Assembly (NCBI GenBank): GCA_963705105.1
Contig: CAVPIW010000007.1
Span: 32,001-96,000, forward strand
DNA length: 64,000 bases
Reading direction: 5' to 3'
DNA from: an uncultured Nitrospiraceae bacterium
Lineage (GTDB): Bacteria > Nitrospirota > Thermodesulfovibrionia > Thermodesulfovibrionales > Dissulfurispiraceae
Shown here: positions 1 through 64,000 of the stretch, one piece after another
Layout of the letters: the number at the start of each line of letters is the position of its first letter
Numbering within the stretch: position 1 is the first letter of the stretch
The notes under the pieces: model-generated
Seen by the model: only the letters and a program-made list of their open reading frames with translations
Told to the model about the DNA's origin: nothing
The model's database searches: none
Made by a program: the position numbers and the translations under genes

Positions 1-1
1 T

Positions 2-1306
<1,305 letters not shown>

Positions 1307-1349
1307 CCGCCCTGCACCCTGAGCAGCGACCGGACAACAGGCGATTGCC

Positions 1350-2891
1350 ATGACCCATCCTGAAAAGATACTCGTTCTGGACTTCGGCTCCCAGTACACC
1401 CAGCTCATCGCCCGCAGGGTGAGGGAAAGCAAGGTCTATTCGGAGATTTACCCCTTCAACGCCCCGATCGCCAAAATCAGGGACTTCAGCCCCAAGGGCA
1501 TCATCCTATCCGGCGGCCCGTCGAGCGTCTACGAGGAAGGAGCACCGGCGCCGGACCCCGCCATTTTCGACCTCGGCATACCCGTCCTCGGCATCTGCTA
1601 CGGCATGCAGCTCATGGCCCATTACCTCGGCGGCGAGGTTGCCCGGGCTGCGAAAAGGGAGTACGGCAGGGCGGAGCTGTCCGTCGATTCCGATGCCGAT
1701 CTCCTCTGGGGCCTATCGCAGAGGACACGCGTCTGGATGAGCCACGGAGACAGGATCGAGAGACTCCCCGAGGGGTTCACGGTCATCGGCCACACGGACA
1801 ACTCGCCCATAGCGGCCATTGCCCGCAGGGACAGGAAGTTTTTCGCACTCCAGTTTCACCCCGAAGTGATCCACACCGACGAGGGGACGCGCATCCTGCA
1901 CAACTTTATCTTCGACATCTGCGGCTGCGAGGCGACATGGGAGATGTCGTCCTTCATCGCATCGTCCCTCTCGGACATTCAATCCGCCGTGGGAGACAGG
2001 AAAGTGATCTGCGCGCTGAGCGGAGGTGTCGATTCCTCCGTCGTCGCGGTCCTCGTCCACAAGGCCATCGGTGACCGCCTTACCTGCATCTTCGTCGACA
2101 ACGGGCTGCTCCGCCTCGGAGAGTCCGACAAGGTGAGAAAGACCTTTCAGGAACATTTCCACGTCCATCTCATCCACGTCGATGCTCGGGACAGGTTTCT
2201 CACCCGATTGGAGGGTGTGACCGATCCGGAGCAGAAGAGGAAGATCATCGGCAACGAATTCATCGCCGTCTTCGAGGAGGAGGCGCGGAAGATCAAGGGA
2301 GTGGACTTTCTGGCCCAGGGCACCCTCTATCCCGACGTCATCGAGAGCGTATCCTTCAAAGGCCCCTCGGCCGTCATCAAGAGTCACCACAATGTGGGAG
2401 GACTGCCGGAGGTGATGAAGCTCCGCCTTGTCGAACCGCTGCGGGAGCTCTTCAAAGACGAAGTGCGGATCCTCGGCGAAGAACTGGGGCTCCCCGAAGA
2501 GATCTGCTGGAGACATCCCTTCCCGGGGCCGGGACTCGCCATCCGGTGCATCGGTGACATCACTGCGGAGAAGCTCGACATCCTCCGTTTGGCCGATGCC
2601 ATCGTGCTCGAGGAGATCAAGGCCGCCGGCCTGTACCGGTCCGTCTGGCAGGCCTTTGCCGTTCTGCTTCCCGTCAGGACCGTCGGCGTCATGGGCGACG
2701 AGAGGACCTATGAGCGGGCCGTGGCCGTCCGGGCCGTCACGAGCCAGGACGGGATGACGGCGGACTGGGCGAAACTGCCCTATGATGTCCTCGGGAGTAT
2801 GTCCAACAGGATTATCAACGAGGTGAAGGGCGTCAACAGGGTTGTCTTCGACATCAGCTCGAAGCCGCCGGGGACGATCGAGTGGGAGTAG
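1350..2891 (+). CDS. guaA: GMP synthase (glutamine-hydrolysing)
   Basis: [43 protein letters not shown]. Confidence 0.98.
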
Positions 2892-2925
2892 CGGCATCCC
2901 TTCGTGACGGCGCTCCCGGAGGAAA

Positions 2926-3834
2926 ATGATACAGGGCGGGACGAAGGGCCTGGACATCAAAAAATACCTGCGGGAAAAGAAGGATCTCATCGACTCGTTT
3001 ATCGACTCCTGTTTCCGCGATGTCCGACCCGAAAGGCTCCGGTCGTCGGTCCTCTATTCGCTGACAGCGGGAGGAAAGAGGATCAGGCCCGTCCTGTGCA
3101 TCGCGGCATATGAGGCCTGCGGCGGCGACGGCGATATCGTTCCCTGCGCCGCGGCCCTCGAATTCATCCACACTTACTCCCTCATCCACGACGACCTGCC
3201 TGCCATGGACGACGACGACCTGCGAAGGGGCAAGCCGACGAATCACAAGGTTTTCGGGGAGGCCATGGCCATCCTGGCAGGCGATGCCCTCCTGACGGAA
3301 GCCTTTGCCCTGATCGCCCGTCATGTCGCTGCGGACCCGCTCATACCCGCTTCATCGGGCCTTTGGGTCATACATGATCTTGCGACGGCCGCGGGGATCC
3401 GGGGCATGGTGGCGGGACAGGCTCAGGACATACTGTCTGAGGGGGAGGAGCCCGATGCGGAGACCCTTGCCTTCATCCATACACATAAAACGGCGGCGCT
3501 GATCACGGCTTCTGTCCGCATCGGCGGCATGCTTGCGGGCTGCAGCGACGACATCCTGGAGAGCCTGACGCGGTATGGCCGGGCCACGGGCCTCGCCTTC
3601 CAGATCACCGACGACATACTCGATGTGGTCGGCGATACGGGGGTGCTCGGCAAGACGACGGGGTCAGACGAGGAGAAGAACAAACTGACCTATCCGAGGC
3701 TCTTCGGCATCGCGGCAGCTCGGCAGAAGGCGCTGCAGCTCGTCGATGAAGCCGTCGATGCCCTTTCGTCCTTTGACGGGAAGGCCGACCCTCTGCGGGA
3801 AATCGCGCGTTTTCTGAGCACGAGGGTGTCGTGA
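2926..3834 (+). CDS. ispA: Polyprenyl (farnesyl) diphosphate synthase
   Basis: GGKRIRP, DDLPAMDDDDLRRG, FQITDDILD; upstream of dxs. Exact start uncertain. Confidence 0.9.
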   Translation: MIQGGTKGLDIKKYLREKKDLIDSFIDSCFRDVRPERLRSSVLYSLTAGGKRIRPVLCIAAYEACGGDGDIVPCAAALEFIHTYSLIHDDLPAMDDDDLRRGKPTNHKVFGEAMAILAGDALLTEAFALIARHVAADPLIPASSGLWVIHDLATAAGIRGMVAGQAQDILSEGEEPDAETLAFIHTHKTAALITASVRIGGMLAGCSDDILESLTRYGRATGLAFQITDDILDVVGDTGVLGKTTGSDEEKNKLTYPRLFGIAAARQKALQLVDEAVDALSSFDGKADPLREIARFLSTRVS

Positions 3835-3838
3835 TACG

Positions 3839-3873
3839 ACAGTGTGAGTGTCTGTGTGAGTGTCAGCAAAAAA
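3839..3873. repeat. Hexamer tandem array (AGTGTG/AGTGTC)
   Basis: acagtgtgagtgtctgtgtgagtgtcagcaaaaaa; reverse complement matches 45447-45480. Confidence 0.85.
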
Positions 3874-3880
3874 CACCTGT

Positions 3881-4226
3881 TCTTATTATTGCGACAGGGA
3901 CTCCGGAAAGGCGGGGCGTATGCGCCACATAACACTAATTATTACCATGGCAATCAAACAGATGAATCGACGGGATGGCTGATGTGGTGAAAAGCCTTTC
4001 CTCTACGATACCTTATTCATCCCCTGACCACCCTTCGCCGTGTCTGTCGATACCAGGAGCCCGTCAGGCAACAGGCGCTGAACACCTGGAGATGTCTCAT
4101 CATCGCATTGGAAAGGCGTTGAACCATATCTGCCTTCCCGGAGACCGCGCAGATATAAGAAATATTCCTTTCACTGACACTGACACTTTTTTTTCAGAGT
4201 GCTTCGCCCCGCCTTTTTATGTAACT
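3881..4226 (+). mobile_element. Degenerate/composite member of the 214-bp MITE family
   Basis: Left arm ccggaaaggcggggcgtatgc (core 3906-3918) and right arm gcttcgccccgcctttt (core 4205-4216); different interior containing a hexamer array at 4172-4187. Confidence 0.65.
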
Positions 4227-4252
4227 TTACATGATTCCTATGAGGTGAGTGA

Positions 4253-6181
4253 ATGCTCATTGAGACAATAGCATCTCCGCAGGATCTCAGGAAACTTTCG
4301 CTTAAAAACCTGAACGTGCTGGCCGACGAGCTGCGTCAGCTCATTCTCGAGCGTGTCTCCCGGAACGGCGGACACCTGGCCTCGAATCTCGGCGTCGTCG
4401 AGCTCACCATCGCACTGCATTATGTCTTCAACTCCCCGGAGGACAAAATCGTCTGGGATGTGGGCCACCAGAGCTACACGCACAAACTCCTGACGGGCAG
4501 GCATAAAGTGTTCGATACGCTCAGGCAATACGGGGGCATATCGGGCTTCCCCCGCCGTCAGGAGAGCCCCCATGACGCCTTCGGAGCGGGGCACAGCTCG
4601 ACGTCGATTTCAGCGGCCCTCGGCATCAGGGAAGGCAGGGATTTCAGGGGAGAGCGGTTCAGGGTGATCGCCGTTATCGGCGACGGAGCGCTGACGGCCG
4701 GTCTTGCCTTTGAAGGTCTGAATCATGCCGGTCACCTGAAGAAGGACTTCCTCGTCATTCTGAACGACAACGAAATGTCCATATCCCCGAACGTCGGCGC
4801 CCTCTCGTCGTACCTGAGCAAGGTGCTGACAGGCACGTTCTACAAGAAGTTCAAGCGCGAGACCAAGGCAATCCTCGAGGGCATCCCGCGCATCGGCGAA
4901 TCCTTTGCAAAAATAGCGCAGAGGGCCGAGGGCAGCCTCAAGGGGTTCTTCCTTCCCGGTGGGCTCTTCGAGGACCTTGGGTTCAACTATCTCGGTCCTA
5001 TCGACGGTCACGACATCGGTTTTCTAATCGAGACGCTGAGCCGTATCAGGGACGCCCAGGAGCCGATCCTGATGCACGTCGTCACGAAGAAGGGAAAGGG
5101 GTACCGTTTTTCCGAGGAGGACCCGTGCATTTATCACGGGACGGGCCCCTTTAAGGTAGAAACGGGGCTCACATCTCCCAAGGAGTCGATCGCCGATCTG
5201 CGGCAGGAGCGCAACCGGTCCATCACGTTCAATGAGGCCTTCGGCCTCGCCCTCACCCGTATCGGATCGATGAACAGGTCCGTCGTGGCAATCACCGCCG
5301 CCATGAAGGAGGGGACCTGCCTGGGGGGCTTCGCAGAGAGATTCCCTGACCGGTTCTACGATGTCGGCATCGCCGAACCCCATGCGGTTACCTTTGCCGC
5401 CGGCCTTGCCACACAGGGTATGAAGCCGGTCGTCGCGATCTACTCCACATTTCTGCAGCGGGCCTACGACCAGATCATCCATGACGTCTGCCTCCAGAAC
5501 CTCCCCGTCATCTTTGCCATCGACAGGGCGGGCGTCGTCGGCGAGGACGGCGCGACGCACCAGGGCCTGTTCGACATCTCCTTCCTCCGTCATATACCGA
5601 ACCTCGTCGTGATGTCGCCGAAGGACGGGGCCGAGTTGATGGAGATGCTGGCCTTCGCTTCAGACCAGGATGGGCCTGTGGCCATCCGCTATCCGAGGGG
5701 CAAGGTCGATGCATCAGGCCTCGATATTGCCGATACCGACATTCACCTGGGCAGGGCGGAGATCCTCGCCGATGGAGACGACCTCGCCGTCATCGCCGTA
5801 GGGAACACCGTCTACCAGGCCCTCAGGGCGGGACAGATGTTACGGGAGCGTGGCATTCATCCGTGCATTGTCAATGCCCGTTTCATCAAGCCCCTCGACG
5901 GTGAGCTTTTCTGCGATCTTGCAAAGCGTGTGAGGAAAATCATCACCGTTGAGGAAAACATGCTTGCCGGGGGCTTCGGTTCCGCCGTCCTGGAGCTTCT
6001 CAATGAAAAGGGGATCCACGATGTCGCCGTCAGGAGGATCGGCATCGGAGATGCCTTTGTCGAGCACGGCAAGCAGGGCATCCTCCGTGAGAAACTCGGT
6101 CTGGACGCCGACGGGATCTGCCGCGCCGCCGAAGAGCTTATGAGCCGGTCAGCCTATATCAAAAAACTGATCCTTCACTGA
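4253..6181 (+). CDS. dxs: 1-deoxy-D-xylulose-5-phosphate synthase
   Basis: GGHLASNLG, WDVGHQ, GDGA..LNDNEMSI TPP motif, IAEPHA, DRAG..GEDGATH. Confidence 0.98.
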   Translation: MLIETIASPQDLRKLSLKNLNVLADELRQLILERVSRNGGHLASNLGVVELTIALHYVFNSPEDKIVWDVGHQSYTHKLLTGRHKVFDTLRQYGGISGFPRRQESPHDAFGAGHSSTSISAALGIREGRDFRGERFRVIAVIGDGALTAGLAFEGLNHAGHLKKDFLVILNDNEMSISPNVGALSSYLSKVLTGTFYKKFKRETKAILEGIPRIGESFAKIAQRAEGSLKGFFLPGGLFEDLGFNYLGPIDGHDIGFLIETLSRIRDAQEPILMHVVTKKGKGYRFSEEDPCIYHGTGPFKVETGLTSPKESIADLRQERNRSITFNEAFGLALTRIGSMNRSVVAITAAMKEGTCLGGFAERFPDRFYDVGIAEPHAVTFAAGLATQGMKPVVAIYSTFLQRAYDQIIHDVCLQNLPVIFAIDRAGVVGEDGATHQGLFDISFLRHIPNLVVMSPKDGAELMEMLAFASDQDGPVAIRYPRGKVDASGLDIADTDIHLGRAEILADGDDLAVIAVGNTVYQALRAGQMLRERGIHPCIVNARFIKPLDGELFCDLAKRVRKIITVEENMLAGGFGSAVLELLNEKGIHDVAVRRIGIGDAFVEHGKQGILREKLGLDADGICRAAEELMSRSAYIKKLILH

Positions 6182-6214
6182 CACTGTCCCTCTCACTATT
6201 TTCAGAGGCATGGA

Positions 6215-6255
6215 CCCGGCGCCCCCGCATCATGTGCGGGGTTGCGGGAATGACA
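6215..6255. repeat. Partial copy of GTCATTCC...GGAATGAC palindromic repeat
   Basis: cccggcgcccccgcatcatgtgcggggttgcgggaatgaca nearly identical to 16118-16158 except in the loop. Confidence 0.8.
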
Positions 6256-6325
6256 GACGAGGGACTGCGCGGGCATAGCCGTTTGATTGCATGGGCCTCT
6301 GCCCAAAGGCGCGAAATTCTCCGTT

Positions 6326-6355
6326 CACTGTCACTGACACTCACACTGACACTGT
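6326..6355. repeat. Hexamer tandem array, 5 units
   Basis: cactgt cactga cactca cactga cactgt. Confidence 0.9.
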
Positions 6356-6359
6356 CTTA

Positions 6360-6573
6360 ACCTTATCGTTGCAATAGGACATCCGGAAAGGCGGGGCGAA
6401 GATGCCGAAAAGCCTTGGTGCTGCGAAACCTTTGCCTTCCCATAGGGATCATTTCAAGCGTATGATTGATCGCATAAAAGATGGGATCCCGAATGTCCAG
6501 TTTCAAATGATCATGCTCGCTATCAGCAAGGTATTGAGGCACTTCGTCCTGCCTTTTCATGCAACAGGAAGGT
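6360..6573 (+). mobile_element. 214-bp MITE, copy 1 (TA/TA flanks)
   Basis: ACCTTATCGTTGCA...GAAAGGCGGGGCG left arm, degenerate right arm ...TGCAACAGGAAGGT; aligns with 39408-39621 at both arms. Confidence 0.8.
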
Positions 6574-6589
6574 TACGTTATTCTCCTTT

Positions 6590-6619
6590 GACTGTCACTG
6601 ACACTCACACTGACACTGT
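6590..6619. repeat. Hexamer tandem array, 5 units
   Basis: 6591-6624 is an exact 34-bp copy of 6327-6360. Confidence 0.9.
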
Positions 6620-6620
6620 C

Positions 6621-7496
6621 TTAAGGGATGACCTTGCTCAGGGGATATTCGACGATCCCCGATGCGCCGGCGGCCTTCAGTTTCGGTATCAGGTCGCGGG
6701 CGATCTTCTCGTCAATCACCACATCGATAGCGTACCACCCCGTGTCCGACAGAGAGGAAACGGTCGGCGAATGCATGGCCGACAGGAGGCTGAGCACCCT
6801 CTTGAAGGACTCCTGGGGGACGTTCATCTTGAGGCCCACCTTCTCTTCCGCTGCCAGTGCTCCCTGGAGCATGAGGGCGATGTTCTCCATCTTCCGGCGC
6901 TTCCACTTGTCCTGCCATGACTTCCTGTGCGCGATGAACCGTGTCGTTGATTCGATGACCGTCTCGACGATGCGGAGATTATTTGCCCGGAGAGATGTGC
7001 CCGTTTCCGTCAGCTCGACGATCGCGTCTGCCAGGAAGGGAGGCTTCACCTCCGTGGCGCCCCAGGAGAAATCGACGTCAGCCTTGACGCCCCTCGATTT
7101 CAGAAACCTCTTGGTAAATCCGACGAGCTCCGTTGCGATCCGCTTTCCCGCCAAATCCTCCACTCGCTTTATATCAGAGTCCGCCGGTACCGCGACGACC
7201 CATCGTACCGGGCGAAACCCCTCCTTCGCGTATTTCAGTTCGGCAATCTCTACAACATCCGCATTCTGTTCGAGGACCCAGTCATGGCCCGTCAATCCGC
7301 AGTCGAGGTACCCATCCTCGACGTAGCGCGCCATCTCCTGGGCGCGGATAAGCATCGATTCGATCTCGGGGTCATCAAAGACGGGATAATAGGAGCGGGA
7401 TGAGACGGTGATGTGATAACCGGCCTTCCTGAAGAGCCGCAGCGTCGATTCCTGGAGGCTCCCCTTGGGAAGCCCGAGTTTGAGTATGGTGCTCAT
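6621..7496 (-). CDS. hisG: ATP phosphoribosyltransferase (long form)
   Basis: [45 protein letters not shown]-terminal regulatory domain. Confidence 0.96.
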
Positions 7497-7544
7497 GGTT
7501 CAGTGCAGTCCTTTCTCTTTCCTGACATTCAATTTAACAGACAA

Positions 7545-7572
7545 GAAGGGCGGCACCGAGATGCCGCCCTTC
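7545..7572 (-). terminator. Probable intrinsic terminator after cooS
   Basis: 11-bp stem gaagggcggca/tgccgcccttc with a weak U-rich tail on the minus strand. Confidence 0.6.
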
Positions 7573-7620
7573 CCGTGTATACGACGTCCCGCGGCGATGT
7601 CGCGGGACTGTTTCGGTGAC

Positions 7621-9627
7621 TTAGACGCCCATATGAGGCTTTCCGCCTTTGTGGATCTCGCGGCGGGCGGCCATGTCCATAAGGACCTTCTCAGTCCCGA
7701 ACTTGCCGGGCTCGTACTTCCGCAGCTTGAGCTCATCCCTTGCTGCGTCGATGTAGTTGAGGGTCCTCTCGAGCATCTTCTCGACTTCCTTCTCGAAGAC
7801 GAAGCAGCCCTTGAAGCGCTCGTACCAGACATCTTCCATGATCCTCTTCACCTCGCTGCTCGCCTCGGCGATGTGCTCGCCGCCGAAGATGACGGGGCAG
7901 CCTGACGCGGCGCAGTAGCAGGCGATGGTGACGGCCTTCTCGGACATCCACTCGGGTGCGATACCGACTGCCGGCATGCCGCCGATCTCATCGGAGAGTC
8001 CGCCCTCAGCCGCCATGGCAGAGGCGATGGTGAGGATCCTCGAGTTGTCGACGCAGGAGCCGAGGGTGAGGATCGGGGGCATCCCCGTCGCCTCGCAGAC
8101 CTGCCTCAGGCCGGGACCGGCCATCTCGAAGGCCATCTCGGGGGTGATGAATCCGGCGAGACCGCAAGCATGGGAGCCGCAGCCCGTGGTGATGACGAGG
8201 ACGTCCCTCTTGATCAGCTCCGTCACGAGGAAGGTGTGGTTCTTCGTGGCCGGGAACCTCGTGTTGTCACAGCCGACGACGGCGGCGACGCCGCGGATCC
8301 TGCCCGACATGATGGCGTCGTTGAGGGGCCTGAAAGACGCCCTCCACTTGCCGCCGAGCATGTACTCGATGTACTCGTGAGAGAATCCGGTGATGACGGG
8401 GTACTTGTCCCTGACGTCCCTGATGCCCTCTTTCGTCCTGTTCGGGTAGTTGTCTATGGCGACCCTCATGATCTCCCTCGCAAGCTCCTTCGACCGGGCA
8501 TCATCCACGTTCGGCATGTGGATGGCGCCGGGCATGTGGGCCTTCGGGGAGGTCGTAATGACCTTGGTGTGGAACTTCTTGGCGACCTCGGCGATAGCCG
8601 GCATGATGCACTGGACGTCGACGGTCATGGCGTCGACAAGGCCGGTGAGGATGGCAAGCTCCTGGTTGGTAAAGCCGCCCATGGTCGGGATGCCGTGCCT
8701 CATGAGGATCTCGTTGGCGGTGCAGCACTGACCGGTGAGGTTGATGCCCGCGGCGCCCTTGGACTTGGCATAGGCGACGAGTTCAGGCTCCGATGCCACC
8801 TCGACCATTTTCTCGGCCAGGTTCGGCTCGTGCCCGTGAACGACGATGTTCACCATGTCTTCCTTGAAGACGCCGAAGCTCGCCTCGGCCCTTATCGGCT
8901 GAGGTGTGCCGAAGAGGATGTCCGTGATGTCCGTGCCGATCATCGATCCGCCCCAGCCGTCGGCAAGGGCCACCCTCAGACCGCAGAGGAGCAGTTCGTC
9001 CGGATCGAGGTCGACGCCGGTATGGGTCCTATGCATGGCCTCCATAATCTCTCTCTCTGCGCCCCTCGGAACGATGCCCCACTTTCTCCATCTCTCCTGG
9101 GTTTTCTTCGGGGCCCTGGAGATGTAGCTCATCTCGCCCTTCTGCTGGGTGTAATCCAGGAGGAACCTGTCGGCGACATCCTTCGCCACAGCCAGGACCT
9201 CGCGGCCCTCGAACTCGATGTTGAGGTAACCGGCGACCTTGTACAGCTTCTTCACGTCCGTGATCTGGAAGTCCTTTGTATGTCCCTCGGCGACGGCGAG
9301 GAGGGTCATCGCCATGTCGAGACCGTGGTCGGTGTGCGCAGCGCAGCCGCCGGCGATCATCCTGACGACGTTCCTCGCTGCAACGGTTCCCATTGTGGCG
9401 CCGCAGACGCCGCGTGCGTTCATATCGGCATCCTTGCCGACGAGACGGCAGGGGCCCATGCTGCAGAGTTTGCAGCACGCGCCGGTATGACCGATGGGAC
9501 AGGCTTTTACTTTGTCGGCCCTGCCGAAGCAGGTCTCTATCTCATGCTCTTCGGCCCACTTGAGAATCCTCTCTGCTGCCGGATTCGCAGGCCTTGATTT
9601 CTTCTCTTCCTTTTTCTCCTTCTCCAT
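7621..9627 (-). CDS. cooS: Anaerobic Ni-CO dehydrogenase catalytic subunit (AcsA/CooS)
   Basis: CPIGHTGACCKLCSMGPC B/D-cluster Cys; C-cluster ligand motifs HGHEP, CCTANE, DVQC, GCDN, TGCG, GSCVD; EWMSEKA. Confidence 0.96.
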   Translation of the reverse strand: MEKEKKEEKKSRPANPAAERILKWAEEHEIETCFGRADKVKACPIGHTGACCKLCSMGPCRLVGKDADMNARGVCGATMGTVAARNVVRMIAGGCAAHTDHGLDMAMTLLAVAEGHTKDFQITDVKKLYKVAGYLNIEFEGREVLAVAKDVADRFLLDYTQQKGEMSYISRAPKKTQERWRKWGIVPRGAEREIMEAMHRTHTGVDLDPDELLLCGLRVALADGWGGSMIGTDITDILFGTPQPIRAEASFGVFKEDMVNIVVHGHEPNLAEKMVEVASEPELVAYAKSKGAAGINLTGQCCTANEILMRHGIPTMGGFTNQELAILTGLVDAMTVDVQCIMPAIAEVAKKFHTKVITTSPKAHMPGAIHMPNVDDARSKELAREIMRVAIDNYPNRTKEGIRDVRDKYPVITGFSHEYIEYMLGGKWRASFRPLNDAIMSGRIRGVAAVVGCDNTRFPATKNHTFLVTELIKRDVLVITTGCGSHACGLAGFITPEMAFEMAGPGLRQVCEATGMPPILTLGSCVDNSRILTIASAMAAEGGLSDEIGGMPAVGIAPEWMSEKAVTIACYCAASGCPVIFGGEHIAEASSEVKRIMEDVWYERFKGCFVFEKEVEKMLERTLNYIDAARDELKLRKYEPGKFGTEKVLMDMAARREIHKGGKPHMGV

Positions 9628-9702
9628 AAAATCTTACCTCCGCCCTGAGATTTCGCGCAAAAAGTTTGCACGCTCTTAGTATACCATGTAATTGTAATTT
9701 TA

Positions 9703-11901
9703 CTATATCATCGACTCCATCTCGAGCGCCGGGTGGTTGACCTTCTGGAGGAACTCGACGAGCTTCTCGGAGTCTTCACAGATGGTCTCATCGGCGATCT
9801 TGTCGATGAGGTCAGGCATACCGGCTTCCTCGCACCTCTTCTTGAACTCTTCGGCGACCCTCTCCTTGAGCTGTTTCGGCATCCAGACGATCCTCTTGAT
9901 GCCGCCGTCGCCGTAGAGGAACTTCTTGCTTGTGACGAAGTTCACGCCGATGCCCATAAAGCCGGGGTTCTGCGTACCGCCGCCGACGGAGCCGGCGAAG
10001 GTGGAGAACTTCATGCCCACGGGGGTCATGCCCGTATGGCCTCTGTTGACGAGCATGACGCCGTTGGCCTCGGGCAGGATTGCGACGATGCACTCGAAGC
10101 AGCCGCAGGAGGTCATGGGGTTCTGCATGATCGTGTAGAGGTTGAGCGACTCGACGGCGCCGCCCGTCGTCTTTGTAAGATACTCATCGACGCCGGTGAA
10201 GTGGCCGAGATTCGCATCGAGGACCTCGCCCTTCCGGATCGGCTGGTTACCGCCGCTCGGGTCGATCTCGAAAGCGGCCTTGCAGTCGAGCCAGTTGAAG
10301 GCGCCGCAGAGGCCGAGCCGCTCCGGAGAGACAACACAGGCATGGCTCGGCGCGAAGGACTGGCAGAGCAGGCAGGAGTAAAACTCCTCGACGCTCTCGT
10401 CGGTGAGGCTGCCCAGCCTCTGGTCGCGCTCGTAGTATGCTGCGCGGGCTGTCTCGAGGCCCTGCTTCACATCCGCCTCGTCGACGGAAATGGTGACCTG
10501 CACCTTGTCGACGATCGATTTGAACCGGTAGTGGATCATGGTGGTATGAATGATGCCGAGGTGCTCCAGGTCGAACCCCGCCTGCTGGGCGGCGTTGCTG
10601 ATCCTGACCCAGTTGACGTCACGCTGTCCCATATGGAAAATGCCCTGGGCCTCGTTAAGGTCGGAGTGGATCTTCCTCTCGATAACGGACTCGAAGTCCT
10701 TCTGCATCTTGCGGCCTGCCACCTGGATGGTGATGCCGAGGGGCATCCTGCCGCCCTTCCCAAAGATCTCTTTCCAGTTGTCCGGCTTGATGATGATCTT
10801 GTTGTCCTCGATGTCCTCCATCTCCTTCATCTGGACGAGCTCGAAGGCCGGGGTCTTCTGTCCGCCCATCTCGGCGAAGGTGTCTTCCTTCCTGATGCGC
10901 TCGCCCTCGAAGGCGGGACCGTAGGAGACGGGGATCGGCGGCTTCTCGACGACGATCTTGAGACCCCTCACCTCGATCGCCTTCTGGACGATCTTGGTGT
11001 GATCGAATTCCTTGTCCACGTGCTCGTACGTGCAGACGCCCGTCGGGAGGATGACGGGGACGTCGGTGTCGCAGACGGCCGGGAAGCCCATGTTGATGGC
11101 GCCGGCGCCGGTGGCCCACTTGATGTCGTCCATCGGGCCGAGGGCGATGGCGAAGGCGAAGACCCTGTCCTTCTGATACTTGAGGTGTCCCTTAAAGTCA
11201 CCCGGTTTTTTCGCGCCGAAGATGAGGGACGCCCTGATGGCCCAGTCTGCCGCGTAGAGGATATGCTCCGTGTCGGGTCCAAGGGGGACGATACGGGCAT
11301 CCCAGCCGAGATCGATGTTCTTCCTCAGGAGCTGCTTCGTCACGCTGTCGCCGTTGGACGAACCGGCGAGGAAGGTGAGGATGTTCTTCTCCTGGAGCTC
11401 GCGGCAGATGCTGACCGCTATGTCCTCATTCGGGGCGGCCCCGAGGATGCAGGCAAAGCCCGGCATGGTGCCGTCGACGAGCGTAATACCGAGGTTTCTC
11501 TGGATGGTGTCCGTAATGAAGCCGTTGTAGACGTATCCGGTCTCGGGATCGGTCATGGGCTCCAGACCCATGATATTCTTGCAGGAGAGAATAATCTCCT
11601 CTGCAAAGAGAGTGGCCATACCGCAGTCGAGGGTCTCCCCGAGATAGGGTGTCCAGAGGTGCTCCTCCGGAACGGGGTGAAGCAGTTCTTTGGCAAAGCC
11701 GACGGCCTTTACGAGATCTCCCGTCGTCTTGACGGGGAATGCCGTCATCGCATAAATCATGGGGAGATAGTACGCCGTGTCAGGCAGTTCGATCTTGAAA
11801 TCGGTGCCCTTCTCGGCGATGACCTTCCCCACCCATTCTTCAGCCTGGGCGGTGAGATGTGTTGCGCCCCGGATAACAGCTGATGCAATAATCTTTGACA
11901 T
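9703..11901 (-). CDS. acsB: Acetyl-CoA synthase (bacterial type, with N-terminal domain)
   Basis: PDTAYYLP N-terminus; A-cluster motifs CLLCQSFAPSHAC, LCG, MTSCGCFE. Confidence 0.96.
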   Translation of the reverse strand: MSKIIASAVIRGATHLTAQAEEWVGKVIAEKGTDFKIELPDTAYYLPMIYAMTAFPVKTTGDLVKAVGFAKELLHPVPEEHLWTPYLGETLDCGMATLFAEEIILSCKNIMGLEPMTDPETGYVYNGFITDTIQRNLGITLVDGTMPGFACILGAAPNEDIAVSICRELQEKNILTFLAGSSNGDSVTKQLLRKNIDLGWDARIVPLGPDTEHILYAADWAIRASLIFGAKKPGDFKGHLKYQKDRVFAFAIALGPMDDIKWATGAGAINMGFPAVCDTDVPVILPTGVCTYEHVDKEFDHTKIVQKAIEVRGLKIVVEKPPIPVSYGPAFEGERIRKEDTFAEMGGQKTPAFELVQMKEMEDIEDNKIIIKPDNWKEIFGKGGRMPLGITIQVAGRKMQKDFESVIERKIHSDLNEAQGIFHMGQRDVNWVRISNAAQQAGFDLEHLGIIHTTMIHYRFKSIVDKVQVTISVDEADVKQGLETARAAYYERDQRLGSLTDESVEEFYSCLLCQSFAPSHACVVSPERLGLCGAFNWLDCKAAFEIDPSGGNQPIRKGEVLDANLGHFTGVDEYLTKTTGGAVESLNLYTIMQNPMTSCGCFECIVAILPEANGVMLVNRGHTGMTPVGMKFSTFAGSVGGGTQNPGFMGIGVNFVTSKKFLYGDGGIKRIVWMPKQLKERVAEEFKKRCEEAGMPDLIDKIADETICEDSEKLVEFLQKVNHPALEMESMI

Positions 11902-11956
11902 CCTTACCTCCTGCTATTGTAAATGTAGGTTCTCTTCACGATTAAGAGAACTGTGG

Positions 11957-13294
11957 TTAACGCTGTTTCAGGAAGACGGGGATCCCGTTTGCTTCCCTCG
12001 GCCCGACGGTGATCTTCCAGCCCGGCAGCTTCTCCTCGATGGCGCCGCTCATCAGGGCGACATAACCGGGTATGATAAGCTCCCTGTGACTCACCGTGTT
12101 CTCGACGCCGCTCTCCTGCATGAAAGCGGCGATCTTGGCTGCGGTGAACTTGCCTGCAGCCCAGGACGTCAGGACCGAAAGTCCCTCCGTGTCCATGACG
12201 GCCAGCCAGCTCGGCACCTTGCTGTTCTCGATCTCGCCCGACACGATGAAGTAGGTGAGAGAGAAGTTCGAGGTGATCATGAGCGGCGAATCGGCAGTCG
12301 CCTCGCCGATCTTGTAGATGTTCTGCTTCACCTGCATCGGCACCTGCGGGTCCGTGTAGATGTTCTGCCTCAGGGCGAAGAGGGCGACGTTCTTCCACTT
12401 CTCGATGCTGCTCAGGACGATGACGGAGGCGTACTTGGCGACGCCGAGGGTGGCGATGAGGGCTTCAACCATCGAATCTCCCCTCTGGGCAAAGCTGATG
12501 GTGGGGAAGCCGACGGACTTCACGCCCTTCTTGACCGCCGCACGCCTGATGAAGGTGTTGTCACGCAGCATGTCCTTAGCGGTCCTGGCCCCGGAATCGA
12601 GCACCATATCGTTGACCCCGAGTCCCTTGATCTTGTCGGTGAGGTCCGTGAGTTCATCGAGGTTTTGCGCAACGACGCCGAGGGAGGCGCCGTAGGTCTT
12701 CGCCAGGTTCGCCATGGCGTCGGCATTGGCGGCATTGGCGCCATACAGGAGAGGCTTCTTGTCCTTGACGACCTTGAGTCCCGCCTCTGCTGCGGCGGCG
12801 TCGGTCGTCCCGAGGATGACAGCCACGTCGGGCGCCGTCGCGGCGACGACCTTCACGGCGTTCTCGAACTTTCCGGCATCACCGGAGGCGTTATTGACGA
12901 AAACGGCGTCGATGCGGAGCATCTGGCCGACCCTCTCCATCTCGGAGGCGGCGACGTCCTGCGTTTTCTGCTTTATCTCATCATCGCTCAGGGTGTCCGC
13001 AATCTCGAGCGCAAAGGCGCAGGGGTTGACGAACTTCTTCTCATGCCTGAAGAGGACCGTTTCCTCTCCGACCTTGAAGGCCTTGTCGCCGGCGCCGACG
13101 GTGATCGCCCTGATCGGCGGAGCGGACGCTTCACCGAGGATCTTCTTTGCCTCTTCGGACACGTCCGGGCAGGCATCGAGGGCCACCTGGTTCGACGCGA
13201 GTTTCATCGCGAAGGCGAGACAGGTGGGAAAACCGCATTTCTTACAGTTTGTTTTCGGGAGCAGCTTGAATATCTCAACTCCAGTCAGAGCCAT
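11957..13294 (-). CDS. acsC: Corrinoid iron-sulfur protein large subunit
   Basis: LPKTNCKKCGFPTCLAFA 4Fe-4S motif, TSNFSLTY, GLSVLTSWAAGKF, GPREA. Confidence 0.96.
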   Translation of the reverse strand: MALTGVEIFKLLPKTNCKKCGFPTCLAFAMKLASNQVALDACPDVSEEAKKILGEASAPPIRAITVGAGDKAFKVGEETVLFRHEKKFVNPCAFALEIADTLSDDEIKQKTQDVAASEMERVGQMLRIDAVFVNNASGDAGKFENAVKVVAATAPDVAVILGTTDAAAAEAGLKVVKDKKPLLYGANAANADAMANLAKTYGASLGVVAQNLDELTDLTDKIKGLGVNDMVLDSGARTAKDMLRDNTFIRRAAVKKGVKSVGFPTISFAQRGDSMVEALIATLGVAKYASVIVLSSIEKWKNVALFALRQNIYTDPQVPMQVKQNIYKIGEATADSPLMITSNFSLTYFIVSGEIENSKVPSWLAVMDTEGLSVLTSWAAGKFTAAKIAAFMQESGVENTVSHRELIIPGYVALMSGAIEEKLPGWKITVGPREANGIPVFLKQR

Positions 13295-13306
13295 ACGTAT
13301 CCTCCT

Positions 13307-14245
13307 TTACATTAACTCGTCGATGAATTTGTCTACTGCCGCTGCGGCTTCGGGGTGTCTCATGATGAGGAGTTCGGCGCCGGCGATCATAAGGGACGCC
13401 GCAGTGACCGCCTCCCAGAGAACGGCGCGCTCCTTGAGTGCGCCCAGTTGCGGGAGATCGGCCTCGGGGGCCTGGGCTTCCTTCGTCTTCCACGTGAACA
13501 TGCCCACATCGGCGACCATGGGTGTCATCATGGTGGCGTCGTTCTGGGCGAGCGCGGTCAGGCGGATCCTCTCCATGACCGAATAGGTGTATTCAAGGCC
13601 GTAGCCGAGGGCCGAGCACATCGGGTCGGCGATGAGCCGCTCCTTGTCGAAGCCCATCTGGGTGATGAGGATATTGAGCTGCTTCGAGAGGTTGATGTCC
13701 AGCTCCGACATGGCGATCAGTTTGTGGTCGTGCGCCATTGCCGCAGCCGCTATGGTCTTGTAGTTGGCTTCCTGGGCCTTTCCGATGATGAAATTCTTGC
13801 CCTTCGCCGCTTCTGCAGCGGCGACGAGTACCTGGGCGTCCTTCTCCGCGTTGTTGCTGCCGAGGATGATGAGCGGGACGGACACGGCGTTCATGACGTC
13901 CGTGACGGTCTTCGCCGCATCGGCGGGGGAGCGGTTTTCCCTGTCGGGATGGGTGCCGATCAGCCTGAGGCAGATCATCTTCGCGCCCAGGGTGTCCTGG
14001 CAGTATTTCGCCCATGTGACGGGGTCGCCGGAAACGCTCGCATACACTGCCTTTATCGTATCCGCCCAGTCTTCCGGCGGAACATCCTGGACCTCAAAGG
14101 CTATGACGGGTCTGTTCGGGAAGTTCCCCTCAAAGGAGTTGAACGGCAGGGAATTTTCCCCCCCGATGACGACCGGTGAATCCGTTCCTACTGCGAGTTG
14201 GTAGACTTTGCCCGCGTACGTGTCTTTCGGTGCAGTAAAAGCCAT
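13307..14245 (-). CDS. acsD: Corrinoid iron-sulfur protein small subunit
   Basis: GGENSLPF..FEG, DINLSKQLN, LGYGLEYTYSVMERIR, MRHP. Confidence 0.95.
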   Translation of the reverse strand: MAFTAPKDTYAGKVYQLAVGTDSPVVIGGENSLPFNSFEGNFPNRPVIAFEVQDVPPEDWADTIKAVYASVSGDPVTWAKYCQDTLGAKMICLRLIGTHPDRENRSPADAAKTVTDVMNAVSVPLIILGSNNAEKDAQVLVAAAEAAKGKNFIIGKAQEANYKTIAAAAMAHDHKLIAMSELDINLSKQLNILITQMGFDKERLIADPMCSALGYGLEYTYSVMERIRLTALAQNDATMMTPMVADVGMFTWKTKEAQAPEADLPQLGALKERAVLWEAVTAASLMIAGAELLIMRHPEAAAAVDKFIDELM

Positions 14246-14254
14246 ATATTCCTC

Positions 14255-15037
14255 CTACATTTCGAGATATGAATGTGCATAGAGGGTTTTGCCCATTATG
14301 ACATCGATTGTTTTCGCCGTTTCAGCCACCTCGTGGGAGTCGGCTATCGCCGCTGTCAGGCCCTCGTACTGGAGAAGGGCAAGGTAGTACTTGTTAAGGA
14401 TCGGCCTCAGTGCCTTGGGGCACCCGTTGGAGATGTTGCTCAGTCCGACGACGGTCTTCATCGGGGGGTCGTTCAGGTCCTGGAACATCCGGATGGTCTG
14501 GAGGACTTTGATCGCCTGGTCCTGCGTCGTGGCGATCTGCAGGACGAGGGGATCGAGGTAGAGGTCCTCGACGGGCATACCGTACTCCATGGCCCTCCCC
14601 ATGATCTCGGCCGCGATTCCGGACCTTTCCTCTGCATCGGCTGGCAGTCCGCCCTTGCCGACGGTGAGTCCGATACAGAGCGAGTTGTACTTCGCCGCAA
14701 GCTCAAGGATGGGGAATCTCTCGGGGTCATTGGAGGTTGAATTTATCAGCGGCCTCCCCCACTCACTGTTATGCACTTTGAGACCCGCCTCGATGGCCGA
14801 GGCGTTCGTCGTATCGAGGCATACGGGAAGGGACACCACTTCCTGTATCGTGGTGACCATCCATTCCATGAGGGCCTCTCCACCGCTCTCCGCAGGGCCG
14901 ATGTTTGCATCGATCATGCCCGACCCCTCTTTCCACTGTCTGATCGCGATTTCCTGAATCGGTCCCTTGTCCCGGTTCATCATAGCTTCACGGACCCGTT
15001 TCGCTATGACACTCAACTTCTCGCCAATGATCAGCAT
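14255..15037 (-). CDS. acsE: Methyltetrahydrofolate:corrinoid protein methyltransferase
   Basis: MLIIGE.., D.N.G, LDT, INS, DPLV, GLSNISNG pterin-binding barrel; position in the acs cluster. Confidence 0.93.
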   Translation of the reverse strand: MLIIGEKLSVIAKRVREAMMNRDKGPIQEIAIRQWKEGSGMIDANIGPAESGGEALMEWMVTTIQEVVSLPVCLDTTNASAIEAGLKVHNSEWGRPLINSTSNDPERFPILELAAKYNSLCIGLTVGKGGLPADAEERSGIAAEIMGRAMEYGMPVEDLYLDPLVLQIATTQDQAIKVLQTIRMFQDLNDPPMKTVVGLSNISNGCPKALRPILNKYYLALLQYEGLTAAIADSHEVAETAKTIDVIMGKTLYAHSYLEM

Positions 15038-15210
15038 ATTCCTCTCCTTTCTTCTATGTTAGGATAACTGCCAAGCGCGAGACATACCTCGGTCAAGACG
15101 GAAACAAATATATCACATCATGATTTATAAGTAAAGTTTATTTTTTTAAGCAGTGCATAATAAAAAATTATAGGTCCCCCGGTCCACATTCCCGCCTTCA
15201 GAGAGCCCTT

Positions 15211-15978
15211 TTACGGGATCTGCAGTCCGTCCAGAATGTTGAAATACGCCTTAACCGACGGGCTATCTTCAGGCAGATGGGCGACAGGCTTGCCCTCCAG
15301 GTCGTACCTGAAAACCATTTCATCCTGGGGCACTACACCGCCGACGGTCAGGCCGTATTGCTCGGCGACTTTTGTCAGCACGACGGCATCCTCATCTCCA
15401 TGCACCCGGTTGATGATGACGATGCGCCTGTCGATGTCGAGCTGGATCTCGTCCACGAGTTCATTGATTCTCTTGCACGTGAGCACGCCCTTTGCCGTCG
15501 GATCGCTCACGATGAGGAGGATGTCCACCTTGTGCGTCGTCCTCCTGCTCAGGTGCTCCATGCCCGCCTCATTGTCGATGACGACATAGGGGTATTTCTC
15601 GGAGAGGATGTCCGTGTACTTCCTGATGATGTTGTTCGCAACGCAGTAGCAGCCGGAGCCTTCGGGCCTGCCCATGACCATCAGATCGATGCCCGTCGAC
15701 TCGATGATCGACTGCTGTACCTGGTAATCGAAATACTCTTCCGCCGACATCCCGCCGGGACGTTCGCCCTGGCGCACCTTGATGACGGACTCCTCCCTCA
15801 TCCTCCCGATCGTCGTGTCAACGGCGATGCCGAGGGCCTCGTTGAGGCATGAGTTCGAGTCCGCATCGACGGCGAGGACAGGCCCTTTCCTCTTCGTCGT
15901 CAGGTATTTGATGGTCAGTCCCGCGAGACTCGTCTTTCCCGTTCCCCCCTTGCCTGCAAAGGCGATCGTAAATGCCAT
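15211..15978 (-). CDS. cooC: Ni-insertion ATPase CooC/AcsF
   Basis: GKGGTGKT, DAD, GCYC, DNEAGMEHLSR. Confidence 0.92.
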   Translation of the reverse strand: MAFTIAFAGKGGTGKTSLAGLTIKYLTTKRKGPVLAVDADSNSCLNEALGIAVDTTIGRMREESVIKVRQGERPGGMSAEEYFDYQVQQSIIESTGIDLMVMGRPEGSGCYCVANNIIRKYTDILSEKYPYVVIDNEAGMEHLSRRTTHKVDILLIVSDPTAKGVLTCKRINELVDEIQLDIDRRIVIINRVHGDEDAVVLTKVAEQYGLTVGGVVPQDEMVFRYDLEGKPVAHLPEDSPSVKAYFNILDGLQIP

Positions 15979-16080
15979 CTATTCAGTCCTCCTCGTAGTG
16001 ATACGTAAGCTATAGGCTCCTGGCCAAAACAAACTTCTTAAAATGCAGTCAATAGCAAAGCATCAATTGGTATATAATTC

Positions 16081-16158
16081 TGTCATTCCGGAATCTTTCT
16101 TCAGTTTCAGAAGGATTCCCGACGCCCCCGCATGGAGTGCGGGGTTGCGGGAATGACA
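16081..16158. repeat. Palindromic REP-like element with branched fold
   Basis: Terminal TGTCATTCC/GGAATGACA enclosing hairpins ggaatctttct..agaaggattcc and ccccgca-tggag-tgcgggg. Confidence 0.8.
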
Positions 16159-16250
16159 AACTGTGTGATCTCCTTTGCATATCCCCGCTGGTCCTGATCA
16201 TTTGGGACGCCATTACAAATAATACGTTTAAATCGCAGATACCCCGCCCC

Positions 16251-16904
16251 TTAATGCAGTTGCAGCGACGCAAGCACGTCCGGCAATTCCGCGAACCGGT
16301 CTATGAGCACATCGGCGTCTCCGAGCATGTGCCGGGGACGATACCCGTAGGTCACCGCAACGGTTTTCACCCCCGCCGCCCTGCCCGCCTGGATGTCGTA
16401 CGTGCTGTCACCCACCATGACCGCCTCCCCGGCAGAGAGTCCGAACTTCTCGATAACATACATCAGGGGCCGGGGCGAAGGCTTTCTTTCGGGAGTGGTG
16501 TCACTCCCGACGATGACATCGAAGAAGCCGGTGAGGCCGAACTCCCTGAGCACCCCTGCGGTGAGCAACTCCCGCTTGTTCGATATGACAGCCTTACGGT
16601 ACCCGTCAAGCCTGTGCAGGGTCTCTGTCACATCGGGATAAACAGTCGTAAAATCAACAAGATGAGCAGCGTAGAAGCGAAGATAACGTTCGACTGCCCC
16701 GTCTGTGTCGATCGTGACTTTCTCCCTCTCGGCAAGTTTTTCCATGAGCCGGGAAATGCCCTCGCCAACGAGGGCCGTAATCTCCTCCACCGTCGCCGGA
16801 CTGATCCCAACCGGGGCTAATGCGTGGTTGACAGCATTCGTGATATCTCTGCGGGAATCGACGAGGGTACCATCGAGATCAAAAAGTATCAGCCTGACGG
16901 ACAC
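16251..16904 (-). CDS. HAD-IA hydrolase, phosphoglycolate phosphatase-like
   Basis: FDLDGTLVDS, SNK, KPSP, VGDS..DI, YGY. Confidence 0.85.
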   Translation of the reverse strand: MSVRLILFDLDGTLVDSRRDITNAVNHALAPVGISPATVEEITALVGEGISRLMEKLAEREKVTIDTDGAVERYLRFYAAHLVDFTTVYPDVTETLHRLDGYRKAVISNKRELLTAGVLREFGLTGFFDVIVGSDTTPERKPSPRPLMYVIEKFGLSAGEAVMVGDSTYDIQAGRAAGVKTVAVTYGYRPRHMLGDADVLIDRFAELPDVLASLQLH

Positions 16905-16954
16905 CGGTTAGTTTACACGAAAACGACAGAAAACCTCAACAGGGAAGCAGGCTG

Positions 16955-17168
16955 ACCTTTCAGTTGCATCGAAAGGCGGGGCGAAGCGCCTCAAAGCCCT
17001 GCTGAAGGCGACGATGAGCCTCGCCAGGTTCGTCTTTCATGATTCCACTCTCTGTGCGATGGACCATTAGTCTGAAGCCTTGTCTTCTGCAACTATTAAG
17101 GTGTCGCCACATCAAGGTTTTCGGCACATACACCCCGCCTTTCGATCTGGCGCATGCAACAATCAGGT
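16955..17168 (-). mobile_element. 214-bp MITE, copy 2 (TG/TG flanks)
   Basis: Reverse complement aligns over its whole length with 39408-39621. Confidence 0.85.
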
Positions 17169-17183
17169 TGACTATAAAAATAA

Positions 17184-17207
17184 AAGGCGCTGCCGTTGCA
17201 GCGCCTT
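17184..17207 (-). terminator. Intrinsic terminator of the ribosomal (alpha) operon
   Basis: Stem aaggcgctgc/gcagcgcctt, 4-nt loop, followed on the minus strand by a U-rich tail. Confidence 0.85.
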
Positions 17208-17237
17208 CCGTTCACGGGGAAATCGTTGTCGTATGCC

Positions 17238-17372
17238 CTATTTGCACTTTTTCCGGTCTCCCGAACCGGGTTGGGGAACGGCTCAGGTCGGTACGCCGAG
17301 TTTCGGAAGGATGACGAACTGCAGGAGCACCCAGACGATCGCGATACCGGCACCGATCAGGATCTCGCTCAT
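17238..17372 (-). CDS. Unannotated small membrane protein; 29 aa to UGA (17283-17285) or 44 aa if UGA is read as Sec
   Basis: MSEILIGAGIAIVWVLLQFVILPKLGVPT-(UGA)-AVPQPGSGDRKKCK-TAG; ATGA overlap with rplQ stop, AAGGAG upstream, host-like codons, lies before the terminator. Confidence 0.65.
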
Positions 17373-17788
17373 GCCTTCTTGCTCTCCTTTTTGCCCTCTT
17401 TCTTCTTCTCCTGCTGCGATGGCCTGACGGTCTCGTAATCGATGAATTCGATGACGGCCATCGGCGCCCTGTCCTTCAGTCTCTGCCGGGTCTGAACGAT
17501 TCTCAGGTATCCCCCGTTTCTGTCGACAAAGCGGGGGGCTATATCGGAAAAGAGTTTTGCCACAACGGCGCGGTTCGGTATGTACGAAAAGACCATCCTC
17601 TTTGCGTGCAGGTCCCCTCTCTTTCCGAAGGTGACGAGCTTTTCCGCTATTCCCCTGATCGCTTTTGCCCGTGCAAGGGTCGTCTCTATGCGCTGATACT
17701 CGAAAAGCGAGGCCACAAGACCCCGCAGGAGCGCTTTTCTCTGATTTGCCGTCCTGTTGAAGTGACGGGTCCCCACATTATGACGCAT
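17369..17788 (-). CDS. rplQ: 50S ribosomal protein L17
   Basis: MRH.., IETTLARAK, RNGGYLRI, DRAPMAVIE. Confidence 0.97.
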   Translation of the reverse strand: MRHNVGTRHFNRTANQRKALLRGLVASLFEYQRIETTLARAKAIRGIAEKLVTFGKRGDLHAKRMVFSYIPNRAVVAKLFSDIAPRFVDRNGGYLRIVQTRQRLKDRAPMAVIEFIDYETVRPSQQEKKKEGKKESKKA

Positions 17789-18812
17789 TGTTTGCCCTCC
17801 CCCCTCTCTGAAGTGCCGTGCCGCCCTCGGCGTCGGAGTTCTCGATCCTCATGCCGAAATTGAGTCCCATGGTCGTCAGGATATCCCGGATCTCGTTCAG
17901 AGACTTCCTGCCGAAGTTCTTCGTCCTCAGCATCTCGTGTTCGGTCCTCTGCACCAGATCGGCTATTGTCTTGATGTTGGCGTTTTTCAGGCAGTTGTAC
18001 GCCCTGACAGACAGTTCAAGCTCATCAATGTTTTTCATCAGGTTCTCATTGAAGGCCGGGTTCGAGGCGCTGAGGCTCACCGTCCCGACATGCTCGCTCG
18101 CCGCGGTGGGTTCCTGAACGAAAATGAAAAGATCAAGATGATCGATAAGGATGAACGCCGCGTCACTGACTGCGCGCTCAGGACTCACGCTGCCGTCGGT
18201 CCAGATCTCCATGATGAGCTTATCATAATCGGTTGAACGGCCGACTCTCACCTTATCGACCCAGAAATTGACTTTCCTGATGGGGGTGAAGACGGAATCG
18301 GTCACAATGACATCCACCGGGAGATCTTCCTCTTTGTTGAGCTCGGCCGGCGCATACCCTTTCCCCTTTTTCACATAGAGTTCCATCTCCAGATTGGTTC
18401 CCTCATCGACGGTGGCCAGATATTGCTCCTTGTTCAGCACATCCAGGCCCGAGTCGGTCCGGAGGTCATCGGCGGTGACGACCTTATGGCCTTTGACCTG
18501 GACGGTGACGATCCTTCTCTCATCGCCGTACATCCTGAACCGCAGCTTCTTGACGTTCAGGATGATATCGACGACGTCTTCCTTTACCCCTTTTATGGCC
18601 GAAAATTCGTGAAGCACACCGGGAATCCGGATCCCTGTGACAGCAGCACCCTCGATCGATGAGAGTAAAACCCTGCGGAGAGAATTGCCGATTGTGGTCC
18701 CGTATCCCCGCTCCAGCGGCTCGACTACCAGCTTTCCGTACGACTGTGTCAGGGTTTCTTCCTCAAAGGTGATCTTCTTGGGTAACTGAAATCCCATTTT
18801 CACAAGATCCAT
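17778..18812 (-). CDS. rpoA: RNA polymerase alpha subunit
   Basis: EPLERGYGTTIGNSLRRVLLSS, ELSVRAYNCL, KNFGRKSL; ATG at 18812 chosen. Confidence 0.98.
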   Translation of the reverse strand: MDLVKMGFQLPKKITFEEETLTQSYGKLVVEPLERGYGTTIGNSLRRVLLSSIEGAAVTGIRIPGVLHEFSAIKGVKEDVVDIILNVKKLRFRMYGDERRIVTVQVKGHKVVTADDLRTDSGLDVLNKEQYLATVDEGTNLEMELYVKKGKGYAPAELNKEEDLPVDVIVTDSVFTPIRKVNFWVDKVRVGRSTDYDKLIMEIWTDGSVSPERAVSDAAFILIDHLDLFIFVQEPTAASEHVGTVSLSASNPAFNENLMKNIDELELSVRAYNCLKNANIKTIADLVQRTEHEMLRTKNFGRKSLNEIRDILTTMGLNFGMRIENSDAEGGTALQRGGRANNAS

Positions 18813-18901
18813 AACAAGGCCTCCTCTGCCCAAACTCTATGAGTTACTTCAATTAATCCGCTCCGCATCGACGGGACAGCCGGCGAGCCGGCCGGCACAG
18901 T

Positions 18902-19528
18902 TTACTTCGAATAGAATTCGACGATGAGCTGTTCCTGAACGGGCAACTGTATCTCTTCCCTCGATGGAATTCTGGTGAACCTTCCCCTGACCTGCTGCAG
19001 ATCCAGCTCGATCCATGCAGGGAATCCCCTCTGCTCGGCAACGGCAAGGCTGTCCAGGATTGTCTGGTTGGTCCTGCTCTTCTCCCTTGCTTCGACGACA
19101 TCGCCGGGCCGGAGCAGGTAGGACGCAATATTCACGGGTCTGCCGTTTACGAGAAAATGCCTGTGCGTCACGAGCTGCCGCGCTTCCCGTCTGTTCTTCG
19201 CAAAACCCATTCTGAACACCGCATTGTCGAGCCTTCTCTCGAGCATCTGGAGCAGGACTTCACCGGTGATACCCTTTGTCTTGGAGGCCTTCTCGAAATA
19301 AATCCGGAACTGGTTCTCCATGATCCCGTATATCTTGCGGACTTTCTGCTTCTCCCGCAGCTGCACCCCGTAATCGGAAAGCTTTCCTCTGCCCTGCCCG
19401 TGCTGTCCCGGGGCGTACTTACGCCTTTCAACGCCGCACTTCTCCGTGTAACAGCGCTCTCCCTTCAGGAAGAGCTTTTCCGTCTCCCTCCTGCACAGCC
19501 TGCACAATGGTCCCGTATAGCGTGCCAT
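18902..19528 (-). CDS. rpsD: 30S ribosomal protein S4
   Basis: [22 protein letters not shown]. Confidence 0.98.
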
Positions 19529-19529
19529 G

Positions 19530-19916
19530 TTACACTCTCCTCCTCTTGGGAGGCCTGCAGCCATTGTGCGGGACAGGAGTCACGTCCTTGATGAGCGTGA
19601 TCTCGAGACCCGCCGCCTGGAGGGCCCGAATCGCCGTCTCCCTGCCTGCGCCCGGTCCTTTCACGTATACCTCGACCTGTCTGAGCCCCATTTCCATCGC
19701 CTTTTTCGCAGCAGTTTCAGAGGCAAGCTGGGCTGCAAAAGGGGTTCCCTTTCTCGACCCCTTGAAGCCGAGGCTTCCGGCACTGGACCATGCGATCACG
19801 TTGCCGATCAGGTCGGTGATGGTTACGATCGTATTGTTGAAGGTCGTCTGTATATGGGCCGCACCGTTGGGTATATTTTTCTTTACTTTCTTTCCGGTCC
19901 TCTTCTTTTGAGCCAT
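19530..19916 (-). CDS. rpsK: 30S ribosomal protein S11
   Basis: [27 protein letters not shown]. Confidence 0.98.
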
Positions 19917-19934
19917 ACCGTACTGTCCTCCTCG

Positions 19935-20300
19935 TTACTTTTTCTTGATCACAAGCCTTCTGGGACCCTTCCTCGTGCGGGCGTTGGTCCGTGTCCGCTG
20001 CCCCCTGACGGGAAGATGGGCGTGATGTCGCTGCCCCCTGTAACACCCGATATCGGTGAGCCTCTTTATATTCATGGCAATGTCACGGCGAAGATCACCC
20101 TCGACCTGATAGTCCTTCTCAATGAGATTCCTGATCTTGACGATGTCAGCGTCGGTCAGGTCCTTGACCCTCACGTTCGGATTGACGTCCACGTCCTTCA
20201 GTATCTTGTTCGACAGCGGTCTTCCGATGCCGAATATGCGTGTGAGGCCGATCTCCACCCGCTCGTTTTTCGGCAGATCAACACCTGCGATTCGCGCCAT
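19935..20300 (-). CDS. rpsM: 30S ribosomal protein S13
   Basis: [24 protein letters not shown]. Confidence 0.98.
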
Positions 20301-20320
20301 ACACTGCTCCTTGTCTTAGA

Positions 20321-20352
20321 AAGTAATTAAGTAACTAAGTTATTAAGTTATT
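20321..20352. repeat. AT-rich 8-mer tandem repeat x4
   Basis: aagtaatt aagtaact aagttatt aagttatt. Confidence 0.75.
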
Positions 20353-20450
20353 GATAATCGGACAGCCAAACTGTTCAACACCGGGTCATCAGGCATCCCG
20401 CCGTGACGTCCCGGTGAACACATCGACCCCGCTGTTCAATTGTCCTGATG

Positions 20451-20564
20451 CTATCCCTGCTTCTGTTTGTGCCGTGGATTTTCGCAGAGAATCCTGACGA
20501 TGCCGCTTCTCTTGACGATCTTGCACTTCGTGCACATAGGTTTTACAGAGGGTCTGACTTTCAT
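20451..20564 (-). CDS. rpmJ: 50S ribosomal protein L36 (absent from ORF track)
   Basis: Manual translation [37 protein letters not shown]. Confidence 0.97.
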
Positions 20565-20632
20565 GCTCCATCCTCCAGAGAGTGTAATCACAGCGAAAAG
20601 GGAGCGGCCGTCATTCACCGGCCCCTCTCATC

Positions 20633-20851
20633 TCATTTGAATCGGTACGTAATACGCCCTTTCGTGAGGTCGTAGGGTGACAGCTCGACAGTCACCTTGT
20701 CGCCGGGCAGAATCTTTATGAAATGCATCCTCATTTTACCGGACACGTACGCAAGAATGATCTGGCCGTTCTCCAGCCCAACCCTGAACATAGCATTCGG
20801 AAGGGTTTCGATAATGGTTCCCTGGACTTCTATATTCTCTTCTTTTGACAT
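20633..20851 (-). CDS. infA: Translation initiation factor IF-1
   Basis: [32 protein letters not shown]. Confidence 0.98.
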
Positions 20852-20877
20852 ATTAACCTTAAAGTATACCTACCGGC

Positions 20878-21627
20878 TTAGATTATAGTCAAGATTTCAG
20901 GACCGTTCTTCAGCACCGCAATGGTATGCTCGAAGTGTGCCGAGAGGCTGCCGTCAGCTGTAACGGCGGTCCATCCGTCCTTCAGAAGGGTCACATCGGA
21001 CCGGCCCGCATTGACCATCGGCTCGATCGCGAGGGTCATCCCTTCCCGTAACCGGGCGCCTTGCCCGGGTTTCCCGAAATTCGGCACCTGGGGGTCCTCG
21101 TGGAGGGACCTGCCTATTCCGTGACCGACAAAGGCACGTACGACGGAATAGCCGTGGGACTCGACGAACTGCTGGATAGCAGCCGAAATGTCCGATACCC
21201 TGTTGCCGACTACGGCCTTCTCTATCCCCGCACAGAGGGCCTTCTCCGTCACGGCGATGAGCCGCTCGGCCTCGGGGCCGATGTCGCCGACGGGAACGGT
21301 GACGGCGGCATCGCCGTAAAATCCGTCCAGGAGAACGCCGATGTCTATGCTCACAATGTCGCCCTCTTTCACTCGCATCGCCTGAGACGGTATCCCGTGG
21401 ACGACCTGGTCATTCAGCGACAAGCACACGCTCGCGGGATAGCCGCGGTAGCCCCTGAAAGCGGGAATCCCTTTCCGTTCACGGATGGCCCTGTCGGCAA
21501 AGTTCTCTATGTCCGATGTCGTGACTCCCGCCCTGATATAAGTCTTCAAGCAGTGAAGCACCTCTGCGACGATCCTGCAGGCCTCCCTGATCCGGGCGAT
21601 TTCCGTTGGCGACTTGACGATTATCAC
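20878..21627 (-). CDS. map: Methionine aminopeptidase type I
   Basis: VVHGIP, DIG, GHGIG..LHEDP, AIEPM, AHFEHT. Confidence 0.97.
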   Translation of the reverse strand: MIIVKSPTEIARIREACRIVAEVLHCLKTYIRAGVTTSDIENFADRAIRERKGIPAFRGYRGYPASVCLSLNDQVVHGIPSQAMRVKEGDIVSIDIGVLLDGFYGDAAVTVPVGDIGPEAERLIAVTEKALCAGIEKAVVGNRVSDISAAIQQFVESHGYSVVRAFVGHGIGRSLHEDPQVPNFGKPGQGARLREGMTLAIEPMVNAGRSDVTLLKDGWTAVTADGSLSAHFEHTIAVLKNGPEILTII

Positions 21628-21646
21628 TCCGCGCCGGTCTCAGCAA

Positions 21647-22954
21647 TCAGCCCCTGCGGCCTCTCAGCCTTCCCTTCTTCAGAAAGCCTTCATAGGAACG
21701 GGTTATGAGATGGGACTCTATCTGGGAGACCGTATCGAGAGCCACTCCGACGGCGATGAGAAGAGACGTCCCGCCGAAATAAAAGGGCACGTTGAACCGG
21801 CTGATCAGGAGTTCCGGGATGATACAGACAACGGCCAGGTAGAAAGCACCGACAAAGGTCAGCCTCGTCAGGACGCGATAGATGTATTCCGATGTCTTCT
21901 GTCCCGGTCGTATGCCCGGAATGAACCCTCCGTGCTTCTGGAGATTCTCTGCGATATCAACGGGATTGAAAATGACGGCCGTATAAAAATAGGAGAAAAA
22001 GAAGATCAACCCGACGTACAGGAGAGAGTATACCAGTGTGCCCGGAGAAAGCTGTCTGGCAATGTCCTGTACCCAGGGAATGGCGATGAAGCCCGCCACC
22101 GTCGCCGGGAACATGATGATCGACGACGCGAAAATGGGGGGAATGACACCGGAGGTGTTGATCTTCAGGGGGAGGTGCGTGCTCTGCCCCCCGAAAACGC
22201 GTTTGCCGACGACCCTCTTGGCATACTGGACAGGGATCTTTCTCTGTCCGCGCTCGATGAAGATGATGCCTCCGACGACACCGACCATCATGACGACGAG
22301 GATGAGAACGAAAAAGATCGAGAGCTCCCCTGCCCTGACGAGGTTGATGGTGCTGACGATGGCCGCCGGAAAGCGCGCGACGATGCCGGCGAAGATGATC
22401 AGCGATATGCCGTTGCCGATACCCCTTTCCGTGATCTGCTCACCGAGCCACATCAGGAACGCAGTGCCCGACGTGAGGGTAATCATGGTAAGAAGGCGGA
22501 ATCCCCAGCCCGGCTGGGCAACAAAGCTTCCGCCGCCCATGTCCTCAAGCCCGACGGCGATGCCGAAGGACTGGATCGCCGCCACGACGACGGTGGCATA
22601 CCGGGTATACCTGACGATCTTTTTTCTGCCTGCATCGCCCTCCTTTGCAAGCTTCCCCAGGAAGGGGATGACGACGGTCAGGAGTTGAAATATGATGGAC
22701 GCGCTGATGTACGGCATGATCCCCAGGGCAAAGATGGTCATCATTGAAAGGGCCCCGCCGGAGAACATGTCGAAAAACCCCATCATGGCGCCGCCCTTTT
22801 CGGTAAGAAACTTGCTGAGCGCCTCGCCGTTTATCCCCGGCGTGGGAATATGGGCGCCGATCCGGTATACAGCGAGCAATGCGAGGGTGAACAAGACCCG
22901 GTTCTTGAGCTCGGGGATCTTGAAAATATTCTGTATACTCGCCAGAACGCTCAA
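21647..22954 (-). CDS. secY: Preprotein translocase SecY
   Basis: IFALGIMPYISASII, GIGNGISL, IPGIRPG, GGTSLLI; probable TTG start at 22954. Confidence 0.97.
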   Translation of the reverse strand: MSVLASIQNIFKIPELKNRVLFTLALLAVYRIGAHIPTPGINGEALSKFLTEKGGAMMGFFDMFSGGALSMMTIFALGIMPYISASIIFQLLTVVIPFLGKLAKEGDAGRKKIVRYTRYATVVVAAIQSFGIAVGLEDMGGGSFVAQPGWGFRLLTMITLTSGTAFLMWLGEQITERGIGNGISLIIFAGIVARFPAAIVSTINLVRAGELSIFFVLILVVMMVGVVGGIIFIERGQRKIPVQYAKRVVGKRVFGGQSTHLPLKINTSGVIPPIFASSIIMFPATVAGFIAIPWVQDIARQLSPGTLVYSLLYVGLIFFFSYFYTAVIFNPVDIAENLQKHGGFIPGIRPGQKTSEYIYRVLTRLTFVGAFYLAVVCIIPELLISRFNVPFYFGGTSLLIAVGVALDTVSQIESHLITRSYEGFLKKGRLRGRRG

Positions 22955-22955
22955 T

Positions 22956-23399
22956 TTACAGCACCTCCGCCTTGCCTCCTGCGGCGCCGATCCTCTCCGA
23001 AGCGGCTGCGCTGAAGGCATGGGCCCTGACGACGAGGGGCCTGGTGACCTCTCCGACACCCAGGACCTTGACTCCGTCCTTTATGTCTTTGATGATCCTC
23101 CGCTGCAGAAGGACCTCCGGCGTGATCATGTCCGTACCCTCAACCATGGCCAGGTCCCTGAGATTCACGATCGCATATTCCTTCTTAAAAGGCATATTCC
23201 TGAAGCCCCGTTTCGGGAGCCGTCTCTGGAGCGGCATCTGGCCGCCCTCGAAGCCGGGGCCCTTCGTCCCCCCGGAGCGGGCTTTCTGCCCCTTGTGCCC
23301 CTTTGTTGACGTTTTCCCGTGACCCGACCCGGGACCGCGGCCGATCCTCTTCGGCTTGTGCCTGCTGCCCTCGGCCGGCTTTAATTCCTGTATCTTCAT
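22956..23399 (-). CDS. rplO: 50S ribosomal protein L15
   Basis: [28 protein letters not shown]. Confidence 0.98.
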
Positions 23400-23413
23400 G
23401 GCTCTTTGTCCTC

Positions 23414-23938
23414 CTATGCGCTCACTTCTTCAGCGGCGGGCTCTTCTTCCGTCTTCCCCCGGAGCCTCATGACCGTTTCCGGGTCCTTGAGGTCGAGCAG
23501 CCCGTTCATGGTGGCCTTCACGGTATTGAAGGGGTTGTGGCTGCCGAGGGACTTGGCGACGATGTCCTGGATGCCCGAGACCTCGAAGACCGCCCGGACC
23601 GCCCCGCCGGCGATGATGCCCGTCCCCTTCGGCGCGGGATTGATGACCACATTGATGGAACCGTAGCGGCCGATGACACGGTGAGGTACCGTCCCCTCCC
23701 TGAGAGGGAACCGGATCAGCCGTTTCTTCGCCTGTTCAATGGCCTTTCTGATCGCCTCGGGAACCTCGTTCGCCTTGCCCTTTCCCATGCCGATGATACC
23801 ACTCTCGTCCCCGACAACGACAAGGGCGCTGAAGGAGAATCTCCGTCCGCCCTTCACCACCTTTGCGACCCTGTTTATGTAAACGACTTTATCCTTTAAA
23901 TTGAGCCCTTCGGCATCTATCCGCTCGGTCTTCACCAT
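23414..23938 (-). CDS. rpsE: 30S ribosomal protein S5
   Basis: [26 protein letters not shown] at 23938. Confidence 0.98.
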
Positions 23939-23951
23939 ACCTCCTTCGTGA

Positions 23952-24311
23952 TCAGAATTGCAATCCGCCTTCTCTGGCGCCCTCGGCGAGTGCCTTGACA
24001 CAGCCGTGATATTTATAGCCGCCGCGGTCGAAAACAACCTTACCGATTCCCGCCTCGATCGATTTGCGCGCTACGAGCATTCCCACCTTCTTCGCCATCG
24101 TTGCGTTTCCCCTGTGACCCTGCACCTCTTTGAATTCACCGTCGAGGCTCGATGCGGAGATGAGCGTGTGACCCTTCACGTCATCGATGACCTGCGCATA
24201 AATGTTGTTGAGGCTCTTGTGGATGCTGAGCCTCGGTCTCTCCGGAGTTCCGGCGACGCTTTTCCTGATGCGCGTGTGTCTCCTCGTTCGTGCCAGTTCC
24301 TTCTGGTTCAC
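23952..24311 (-). CDS. rplR: 50S ribosomal protein L18
   Basis: [22 protein letters not shown]. Confidence 0.97.
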
Positions 24312-24323
24312 CGACTACCTCCT

Positions 24324-24866
24324 CTATTTCTTGCCTGTCTTCCCGGCCTTGAGTTTCATTCTCACTCCGGCATACCGGACGCCCTTGCCCTTATATGCAT
24401 CCGGCGGCCTGAGCTTTCTCAGATTCGCCGCCACCTGCCCGATGAGCTGCTTGTCGATACCTGTCAGGGTGATCGTCGTCTGCCTGTCATCAACCGTGGC
24501 CGATACGCCCTCGGGAAGCTTGAACTCGACGGGATGAGAGTATCCGAGAGTGAAGGTGATGCTGTCTCCCTTGACCTGTGCCCTGTATCCGACGCCCGAT
24601 ATCTCGAGCACCCGTTTGTAGCCCTCGGAGACACCGCTCACCATGTTCGCGACGAGACTCCTGACGAGGCCGTGCAACGCCCTGTCGACCTTCGAGTCCG
24701 AGCGCCTCGCGACAAGGATCCTGCCTTCGGCGACGTCGACCTGAACGCTTTCGGGCTTGGAATAGGTGAGTTCACCCTTCGGGCCCTTGACTTCGATCAC
24801 GTCCCCCCTGAGCCCGATCTGCACTCCCTGAGGGACCTCTATAGGCTTTTTTCCGACTCTCGACAT
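24324..24866 (-). CDS. rplF: 50S ribosomal protein L6
   Basis: MSRVGKKP, GVGYRA, LGYSHP, PDAYKGKG. Confidence 0.98.
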   Translation of the reverse strand: MSRVGKKPIEVPQGVQIGLRGDVIEVKGPKGELTYSKPESVQVDVAEGRILVARRSDSKVDRALHGLVRSLVANMVSGVSEGYKRVLEISGVGYRAQVKGDSITFTLGYSHPVEFKLPEGVSATVDDRQTTITLTGIDKQLIGQVAANLRKLRPPDAYKGKGVRYAGVRMKLKAGKTGKK

Positions 24867-24876
24867 CTCTCACTCC

Positions 24877-25272
24877 TTACCATATATGACATAATACCTC
24901 GCCGCCCACACCTTCCTGACGGCACTCCTTGTCAGTCAGTATGCCCCGCGAGGTCGTGAGAATCGCCACACCCATGCCGCCGATGACCTTGGGGATCTCT
25001 TCCTTGCCGACGTAGACCCTTCTGCCCGGTGTGCTGATCCGTTTCAGTCCCGTGAGGATCGGCTCGTTCGCCGGCGTGTATTTGAGGGTGACGCGGAGGG
25101 TACCTTGTTTCCTGTCCTTGATGATCTTGTAGGATTTTATGAAACCCTCTTCCTTGAGGATCTTCGCCATCTCGACCTTTATCTTCGAGGCGGGAATGTC
25201 CACCTTCTCCATTTTTATGAGAATTCCGTTCCGTATCCGGGTCAGCATGTCTGCGATTGGATCAGTCAACAT
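24877..25272 (-). CDS. rpsH: 30S ribosomal protein S8
   Basis: [25 protein letters not shown]. Confidence 0.98.
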
Positions 25273-25282
25273 CTCGGCACCT

Positions 25283-25468
25283 CTACCAGCTTGATTTCGT
25301 TACGCCGGGGATCTGTCCCCGGAGAGAGAGAGTTCGGAAGCAAATCCTGCACATGCCGAACTTCCTCATATACGCCCTCGGCCTTCCGCACAGGTGACAT
25401 CTATTGTACGCCCTCACCTTGAACTTCGGGGGCCTTTTCACCTTCTCCATCATACATACTTTCGCCAC
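25283..25468 (-). CDS. rpsZ: 30S ribosomal protein S14, Zn-binding type Z
   Basis: 61 aa, [21 protein letters not shown]. Confidence 0.96.
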
Positions 25469-25478
25469 AGTGTCCTCC

Positions 25479-26021
25479 TTACTTTCTGAAGGGTACTCCC
25501 AGGTGTCTTAACAACTCCCTGCATTCCCTGTCCGTCCTTGCCGACGTGCAGACGGTCACGTCCAGGCCGTGAACCATCTCGACTTTGTCATAATCGATCT
25601 CGGGAAAGATGAACTGCTCCTTCAGTCCGAAGGAGTAGTTGCCCCTCCCGTCAAAGGACTTCTGCGACAGCCCCTTGAAATCGCGGATCCTGGGCAGGGC
25701 GGCGCTGATAAGCCTGTCCATGAATTCATACATCATCTCACCCCTCAACGTCACCTTGCAACCCAGCGGCACGTCTTTCCTGAGCTTGAACCCGGCGATG
25801 GCCCTCTTGGATTTCGTCACGAGCGGTTTCTGTCCCGTAATCACCGCCAGTTCCTTCTCCGCCGCATCGAGGAGCTTGATGTTCTGAGTGGCCTCTCCGA
25901 GAGTCACATGGACAACGACCTTTTCGACTTTCGGAACCTGCATGACGTTGCTGTAGTCGAACTCCTTCATGAGAGCAGGAATCACTTCGTTCTTGTATTT
26001 ATCCTTCAGCCTCGGCGCCAT
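25479..26021 (-). CDS. rplE: 50S ribosomal protein L5
   Basis: [27 protein letters not shown]. Confidence 0.98.
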
Positions 26022-26024
26022 TCC

Positions 26025-26342
26025 TTAATCTATGACCTCCTTACACTTCTTACAGTTCCTGACTTTTCTTCCCGTATCGAGGACCTTATTCCCGATGCGC
26101 GTCGATTTATTGCATTTGGGGCAGACAAGCATGACATTGGAGATGTGAATCGGGGCCTCCTTATCGATGATCCCGCCCTGTGCGTATTTCTTGCTGGGCT
26201 TCATGTGCTTCTTGACGATGTTGGTGCCTTCGATGATGACCGTCTCTGCTGCAGGCGTCACCGAGAGCACCCGTCCCTTTTTGCCCTTGTTCTTCCCGGT
26301 GATGACAACGGCGGTATCTCCCTTCTTGATCCTCAGACCCAC
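26025..26342 (-). CDS. rplX: 50S ribosomal protein L24
   Basis: [23 protein letters not shown]. Confidence 0.97.
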
Positions 26343-26424
26343 TTCATCCTCCCTTTCTTCAATTCATCGCTCTCATGATGCCCGCCCTTGTCCCTACCGG
26401 CGAAAGGGCGGCCGGCACATTCCC

Positions 26425-26793
26425 TTAGAGCACCTCAGGGGCAAGGGAAATGATCTTCATGAATTCCTTCCAGCGCAGTTCCCGGGCAACAGGGCCGAAT
26501 ATTCTCGTTCCGATGGGCTCCATCTGGTTGTTGATGAGGACGACGGCGTTCTGGTCGAACCGGATATACGTTCCGTCGGCCCTTCTCGTCTCCTTCTTCG
26601 TCCTCACGACAACGCCCTTTGCAACGGTGCCCGCCTTGACATTTCCTTCGGGCATCGCCTCCTTGATCGTCACGACGATAATGTCACCGAGCCTCGCGTA
26701 TCTCCTGTTGGAACCGCCGAGAACCCTGATGCACTGCGCCCTCTTGGCCCCCGAATTGTCTGCTACCACGAGCATGCTTCTTGGCTGTATCAT
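26425..26793 (-). CDS. rplN: 50S ribosomal protein L14
   Basis: [26 protein letters not shown]. Confidence 0.98.
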
Positions 26794-26805
26794 CTCTCCC
26801 TGTCC

Positions 26806-27045
26806 TCACCTTTTGATGATTTTAACCACCTGCCACCGCTTTTCCTTGCTTATGGGTCTGCTCTCGATGATCTGCACGACATCACCGGTCCGGCACTCGT
26901 TCGCGTCATCGTGGGCCTTGAACTTGGTGACCTTCTTCATCGTCTTCTTGTAGAGCGGATGCTGGAATGTCCTCGTCACGGCGACGACGACGGTCTTGTC
27001 CATCTTGTCGCTCACCACATTCCCTGTATAGATCTTCTTAGGCAT
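26806..27045 (-). CDS. rpsQ: 30S ribosomal protein S17
   Basis: [27 protein letters not shown]. Confidence 0.97.
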
Positions 27046-27253
27046 TGTCGGTACTCCTCGCTGCGGCTTTCTGCTTTTCCGTTATTATCGTCAATACCCG
27101 TGCGATGTCCTTTCTGACCATGCTGATTCTCTGGTTGTTCTGGAGTTCTCCCTTGGCATGCTGAAACCTCAGATTGAAGAGCTCCTTCCGGAAATCCATT
27201 TCCTTCAGTTTCAGTTCGTCTATGCTCAGGGATCTGAGATCGGAGGCCTTCAT
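27038..27253 (-). CDS. rpmC: 50S ribosomal protein L29
   Basis: [17 protein letters not shown]. Confidence 0.95.
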
Positions 27254-27669
27254 GCCACTACCTCCTCTCGCTTCACGAATTTCGTCGCGATGGGAAGCTT
27301 CTGGGAGGCAAGCCTGAAAGCCTCTTTCGCCACCTCTTCGGTCACGCCGGAGAACTCGTAGAGGATGCGGCCCGGCTTTATCACGGCCACCCAGAATTCG
27401 GGATTGCCCTTTCCCTTGCCCATTCTCGTTTCAGCAGGCTTCTTCGTGATGGGCTTGTCCGGAAAGATCCGTATCCAGACCTTGCATCCCTTCTTTGCCT
27501 GGCGGGTGATCGCCACCCTGGCCGCCTCGATCTGACGGCTCGTTATCCACCCGGGCTCCATCGCCCTGATGCCGAACTCGCCGAAGGAGACCGACGATCC
27601 CGTATAGGCCTTCCCGCACATCCTGCCCTTCTGCATCTTTCTGAATTTTATCTTTTTGGGTGCTAACAT
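27250..27669 (-). CDS. rplP: 50S ribosomal protein L16
   Basis: RQIEAAR, RIFPDKP, RMGKGKG. Confidence 0.98.
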
Positions 27670-27670
27670 C

Positions 27671-28327
27671 TCACTCTCCTATGATGGATGTACCGGACTG
27701 CTCAGGAAGCACATCACCATGGTACAGCCAGACCTTGATGCCGATGGCCCCGTAGGTCGTCCTGGCCTCGGCGAACCCGTAATCGACGTTCGCCCGGAAG
27801 GTGCTCAGGGGCACCCTCCCCTCCCTGTACCACTCGGACCTCGCGATCTCGGCCCCGGCGAGTCTTCCCGAACACTGCACCTTGATCCCCAGCGCCCCGA
27901 AGCGCATGGCCGATGAGACGGACCTCTTCAGTGCCCTCCTGAAGGCGACCCTCTTTTCGATCTGCAGGGCAATGTTCTCGGCGACGAGCTGTGCGTCGAC
28001 CTCGGGCTTCCTGATCTCTTTTATATCAATGCCGATCTGTTTCGACGTGACAAGCTCAAGGTCCCTTTTGAGTTTCTCGACTTCGGCGCCCTTCTTGCCG
28101 ATGATGATACCGGGCCTTGTCGTGTGTATGATCACCTTGAGCTTCTGTCCGGGTCGTTCGATCTCGATTCTCGATATCCCGGCATGATAAAGCTTGTCCT
28201 TGATGTATTTTCTGACCCGCAGGTCCTCAAGGAGCTGGGCAGAATAGCCCTTTTTCAGAAACCACCTTGATTCCCACGTTCTGATAATGCCGACTCTGTT
28301 CCCGATAGGATTCGTCTTCTGACCCAA
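27671..28327 (-). CDS. rpsC: 30S ribosomal protein S3
   Basis: [27 protein letters not shown]. Confidence 0.98.
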
Positions 28328-28432
28328 ATCATCACCCCCTTGAGAGATGTCCCGCGCCGTCGCGACAGGTGTTCTTTCCTGTTCCTGCCCGCCCGGCGCC
28401 GACGACCCGATGCAGTATTGTCAATCTCATTC

Positions 28433-28768
28433 CTATTCCTCTGTCACCACGATCGTGATGTGACAGCTCCTCTTCTTGATCACGTTCGCCCTTCCCATGG
28501 CCCGCGGTTCCATGCGTTTCATCATCGGCCCCTGATCGACGAAGGCCGACGTGATCTTCAGCTTGTCGATATCGAGACGGGTGTTCTTCTGCTCCGCATT
28601 CGCCATGGCGGACTTCAGCACCTTTGCCACGACATGGGCAGCCCTGTAGGGCATGAACCGCAGGGAGACGAGGGCATCGGAAGCCCCTTTCCCCCTGATG
28701 AGATCGACCACTCTCCGCGCCTTTCTGGGAGTCATCCGCGCATATCGTAAAATCGCCTTCGATTCCAT
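28433..28768 (-). CDS. rplV: 50S ribosomal protein L22
   Basis: PRKAR.VVDLIRG, SAMANA, PRAMGR. Confidence 0.97.
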   Translation of the reverse strand: MESKAILRYARMTPRKARRVVDLIRGKGASDALVSLRFMPYRAAHVVAKVLKSAMANAEQKNTRLDIDKLKITSAFVDQGPMMKRMEPRAMGRANVIKKRSCHITIVVTEE

Positions 28769-28771
28769 TTC

Positions 28772-29056
28772 TTAACCCTTCACTGATGTTGTCTTCTCGG
28801 AGCGCGCATGCCCCTTGTAAAAGCGGGTCGGCGCAAACTCGCCGAGCTTATGTCCGACCATGTTCTCCGTCACGTAAATGGGGATGAACTTCCTCCCGTT
28901 GTGGACCGCAAAGGTGAAGCCGATGAACTCAGGCATGACGGTGGACCTTCTCGACCACGTCTTGATCATCTTTTTCTCTCCCGTCGAGAGGAGCTCCTGA
29001 ACTTTCTTCATGAGCTTTTCTTCCACAAAGGGTCCTTTTTTCAGCGATCGTGGCAC
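28772..29056 (-). CDS. rpsS: 30S ribosomal protein S19
   Basis: [23 protein letters not shown]. Confidence 0.98.
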
Positions 29057-29066
29057 CTGTCCCTCC

Positions 29067-29885
29067 TCATGCGCGTTTCTTCACGATAAACTTATCCGTA
29101 CGCTTGTTGCTTCTTGTCCTGACGCCCTCGGGCTTACCCCAGGGAGAGCAGGCAGGCCTGCCTCCGGACGACCGCCCTTCGCCGCCGCCCAGCGGATGAT
29201 CGATGGGGTTCATGGCGACGCCCCTCACGTGGGGCCTCCAGCCGAAGTGGCGGTTCCGCCCCGCCTTTCCGAGGGATATGTTCTCATGCTCCACATTGCC
29301 GACCTGCCCGATCGTTGCCATGCAGGACAACCGCACGAGCCTCACCTCTCCCGACGGCATCTTGACCTGGGCATAGGCGCTCTCTTTCGCGACGAGCTGT
29401 GCCGAAGCGCCGGCGCTCCTGACAAGCTTGGCGCCCTGTCCCGGTCTCAACTCGATATTGTGAATGAGCGTGCCCAGCGGCACTTCCTTGATCGGGAGGG
29501 CATTGCCGGGCTTGATGTCCGCATTCGGCCCGGACATGACGGTATCACCGACCGTCAATCCCGCTGGGGCGAGGATATACCTCTTCTCGCCGTCGACGTA
29601 CTGCAGGAGCGCAATCCGCGCCGACCTGTTCGGGTCGTATTCGATCGTTTTCACGGATGCCGGGATGCCCGTCTTATCCCGTTTGAAGTCTATGATCCTG
29701 TACTGCCTCCTGTTGCCGCCGCCCCTGTGCCATGCCGTCACGCGGCCCTGGTTGTTGCGGCCGCCCCTCTTCTTGAGCGGGACCGTCAGGGCTTTATGGG
29801 GACGGTCTGCCGTTATATCCTTGAAATCGGACGCGGTCTGGAACCTCCGTCCTGGCGATGTCGGATTGAATGAGCGAATACCCAT
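29067..29885 (-). CDS. rplB: 50S ribosomal protein L2
   Basis: [25 protein letters not shown]. Confidence 0.98.
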
Positions 29886-30176
29886 CTATACCCCCTCCAC
29901 GAAATCGAGCTTTTCACCCTTTTTCAGGGTAATAATCGCCTTTTTCCGGTCCGCCGTCATCCCCGAGGACTTGCCGTAGCGCTTGAACTTGCCCCGGACG
30001 TTCACCGTGGCGACCTTCTCAATCTTCACCTTGAAGATCTCCTCCATCGCTTTCCTGATCTCGTGCTTGTTGGCATCGGGATGGACCTCGATGAGGATCT
30101 TGTTCTCCCTCTCCTTGATATCCATGCCCTTTTCCGTGAAAAGGGGCCTTTTGATGACATCGTATATGATTTTCAT
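29886..30176 (-). CDS. rplW: 50S ribosomal protein L23
   Basis: P..TEK, ANK.EI, KKAIITL. Confidence 0.95.
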   Translation of the reverse strand: MKIIYDVIKRPLFTEKGMDIKERENKILIEVHPDANKHEIRKAMEEIFKVKIEKVATVNVRGKFKRYGKSSGMTADRKKAIITLKKGEKLDFVEGV

Positions 30177-30820
30177 GACGTTGTGTCCTCCTGTCCGGCC
30201 ACCCTCTCCTGAAGTTTCCTGAGCGCCTCGGCCGTGAAAAGGAGGGTGTCGTACGATGCCACATGCAGGGCATTGAGATCGGTGACCCGCACAATGTCCG
30301 CCTTCGGAATGTTTCTGACGGAAAGCATGAGGTTTTCATCCCTTTCGGGGGTCACGAAAAGGACCGTCCTGTCCTGGAATCCCAGGTTTCCGAGCATCTG
30401 GACGACAAACTTCGTCTTCGGTTTCTCGAGAGCGATCGATTCGATGACTCCCACTTCGCCGTCGGAGAATTTCATCGACAGGGCCTTGCACAGGGCGATG
30501 CGCCTGAGGTTCCTCGGAAGCCTCTGGGTATAGTCCCGCGGCTCGGGACCGAAAGCGATGCCGCCGCCTCTCCAGATAGGCGAACGCGTGCTGCCGTGGC
30601 GGGACCTCCCGGTGTGTTTCTGCTTCCAGGGCTTCTTGCCGCCGCCGCTCACCATGCTCCGAGTCTTCGTGGCATGCGTGCCCTGCCTCATGTTGGCGAG
30701 ATACCCCACCACTGCGGCATGCACGACCGAATCGGACGCCGTGCTCCCGAATATCTCTTCCGGGAGCGTCACTTTCCCCTTTATGGAGTTGTTTCCGTCT
30801 TTTATATCAATCTCCAGCAT
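30173..30820 (-). CDS. rplD: 50S ribosomal protein L4
   Basis: RQGTHATKTR, KPWKQK.TGR, GGGIAFGP. Confidence 0.97.
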   Translation of the reverse strand: MLEIDIKDGNNSIKGKVTLPEEIFGSTASDSVVHAAVVGYLANMRQGTHATKTRSMVSGGGKKPWKQKHTGRSRHGSTRSPIWRGGGIAFGPEPRDYTQRLPRNLRRIALCKALSMKFSDGEVGVIESIALEKPKTKFVVQMLGNLGFQDRTVLFVTPERDENLMLSVRNIPKADIVRVTDLNALHVASYDTLLFTAEALRKLQERVAGQEDTTS

Positions 30821-30821
30821 A

Positions 30822-31436
30822 TTACGCACCCTTTCGAATCTCGACGATTGTGTTTTTTGAACCCGGCACGGCGCCCTCTATGAGAATGAGGTTCTGATCG
30901 GGCCTCACGTCGACGACGGTGAGCCCGCTGACGGTCACCCTTTTGTTTCCCATCTGGCCGGCCATCTTCATCCCGCGCCAGACCCGCGACGGGTAGGAGC
31001 TCGCGCCGATCGAGCCCGGCGCCCTGTTGAACATGGACCCGTGGCCGGAGGGGCCGCCCTTGAACCTGTGCCGCTTCATGACTCCCTGGAATCCCTTGCC
31101 TTTGGAGATGCCGGAAACGCTCACGACGTCACCCTTGCTGAACCGGTCCGCCGTGATGGTCTCTCCGACCTGAAGACCGCCCATCGGGAACTCCCTCAGG
31201 ACTTTACAGACCGGTGTCCCGCTTTTCTTAAAGACGCCGACGACGGGTTTCGTGACGTTCTTCTCCTTCCGGACTTCCTGGAACCCGACCTTCACAGCCT
31301 CGTACCCGTCCCGCTCCGGCGTCTTGACCTGGACGACGTGACAGGGTCCCGCCTCGACGACGGTCACAGGGATGACCTTGCCGTCCTCCGCGAAAATCTG
31401 TGTCATTCCGAGTTTTTTTCCTAAAATGCCGGTCAT
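30822..31436 (-). CDS. rplC: 50S ribosomal protein L3
   Basis: [28 protein letters not shown]. Confidence 0.98.
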
Positions 31437-31738
31437 AGCTTTATCTCCACATCCACCCCGGAGGCGAGCTCCAGTTTCATGAGCGCATCGACCGTATCGG
31501 GCGTCGGATCGTATATATCGATCAACCGCTTGTGGGTCCTGATCTCGAACTGTTCCCGCGATTTCTTGTCAACGTGGGGTGACCTCAGTATTGTAAACTT
31601 GCTGATCTTCGTCGGCAGGGGAATGGGGCCTGATATGCGTGCGCCCGTCCTCTGCGCAGTATCAACAATTTCCTTGACAGATTGATCCAGCAACCTGTGG
31701 TCGTACGCCTTCAGCTTGATTCGTATTTTCTGGTTCAC
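31433..31738 (-). CDS. rpsJ: 30S ribosomal protein S10
   Basis: [28 protein letters not shown]. Confidence 0.98.
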
Positions 31739-31743
31739 CTTGC

Positions 31744-32943
<1,200 letters not shown>

Positions 32944-32998
32944 AACTCCTCCTTGCGATCAAGCTATCTAACCTTAAATAAAATAATTATATACCGGA

Positions 32999-35077
32999 TT
33001 ACTCGCCCTTCACCTTGGCGACAATCGCATCAAGAATGTTCTTCGGGACCTCTTCGTAGTGGGAGAACTGCATGGTATACGTCGCTCTTCCCTGTGTCCG
33101 CGACCTGAGGTCCGTGGCATAGCCGAACATCTCCGAGAGGGGCACCTGGGTCCTGATCACCTGGGCGTTTCCTCTCTTCTCCATGGACTGGATCTTACCC
33201 CTCCGCGCATTGATGTCGCCGATGACGTCACCCATGTATTCCTCGGGCGTCACGACCTCGACGGCCATCACCGGCTCGAGCAGGACGACCTGCGCCTTTT
33301 TTGCCGCATCCTTGAACCCCATGGAGGCCGCGATCTTGAAGGCCATCTCGGACGAATCGACTTCATGATAGGACCCGTCGATGAGCCTCACGCGGACGTC
33401 GGTGACGGGGTAGCCGGCCAGGACTCCGCCGTCCATAGCTTCCCGGACCCCCTTTTCGACGGCCGGTATGTATTCCCTGGGGACGGATCCGCCGACGACC
33501 TTGTTTTCGAACTCGAAGCCCTCTCCCCTCTTCAGGGGCTCCACTTCAAGCCAGACATGACCGTACTGACCCCGGCCGCCGGACTGCCGGACGAACTTCG
33601 ATTCGATCCTCGCCGGGCCCTTGATCGTCTCCTTGTATGCGACCTGGGGCTTGCCGACATTGGCTCCGACCTTGAATTCCCTCATGAGCCTGTCGACGAT
33701 GATCTCGAGATGCAGCTCCCCCATGCCCGATATGATCGTCTGGCCCGTTTCCTCATTAAAGGATACTTGGAAAGACGGGTCTTCCTGGGCGAGCTTCGCC
33801 AGAGAGATGGACAGTCTCTCCTGGTCCGCCTTCGTCTTCGGCTCGATGGCGACGGAGATCACCGGTTCGGGAAACTCCATCGATTCGAGGATGATGGGGT
33901 CCTTCTCGTCGCACAGTGTGTCCCCTGTCAGGGTCTGCTTGAGACCGACAATGGCGGCGATGTCGCCCGCCCCGATCTCCTTGATCTCTTCACGCTTGTT
34001 GGCGTGCATCCGGAGGATGCGACCGATTCTCTCCTTGGCGTCCTTCGTGGAGTTGTAAATATAGGATCCCGCGGGCAGGACGCCGGAATAGACCCTTATA
34101 AACGTAAGCTGCCCCACAAAGGAGTCCGTCATGATCTTGAATGCAAGGGCTGCAAAGGGTTCATCGTCGGAGGCCCGCCTCTCGCGCTCCGTCCCGTCGA
34201 CGGGGCTTTTCCCCATGATGGGCGGCACCTCGAGCGGCGACGGCAGGTAATCGACGATGGCGTCCAGGAGAAGCTGAACACCCTTGTTCTTGAAGGCGGA
34301 GCCGCAGAAAACGGGCGTGATCTTCAGCTCGATCGTTCCCCGCCTCAGGGCGTGCCTGATTTCATCGGGCGTCACGTCTTTGCCCGATATATATTTATCC
34401 ATAATCGTTTCATCGATATCGGCGAGGGCCTCGATCATCTTTTCGCGGTAGGCCCTGGCGCTGTCGAGAAGCGAGCCGGGTATATCATCTTCTATGAACC
34501 GGGCGCCCAGCGTCTCGTCATCGAAATAAAAGGCACGCATCGTCACGAGGTCTATGGGGCCCCTGAAGGTGTCCTCCTGTCCGATGGGGATCTGGACAGG
34601 CACCGGCGAGGCGCCGAGTTTTTCGACCATGCTCGCGACGGCGGCAAAATAATCCGCCCCCACCCTGTCCATCTTGTTCATGAAGGCGATCCTCGGCACG
34701 TCGTACTTGCTGGCCTGCCTCCAGACCGTCTCCGATTGGGGCTCCACGCCGGCAACGGCATCGAAAACCGCAACGGCGCCGTCGAGCACCCTGAGCGACC
34801 TTTCCACTTCTATGGTGAAGTCCACGTGACCGGGCGTGTCGATGATGTTGATGACGTGGTCCTTCCAGGAACAGGTCGTCGCCGCGGAGGTTATGGTGAT
34901 GCCCCGCTCCTGCTCCTGCGGCATCCAGTCCATGACGGCGGTGCCCTCATGGACCTCCCCGATCTTGTATGTTACGCCTGTATAGAAGAGGACGCGCTCC
35001 GTCGTCGTCGTCTTGCCCGCATCGATGTGGGCCATGATGCCGATATTCCGCGTTCTCTCCAGTGGGAACCGTGACAT
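32999..35077 (-). CDS. fusA: Elongation factor G
   Basis: [33 protein letters not shown]. Confidence 0.99.
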
Positions 35078-35092
35078 GAAAAATGAATCTCC

Positions 35093-35563
35093 TTACCACC
35101 TGTAATGAGCGAAGGCCCTGTTCGCCTCGGCCATCTTGTGGGTGTCCTCTTTTTTCTTTATCGAGGAGCCCGTATTGTTAAAGGCATCGAGGAGTTCTCC
35201 GGCAAGGCGCTCGACCATGGTCTTCTCCTTGCGGGCCCGGGAATAACTGATGACCCACCGGAGCGCAAGGGCGACCTTCCGCTGGGGTTTGACCTCCATC
35301 GGCACCTGGTAGGTTGCACCTCCCACCCTCCTGGGCCTGACCTCGAGGATAGGCTTGACGTTCTCCATGGCGGTCTTGAACGCCTTGAGCGCATCCTGAC
35401 CCGTCTTGTCCCGGAGAATGTCAAAGGCGCCATAGCATATCCGCTCGGCCGTCGCCTTTTTGCCGTCCTTCAGGATGACGCTGATGAACCTGCTCACCAG
35501 CTTGCTGTTGTACTTGGGATCCGGTAAGATCTCCCTTTTCTCCGCTACCCTTCTTCTTGCCAT
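35093..35563 (-). CDS. rpsG: 30S ribosomal protein S7
   Basis: [23 protein letters not shown]. Confidence 0.98.
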
Positions 35564-35599
35564 AATATCCTACTCCAGCTCTCTTTCGTGAACGTTCCG

Positions 35600-35971
35600 T
35601 TACTTCGGCCTTTTCGCCCCGTACTTCGACCGGCCCTGTCTCCTGTTGGTGACACCTGCACAGTCCAGCGTCCCTCTCAGTATGTGATACCGCACACCGG
35701 GAAGGTCCTTCACTCTTCCGCCCCGGATGAGAACGATCGAGTGCTCCTGGAGGTTGTGGCCCACGCCGGGAATGTAGGAGGTCACTTCCATGCCGTTCGT
35801 CAGCCTCACCCTCGCGACCTTCCGCAGAGCCGAGTTCGGCTTTTTCGGCGTCGTCGTATAGACCCTGACGCAGACCCCGCGCTTCTGCGGGCAGTTCTTC
35901 AGGGCCGGGCTTTTCGTCTTGTTCTCTATCCTTTTCCGTCCTCTCTTAATGAGCTGTGCAATTGTCGGCAC
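35600..35971 (-). CDS. rpsL: 30S ribosomal protein S12
   Basis: [23 protein letters not shown]. Confidence 0.99.
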
Positions 35972-36033
35972 ATTCCCTCCAGTTCTTCCTTGAGATCAGT
36001 GTACAGTGAAAAAGCAAAATTGTCGAAAGAAGA

Positions 36034-36062
36034 ATACTACCAGACCGGGCGGGTTTTGTCAA
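36034..36062 (-). promoter_or_regulatory. Sigma-70 promoter of the str/S10 operon
   Basis: TTGACA-17 nt-TAGTAT on the minus strand, with TG extended -10. Confidence 0.7.
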
Positions 36063-36121
36063 GCTTTCTCCATGAAACGTCTGGGGAATCTCTTCTCGCG
36101 GCGGCGGGAAATGCCGGGAAA

Positions 36122-36151
36122 TTGACAAAGGACTCCCTGAACGTTTACACT
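36122..36151 (+). promoter_or_regulatory. Sigma-70 promoter of tig-clpP-clpX
   Basis: TTGACA-18 nt-TACACT. Confidence 0.6.
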
Positions 36152-36200
36152 GAAATGATTAAAAATCAAGCAGCTAACTGATCAGCTGGAGGAGGAACCC

Positions 36201-37448
36201 TTGTTAAAGGCTCTCGAGGACATATCGGCAACGAAGAAAAGGCTGAAAATAGAGATTCCCGCGGACCGTATCGAGAAGGAGATCAGGACGGCGCTTCTGG
36301 ACGTCCAGAGGCGATCGAGGATACCCGGGTTCAGGCCTGGCAAGGCGCCGATGAGCATTATAGAGCGGAAATTCGGCAAGACGGTGGAATCGGAGGTGCT
36401 GGAGAAGATCGTCCCCGAACATTATATGATGGCCCTCAAGGAAGCCGACGTCGTCCCCGTCGCCGAACCGGTCGTGGACGAGTCGACACCCTATGAAAAG
36501 GATGTCCCCATGTCCATGACGCTCACCGTCGAGGTGAGGCCGAAGATCGAGGACCTCTCCTACGAGGGGATCGCCGTGACAGACATGCCCCAGGACGTCG
36601 CCGATGAAGAGGTTCAGGCGGCCCTGCAACGCCTTGCCGAGGAGAAGGCCTCCTACGAGCCCGTCGACGAGCCGGTCGCGCCGGGAGATCTCGTGACGGT
36701 CGACTACACCGTTGCCGATGAAGGGACGGTCACAAAAGACACGGTCATCAAGATCGGCAGCGGTCCCTATCCCCAGGAGTTCTTCGACGGTCTCATCGGA
36801 AAGAGAAAAGATGAAAGGACTGACGTTGAAGCGTCATTCCCCGACGACTCGCCGACCCCCTTTGCCGGGAAAAGGGTCCGGTTTGATATCACCGTCAAGG
36901 ATGTAAAGAGAAGGGACGTCCCGCCCCACGACGACGAACTGGCGAAAGACCTCGGCATGGAGACGATCGATCAACTGAAGGAGAGGGTGAGGGAAAACAT
37001 ACTCGCTTCGAAGGGCAGGTCCGAAGAGGGGAGGAAGAAAAGGCAGATCCTCGATGCCCTTCTCGGGAAGCACGATCTGGAAGTGCCCGAGGGCGTCCTC
37101 AATGCGAGGATCGAGGGCATCATCGCCGAAATGAGGGCCAAGAGCAATGACGAGAGGCCCGACGAGGCCCTGCGGGAGGAGATCAGGCCGGACATGGAAA
37201 AGAGCATGAAGGCATCGATCATCCTCGAACTGATTGCCGAGCGCGAGGGCATCAAGGTCACGGACGATGACATGAAAATGGAGATCCTCACGCTCTCACA
37301 GGCATACTACATGACGCCGGAAAACATCATGAAATACTATATGGCCCGTGACGGCTCCCTCGAGGGGCTGAAACGGACCCTGCTCGAGCGCAAGACGCTC
37401 GACTTGCTCCTCGGAAAGGCCACAGTCGAAAAAGGAGAACAGGCATGA
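36201..37448 (+). CDS. tig: Trigger factor
   Basis: [10 protein letters not shown] ribosome-binding signature; upstream of clpP. Confidence 0.95.
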
Positions 37449-38059
37449 GTATCGTTCCAATTGTTATAGAACAGACGGGCAGGACGGAAAGAGTCTACGA
37501 CATCTACTCGAGGCTCCTCAAGGACAGGATCATCTTCATCGGCATGGGGATAGACGACATGGTCGCCAACGTCGTGATCGCCCAGCTCCTCTTTCTCCAG
37601 ACCGAAGAGCCGGATAAGGACATCCATATCTATATCAACTCTCCCGGCGGCATCGTGTCGGCGGGGCTCGCCATCTATGACACGATGCAGTATGTGAAAC
37701 CGGACATAGCGACGTACTGCATCGGCCAGGCCGCGAGCATGGGGGCACTCCTCCTGTGCGCCGGCACGGCGGGCAAGAGATTCGCCCTGCCCCACTCACG
37801 CATCATGATCCACCAGCCCATCGGCGGTTTCTACGGCCAGGCGACGGACGTGGAGATCCATGCCCGCGAAGTGCTGAAAATGAAGGAGACCCTCAACAGG
37901 ATCCTCTCGAAGCATACGTCCCAGCCCTACGAGAAGATCCAGGCGGACACGGAGAGGGACTTCTTCATGTCCGGCGTGGACGCAAAGAATTACGGGCTTG
38001 TCGACGACGTCATCGCCTCACTCAAAGAACAGCGGAAAAAAAGCGACGACGGGAAATGA
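37445..38059 (+). CDS. clpP: Clp protease proteolytic subunit
   Basis: [34 protein letters not shown]. Confidence 0.98.
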
Positions 38060-38078
38060 GTCCGAACGGGAGGGATGA

Positions 38079-39320
38079 ATGCCGAGAAAATCAAATGAAA
38101 ACACCCTGAGGTGCTCTTTCTGCGGAAAAGGCCAGGACGAGGTAAAAAAGCTCATCGCGGGACCCATGGTGTATATCTGTGACGAGTGCGTCGGCCTCTG
38201 CAACGAGATCATCGACGAGGAACGCCACATCTCCGACAGGGAGCTCGCGAAAAGGCTCCCGACGCCGTCTGAAATCCATGCATTCCTGAATGATTATGTC
38301 ATCGGCCAGGAGAGGGCGAAGAGGATCCTCTCCGTCGCCGTGCATAACCATTATAAGAGGATCCAGAGCTCGCCCAAGTCCGACATCGAGCTCCAGAAGA
38401 GCAACATCCTTCTCATCGGCCGGACAGGGACGGGAAAGACGCTCATCGCCCAGACACTGGCCCGTTATCTTGATGTCCCCTTTACGATCGCCGACGCGAC
38501 GACGCTCACCGAGGCCGGGTACGTAGGGGAAGACGTCGAAAACGTCCTCCTCAAGCTGCTCCAGTCGGCAAACTACGATGTCGAGAGGGCCCAGAAGGGC
38601 ATCATCTATATAGACGAGATCGACAAGATCAGCAGGAAGTCGGACAGTCCGTCCATCACGAGGGACGTGTCGGGAGAAGGCGTCCAGCAGGCGCTCCTGA
38701 AGATCATCGAAGGCACCGTTGCAAACATTCCGCCCCAGGGCGGCAGAAAACACCCGCAGCAGGAGTACATCCAGGTCGATACGACGAATATCCTCTTTCT
38801 CTGCGGCGGCGCCTTCGTGGGGCTCGACGCGATCATCGAAAAGAGGATCGGAAAGAGGAGCATCGGCTTCGGCTCGGACATGGCTGTCCCGCAGGTGAAG
38901 AAATCCGACAACTCCTTCAGCCTCGTGGAGCCGGAAGATCTCATCAAGTTCGGCATGATCCCCGAATTCGTCGGCAGGCTTCCCGTCGTCGCGACCCTGG
39001 AAGAGCTGGATGAGGCGGCCCTCGTGAAAATCCTGACGGAGCCGAAAAACGCCCTCGTGAAGCAGTACCAGAAGCTCTTCGCCCTTGACGATGTGCGGCT
39101 GAAATTCTCCGAGAGCGCGCTGACGGCCATTGCGCGGAAGGCCATCGACCGCAAGTCGGGGGCGCGGGGGCTCAGGGCGATCCTCGAGGACATCATGCTT
39201 GACATCATGTATGAGATCCCGTCGATGAGAGGGGTCTCGGAGTGCGTCATCAGCGAAGATGTGGTCATGAAAAAGGAAACGCCGATTATTGCCTACGGAA
39301 AACAGGCCGAATCGGCGTAA
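38079..39320 (+). CDS. clpX: Clp protease ATPase ClpX
   Basis: CSFCGK zinc finger, G.TGTGKT, DEIDKI, RKHP, IGF loop, GARGLR. Confidence 0.98.
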
Positions 39321-39324
39321 GAAA

Positions 39325-39360
39325 AGTGTCAGTGACAGTGTGAGTGTCAGTGTGAGTCTG
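39325..39360. repeat. Hexamer tandem array, 6 units
   Basis: agtgtc agtgac agtgtg agtgtc agtgtg agtctg, directly after the clpX stop. Confidence 0.9.
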
Positions 39361-39407
39361 CAATAAGTCAGGGGCCTTTGCGACCATTTGAACTGACGAC
39401 TGCTTTT

Positions 39408-39621
39408 ACCTATCGTTGCAACATGACATCCGGAAAGGCGGGGCGTATGCACCGAAAACCTTGCTGCGGCGACACCTGTATCAAAACGAAAGACGACCTG
39501 TACGCCTATGGTCGATGATACAAAGAGTGGAATCCTGAAACACAAACCTGACGAGGCGTATCGTCGCCTTCAGCAAGGCTTTGAGGAGCTTCGCCCCGCC
39601 TTTCTACGCAACTACTAAGGT
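39408..39621 (+). mobile_element. 214-bp MITE, copy 3 (TT/TT flanks)
   Basis: ACCTATCGTTGCA..GAAAGGCGGGGCG ... CGCCCCGCCTTTC..GCAACTACTAAGGT; lies between convergent clpX and dciA. Confidence 0.85.
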
Positions 39622-39631
39622 TTACTGCCAC

Positions 39632-40093
39632 TCACACTTTCTTTTTATGCGTGAGCGCCTTTTCGACGGCCGAGCGGATCGCATCCCGGACGCCGGGGTC
39701 GGGAATGGCGCAGACCGTTTTTTCCACCCACGCCTTGTCGGCTTCGTGAAGCTTTGCTCTCTCTTCATTCTCCATGCCTGACGGCATGCGCCGCGAATGT
39801 CCCCTGCCTTTTTGACGGGGAAGGGACCCGTATTTCAACTTCACCGAGCGGACAGCATAGCTTTGAAGACGCTCCGCGATCGTGGTCCTGTGAAATTTAA
39901 GTTCCTGTAGCCAGGCAGGGGAATCGACGAGAAGCAGCAACTCGCCCTCTGTCAGGTCAACGGGGAAGGTGTGTGACGGGATGGGAGGGCCGAGCAGACC
40001 GGGCCAGTCGCGCTGCAACCGCAACAGGCTGACACCCTCTTCAATTCCGAGGTTCTTTAAGAATTGGTCGAGAAGGGAGCCGACAGGTCTCAC
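39632..40093 (-). CDS. DUF721/DciA-family protein
   Basis: W..LLG..I..HT.P..L..G.L...VDSPAW.QEL pattern; GTG start at 40093 assumed. Confidence 0.75.
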   Translation of the reverse strand: MRPVGSLLDQFLKNLGIEEGVSLLRLQRDWPGLLGPPIPSHTFPVDLTEGELLLLVDSPAWLQELKFHRTTIAERLQSYAVRSVKLKYGSLPRQKGRGHSRRMPSGMENEERAKLHEADKAWVEKTVCAIPDPGVRDAIRSAVEKALTHKKKV

Positions 40094-40167
40094 GGCGATG
40101 CGGGGTTTCCGCCAACAACAGCAGGAGGGTGAGGGATCAGGCCCTGCACCCGGAAAAACAGCGGAGT

Positions 40168-40356
40168 CTAAACGGCCTTGACGACCTTGTTCGAGCGGAT
40201 GCACCGCGTGCAGACATATTCCCTCCTGACCCCGCTCTTCGTCGAAATCCTGATCCTCTGTATGTTCGGGAAAATGACTCTCTTCGTCTTGTTATTTGCG
40301 TGGCTGACGTTCTGACCGACGGTCCTGGTCTTTCCGCATACAACACAGCTTGCCAT
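40168..40356 (-). CDS. rpmB: 50S ribosomal protein L28
   Basis: [27 protein letters not shown]. Confidence 0.96.
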
Positions 40357-40551
40357 GGATCCTCCTCTAAAAGAGAACGGGGCCGGCGGAAAAGACAGAC
40401 CGTGCCGGCACCGGATCATCAAAAAGTTGCAGCACCGGAACGGTGCTGTTCATTGAAATATTAAAGTTCAATATGATAACATGAAAAGATATTTCTTACA
40501 AGGTCTTTGTGGTGAACAACAAACTGGTCCGTATCCGGGGGGAAACTATAG

Positions 40552-42909
40552 ATGTCAATCAATGATATAAAAAGCACTGAGTTAGCGAAAGAGCTTGGCG
40601 TGAAAGCCACGGAAGTGGTTCGGATTCTCGGGGAGCTCAGGGGAATTGAATACAAGAAGGGCACGACGAATCTGAAACTCAGTGCTGAAGAGGCCGGGAG
40701 AATCAGGGAGGCCATGGGCAGAGCGCCTGTGGCGCCTGAACGGGTCGAGCCCGTTCCTTCCCAGCGCCCCCCTCAGCCCGTGCCCGGTGAACCTTCGGCG
40801 AAGAGACCGGTGGAAAAGCCCGTTGCCGTGCCCGTGAGAGAGCCGGAGCCGCCCCTGCAGGCTGAAGAGCCTGACGTCGAGGCCGTCGGGCCGGAGACCG
40901 TCACTGCAGAGGAGGCTGTCCAACCCCCCGTCGGTCCGGAAGAAGAGGTCGAGAGCAAGGTTCCCGACCGTTTCAAGAAGGACATCGTGTTCGAGAAAGT
41001 CGAGAAGATCAAGGTAAAACCGACGATGCAGAAGGCCTTTCAGGCGATCAAGAAGATCGAGCCGAAACGCTGGGTCGATCAGAAAGGCCAAAGGAAGCCG
41101 AAGGACCGCTTCCGGAGGCCCGAACCCCTGCAGCCCACTCCCATCACGGCCCCCCGCAGGAAGTCCCTGAAACTCGGAGAAGGCACGACGGTCAAGGAGT
41201 TTGCCGAACTGATCGGCCACAAGATCCCCGAGGTCATCAAGAAATTCATGGATCTCGGTTACATGCCGAACATCAACCAGCCCGTCGACACCGATGCGGC
41301 AATGCTCGTCGCGGACAGTTTCGGCGTCAAAGTGGAGCCTTTCACAGCGGAGCAGGCGGAAGTCGCCGAAGAGGTCGTGGAGCAGACTGAGGACCTCCAG
41401 CCGAGGCCGCCCGTCGTCACCATCATGGGCCATGTCGATCACGGCAAGACATCGCTTCTCGACGCGATCCGCGAGGCGAGAGTGACGGAAACGGAATTCG
41501 GGGGTATAACGCAGCACATCGGAGCGTACAAGATCACCCTCCAGGGCAAGGATATCACCTTCCTCGACACGCCCGGTCACGAGGCGTTTACAGCCCTCAG
41601 GGCCCGGGGCGCAAAAGTGACGGACATCGTCGTCCTCGTCGTCGCCGCCGATGACGGGGTGATGCCGCAGACCGTCGAGGCGATCAACCATGCCAAAGCC
41701 GCCAACGTCGCAATACTCGTGGCGATCAACAAGATCGACAAGGAGGAGGCGAATCCCGGCAAAGTGAAGAACGAGCTTGCGGAACACGGCGTCGTTTCCG
41801 AGGAGTGGGGCGGTCAGAACATCTTCGTCGAAGTCTCCGCGAAGAAGAGAATCGGTATCGAGCACCTCCTGGAGATGATCCTCCTGCAGGCCGAAATCCT
41901 GGAATTGAAGGCGAACCCGAACAAACCGGCCAAGGGGACCATCATCGAGGCGAAACTCGACAAGGGCAGGGGACCCGTCGCAACGGTCCTGATCCAGTCG
42001 GGAAGCCTGAAGATCGGCGACGCCTTTGTCGCCGGCACGGCATCGGGAAGAGTCCGCGCGCTCATCGACGACGCCGGCAAAAAGATCACGTCCGGGGGGC
42101 CGTCCGCGCCCGTCGAGGTGATCGGCTTTTCAGAGGTGCCGACGGCGGGAGACATCTTCAGCTCTGTCGAGGACGAGAAAAAAGCCCGTCAGATCGCCCT
42201 TGCGAGACTGCATAAACAGAGACTGGCCGAGATCGCCGTCCGGAGGAAACTCACCCTCGACGAGTTGTACGCGAAAATAAAGGAAGGGCAGATCAGGGAC
42301 CTGAATATCATCATCAAGGGTGACGTCCAGGGATCCGTCGAAGCGATCAAGCAGTCCCTCGAGGATATTCACCACCCTGACGTCAAGGTCCGTGTCATCC
42401 ACACATCCGTCGGAGGCATCAACGAATCCGACGTCATGCTCGCCTCCGCCTCCAACGCGATCGTCATCGGCTTCAACGTCAGGCCTGAACTGAAGGCGTC
42501 GCAGATCGCCGAGAAGGAAGGCGTCGATGTCAGACTCTACAATGTGATCTACGAGGCGATCGAAGACGTCAAGAAGGCCCTTGAGGGACTCCTTGAACCG
42601 ACTCTCAAGGAAAAGATCCTAGGCAGGGCGCAAGTGCGCCAGACCTTCCAGATCTCGAGGATCGGCACGATCGCCGGCTGCTATGTCATCGACGGCGTCA
42701 TCCAGCGTGCCAGCGACGGCATCCGGGTCATCAGGGACAACATCGTCATTTACGACGGGAAAGTCTCCTCCCTCAAGAGATTCAAGGAGGATGTCCGGGA
42801 GGTCCAGACGGGCTACGAGTGCGGCATCATGGTCGAGAACTTCAATGACCTCAAGATGGGCGACATCCTTGAGGATTACGTCATCGAGAAGATCGCGGCG
42901 AAACTGTAA
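40552..42909 (+). CDS. infB: Translation initiation factor IF-2
   Basis: [39 protein letters not shown]. Confidence 0.98.
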
Positions 42910-43012
42910 ACCTGACAGCCGCCGGTGTTCCTGCCGCCGGGCCCGGAGCCGCATCTCCATCTGCTGATGTTCTCCCTTCGCACATGTTCACCACATCTCA
43001 GGAGACGATACC

Positions 43013-43360
43013 GTGCATCCCTATAAACGGTCCCAGAGACTGAACATCCTTCTCCGCGAGGAGATCGCCGATATCATCATGAGGAGGCTGAAGGACCCCC
43101 GCCTCGGCTTCGTCACCGTCACCGACGTCGAACTCGCCGAAGACATCAAGACGGCGAAGGTCTTCGTGAGCATCTTCAACGAGCAGGAGCGCGAGCTGAC
43201 CCTTGAGATCCTCAATGGGGCGAAGGGCCTGATCCGTAGTGAAATATCGAAACGGGTGCGGGTAAAATTCATTCCCGTCCTGACCTTTCTCGTCGACGAG
43301 TCCGCCGAGCGTGGCAGCAGGGTGGACAGACTGCTGAAGGAGATACGTGACAAGACATGA
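43013..43360 (+). CDS. rbfA: Ribosome-binding factor A
   Basis: KDPRLGFVTVTDV, P.L.F..DES. Confidence 0.95.
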   Translation: MHPYKRSQRLNILLREEIADIIMRRLKDPRLGFVTVTDVELAEDIKTAKVFVSIFNEQERELTLEILNGAKGLIRSEISKRVRVKFIPVLTFLVDESAERGSRVDRLLKEIRDKT

Positions 43361-44325
43361 TCCCTCCTGACGAGCTTTTACACGCGCTGCGCCGGGAAGA
43401 CCGCTTCTCGATCATAACCCACATCAGCCCCGATGGCGACGGCCTCGGATCGGCCCTTGCTCTTGCCGCCGCCCTCGATCAGGCGGGAAAGGAAACGGCC
43501 GTCTATTGCAGGGATGCCGTGCCGCAGCAGTACCGCTTTCTCCCCCGGTGGGAGGCCTTCCGGCCCATGGATGATGTCACCGACTTTCAAACACTGGTCC
43601 TCGTTGACTGCAACGACCTCGACCGCATCGGCATCGCCAAAGGACAGGCCGGGAACATCACCTTCCGCTCCTCCATCGTCATCGATCACCACGAAAGCGA
43701 ACGCCCCTTCGGCGATATCCGGTGGATAGAACCCAATGCAGCGGCGACGGGCATGATGATCGAACGGCTTATCCATGCTCTCGGGCTGACGATCAACAGG
43801 GATATGGCCCTCAGCCTCTATACGGCAATCATCGTTGACACGGGAAATTTCCGCTACGAGAACACCACGGGCGAGGTGCTGACGACGGCGGCGAGGCTCG
43901 TCGAGGCCGGCGCTGAACCCCATCTCATTGTGAGCGAAGTGTTCGACTCCTGGACGGAAGGCAGGTTCAGGCTTTTCATCGAAGTCCTGGGGACGCTCGA
44001 AATCCTGGACGACGTCGCCTTCATGACGGTCACGCAGGAGATGCTCAGGAAGACGAAAACATCCGTGTCGGATGTGGAGACCTTCGTCTCCTTCCCTAAA
44101 ATTCTCCGGAATGTCAAAACGGCAGTGCTTCTCAGGGAAATGGACGACGGCGCGTACAAGGTCAGCCTGAGATCGAAGAACGCCGTCAACGTCGCGAAGA
44201 TCGCCGAGACCCTCGGGGGAGGCGGCCACAAAAACGCTGCGGGGTGCAAGATCAGGGATGATGCCGCGACGTCACGGGAGAGGCTCTTTCAGCTGATACG
44301 CTCTTCAGCCCGCGCCCCGAAATAG
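43357..44325 (+). CDS. DHH/DHHA1 phosphoesterase (NrnA-like nanoRNase/PAP phosphatase)
   Basis: H.SPDGD, IDHH, DTGNF, SLRS, GGGH..AAG. Confidence 0.92.
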   Translation: MIPPDELLHALRREDRFSIITHISPDGDGLGSALALAAALDQAGKETAVYCRDAVPQQYRFLPRWEAFRPMDDVTDFQTLVLVDCNDLDRIGIAKGQAGNITFRSSIVIDHHESERPFGDIRWIEPNAAATGMMIERLIHALGLTINRDMALSLYTAIIVDTGNFRYENTTGEVLTTAARLVEAGAEPHLIVSEVFDSWTEGRFRLFIEVLGTLEILDDVAFMTVTQEMLRKTKTSVSDVETFVSFPKILRNVKTAVLLREMDDGAYKVSLRSKNAVNVAKIAETLGGGGHKNAAGCKIRDDAATSRERLFQLIRSSARAPK

Positions 44326-44333
44326 CATGAGGG

Positions 44334-44552
44334 CTAATCGAGATTTCTCAGTTCCTCCGTCTTCAGGTTATAGACGGCGTCGTAGACAGCCTGTTCCGCG
44401 GAATCAAAGGGTCTGCGCTCCAGAACACTCCGAAAAGCGAGTTCTCCGGCAATCTCCTCTATTAGGCTTTCGGTGGGTTTGTTCCATTCAAAGTCTTTCC
44501 GCGCATCCAGAATAGCCATCATCTCGATCTCAGCCCTCCTCTTCGCGTCCAC
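44334..44552 (-). CDS. Hypothetical protein, 72 aa
   Basis: GTG start with GGAGG RBS; same strand as, and 36 bp after, the nucleotidyltransferase gene. Confidence 0.6.
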   Translation of the reverse strand: MDAKRRAEIEMMAILDARKDFEWNKPTESLIEEIAGELAFRSVLERRPFDSAEQAVYDAVYNLKTEELRNLD

Positions 44553-44587
44553 TTCAATCCTCCGCCTGTTAACCTTTTGCCCTTAGC

Positions 44588-45136
44588 TCAGCTTATTTCG
44601 ATTTCTTCAAATCTTCGCAAAAAATCCCCTTGCAGCGCTTCGTCGAACTGCCTCAGCCAGTGGAGGATGTACTCTCTGTCGAATCCGGGGTTCTTCAGAA
44701 GGATCGTCCTGATGTCCTCGATATCTCTCGGTCTGCCTGCGATAATCTTGTGGATGAAAACGTCTTCGATTGAAGCTATTCTGACGGTCACATCGTCGAA
44801 GACTGCGCCCACCGCCCTCTTTATGGCCTGTCTTTCATAAGGGGAATACGAAAATATGAAATCTATCCGTATGCCTGAAGAAGTATCCATTGACGGCAAG
44901 ACCATCGTTTTGTTCACGAAGTCTTCGATGTCATCCACCAATATCTTGAGATCAAGTTCGAATACAAGGTTCCTGACTTTATCAAGAGCGGAGAGATCGG
45001 CGCCGAGGGTGATATCGATATCCTTTGTGAATCTCGGCTCACCATAAAAAAGAACCGCCTGGCCGCCGATTATCATGTATGGGAAGTCTTCTCTGTCAAG
45101 GCCGGCGGCGAGACGCTTCAAAAGTTCTTTAAACAC
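44588..45136 (-). CDS. Nucleotidyltransferase (DUF6036/AbiEii-like), putative TA component
   Basis: IIGGQA..PRFTKDID Pol-beta-like motif, K..AGRPRD.ED. Confidence 0.75.
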   Translation of the reverse strand: MFKELLKRLAAGLDREDFPYMIIGGQAVLFYGEPRFTKDIDITLGADLSALDKVRNLVFELDLKILVDDIEDFVNKTMVLPSMDTSSGIRIDFIFSYSPYERQAIKRAVGAVFDDVTVRIASIEDVFIHKIIAGRPRDIEDIRTILLKNPGFDREYILHWLRQFDEALQGDFLRRFEEIEIS

Positions 45137-45326
45137 TGTTTATCACCCGTGCAATCCTGATGTCCACATCTATGCCGTCCAGAGGATTTTTCAGGGGAAG
45201 TATGCCGAGACAGATCGCCTCTTCGAGCATGCCATCAAGGATTCTCAGGTTCTGCGCATAGTCGACTTTCTCTTTCCTCTTGAGGTTTCGATCAAATTCC
45301 TCCAAAAGAGCAGCATTCTTAATCAT
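45129..45326 (-). CDS. Small partner protein of the nucleotidyltransferase
   Basis: 65 aa, overlaps the NTase start; upstream TTGTCT-17-TATAAT promoter (45365-45393). Confidence 0.65.
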   Translation of the reverse strand: MIKNAALLEEFDRNLKRKEKVDYAQNLRILDGMLEEAICLGILPLKNPLDGIDVDIRIARVINSV

Positions 45327-45396
45327 CGTGTTCCTCGGGGATGGTTGGCATTCATGTTATCCCCATTATACATGCCATTTGACGTATAGACAAGAA

Positions 45397-45533
45397 TCCG
45401 GAATCTTCGAAAACATTGCCGCGGCGACACCTGTATCGTGACGACCTTTTTGCTGATACTCACACTGTTACTGACACTGTTTTTCAGAGCGCTTCGCCCC
45501 GCCTTTCCCGAAAGTGTATTGCAACGATAAGGT
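45397..45533. mobile_element. Internally deleted MITE copy containing a hexamer array (45447-45489)
   Basis: gaaaacattgccgcggcgacacctgtatc matches the MITE interior; right end gcttcgccccgcctttc...ttgcaacgataaggt. Confidence 0.7.
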
Positions 45534-45962
45534 TTACCTGTCCTTTGGACGAATCAATTTCAACGGCGCCCGGCTGTGCTTGCGGTAAACGATAAAGTCA
45601 GAATCCAGGGTGAAGATGCAATGATGATCAAACACTTCAGCCATCCTTACCATACACGCATCTGCCAGAGACATCGGCATGTCCTGGTATTTCTTTAACA
45701 GTGAGAGGACTTCTTTGACATGTTCCTCAAGATGAAAAGCAAGATGGAGCACCCCCTTTTCCAGCAGCAGGAGAAGTTCAATCTGAGCTTTAGGATTCTG
45801 CGCAAGCAGGAACAGAGTTTCGGACAATACGGCCTCGCACACCAGCATAGGAGGTATCAGGCGCTCCACCTGTTCAACCGCCCAGGCATGATAATTGTCG
45901 GTCTTATCGAGCAGGGCTACCAGGGGGCCGGTGTCAACGATGACGCTTTGAGTCTTTCCCAT
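45534..45962 (-). CDS. PIN-domain toxin (VapC-like)
   Basis: IVDTGPLVA, E, SLADAC, TLDSDF acidic PIN motifs. Confidence 0.88.
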   Translation of the reverse strand: MGKTQSVIVDTGPLVALLDKTDNYHAWAVEQVERLIPPMLVCEAVLSETLFLLAQNPKAQIELLLLLEKGVLHLAFHLEEHVKEVLSLLKKYQDMPMSLADACMVRMAEVFDHHCIFTLDSDFIVYRKHSRAPLKLIRPKDR

Positions 45963-46203
45963 AGCCCTTCATGTGCTCTGGATTGGTTGAAAGGTCTCCC
46001 GTACCGCTGCTTACAATTCCGATGCTGTCTTTCATCAAATCATACACGGTAACCTCCGGTTTTGACCTGGAATCCTTCTCAGCCTCTGATAGCCTGCAGA
46101 GCAGACCTTCCTCCACCAAATCCTTGAACTTGATACCCCGCAATGCGGCCTCTGCTTTGGCTCGACGGAAAAGGTCATCCCTTATTTCAACGGTGGTTTT
46201 CAT
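45934..46203 (-). CDS. Ribbon-helix-helix antitoxin (VapB-like)
   Basis: MKTTVEI.DDLFRRAK..AA..G, C-terminal GDLSTNPEHMKGYG; overlaps the PIN gene. Confidence 0.8.
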   Translation of the reverse strand: MKTTVEIRDDLFRRAKAEAALRGIKFKDLVEEGLLCRLSEAEKDSRSKPEVTVYDLMKDSIGIVSSGTGDLSTNPEHMKGYGKDSKRHR

Positions 46204-46358
46204 TGTATTGCCTCCCTAACAGTTTCCTCTCATTCCCATTTTCCCATATAACCATATTTATGTCAAACAGTTCTCGAAAATATTCCTCACCCAACACAAT
46301 GAAGTGGTCAAAGACGTCAGATTGTAATTGTTTGAATGGAATGGTGAGGGAATGGAGC

Positions 46359-46387
46359 TTGACTCACCCTTGCTTGTCCGTTATGAT
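46359..46387 (+). promoter_or_regulatory. Sigma-70 promoter of the addiction module
   Basis: TTGACT-17 nt-TATGAT. Confidence 0.6.
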
Positions 46388-46472
46388 TTAGAAAGACCGT
46401 CGAAACCTGAAACAGGACGTTTGCCGGGCGAAAGGCAAAAACGAGAGTCTCTGACAGGGAAAGGAGCAAGAT

Positions 46473-46703
46473 ATGTCGTCAGAAGCGCAGCAGGTCCTCC
46501 GGGATGCCTTGAAACTATCGCCTCTTGAGCGGGCGGAGTTAGTCGAGAGAATCCTTGCGAGTTTCTCTTTCCCTGAGAGACAGCATATTGACGAACTCTG
46601 GGCGACGGAGGTCGAAGACAGAATCGACGCATACGAGGCGGGAGATCTGAAATCAAAACCGGCCGCCGAGGTCTTTGCCCGAATTGAACGCGGCGACTTT
46701 TGA
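46473..46703 (+). CDS. Addiction-module antitoxin (TIGR02574-like)
   Basis: ALKLSP.ERAEL...LASF, W..E...R..AY..G pattern; coupled to a RelE/ParE-like gene. Confidence 0.82.
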   Translation: MSSEAQQVLRDALKLSPLERAELVERILASFSFPERQHIDELWATEVEDRIDAYEAGDLKSKPAAEVFARIERGDF

Positions 46704-46947
46704 TGAGAGTCGAATTTCTCGATCCGGCGGAGGCGGAACTGGTCGACGCTGTCGCCTACTACAACAACGAAAGCGAGGGGCTCGGCTTCGAATTCGCGGC
46801 GGAAGTGAGCAGAACTATCACTCGGATCATTGAGTACCTGGAATCCTATATCAAATCCGAGGGGAAGTGATCCTGATCGTTGCCGTCATGCATCTCCACC
46901 GCGCCCCGTCCTCCTGGAAGAAGCGCCTGCCGTCAAGCAAACATTGA
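46703..46947 (+). pseudogene. RelE/ParE-family toxin with internal deletion and frameshift
   Basis: Frame 1 MRVEFLDPAEAELVDAVAYYNNESEGLG... stops at 46870; the family C-terminus YQIRGEVILIVAVMHLHRAPSSWKKR is in another frame. Confidence 0.8.
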
Positions 46948-47003
46948 AATACCAACTATGCAGATATTCTTCCAAAGCGGACAGGCATTATGGGTAGGAA
47001 GAA

Positions 47004-47050
47004 TGGTGGGCGATGAGGGTATCGAACCCACGACCTCTTCCGTGTGAAGG
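47004..47050 (-). mobile_element. Displaced 3' half of tRNA-Val(CAC): probable att site
   Basis: Minus strand ccTTCACACggaagaggtcgtgggTTCGAtaccctcatcgcccACCA; the 5' half (D arm, 5' anticodon stem) is missing. Confidence 0.8.
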
Positions 47051-47494
47051 TGTTTCGATACTCCGCTGCTGAATCCATACCCTTACAATCCTCTTTATTT
47101 TCATGCCCTTTTTAGAGTCTCGATCAAATCAGGTTATGCCCGTTTATGCGCATTTCTGCGCACCTACTGCATAGTTTAGCGCATAGCAGGAGAGGCATGA
47201 CCGTTTGACCCTGCAATAAGAGACTCTTTTGGGGAGAACATCAGGTCGGCTATCAGGGGTTCTGAAACTCAGGCTCGGGGTTGTAAAGCGAATCATAACG
47301 ATGTGTCGGGATGTTTTACATATGTCGCTGCCTATGACGAAACGCAGAATCACCTAATTATTGCACAAAAAGCGTCTTTTCGACGCTTACATTCTCTCCC
47401 TCTAAGCATAATACTTCAAAACAACCCTGTCGGATTTCATTACACTAAAACTGTGGTGAGTATTTTTCACCAATAATTCAATGCCATCTCGAAC

Positions 47495-47510
47495 GGGCAT
47501 GATGCTTGCT
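47495..47510 (+). promoter_or_regulatory. Candidate sigma-54 (-24/-12) promoter
   Basis: GGGCATGATGCTTGCT has GG-N10-GC spacing; TGT-N11-ACA sites upstream at 47304-47320 and 47428-47444. Confidence 0.55.
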
Positions 47511-47624
47511 TTTTACTGTCGGGGTATTGTATTCGGTCATCAAGTCATGTACAATCTGAGTCATGTAAATCAGTTCTAAGACAATAACCTGCTGAAATTT
47601 GCACGATCTTCGGAGGAGGACACC

Positions 47625-50600
47625 ATGTCAGTTCGCAATGCCGTGACGAGAGGACAGTTCTTGCAAGGCCGGTTTTGCCGCGCTATCGCCACGATACTCA
47701 GTTTCCTGATGGTCGTGCAGGTCTGGCCTCTCCAGGAGGTGGCCGCAGCCCAGAAGAGCAAACCCGTCTTACAGCCCTCCTCTGCAATCGTCCAGGAATA
47801 CAATGATCTCAGTTCATTTATCGAGACCCTTCCCGACAGCACGCTGAACAAAGGGCAGAGGAACAGCCTCCTCAGCAAACTTCGCAACTCCCTGGCAGCT
47901 TATCAGCGCGGCAAGCCCTGCACGGCGGCAAACATCCTCAACGCCTTCCTGAACGAAACCGCAGCCATGAAGAGGCAGTTTGGGATCGCCCAATACCTGA
48001 ACAACCTCGCCGGCGCCCTGAGGCACCATCTCCTGGCAAGTCTGCCGCCTGACTTCAAGTGCTCGATTGCCGACACGAATGCCCCGCCCGTCGCCGATGC
48101 AGGCCCGGACCAGACGGTCAAAGTGGGAGCCACCGTGACTCTCGACGGCAGCGCATCGAATGATGCCGACGGCGACCCCCTGACCTTCAAATGGTCCTTT
48201 GTCAGCATCCCCGAAGGGAGTGCAGTCGCACTTTCCGGCCCTGCGACAGTCAATCCCACATTCGTCATCGATAAGCCCGGCACGTACGTCGTGCAACTCA
48301 TCGTCAACGACGGCCATGTGGACGGCGCACCCGACACCGTGAGCATCAGCACGCAGAACTCACCCCCGGTTGCCAGTGCCGGTCCCGACCAGACGAAAAA
48401 AGTCACAGAGATGGTCACCCTTGATGGCAGCAAATCGAGCGATGTAGACGGCGATCTGCTGAGGTTTTCGTGGTCCTTTGTCTCAGTCCCGGAGGGAAGC
48501 ACGGCCACCCTTTCTGATGCAACAAAGGTCATGCCCACATTCGTTGTAGACAAGCCGGGCACGTATGTCATCCAGCTTATCGTCAACGACGGTGCCGTCG
48601 ACAGTGCCCCCGATACCGTGATCATCAGCACCGAGAATTCCCCTCCCGTGGCCGAGGCGGGTCCCAACCAGAGCGTCCATGTCGGAGATGTTGTCACGCT
48701 CGACGGCAGCGGATCCAGCGACCTGGACGGAGATCCTCTCACCTATTCGTGGTCCGTTGTTTCAAAGCCCCCCACAAGCGGTGCGGTCCTCTCCAGCCCG
48801 GCTTCACAGCATCCCTCGCTCACCGTCGACAAGGCGGGCGTCTATGTGATCCAGTTGATCGTCAATGACGGGAAAGTGAACAGCGAGCCGGACACGGTCA
48901 CCGTGACGACCTTCAACACGCCGCCGGTGGCCGATGCGGGCCAGGATCAGAACGCCTTTGTGGGACAGACGGTTGTGCTTGACGGCGGCGGCTCCTACGA
49001 CATAGACGGAGATCCCATAACCTACGGGTGGTCTTTTACGAGCATCCCCCTGGGCAGTGCCGTAACGCTTTCGGATCAGACCACCGTGAACCCGGCGTTT
49101 ACCCCTGATACAGCGGGGCTCCATGTCGTGCAGCTCATCGTCAATGACGGCAAAGTCGATAGCCAGCCCGATACAGCGTCCGTGAGCGTGACCGTGGCCG
49201 AGTGCCAGCCCGGCGCCACGCGGCCATGCTACGAGGGACCTCAGGGAACCCTGGGGATAGGACAGTGCAAGGAAGGCTTGCAGACCTGCGGACCGGACTA
49301 TGCATTCGGGTCCTGCGTGGGACAGGTGCTTCCGGGCGACGAGATCCTGAACAACGGCATCGATGAAGACTGTAACGGGTTAGATGCCCAGTGCATGCCG
49401 GGATCGACACAGCCCTGCTACACAGGCCCTGCCGGTACGGAAGGGGTCGGCATCTGTCGTGCGGGTACTGTGACGTGCGATGCCAACGGCGTCTACGGCG
49501 AGTGTGTCGGGCAGATATTGCCTTTGGCAGAGACTCCTGATAACGGCATCGACGAGGACTGTGACGGACGCGATGCCGTGACACAGGTGCTGCCTCCCGA
49601 TCCTGTCACGGTGGCGCCGCCCATAGACCAGACAGTCGCCACCACTGTACACGCATCGACTGCGTTTCTGTATACGGGCAGCAACCCCATCCAGACCGGT
49701 GTCGCCCCGGGAACGATCGAGTTGAAGCGTGCAGCGGTTTTGCGCGGTAAGGTCATGGACCGGGAGGGCAATCCTCTTCCCGGCATGACGATCACCATTC
49801 TCAACCATCCCGAGTTCGGCCAGACCCTGAGCCGGGCCGACGGCATGTTCGACATGGCTGTGAATGGCGGTGGGTATTTCACCGTCAAATATGAAAAGAT
49901 AGGCTTCTTCCCCGCCCAACGGCAGGTGCAAATACCCTGGCAGGATTACACTTGGCTGCCGGATGTCATCATGATGGCAGCTGACCCCCAGGTCACGACT
50001 GTCGAGCTTATTTCGAATGAACCCGTCCAGGTTGCCCGTGGCACCGTACAGACCGATGCCGATGGCGTCCGACAGGCGACTATCCTTTTCCCTCAGGGAA
50101 CGCAGGCCACCATGGTCATGCCTGATGGCAGCACAGCCCCTCTCACCACCCTGACTGTCCGGGCCACTGAGTACACCGTTGGACCCAACGGACTCAAGTT
50201 GATGCCCGCTGAACTCCCCCCGACGAGCGGTTACACCTATGCGGTGGAGTTGAGTGCGGATGAAGCAATCACAGCGGGTGCAAAGACCATAAACTTCAAC
50301 CAGCCGCTCTATTTCTATGTCGACAACTTCCTGGGCTTCCCCGTCGGTCTTCAGGTTCCGGTTGGATACTATGACCGTGATAGAGGAGTATGGGTTCCCT
50401 CTCCTGACGGTCGCGTGATCAAGATCGTCGGCATCAGCGGGCAGCTTGCGGATATCGATACCAATGGGGACAATGTTCCTGACAATGACCCTTCTCTGGG
50501 AATAGCCGAACAGGAGCGCGCCAAATTGGCGACGCTCTACAATGTCGGACAGAGCCTGTGGCGTGCCCCCATCTACCATTTCTCGACGTACGATTTGAAC

Positions 50601-53600
50601 TATGGCGTTGGCCCGGTTGCTGGTGCCGGCGGCCCCGGCCAGTCTCAGGCAAACAACTCAAACAATCCAAACCCATCATGCTCATTTGGTTCGATTATCG
50701 AGTGTGAGAACCGCTCCATTGGTGAAGTGGTCGGCGTTGTCGGCACTCCTTTCGCGCTGCGCTATCAGAGTGATCGCACGCCCGGCTATAAGAATTCCTT
50801 CACCCTCAACATTCCAGTCAGCGGAGAGACGGTACCGTCGCCCCTCAAGAGAATCGACCTCAACGTAACAGTGGCCGGCAGAACCTTTACGCAAACATTT
50901 GTTTCTGCTCCGAACCAGTCACACACTTTCACCTGGGACGGCTTTGACGGATTCCAGAGAGAGCTAATGGGAGGTCAGTCGGCTACTGTCCTAATCGACT
51001 ATATCTATGACGGCTTCTATAATCGTCCGCCGAGTCACGCTGCCAGTTTTGGCTTGCCGAGCGGGTCAAGAGTGCCCGGCGACATTCCAGCTCGTCAGGA
51101 GGTTTCACTGTCACAAAAATATACGGCCAGAGTGGGCACCTGGAGCAACCGGTCAGCAGGACTCGGGCTGTGGAGTCTAAACATCCACCATGCGTACGAT
51201 CCCGTGGCCAAAGTGCTTTATTTCGGAAACGGACGACAAAAGAGCGCAGAATCGGTGCAAAATACAATTGATACCAGTGCAGGGAACGGCACGGCCTTTT
51301 TCGACGGTGACGGCGGCCCGGCGGATAAAACGTCATTCTCTTGGCCTTCCAGTGTTGCCATTGGGCCTGACGGGAGCCTCTATGTTTTGGATTACATCAA
51401 CGGCAGAGTCCGGAAGATAGGGCCGGATGGCATCGTTAGTACCGTAGCGGGGGGTGGGAGTTGCGGGCCAGGAATAGGCGATAACGGCCCGGCGACCTCG
51501 GCATGTCTCGGTCGACCGCAGGGAATCGCCCTGGGACCGGACGGCAGCCTCTACATTGCCGACTCTGACAATCACCGCATTCGCCGAGTAGACAAAGGCG
51601 GCTTTATTGCCACCCTTGCGGGTACCGGCATCCAAGGATACGGCGGTGATGGCGGTCCGGCGACGCAGGCATATCTCAACTGGCCCAACGACGTCGCCGT
51701 GGGGTCTGACGGCAGCGTATACTTTAGCGATGGACATAACAACCGCATCCGCCGGGTCGGGACAGATGGAATCATTACGACGACAGCGGGCGGTGGAAGC
51801 GGCTATCGAAATGACGTCCCGGCGACGCAGGTGAGCATTTTCCCTTCTACTTTGGATGTGGCAAAAGATGGCAGCGTTTACTTGAGGGAGTACCCTTCAT
51901 ATCACATTCACCGTATTGCACCGGATGGGATCATCACGACATTCGTGGGCGGCGGGAGCAACCCCGGTGATGGAATCAAGGCAAGCGAGGCAGCAATAGG
52001 ATTTACCGGAGCAGTGGCCGTGGGTCCCGATGGTTCAGTCTATTTGCGCGAGTCCATGCGCATCCGCCGGGTCGGGACAGACGGCATTGTCACGACAGTG
52101 GCGGGCAACGGCAAGCAGGGTTTCGAGGGCGATACAGGCCCTGCCACAGCAGCATCGGTATTTGATACGGCGGACATAGCTGTGAGTCCGGATGGCAGCG
52201 TTTACTTAGCCGAACATGCAGCCCACCGCATCCGGCGAGTTGCATTTCCTCTGCCTGCACTTACCCCTGACCCGCTTGCTATTTCATCCGATGACGGCTC
52301 TGAGGTCTATGTTTTCAGCAGCGCTGGCCGTCATCTGGAAACACGTGATGTTCTGACCGGCACCGTGAAGTACGCTTTTTCCTACAACCAGGCGGGGCAA
52401 TTGACGCAGATCACGGATGCTGACAACAATGTTACTACAATAGAGAGGGATGGTATCGGCAATCCTATGGCGATCGTGGCCCCCTTTGGCCAACTCACAA
52501 TACTGAGCGTTGACTCTAATGGCTACCTTGCATCAATAATCAATCCGGCGAAAGAAACTACGAGGATGGCGTACACAAGAGACGGCCTGCTCGCGTCTTT
52601 CACAGACCCCAACGGCAATACATCCACTATGGAGTACGACGCCATGGGCCTTCTTCGGAAGGATCAGAACGCTGCAGGGGGATTTTGGCAGCTTGCCAGT
52701 GAGCGTTCCCCGCAGATCTCAGACGTCTTTGTGTCATCGGCGCTTGGGCGCAGAACAAGGTATCTTACCCAGTACTTGTCGACTGGCGATGTGCGCGACA
52801 CCACCACCCATCCTGACCAGACGTCCATTGTACGGCTAACCAAGACAGACGGCACCACTGAAACAACGGCACCTGACGGCACAATCACGACCGTTGTCGA
52901 GGGACCAGATCCTCTGTTCGGGATGCAGGCCCCGGTGCAAAGGAGCCTCACCATCACCGTTCCGGACACAAAGCTTGTATACACATCAGCGACGACTCGT
53001 ACTGCCACGAAGCCAAACCAAAGCCATCCTCTCGGGATCCAGTCGATCACCGAGACGAAGACTGTGAACTCGCGTGTCTTCACGACGGCATTTGATTTCT
53101 CGACTTTAACGAGGACACGCACATCACCTTTTGGCCGCCAGACAACCGAAGTCCTTGACGCCAAAGGCCTTGTCATAGAGACTCGTGTTCCCGGAATCGA
53201 GCCTGTGAAGTTCACCTATGACGCCAACGGCCGTCTGTCTTCGGCGTTACAGGGATCGCGGACGATAAGCCTTGCCTATGACACGCGGGGCAATCTCTCG
53301 TCGATCACTGATCCCCTTTTGAGGACGGTCAGTTTTGACTACGACCTTGCTGAAAGGGTTACACAGCAGACTTTCCCTGATGCCCGTGATGTGAACTTCG
53401 ATTATGATCAAAACGGAAACCTGACCTCGCTCACGCCCCCGGGAAGGCCGAGTCACGGCTTCACGCACAACGAGGTCAACATGCAGGTGGACTACGTTCC
53501 TCCCGCAATTTCGCAGGGACCGAGCACGACGACTAATTCATACAACCTTGACAAGGAGCCGACCACAATCACAAGACCTGACGGCTCCGCAATCACGTTC

Positions 53601-55220
53601 GGCTACAACCCCGCTGGAAAACTCAATAGCGCAACAATTGGGAGAGGGCATTATTCCTTTACCTATAATGCGACAACGGGCAACCTGGAAAGGATAACCT
53701 CGCCCGATGGGATAACTCTGACATATTCACGCGCCGGGTTCCTCCTGACCGGCGCGTCCTGGGCGGGGGCTGTCACAGGTAACGTGGGATACACGTACAA
53801 CAACAATTTCTGGGTCACGAGCCAGACGGTCAACGGCGGCAACAGCATTTCTTTCGCATATGACGCCGATGGTCTCATGACCGGTGCGGGGGATCTTGCG
53901 ATTAACCGTAACGCGCAAAACGGTCTGCTGACTGGAACCGCTCTTGGAAATATGACCGATTCATTCACGTACAATTCCTATGGGGAAGTCTCCCAGTACA
54001 TCGCTTCTTATGGCGGATCGCCTATCCTGTCAGTCCAATATGACCGTGACGAACTCGGCAGGATCATCAGGAAGACCGAGACCATCGGTAATGCGACCAG
54101 CGTTTATGAGTATGGATACGACCTTGCCGGGCGTCTGAACCAGGTCAAGAAAGACAGCGCCGTTATTTCCGAGTATACGTATGATCCCAACGGGAACCGC
54201 CTCAGCCTCACCACTCCGAGCGGGACCGTTGCCGGAACATATGATGACCAGGACAGGCTGCTGAGTTATGGGACCTTCAACTACACGCATTCACTGGCAG
54301 GGGAACTGAAGAGCAAAAAGAACGAGTCAACGGGTGCGACAACAAACTACGTCTACGACGAACTGGGGAACCTTGTCTCCGTAACCATGCCTGATGGCAC
54401 ATTGATCGAATATGTCATAGACGGACAGAATCGCCGTATAGGGAAGAGGGTGAACGGTGCATTAGTGCAAGGCTTACTATACGAAGGCCAGTTGCGCCCC
54501 GTCGCCGAACTGGATGGCTCAAACAACATCGTCAGCCGCTTCGTGTACGCGAACAAAGTGAATGTTCCCGAGTACATGATCAAAGGTGGCGTAACCTATC
54601 GGATCATCACCGACCATCTCGGAAGTCCAAGATTAGTGGTCAATGTTGCTGATGGCTCAATCGTCCAACGCATAGACTACGACGAGTTTGGAAACGTCAT
54701 CCTTGACACAAACCCTGGCTTTCAACCGTTTGGCTTTGCTGGTGGTCTGTTCGATCAGAACACTAAGCTCACAAGATTTGGGGCGAGAGACTATGATGCG
54801 CAATTAGGAAAGTGGACATCGAAGGATCCAATCGGATTCCTGAGTGGGGATGCCAATATCTACGAATATGTAAGGAGTAGCCCAGCAAATTCAACCGACC
54901 CAAGCGGCTTGTCTGAATGTTCGGAGAAATGTGATAAGCTATCTGTATTAGGTATTCCCGCCCTACACGCACTGTTGGAAAAGTTGTCTGGACCGGGAGC
55001 AGAATTTTTGTCAAAACTATACTATTTCTTAACTGACGCGCGTTTCGTTGCATTTGGCAAATACTCAACTGTACTTGTGCCTGCCCTCGCTGGCACAATA
55101 GCCACAGTTATTGAACCAGTCATATATGCGTATGGCATATATGAATTGTATAAGTATATTAAAGAAAACTACGATATAGAAGTAGATCCAGACCTATTGA
55201 AATGCCTCTTAGGAAATTGA
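47625..55220 (+). CDS. Secreted teneurin-like RHS/YD protein (signal peptide, 4 PKD-like Ig repeats, 2 Cys-rich repeats, FN-plug, NHL propeller, YD shell, RHS core, variable C-terminus)
   Basis: N.PPVA.AG.(D/N)Q x4; NGIDEDC(N/D)G x2; LRYQSDRTPGY and WSLNIHH; P..VA.GPDGS.Y..D.N.RIR repeats; YD repeats; PFGFAGG..FGARDYD..G.W...DP; PANSTDPSGL. Confidence 0.9.
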   Translation: MSVRNAVTRGQFLQGRFCRAIATILSFLMVVQVWPLQEVAAAQKSKPVLQPSSAIVQEYNDLSSFIETLPDSTLNKGQRNSLLSKLRNSLAAYQRGKPCTAANILNAFLNETAAMKRQFGIAQYLNNLAGALRHHLLASLPPDFKCSIADTNAPPVADAGPDQTVKVGATVTLDGSASNDADGDPLTFKWSFVSIPEGSAVALSGPATVNPTFVIDKPGTYVVQLIVNDGHVDGAPDTVSISTQNSPPVASAGPDQTKKVTEMVTLDGSKSSDVDGDLLRFSWSFVSVPEGSTATLSDATKVMPTFVVDKPGTYVIQLIVNDGAVDSAPDTVIISTENSPPVAEAGPNQSVHVGDVVTLDGSGSSDLDGDPLTYSWSVVSKPPTSGAVLSSPASQHPSLTVDKAGVYVIQLIVNDGKVNSEPDTVTVTTFNTPPVADAGQDQNAFVGQTVVLDGGGSYDIDGDPITYGWSFTSIPLGSAVTLSDQTTVNPAFTPDTAGLHVVQLIVNDGKVDSQPDTASVSVTVAECQPGATRPCYEGPQGTLGIGQCKEGLQTCGPDYAFGSCVGQVLPGDEILNNGIDEDCNGLDAQCMPGSTQPCYTGPAGTEGVGICRAGTVTCDANGVYGECVGQILPLAETPDNGIDEDCDGRDAVTQVLPPDPVTVAPPIDQTVATTVHASTAFLYTGSNPIQTGVAPGTIELKRAAVLRGKVMDREGNPLPGMTITILNHPEFGQTLSRADGMFDMAVNGGGYFTVKYEKIGFFPAQRQVQIPWQDYTWLPDVIMMAADPQVTTVELISNEPVQVARGTVQTDADGVRQATILFPQGTQATMVMPDGSTAPLTTLTVRATEYTVGPNGLKLMPAELPPTSGYTYAVELSADEAITAGAKTINFNQPLYFYVDNFLGFPVGLQVPVGYYDRDRGVWVPSPDGRVIKIVGISGQLADIDTNGDNVPDNDPSLGIAEQERAKLATLYNVGQSLWRAPIYHFSTYDLNYGVGPVAGAGGPGQSQANNSNNPNPSCSFGSIIECENRSIGEVVGVVGTPFALRYQSDRTPGYKNSFTLNIPVSGETVPSPLKRIDLNVTVAGRTFTQTFVSAPNQSHTFTWDGFDGFQRELMGGQSATVLIDYIYDGFYNRPPSHAASFGLPSGSRVPGDIPARQEVSLSQKYTARVGTWSNRSAGLGLWSLNIHHAYDPVAKVLYFGNGRQKSAESVQNTIDTSAGNGTAFFDGDGGPADKTSFSWPSSVAIGPDGSLYVLDYINGRVRKIGPDGIVSTVAGGGSCGPGIGDNGPATSACLGRPQGIALGPDGSLYIADSDNHRIRRVDKGGFIATLAGTGIQGYGGDGGPATQAYLNWPNDVAVGSDGSVYFSDGHNNRIRRVGTDGIITTTAGGGSGYRNDVPATQVSIFPSTLDVAKDGSVYLREYPSYHIHRIAPDGIITTFVGGGSNPGDGIKASEAAIGFTGAVAVGPDGSVYLRESMRIRRVGTDGIVTTVAGNGKQGFEGDTGPATAASVFDTADIAVSPDGSVYLAEHAAHRIRRVAFPLPALTPDPLAISSDDGSEVYVFSSAGRHLETRDVLTGTVKYAFSYNQAGQLTQITDADNNVTTIERDGIGNPMAIVAPFGQLTILSVDSNGYLASIINPAKETTRMAYTRDGLLASFTDPNGNTSTMEYDAMGLLRKDQNAAGGFWQLASERSPQISDVFVSSALGRRTRYLTQYLSTGDVRDTTTHPDQTSIVRLTKTDGTTETTAPDGTITTVVEGPDPLFGMQAPVQRSLTITVPDTKLVYTSATTRTATKPNQSHPLGIQSITETKTVNSRVFTTAFDFSTLTRTRTSPFGRQTTEVLDAKGLVIETRVPGIEPVKFTYDANGRLSSALQGSRTISLAYDTRGNLSSITDPLLRTVSFDYDLAERVTQQTFPDARDVNFDYDQNGNLTSLTPPGRPSHGFTHNEVNMQVDYVPPAISQGPSTTTNSYNLDKEPTTITRPDGSAITFGYNPAGKLNSATIGRGHYSFTYNATTGNLERITSPDGITLTYSRAGFLLTGASWAGAVTGNVGYTYNNNFWVTSQTVNGGNSISFAYDADGLMTGAGDLAINRNAQNGLLTGTALGNMTDSFTYNSYGEVSQYIASYGGSPILSVQYDRDELGRIIRKTETIGNATSVYEYGYDLAGRLNQVKKDSAVISEYTYDPNGNRLSLTTPSGTVAGTYDDQDRLLSYGTFNYTHSLAGELKSKKNESTGATTNYVYDELGNLVSVTMPDGTLIEYVIDGQNRRIGKRVNGALVQGLLYEGQLRPVAELDGSNNIVSRFVYANKVNVPEYMIKGGVTYRIITDHLGSPRLVVNVADGSIVQRIDYDEFGNVILDTNPGFQPFGFAGGLFDQNTKLTRFGARDYDAQLGKWTSKDPIGFLSGDANIYEYVRSSPANSTDPSGLSECSEKCDKLSVLGIPALHALLEKLSGPGAEFLSKLYYFLTDARFVAFGKYSTVLVPALAGTIATVIEPVIYAYGIYELYKYIKENYDIEVDPDLLKCLLGN

Positions 55221-55460
55221 ACAAGGGACAGAAAGAGTGACGGTTCTTGGGAGTTCTTGAGGGGTCTCTGATTTAACGGCTTGAACAGGTAAATTAGGTG
55301 TCGGTCTTTGGGCCAAAATAGGGACAGCGACCATTAACGCGAATCGCCCCAGTCATGAGGCTGGGTGGGTCAGAGGAGGCAAAGGGTCGGAGGAGGCAAA
55401 GGGTCGCGTCTACACATTTGACAGAAATGCTTTTTGCTTCATTAAAGAAACGAGGATTAG

Positions 55461-55495
55461 GTGTCAGGTTTGACTCTTGACAAGTCACCTGACAC
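55461..55495. repeat. REP-like hairpin upstream of a RAYT remnant
   Basis: gtgtcaggtttgact-cttgaca-agtcacctgacac. Confidence 0.6.
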
Positions 55496-55618
55496 AGGAA
55501 AAAGGGACTTGGATTGAACATGTGCATATCATGTCATAGGTAAGGGAAAAGCAACCCCTTGGCAGTACGCACTCCCGCTAATGGTGGGGAAGCCGAGCCC
55601 AAGGGGTTTTTAGTTTCT

Positions 55619-55725
55619 ATGGCCTAAAATTCGACACGACATTGAATACCCCGGAGCGCTGTATCACATCACCAGCCGGGGCAATGAGCACAGGAAGATA
55701 TCTCGTGACGATGCTGACAAATTAA
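55619..55725 (+). pseudogene. N-terminal remnant of a REP-associated tyrosine (Y1/HUH) transposase
   Basis: IEYPGALYHITSRGNEHRKISRDDADK; start codon is out of frame. Confidence 0.75.
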
Positions 55726-55789
55726 CCCGGGAGAAACCTACCCGGAGACACCCTGAAAATTCTATTGCAGGGTGTCTGTTATTTCAGGG

Positions 55790-56010
55790 ACGTTACTGAG
55801 AGGGCATGCGGAAATTCTGTCATTTATAGGATAAGCGTACTCGCCGGGATACCAGACCACGCATGGTCACGGTTCCGTGCCGAGATGGCAGTATGCAGCC
55901 GAGACCGTGTTGCCGCCGGCGCCTCACTAAACTTGAGCTCGACACCAAACCGTCGCTCCCCCAGTTGGAGCCGGATCATTTGATCGGAACCATTGTGTGG
56001 CCAACGGAGA
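55790..56010 (-). pseudogene. Degenerate C-terminal remnant of an AAA ATPase/DUF4143-type protein
   Basis: Minus-strand peptides GERRFGVELKFSEAP and, after frameshifts, YPGEYAYPINDRISACPL; family recognised from memory. Confidence 0.5.
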
Positions 56011-56215
56011 GAACTCCCAATCGCACAAGGGACGGCAGCTGACTAATCCTTCGGGCAAAACCAATTGCCGTCTTTCAGCTTGACTCACTATCCTTTTTTC
56101 GCTATGATGTGACGAAATGTAGTCGGCAGTTGACGAATCAAGTTATACAACAAGTCGATTTGGACACGAGAAAGTACTAAGGGCGCAACCAATCATCCAC
56201 GCCGGAGGGCATACC

Positions 56216-56566
56216 ATGGAATCAGTGGAATTAATAATACTGCTTATTGCCGCTGTGCTGATTTCTCTTTTATTCCGATGGAGGAAGTCTCAGACAGCGG
56301 GGCTTGGTTCCATGATATGCCGCAACTGCGGCTATATAGGGGAATCTAAAACAGTAACGAAAGGCAGCCTACTTATTGAAATAGCGCTCTGGCTATGCTT
56401 CATCGTGCCGGGGCTGATATACTCCCTTTGGCGGGTCACGACCAGATACTCTGCGTGCCCCACCTGCCATAATCCCACAATGATACCAATAGACTCGCCA
56501 ATAGGAAAGAAACTTGCCGCAGAAATTAAGGATGAATCGCGAAAGAATAATCTTATGCATCAATGA
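56216..56566 (+). CDS. Small membrane protein with a split zinc ribbon
   Basis: N-terminal TM helix, CRNC, hydrophobic segment, CPTC; GGAGG RBS; promoter TTGACT-17-TATGAT at 56080-56108. Confidence 0.75.
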   Translation: MESVELIILLIAAVLISLLFRWRKSQTAGLGSMICRNCGYIGESKTVTKGSLLIEIALWLCFIVPGLIYSLWRVTTRYSACPTCHNPTMIPIDSPIGKKLAAEIKDESRKNNLMHQ

Positions 56567-56585
56567 ATCAGAGTCGGAGTAAGAC

Positions 56586-56825
56586 ATGATCGAAAAACCC
56601 TGGTACAAGAAATGGTGGGGCGTGCTTCTCATAATCTTCGGTGTGCTGACATTCGTTAACATAGCCACTCAAAAGTACGTGCTGATGTCCAAGGCGTTGG
56701 CCTACAAGATAGCAAACGAGGGCCGTACACTTGAATCCGCCAAGAACGTCGGATTTAAAAAGCTCGTATTTACCGATGGCTTCAATAACAGTTGGACTTA
56801 TGATCTCACAAAGCCGAATGAATAA
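56586..56825 (+). CDS. Small membrane-anchored hypothetical protein
   Basis: KPWYKKWW plus TM helix; GGAG RBS. Confidence 0.6.
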   Translation: MIEKPWYKKWWGVLLIIFGVLTFVNIATQKYVLMSKALAYKIANEGRTLESAKNVGFKKLVFTDGFNNSWTYDLTKPNE

Positions 56826-56873
56826 TCCGCATATGCGACGAGCAGCACAACCCCGTTCACTAAGGAGCCTTGT

Positions 56874-58871
56874 ATGAGCAACGGTGACCTTAACTGGATC
56901 GCCAATTTCATCTGGGGGATCGCGGACGACGTGCTCCGCGATCTCTACGTCCGCGGCAAATACCGCGACGTTATTCTGCCTATGACAGTCCTGCGCCGCC
57001 TTGACGCCGTTCTCGAACCGACCAAGCAGGCGATGCTCGACATGAAGACCTCGTTGGATAAAGTCGGCATCGTCCACCAGGACCAAGCCTTGCGGCAGGC
57101 GGCCGGTCAGGCCTTCTACAATACGTCCAGGTTCACCCTGCGTGACCTCAAAGCCCGCGCCAGCCAGCAGCAACTCAAGGCCGACTTCGAGGCCTATCTC
57201 GACGGCTTCTCATCGAACGTCCAGGACATCCTGGAGAACTTCGAGTTTCGCAACCAGATTCCTCGGCTCTCAAAGGCAGATGCCCTGGGCACGCTGATCG
57301 AGAAGTTGCTTTCGCCGGACATCAACCTAAGCCCCAATCCCGTCCTGAATGCTGACGGTTCGGTCAAGCAGCCCGGCCTCGACAACCACGCGATGGGGAC
57401 GATCTTTGAGGAACTTGTCCGACGCTTCAACGAGGAAAACAACGAGGAGGCGGGCGAGCACTGGACACCGCGCGACGCCGTCAAGCTGATGGCACGGCTC
57501 ATCTTCCTGCCCATAGCCGACAAGATCGAGTCGGGAACCTATCTCATTTACGACGGCGCTTGCGGGACAGGCGGCATGCTTACCGTCGCGGAGGAAACCC
57601 TTCAGCAACTCGCCGAGGAACAGGGCAAGCAAGTGGCCATCCACCTCTACGGCCAGGAGATCAACGCCGAGACCTACGCCATCTGCAAGGCCGATCTCCT
57701 TCTCAAGGGAGAGGGTGACGCGGCGGACAACATCGTCGGCGGTCCCCAGCATTCGACACTTGCCAACGACGCCTTCCCGTCTCGCGAGTTCGACTTCATG
57801 CTCAGCAATCCACCTTATGGGAAGAGTTGGAAGGGCGATCTCGAACGCTTGGGCGGCAAGGAAGGCATAAAGGACCCTCGTTTCGTGATAGAGCATGCAG
57901 GAGACCCGGAGTACTCGCTTATTACGCGGTCGAGCGACGGTCAGATGGTGTTCCTCGCCAACATGCTCTCCAAAATGAAGCACGGGACGGAGCTCGGAAG
58001 CCGCATCGCCGAGGTGCACAACGGCAGCTCTCTTTTCACCGGCGACGCGGGTCAGGGCGAAAGCAACATCCGCCGTTGGATCATCGAAAAGGACTGGCTG
58101 GAGGCCATCATCGCCCTGCCGCTCAACATGTTTTACAACACAGGCATTGCCACGTACATCTGGGTGCTGAGCAACCGCAAACCCGATCTTCGCAAGGGCA
58201 AGGTGCAGCTCATCGACGCCTCTCAGTGGTTCAAGCCGCTGCGTAAGAATCTCGGCAAGAAGAACTGCGAACTGTCCGATGAAGATATCCGTCGCATCTG
58301 CGACACCTTTCTCGCCTTCGAGGAGACGGAGCAGTCCAGGATCTTCCCCAACGCGGCCTTCGGCTACTGGAAGGTGACGGTCGAGAGGCCCCTGCGCCTC
58401 AAAGGGATTGACGCCAGCCGGGCCTATACCCCCAAGGAGATCAAGGCGCTTAAAGAGACAGCGGACCGCGACGAATCCGTCTCGCCTGTGATCAAGAAAA
58501 TCCACAAGCCCGGCAAGGCCGCCCCGGACCCATTACACGGCCTCTTTGGAGTAACCTTCAACGGCAAGCGTTACGTCGTCGAATACGAGCCTGATCCCGA
58601 CCTGCGGGACACCGAGCAGGTGCCTCTGCTTGAAGAAGGGGGCATCGAGGCCTTCCTGCGCCGCGAGGTCCTGCCCCATGCCCCGGACGCCTGGTATGAC
58701 CCCGGCAGCGTTAAGACCGGTTACGAGATCAGCTTCACGCGCTACTTCTACAAACCGCAGCCACTGCGCACGCTGGAGGAGATCCGCGCCGATATCCTGG
58801 CGTTGGAAAAGGAGTCCGAGGGGCTACTCGCGGAGATCATAGGGGGAGGCCAGTCGCTGGAAAGCAATTAA
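56874..58871 (+). CDS. hsdM: Type I R-M methyltransferase subunit
   Basis: FIWGIAD, GEHWTPR, DGACGTGG, GQE, SNPPY (N6-adenine), FYNTGIATYIW. Confidence 0.96.
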   Translation: MSNGDLNWIANFIWGIADDVLRDLYVRGKYRDVILPMTVLRRLDAVLEPTKQAMLDMKTSLDKVGIVHQDQALRQAAGQAFYNTSRFTLRDLKARASQQQLKADFEAYLDGFSSNVQDILENFEFRNQIPRLSKADALGTLIEKLLSPDINLSPNPVLNADGSVKQPGLDNHAMGTIFEELVRRFNEENNEEAGEHWTPRDAVKLMARLIFLPIADKIESGTYLIYDGACGTGGMLTVAEETLQQLAEEQGKQVAIHLYGQEINAETYAICKADLLLKGEGDAADNIVGGPQHSTLANDAFPSREFDFMLSNPPYGKSWKGDLERLGGKEGIKDPRFVIEHAGDPEYSLITRSSDGQMVFLANMLSKMKHGTELGSRIAEVHNGSSLFTGDAGQGESNIRRWIIEKDWLEAIIALPLNMFYNTGIATYIWVLSNRKPDLRKGKVQLIDASQWFKPLRKNLGKKNCELSDEDIRRICDTFLAFEETEQSRIFPNAAFGYWKVTVERPLRLKGIDASRAYTPKEIKALKETADRDESVSPVIKKIHKPGKAAPDPLHGLFGVTFNGKRYVVEYEPDPDLRDTEQVPLLEEGGIEAFLRREVLPHAPDAWYDPGSVKTGYEISFTRYFYKPQPLRTLEEIRADILALEKESEGLLAEIIGGGQSLESN

Positions 58872-58979
58872 AGATGGCTTTACTTATGGAATCACCGCTG
58901 ACACCTTAGTAAAGGTAGGGTTTAACATAACCCTCAAAATAGATTATATTAAGAGCAGCGGTTACCAAAGGAAGGACCC

Positions 58980-60158
58980 ATGTCGAAGCAGACTTCTTCC
59001 CGGGCAGGTCGGTATATCAGGCAACCTGCAGGCTATGATGCTTTCATTCCTGCACCCTTGCCGCCGAACCCGCCGTTGACCATCGATGAGTCCATGCAAA
59101 CGCTTCTGTCCCAAGCTGACCGCGCGCTCGGCAGGCTTGATGGATCAATCCAGACTCTCCCCGACCCGGATCTGTTTGTCTTCATGTACGTCCGCAAGGA
59201 GGCGGTTCTCTCCAGTCAGATTGAAGGAACACAGAGTTCCCTCATCAATCTTCTGGAAGCCGAGGCGATGATCTTCTCCCCCGATCGGCCCGGTGACGTC
59301 AGCGAGGTCATCAACTACGTTCACGCCATGAATCACGGGCTCAGCCGGCTGGCATCCTTACCCATCTCAATCCGCCTCATCCGCGAGATCCACGAGCTCT
59401 TGCTCAAAGGGGTACGAGGCGCCCACAGTGAGCCGGGCGAGTTGCGCCGCAGCCAGAACTGGATCGGTCCCGCCGGCTGCACTCTGCTTGACGCAGCTTT
59501 TGTGCCGCCTCCTCACGAAGAGGTTCCCAAAGCCCTGTCAGACCTGGAATTTTTCTTCCATCGGCAAACGGCCATCCCCATTCTCATTAAGGTTGGTATG
59601 GCCCATGCTCAGTTTGAGACAATCCACCCCTTTCTCGACGGCAACGGACGGATGGGGCGTTTGCTCATCACCTTCCTTCTCTGCGAGGGTGGCATCCTGC
59701 AAAAGCCTGTTCTCTACCTATCGCATTATTTCAAGCAGCGTCGCAACGAATACTATGATCGTTTGCAGGCTGTGCGCGATTTCGGGGATTGGGAGGGCTG
59801 GCTCACTTTCTTCCTGCGCGGAGTGACGGAGGTTGCCGTTGAGGCAACCGAAACGGCGAGGCGTATCGTCGACTTGCGGGAGAGCCATCGGCGCCTTATC
59901 ATAGGGAGTTTCGGCCGCGTCACCGCCGGCGGTCTCAAAGTACTCGAATCGCTGTACTCAAAACCGATTACAAGCGTGAAGGAAGTCCGCGCCCTCACCG
60001 GCATGACATTCCCCTCAGCCAGCGACCTGGTGAGGCGCTTTGTAGACGCCGGCTTGCTTACCGAGGTGACGGGTCGGGTCCGGAACCGACGCTTCAGCTA
60101 TGCGCCTTATATCGCGATCTTTTCTGACGATGATAAACTGAGGGAACAGACACGATGA
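58980..60158 (+). CDS. Fic-family protein with N-terminal inhibitory helix and C-terminal HTH
   Basis: HPFLDGNGRMGR catalytic motif; SSQIEG inhibitory motif. Confidence 0.93.
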   Translation: MSKQTSSRAGRYIRQPAGYDAFIPAPLPPNPPLTIDESMQTLLSQADRALGRLDGSIQTLPDPDLFVFMYVRKEAVLSSQIEGTQSSLINLLEAEAMIFSPDRPGDVSEVINYVHAMNHGLSRLASLPISIRLIREIHELLLKGVRGAHSEPGELRRSQNWIGPAGCTLLDAAFVPPPHEEVPKALSDLEFFFHRQTAIPILIKVGMAHAQFETIHPFLDGNGRMGRLLITFLLCEGGILQKPVLYLSHYFKQRRNEYYDRLQAVRDFGDWEGWLTFFLRGVTEVAVEATETARRIVDLRESHRRLIIGSFGRVTAGGLKVLESLYSKPITSVKEVRALTGMTFPSASDLVRRFVDAGLLTEVTGRVRNRRFSYAPYIAIFSDDDKLREQTR

Positions 60159-61633
60159 TCGCAGACCTCAAACCCTATCCGGCTTACAAGGACTCCGGCG
60201 TGCCGTGGCTGGGGGAGGTGCCGGAGCATTGGGAGGCCCATCGGATTCGTAATGCTACTGAAATGCGTGTGAGCAACGTCGACAAACACATGAAGGACAA
60301 CGAAGTACCAGTCCGGCTATGCAACTACGTTGATGTCTACAAACATGATCGCATCCGTCACGAAATGCCGTTCATGCGTGCTACCGCATCTCCAGAGGAG
60401 ATCGTGCGATTTCGACTTGAGCGTTGGGACGTACTCATTACCAAGGACTCGGAGGCATGGAATGACATCGGTGTGCCAGCTTTAGTCGAGCATCCTGCCG
60501 ATGACCTAATCTGTGGCTATCACTTGGCGCTTCTGCGTCCACAACGTGACCGTCTGAGTGGCGACTATCTATTTCGAGCTCTACAGAGTAATGCTGTGGC
60601 CCATCAGTTCCACGTGGCGGCGAACGGAGTAACGCGTTACGGGCTTTCACATGCTTCAATCAAGTCGATCTGGCTCCCAGTCCCGCCCCTCCCCGAACAA
60701 GCCGCTATAGTCCGTTTCCTTGACCACTATGACCGAAAGATCCGGCATTACATCCGTACCAAGCAAAAGTTGATCAAGCTGCTGGAGGAGCAGAAGCAGG
60801 TCATCATCCATAGCGCCATCACCCGTGGCCTCGACCCCAACGTCTGCCTCAAACCCTCCGGCATGGAGTGGCTGGGCGACGTGCCAGAGCATTGGGCAGT
60901 GGCACGACTGAAAACGTTAGTCTCCCAGGTGACGAGTGGATCACGTGGTTGGTCAAATTTCGCGGCAGACAATGGTCCATTGTTCATACGAATTGGTAAC
61001 CTTACACGTTCGTCGATTGGACTTGACCTTACCGACACAGTCAGGCTCAATCTTCCCAAATTTGCGAGTGTTGAAGCGGAACGCACAAGGATTCAGAAAA
61101 ACGATCTTTTGTTATCTATTACTGCCTATATTGGATCCGTTGCTGTCGTCCCCGGCAACCTCGGCGAAGCGTACATTAGCCAACATGTAGCCTGCTGTCG
61201 ACCCAAAACGACAATAGCAAACATTAAATGGATCGCGTATGTTTTATTGTCGCCGGTTGGACAAACGCACGGGCGACTTTGCATGTACGGCGGCACGAAG
61301 CAGGGACTTTCGCTTGACGATGTGAAGAATTACGTCGTTCTGCTTCCGTCTCCTGAAGAGCAGAACGCCTTGGTTGAATGGATAGAGAATGCAGCCGAGA
61401 GTATAGATCGTGCGATTGAAATCGCCCACCGCAAGATCTCCCTCCTCCACGAATACCGCACTCGCCTCATCGCCGATGTTGTCACCGGCAAGCTTGATGT
61501 GCGCGAAGCGGCTGCGAATTTGCCGGATGAACCCACGGGGCCAGCGACGTTCGACGAGGCTGATGCCCTGACTGACAACGAGGAAACCGTAACCGAAGAC
61601 CTTGACGGTGTTCATGAGGAGGCCGAGGCATGA
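60155..61633 (+). CDS. hsdS: Type I R-M specificity subunit
   Basis: Two TRDs each preceded by SG..WLG.VP.HW; PP..EQ..I; LIADVVTGK.DVR. Confidence 0.95.
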   Translation: MIADLKPYPAYKDSGVPWLGEVPEHWEAHRIRNATEMRVSNVDKHMKDNEVPVRLCNYVDVYKHDRIRHEMPFMRATASPEEIVRFRLERWDVLITKDSEAWNDIGVPALVEHPADDLICGYHLALLRPQRDRLSGDYLFRALQSNAVAHQFHVAANGVTRYGLSHASIKSIWLPVPPLPEQAAIVRFLDHYDRKIRHYIRTKQKLIKLLEEQKQVIIHSAITRGLDPNVCLKPSGMEWLGDVPEHWAVARLKTLVSQVTSGSRGWSNFAADNGPLFIRIGNLTRSSIGLDLTDTVRLNLPKFASVEAERTRIQKNDLLLSITAYIGSVAVVPGNLGEAYISQHVACCRPKTTIANIKWIAYVLLSPVGQTHGRLCMYGGTKQGLSLDDVKNYVVLLPSPEEQNALVEWIENAAESIDRAIEIAHRKISLLHEYRTRLIADVVTGKLDVREAAANLPDEPTGPATFDEADALTDNEETVTEDLDGVHEEAEA

Positions 61634-62057
61634 CTATTAATCGCTCCGTTGAATACCTGGTCGGACTAGTGAGAGAGCTGTGCAAGCTTCCTAACGAGAC
61701 GGAATGGGTGACAGGGTACCTTACATGATATCATTAAATTACAGAACGTTATCTGTCAGGCAGGTACTTGATGGGTACTTGATGGAAACCGGGGTAAAGC
61801 CGATGCCAGCGAAGGGTTCTTTCAGCAACTCGTTAACATTGAAGAACCGCAAATTAACAATGGCGCTTCGACGTAAGGAAGGATTTTCATAACGATATCA
61901 AGGCAATAGCCTTTGTTAAAAATGGAGCGACGGCAGGTTGTCTAACAAAGAAAAACAAAGAGGGCATTCCGGGGTGCTCCGGACGACAAAGCATGTTCGA
62001 CTCCATTGATGAGACACCGCCCGGAAGCTGATAAAACATGTCCCGTTTGGGGCGTAA
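61630..62057 (+). pseudogene. Remnant of an AlbA_2(Schlafen)/ATP-binding regulator-like gene
   Basis: MTINRSVEYLVGLVRELCKLPNETEWV breaks off just before the expected EFK; C-terminal-like RKLIKHVPFGA* ends at 62057. Confidence 0.6.
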
Positions 62058-62171
62058 GTTTTACTTGATGGGCACTTGATAAACCGACCGTTGTTATGGC
62101 GATCTTGGATCATAACAGACTGATTATGAATGCTTCTTATTGCATGAAGATACTTGATGGGTATTTGATGG
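61765..62171 (+). repeat. Three copies of the tandem dyad TACTTGATGGG-TACTTGATGG
   Basis: Copies at 61765-61785, 62062-62080 and 62151-62171. Confidence 0.85.
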
Positions 62172-62181
62172 ACGAGATCAA

Positions 62182-64000
62182 ATGAGCACAGACACATCAG
62201 AACGCGGCCTCGAAAGGCTGATCTGTACGGCGATGACGGGTGCGCCCTGTGATCCGGGCGCAGGACCAGCCGACGTGATACACGAACGTCCGGCGGCCTA
62301 CGGGTCGGGCTGGATCTGCGGCGTTTCCGGGGACTATGACCGCGAGTATTGTCTTGATTTGGCTCAGCTCGCCGCCTTTCTGCGGATAACACAGCCGGAG
62401 GTTGCCGACGCTCTCGACCTTGGTCAGGACGGCCCGACGCGGCGTAAGTTTCTTGCCCGCCTGCAGGGCGAGATCAGCAAGCGCGGTACCATCGACGTGC
62501 TGCGTCACGGGATCAAGCACGGGCCGCACCACATCGACCTCTTCTACGCCACGCCCTCGCCGGGCAATGAGAAAGCGCAGGAGCGCTACGCGGCCAACCG
62601 TTTCAGCGTCACGCGCCAGCTCCGGTACAGCCGCGACGAGACGCAGCTCGCGCTCGACCTGGGGCTCTTCATCAACGGCCTGCCGATCGCTACCTTCGAG
62701 TTGAAGAACAGCCTGACCAAGCAGACCGTCGAGGACGCCATTCAGCAGTACAAGAGGGACCGTGATCCACGGGAGAAACTCTTCGAGTTCGGCCGCTGCG
62801 TCGTCCATTTTGCCGTGGATGATCACGAAGTACGCTTCTGCACGCACCTCAAGGGTAGGGCCTCGTGGTTCCTGCCGTTCAACCAAGGCTGGAACGACGG
62901 CGCGGGAAACCCGCCCAACCCCAACGGCCTCAAGACCGACTACCTGTGGAGGCGCATCCTCACCCGCGAGGGGCTGACGGACATCCTCGAAAACTATGCC
63001 CAGGTCGTCGAAACAAAGGACGAGAAGACCGGGCGGAAGAAGCCGGTGCAAATCTGGCCGCGCTTCCACCAACTCGACGTGGTGCGCAAGCTGCTCGCCG
63101 ACGCAGCACGGCACGGTGTGGGTCGCCGGTACCTGATTCAGCACTCGGCAGGAAGCGGAAAGTCTAACTCAATCGCCTGGCTTGCCCACCAGTTGATCGG
63201 CCTGCGGAAAGACGAAGCAACGGTTTTCGATTCGATCATCGTCGTCACCGACCGGCGCATCCTCGACCAGCAGATCCAGGCCACCATCAAGCAGTTCGCA
63301 CAGGTGGGCGCAACCGTAGGCCACGCCGAGCACTCAGGAGACCTGCGCAGGTTCATTGCCGAGGGCAAGAAGATCATCATCTCGACGGTACAGAAGTTCC
63401 CCTTCATCCTTGACGAGATCGGGAGCGAACACCGGGGGCGGCGCTTCGCCATCGTCATCGACGAGGCCCATTCGAGCCAGGGCGGGCGCACGTCAGCCGC
63501 CGTGTCGATGGCGCTCTCGACGGGAGGTGTCGAGGAGGACGATGAGACGATCGAGGACAAGATCAACCGGCTGATGGAGGCCAAGAAGCTCCTGCCCAAT
63601 GCGAGCTACTTCGCCTTCACTGCGACGCCCAAAAACAAGACCCTGGAGATCTTCGGCGAGCCCTTCCCTGAAGGCGACAAGATCAAGCACCTGCCGTTCC
63701 ACAGCTATACCATGAAGCAGGCGATACAGGAGGGTTTCATCCTCGACGTACTGACTCATTACACGCCCGTGGAGAGTTACTACAGGCTGGTCAAGAAGAT
63801 CGAGGGAGACCCGGAATTTGACACGAAGCGGGCGAGGAAGAAGCTGCGGCGCTATGTCGAGAGCCACGATCACGCTATACGGCTGAAGGCCGAGATCATG
63901 GTAGACCATTTCCACGAGCAGGTGGTGGCGCTGAACAAGATCGGCGGCCAGGCGCGGGCAATGGTGGTGACGAGCGGCATTGAGCGCGCCATCCAGTACT
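62182..64000 (+). CDS. hsdR: Type I R-M restriction subunit (3'-truncated by window edge; absent from ORF track)
   Basis: MSTDTSERGLE..., FELKN nuclease motif, QHSAGSGKS, DEAH, FTATP. Confidence 0.95.
   Translation, partial: MSTDTSERGLERLICTAMTGAPCDPGAGPADVIHERPAAYGSGWICGVSGDYDREYCLDLAQLAAFLRITQPEVADALDLGQDGPTRRKFLARLQGEISKRGTIDVLRHGIKHGPHHIDLFYATPSPGNEKAQERYAANRFSVTRQLRYSRDETQLALDLGLFINGLPIATFELKNSLTKQTVEDAIQQYKRDRDPREKLFEFGRCVVHFAVDDHEVRFCTHLKGRASWFLPFNQGWNDGAGNPPNPNGLKTDYLWRRILTREGLTDILENYAQVVETKDEKTGRKKPVQIWPRFHQLDVVRKLLADAARHGVGRRYLIQHSAGSGKSNSIAWLAHQLIGLRKDEATVFDSIIVVTDRRILDQQIQATIKQFAQVGATVGHAEHSGDLRRFIAEGKKIIISTVQKFPFILDEIGSEHRGRRFAIVIDEAHSSQGGRTSAAVSMALSTGGVEEDDETIEDKINRLMEAKKLLPNASYFAFTATPKNKTLEIFGEPFPEGDKIKHLPFHSYTMKQAIQEGFILDVLTHYTPVESYYRLVKKIEGDPEFDTKRARKKLRRYVESHDHAIRLKAEIMVDHFHEQVVALNKIGGQARAMVVTSGIERAIQY

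Follow-up and report, generated by a model that had tools for sequence, protein, structure and literature searches.

Introduction

Bacterial selenoprotein genes decoded by SelB carry their SECIS element inside the reading frame, as a small, G-containing loop 16-37 nt downstream of an in-frame UGA codon (PMC13188914, in the part of that source consulted). Cys orthologues and restriction to selB-positive genomes are further traits of such genes. The small gene described herein, which follows the ribosomal protein gene rplQ in an uncultured Nitrospiraceae bacterium, resembles them in all of these respects; it differs in that its 44 residues contain a single membrane helix and lack a folded catalytic domain, and its motif reads T-U-x4-C or else T-U with the Cys farther away. 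Several catalogued small selenoproteins (KCU-star/DUF466, the dual-CXXC small protein, UXX-star, TsoA/C/X/Y, and the deep-Sep hypothetical proteins DG/DW/DF) are likewise short and missed by gene callers; Sec/Cys pairing revealed them, often within clusters of redox genes, and their NCBIfam models gave no match to the query or to 20 relatives at E up to 1. DUF6132 (PF19628) offers another resemblance, a membrane helix followed by C-x-S-G-x-C (a C-x4-C motif), and directly adjoins 12 of the 29 Cys-form loci described below; profile-profile comparison with it gave a probability of 1.4% and does not support shared ancestry.

The build also recalls that of SELENOK and SELENOS, which, in the sections of PMC10650576 consulted, combine a single N-terminal helix with a cytoplasmic tail that is disordered and abounds in Gly, Pro, and basic residues, SELENOS having in addition a Sec-Cys pair about 13-14 residues apart. 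Here, the 14 residues after Sec include four Gly/Pro and four Lys/Arg. The small gene differs from both in being bacterial, much shorter, and reversed in order, with Sec next to the membrane and Cys penultimate; whereas SELENOK/SELENOS-like proteins are described in the same sections as carrying Sec second or third from the C-terminus (PMC10650576), the Sec proposed here is 15th from the end, and Pfam gave no SELENOK/SELENOS match for the small protein. The likeness is one of build, not membership.

With U scanned as C, no model of NCBIfam 20.0 or Pfam scored above its curated cut-off, and a 119-family selenoprotein table published in 2026 contained no matching entry and no single-helix micro-selenoprotein by name (PMC13188914). 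A full-text literature search returned no description of the family; five family motifs and UxxxxC gave unrelated matches, and Haft and Tolstoy 2025 or Deng et al. 2026 could contain it. The micro-selenoprotein family is absent from the catalogues and models checked because gene callers stop at residue 29; its decoding is standard and its build is unusual.

The Gene at the End of the Ribosomal Operon

The window, namely the whole 64,000-nt stretch of DNA that was analysed, contains the following features, all on the minus strand.

17369..17788, minus strand: rplQ (ribosomal protein L17), the last ribosomal gene of the operon, with TIGR00059 and PF01196 matches
17384..17389, minus strand: AAGGAG within the 3' end of rplQ, Shine-Dalgarno-like and presumably used as such
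17238..17372, minus strand: small gene, 44 residues with Sec at position 30, or 29 residues if the UGA terminates
17307..17363, minus strand: single hydrophobic helix, residues about 4-22, hydropathy 2.71
17286..17321, minus strand: signature Q18-x4-P23-[KR]-x-G26-x2-T29, right before Sec
17283..17285, minus strand: in-frame UGA, the proposed Sec codon (codon 30), conserved as TGA
17253..17269, minus strand: SECIS-like hairpin, a 6-bp stem with a CGGGA loop (17263-17259), recognised by comparison with relatives
17244..17246, minus strand: Cys43, the penultimate residue and candidate partner of Sec30
17238..17240, minus strand: TAG, the true stop under Sec decoding
17172..17209, minus strand: intrinsic terminator-like hairpin and T-tract at the operon end, z = -2.9

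The anatomy set out in the original prediction stands: the ATG (17372-17370) overlaps the TGA of rplQ as ATGA, AAGGAG lies upstream (17389-17384) across a long, 11-nt spacer, the frame runs past the UGA to a UAG (29 codons, TGA, 14 codons, then TAG at 17240-17238), and the ORF precedes the operon terminator, whose stem alone occupies 17209-17182. A paralogue of the small gene was sought in the same genome and none was found. Further along the same strand, at window positions 11957-15978, lies a run of genes that we take to belong to the acetyl-CoA pathway, encoding corrinoid iron-sulfur protein subunits, a methyltransferase, and a CooC-type ATPase. Many short partial matches to RNA-library contigs from other organisms, some of which join one end to the other, fall in the gap (window 16955-17143) that separates the terminator from a HAD phosphatase gene. 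A pair of similar segments is located in this gap, near 16964-16990 and 17132-17150; it is possibly a small repeated element, and Rfam returned nothing above threshold, this gap included.

The single transmembrane helix that had been proposed is predicted with confidence, the AlphaFold model placing a helix at residues 2-21 (pLDDT 90/88) and being confident for the helix only, not for the remainder. About five Lys/Arg follow residue 18, and the N-terminus is slightly acidic on average. Membrane proteins generally follow the positive-inside rule; the basic residues clustered behind the helix thus suggest a cytoplasmic tail, and the predicted topology is N-out/C-in. Within the signature that precedes Sec, P23 and G26 are invariant in three of three alignments, and Q18 and T29 are each invariant in two of three. 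A sequence search of the PDB yielded a chance-like match to a glutathione transferase helix alone (E 0.01). Membership in the ATP synthase subunit b/b' N-terminus was rejected: of 20 relatives, two matched its model, at 11-14 bits where the cut-offs stand at 183-186, and the long coiled-coil stalk is lacking.

Conservation of the UGA Codon and the Frame Beyond It

Searches with the 44-residue product gave matches in 57 of the 68 genomes of the taxonomic family, and an alignment search of the phylum matched 96 of 401 genomes, nearly all from one order (three of the 96 were noise). Codon 30 is TGA in all 118 loci of the lineage (118 genomes), and the terminal stop of the same loci is mixed (TAA 48, TGA 38, TAG 31, and one off the contig end). 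When the GTDB collection was scanned with any TAN or TGN allowed at codon 30, TGA stood in 119/119 true matches listed; TAA and TAG were absent from the true homologues listed, the lone TAG match (L199) being non-homologous. Among the matches listed, record titles named Desulfobacterota, Nitrospirota, Acidobacteriota, Planctomycetota, Myxococcota, Chloroflexota, Eisenbacteria, and a spirochaete. In a sample of 251 Acidobacteriota genomes, all 81 matches hold one TGA; when 30 of these loci were fetched, its position was verified in 26, and the motif regular expression failed to catch the other four. Excluded from these counts were a degenerate second copy (L070), noise (L079 and L162-L165), the non-homologous L199, and two library proteins that are repeat proteins (P0004 and P0075); for L108, the anchor of the UGA was moved by one codon.

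Against 1.84 billion protein representatives, a profile search returned 927 clusters (50% identity) at E up to 0.001. Of the best 150 of the 927, 149 were parsed, and 121 of these end right before position 30, in keeping with the expectation that gene callers would miss the full ORF; the others have Cys (16), Trp (7), Gly (2), Leu (1), or Ser (1) there, and one is a repeat protein. As letters at position 30 can be gene-caller artefacts, the Cys forms were checked at the DNA level, where TGC or TGT stands at codon 30 in 29 metagenome loci (24 distinct); CxxxxC occurs in 26 of these 29, and CCC variants also occur. A word-indexed protein search found two 29-residue near-copies and nothing more, and the ESM Atlas holds an unnamed 123-member cluster at 0.91. 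Contigs from three RNA libraries of two studies (X2, X3, and X4) match the gene over most or all of its length, with about 98% identity and no listed difference at the TGA; such contigs cannot show strand, level, or transcription, and the RNA libraries were consequently not counted as support. The two outcomes that had been named as checks, a conserved TGA with hairpin and Cys at the same position in homologues, were both found (118/118 and 29 Cys loci). Comparison shows the gene to be conserved and its UGA to behave as a sense codon under selection.

Some copies stand apart. In one genome (G045), the place behind rplQ is taken by a degenerate copy with TGT at codon 30, an early stop, and traces of the hairpin lying out of frame, while an intact TGA copy with its own ribosome-binding site stands elsewhere (L069); the short Cys ending of the degenerate copy recurs in library protein P0043. 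Near-identical members also occur in bins titled Flavobacterium psychrophilum (L244) and Cyanobacteria (L250), a placement that is possibly misbinning.

Beyond the UGA, at least 13 codons follow in 118/118 relatives, and the tail contains Cys in frame in 110 of the 118, whereas reading it in the two shifted frames gives 17 and 19. Cys is at position 43 in 41 of the 42 family members of 44 residues (TGC 23, TGT 18). When a Lys-x-Cys motif was searched for at the nucleotide level without regard to frame, 64/64 cases proved to be in frame, at five different distances, so that length changes in threes. In the wider set, the first Cys lies at +5 in 80 of the 119 matches listed, and some Cys is present in 115; in the lineage of the small gene, it lies at +8 (25 cases) or at +13 to +15 (79 cases). 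The frame after the UGA is, by its pattern of conservation, a coding one. In 8/118 loci, no Cys follows downstream, and elsewhere its distance differs from locus to locus; a fixed active site would not be expected to behave in this way.

The SECIS-Like Hairpin

The hairpin begins 13 nt after the UGA, and its loop begins 19 nt after it. Folded alone, it is no better than chance (z = 0.68 and -0.28), other base pairs make up the predicted minimum-energy fold, and the significance of the hairpin comes only by comparison with relatives. The register conserved among them is an unbulged stem of 5-6 bp closed by a 5-nt C-G-[G/U]-G-N loop. In 51 close relatives, the stem 18-22:28-32 is paired in 83.5% of cells with 17 double changes, a level reached by 0/500 shuffles, and with the loop as anchor 432 of 525 stem cells are paired against 319 +/- 8 with shuffled arms (105 distinct sequences); since kin are not independent, these statistics are not probabilities. 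The hairpin of the original prediction holds in its coordinates (17269-17253) and its distance of 13 nt from the UGA; its bulged U was discarded, that register pairing in 65.7% of cells versus 83.5% for the plain stem. A register shifted by one base was likewise rejected (66.3% versus 83.5%), and RNAalifold found no consensus fold in the close family.

Counting a SECIS-type hairpin when its energy was -2 kcal/mol or better, it was present in 97/118 TGA forms of the lineage (leaving 21/118 that lack it by the same test) and in 113/119 of the wider matches listed, against 8/22 Cys forms, 10/118 upstream stretches, and 15%, 30%, and 25% of sets after synonymous randomisation. By these counts, the hairpin is under selection beyond that on the amino acids, and this selection is relaxed once the UGA is lost. 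In the part consulted of their source, bacterial SECIS criteria call for a loop of 3-9 nt located 16-37 nt after the UGA, a stem of 4-16 bp, a G in the first two loop positions, and a free energy of -7.5 kcal/mol or below (PMC13188914). Applied by hand as the published criteria of bSECISearch, they agree with the 6-bp stem, the CGGGA loop, its G, and the distance of 19 nt; the free energy of the hairpin alone is -7.0 versus the published -7.5 kcal/mol, and the selD hairpins of five genomes, that of the same bacterium included, reach -7.1 to -7.4 in the same test with the loop at 17 nt. A stretch of 39-50 nt folds at -10.3, into a structure other than the hairpin. Among the TGA ends of long ORFs in the same genome, 22 of 1503 score as well as the hairpin of the small gene.

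Selenium Machinery and Co-Occurrence

Sec machinery in the genome had been named as a check, and selA, selB, selC (tRNA-Sec), and selD were all found: in this genome, which is 99% complete, each scores above its cut-off, selD has an in-frame TGA of its own, and tRNA-Sec carries the anticodon TCA. In the Acidobacteriota sample (251 genomes), the ORF is present in 79 of 194 selB-positive genomes (41%) versus 1 of 57 selB-negative genomes (G717); three unpublished genomes (G628, G531, and G506) are among the 115 selB-positive genomes without it, and their omission changes nothing. A selB match is absent in 7 of 50 hand-picked carriers (50 of the 119 listed), genomes that come with no completeness figures; the Flavobacterium psychrophilum-titled bin (L244) is one of the carriers lacking it. 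Within the taxonomic family, 5 of 57 carriers gave no selA match; four of these five have selB and selD, and four have tRNA-Sec. The gene is dispensable in genus g7 (0/8 genomes, with selA in 7/8) and in taxonomic family f5 (0/14); five re-examined genomes of these groups have no copy after rplQ or elsewhere.

Several observations on the machinery itself deserve mention. Five of the ten genomes of genus g10 have no selA match (G040, G038, G045, G046, and G013). Among them, G040 (98% complete, nine contigs) possesses selB, tRNA-Sec, and a TGA-containing selD, and in it neither two selA models nor a search for the SepSecS replacement found anything; its selA neighbourhood is rearranged, and in G038 the selA region falls between contigs. 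The gap may be one of assembly, a real loss, or a replacement. Another genome, titled Phycisphaerales (G439), has three selB matches on different contigs, reflecting either duplication or a mixed bin. Finally, the genome under study encodes a 96-nt tRNA-Cys with a GCA anticodon (C10:176596-176691, locus L014; also L084 and L085) that at 55.9 bits exceeds the tRNA-Sec cut-off, in addition to an ordinary tRNA-Cys. A selC*-type tRNA-Cys has reportedly been described by Mukai and colleagues, and the 96-nt form presumably resembles it.

Genomic Context in and Beyond the Lineage

In the lineage, rplQ lies upstream in 102 of the 118 loci, mostly overlapping the small gene; at the remaining 16, we take the upstream gene to be secG-like in seven, DsbC-like in three, and FKBP-like in one. 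Homologues from the wide scan that also stand behind rplQ come from Nitrospirota/Nitrospirae records (L168, L173, L201, L222, and L227). The link to rplQ is lineage-specific, not a property of the family, and the co-expression with ribosomal genes that had been proposed accordingly fits the anatomy (102/118) but would hold for this lineage only.

Elsewhere, the commonest neighbours at 138 loci are thioredoxin-fold proteins (31), FmdB-type zinc ribbons (29), and YgaP-like helices (24), followed by AcrB-type pumps (22), ArsR (19), DUF302 (15), rhodaneses (13), and DUF6132 (12); immediate neighbours include CcdA-thioredoxin fusions, disulfide reductase-rhodanese proteins, and metallo-lactamase-rhodanese proteins (75 of 201 flanking ORFs scanned). 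Seven families (thioredoxin-fold, FmdB-type zinc ribbon, YgaP-like, ArsR, DUF302, rhodanese, and DUF6132) were then sought within about 3 kb. At least one was near 38/74 wide (non-Nitrospirota), 22/29 Cys-form, and 18/30 Acidobacteriota loci, against a background of 54/1372 windows drawn from the genome under study only, a comparison that is partly circular, the families having been picked from the same loci, kin being non-independent (the Cys loci include close kin), one genome having been counted twice (L178 and L327), and the background being a single genome. Given the circular choice of families and the kinship, the neighbourhood is a lead on function, not proof. None of the seven families lies near the locus in the window. 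In one group of Cys-form loci (L289, L291, L294, L299, and related ones), the order thioredoxin, DUF6132, small gene, and CcdA/thioredoxin fusion forms a compact operon whose junctions overlap or measure 2-3 nt.

Weighing of Alternative Explanations

That the UGA is an ordinary stop, ending a 29-residue membrane peptide before an incidental hairpin, agrees with the 121 of 149 parsed database entries (from the best 150) that end there, with a hairpin that is unremarkable alone, and with the existence of carriers lacking a selA match; it is nonetheless very improbable, given true homologues that, among those listed, never place TAA or TAG at codon 30 and freely mix the next stop, as well as the Cys orthologues, the conserved in-frame tail, and the selB dependence. 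Still harder to credit is a suppressor tRNA, or an altered genetic code, that would make the UGA encode Cys or Trp. In its favour stand the unusual tRNA-Sec-like tRNA-Cys of the genome and the W or G at position 30 of nine library entries (149 parsed of the best 150). Against it, that tRNA has a GCA anticodon, TGA serves as the stop of rplQ and of at least 1503 long ORFs in the same genome, and the hairpin and selB link point to SelB. The W and G letters most simply reflect gene-caller translation under other tables. A selenium-sensing switch, in which the peptide is secondary and read-through of the UGA governs translation of the next gene, gains something from the long ORFs that start on the read-through stop in 10/77 wider loci versus 3/77 on the UGA. 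It is nevertheless improbable: a terminator follows the gene here and in relatives and so leaves no downstream gene to regulate, Cys orthologues retain the protein without the UGA, and the protein motif is strongly conserved.

Other explanations accept the selenoprotein and differ in its role. Binding of a soft metal or metalloid (Cu, Hg, As, or Zn) by the Sec/Cys pair at the membrane, for efflux or sensing, would suit the flexible Cys spacing and the CCC variants, as well as neighbours such as ArsR and CsoR-type repressors, ArsP-HMA, ZnuA, AcrB-type pumps, and zinc-ribbon proteins. This role is possible yet unlikely, as neighbours of the thioredoxin-fold, CcdA-thioredoxin, rhodanese, and disulfide-reductase kinds occur no less often and, in the part consulted of PMC9774590, ArsR-family members are described as also sensing reactive sulfur. 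More doubtful is a role, confined to the lineage of the small gene, in export or quality control of membrane proteins like that of eukaryotic SELENOS/SELENOK, which would explain the position in a secY-containing ribosomal operon or behind secG. Such a role draws on the 102/118 loci with rplQ upstream, on the seven of the other 16 whose upstream gene looks secG-like by sequence appearance, and on the build itself, in which a single helix, a tail of Gly, Pro, and basic residues, and a gap of 13 between Sec and Cys resemble SELENOS Cys174-Sec188 (PMC10650576, in the sections consulted). However, the rplQ/secG link is absent outside the lineage, the Sec/Cys order is reversed relative to SELENOS, small genes can come to lie behind strong operons for expression alone, and close relatives do without the gene.

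Proposed Mechanism

The membrane-anchored Sec/Cys mini-protein of the original prediction is supported by the conservation of the TGA, the hairpin, the Cys orthologues, and the Sec machinery: the locus very probably encodes a 44-residue single-pass membrane selenoprotein. Comparative sequence evidence makes SelB-dependent decoding of the UGA as Sec nearly certain; a thiol/persulfide relay, as the function, is slightly more likely than not. By established Sec biology, ribosomes finishing rplQ would restart at the ATGA overlap, and SelB with Sec-tRNA would bind the CGGGA loop 19 nt downstream of the UGA, leading to insertion of Sec30; without selenium, a 29-residue stub would result. The helix would serve as anchor and, judging from charge and model, leave the C-terminal tail in the cytoplasm, so that Sec30 would sit at the membrane face, just after the conserved P-K-x-G turn. 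As a Cys is always nearby, and in view of the gene neighbours, Sec30 is proposed to act as the reactive nucleophile and the downstream Cys to resolve it as a selenenyl-sulfide, this Cys lying five residues on in most phyla and eight or 13-15 in the lineage of the small gene. The result would be a membrane-tethered two-electron redox or persulfide relay, reset probably by thioredoxin-type proteins. In this lineage, the gene would have left a redox cluster and become fixed behind housekeeping genes, giving constitutive expression.

Implications

A 44-residue Sec/Cys peptide lends itself to direct synthesis and assay, and cultured carriers are on record by title (Geomobilimonas luticola and Geobacter sp. 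OR-1). The family also supplies more than 100 SECIS hairpins that covary in nature, together with controls of the Cys form, for refining bacterial SECIS models. A large, multi-phylum selenoprotein family is added, counting 927 clusters and reaching 41% of the selB-positive genomes in one phylum sample. It is a doubtful further idea that the lineage moved a micro-selenoprotein from a redox cluster into its core ribosome/translocon transcription units, behind rplQ or secG, and respaced its Sec-Cys pair from x4 to x12-14, yielding a counterpart of SELENOS/SELENOK that would act, as a selenenyl-sulfide handle facing the cytoplasm, on membrane proteins at insertion or quality control; if true, selenium would be part of housekeeping membrane biogenesis in these bacteria.
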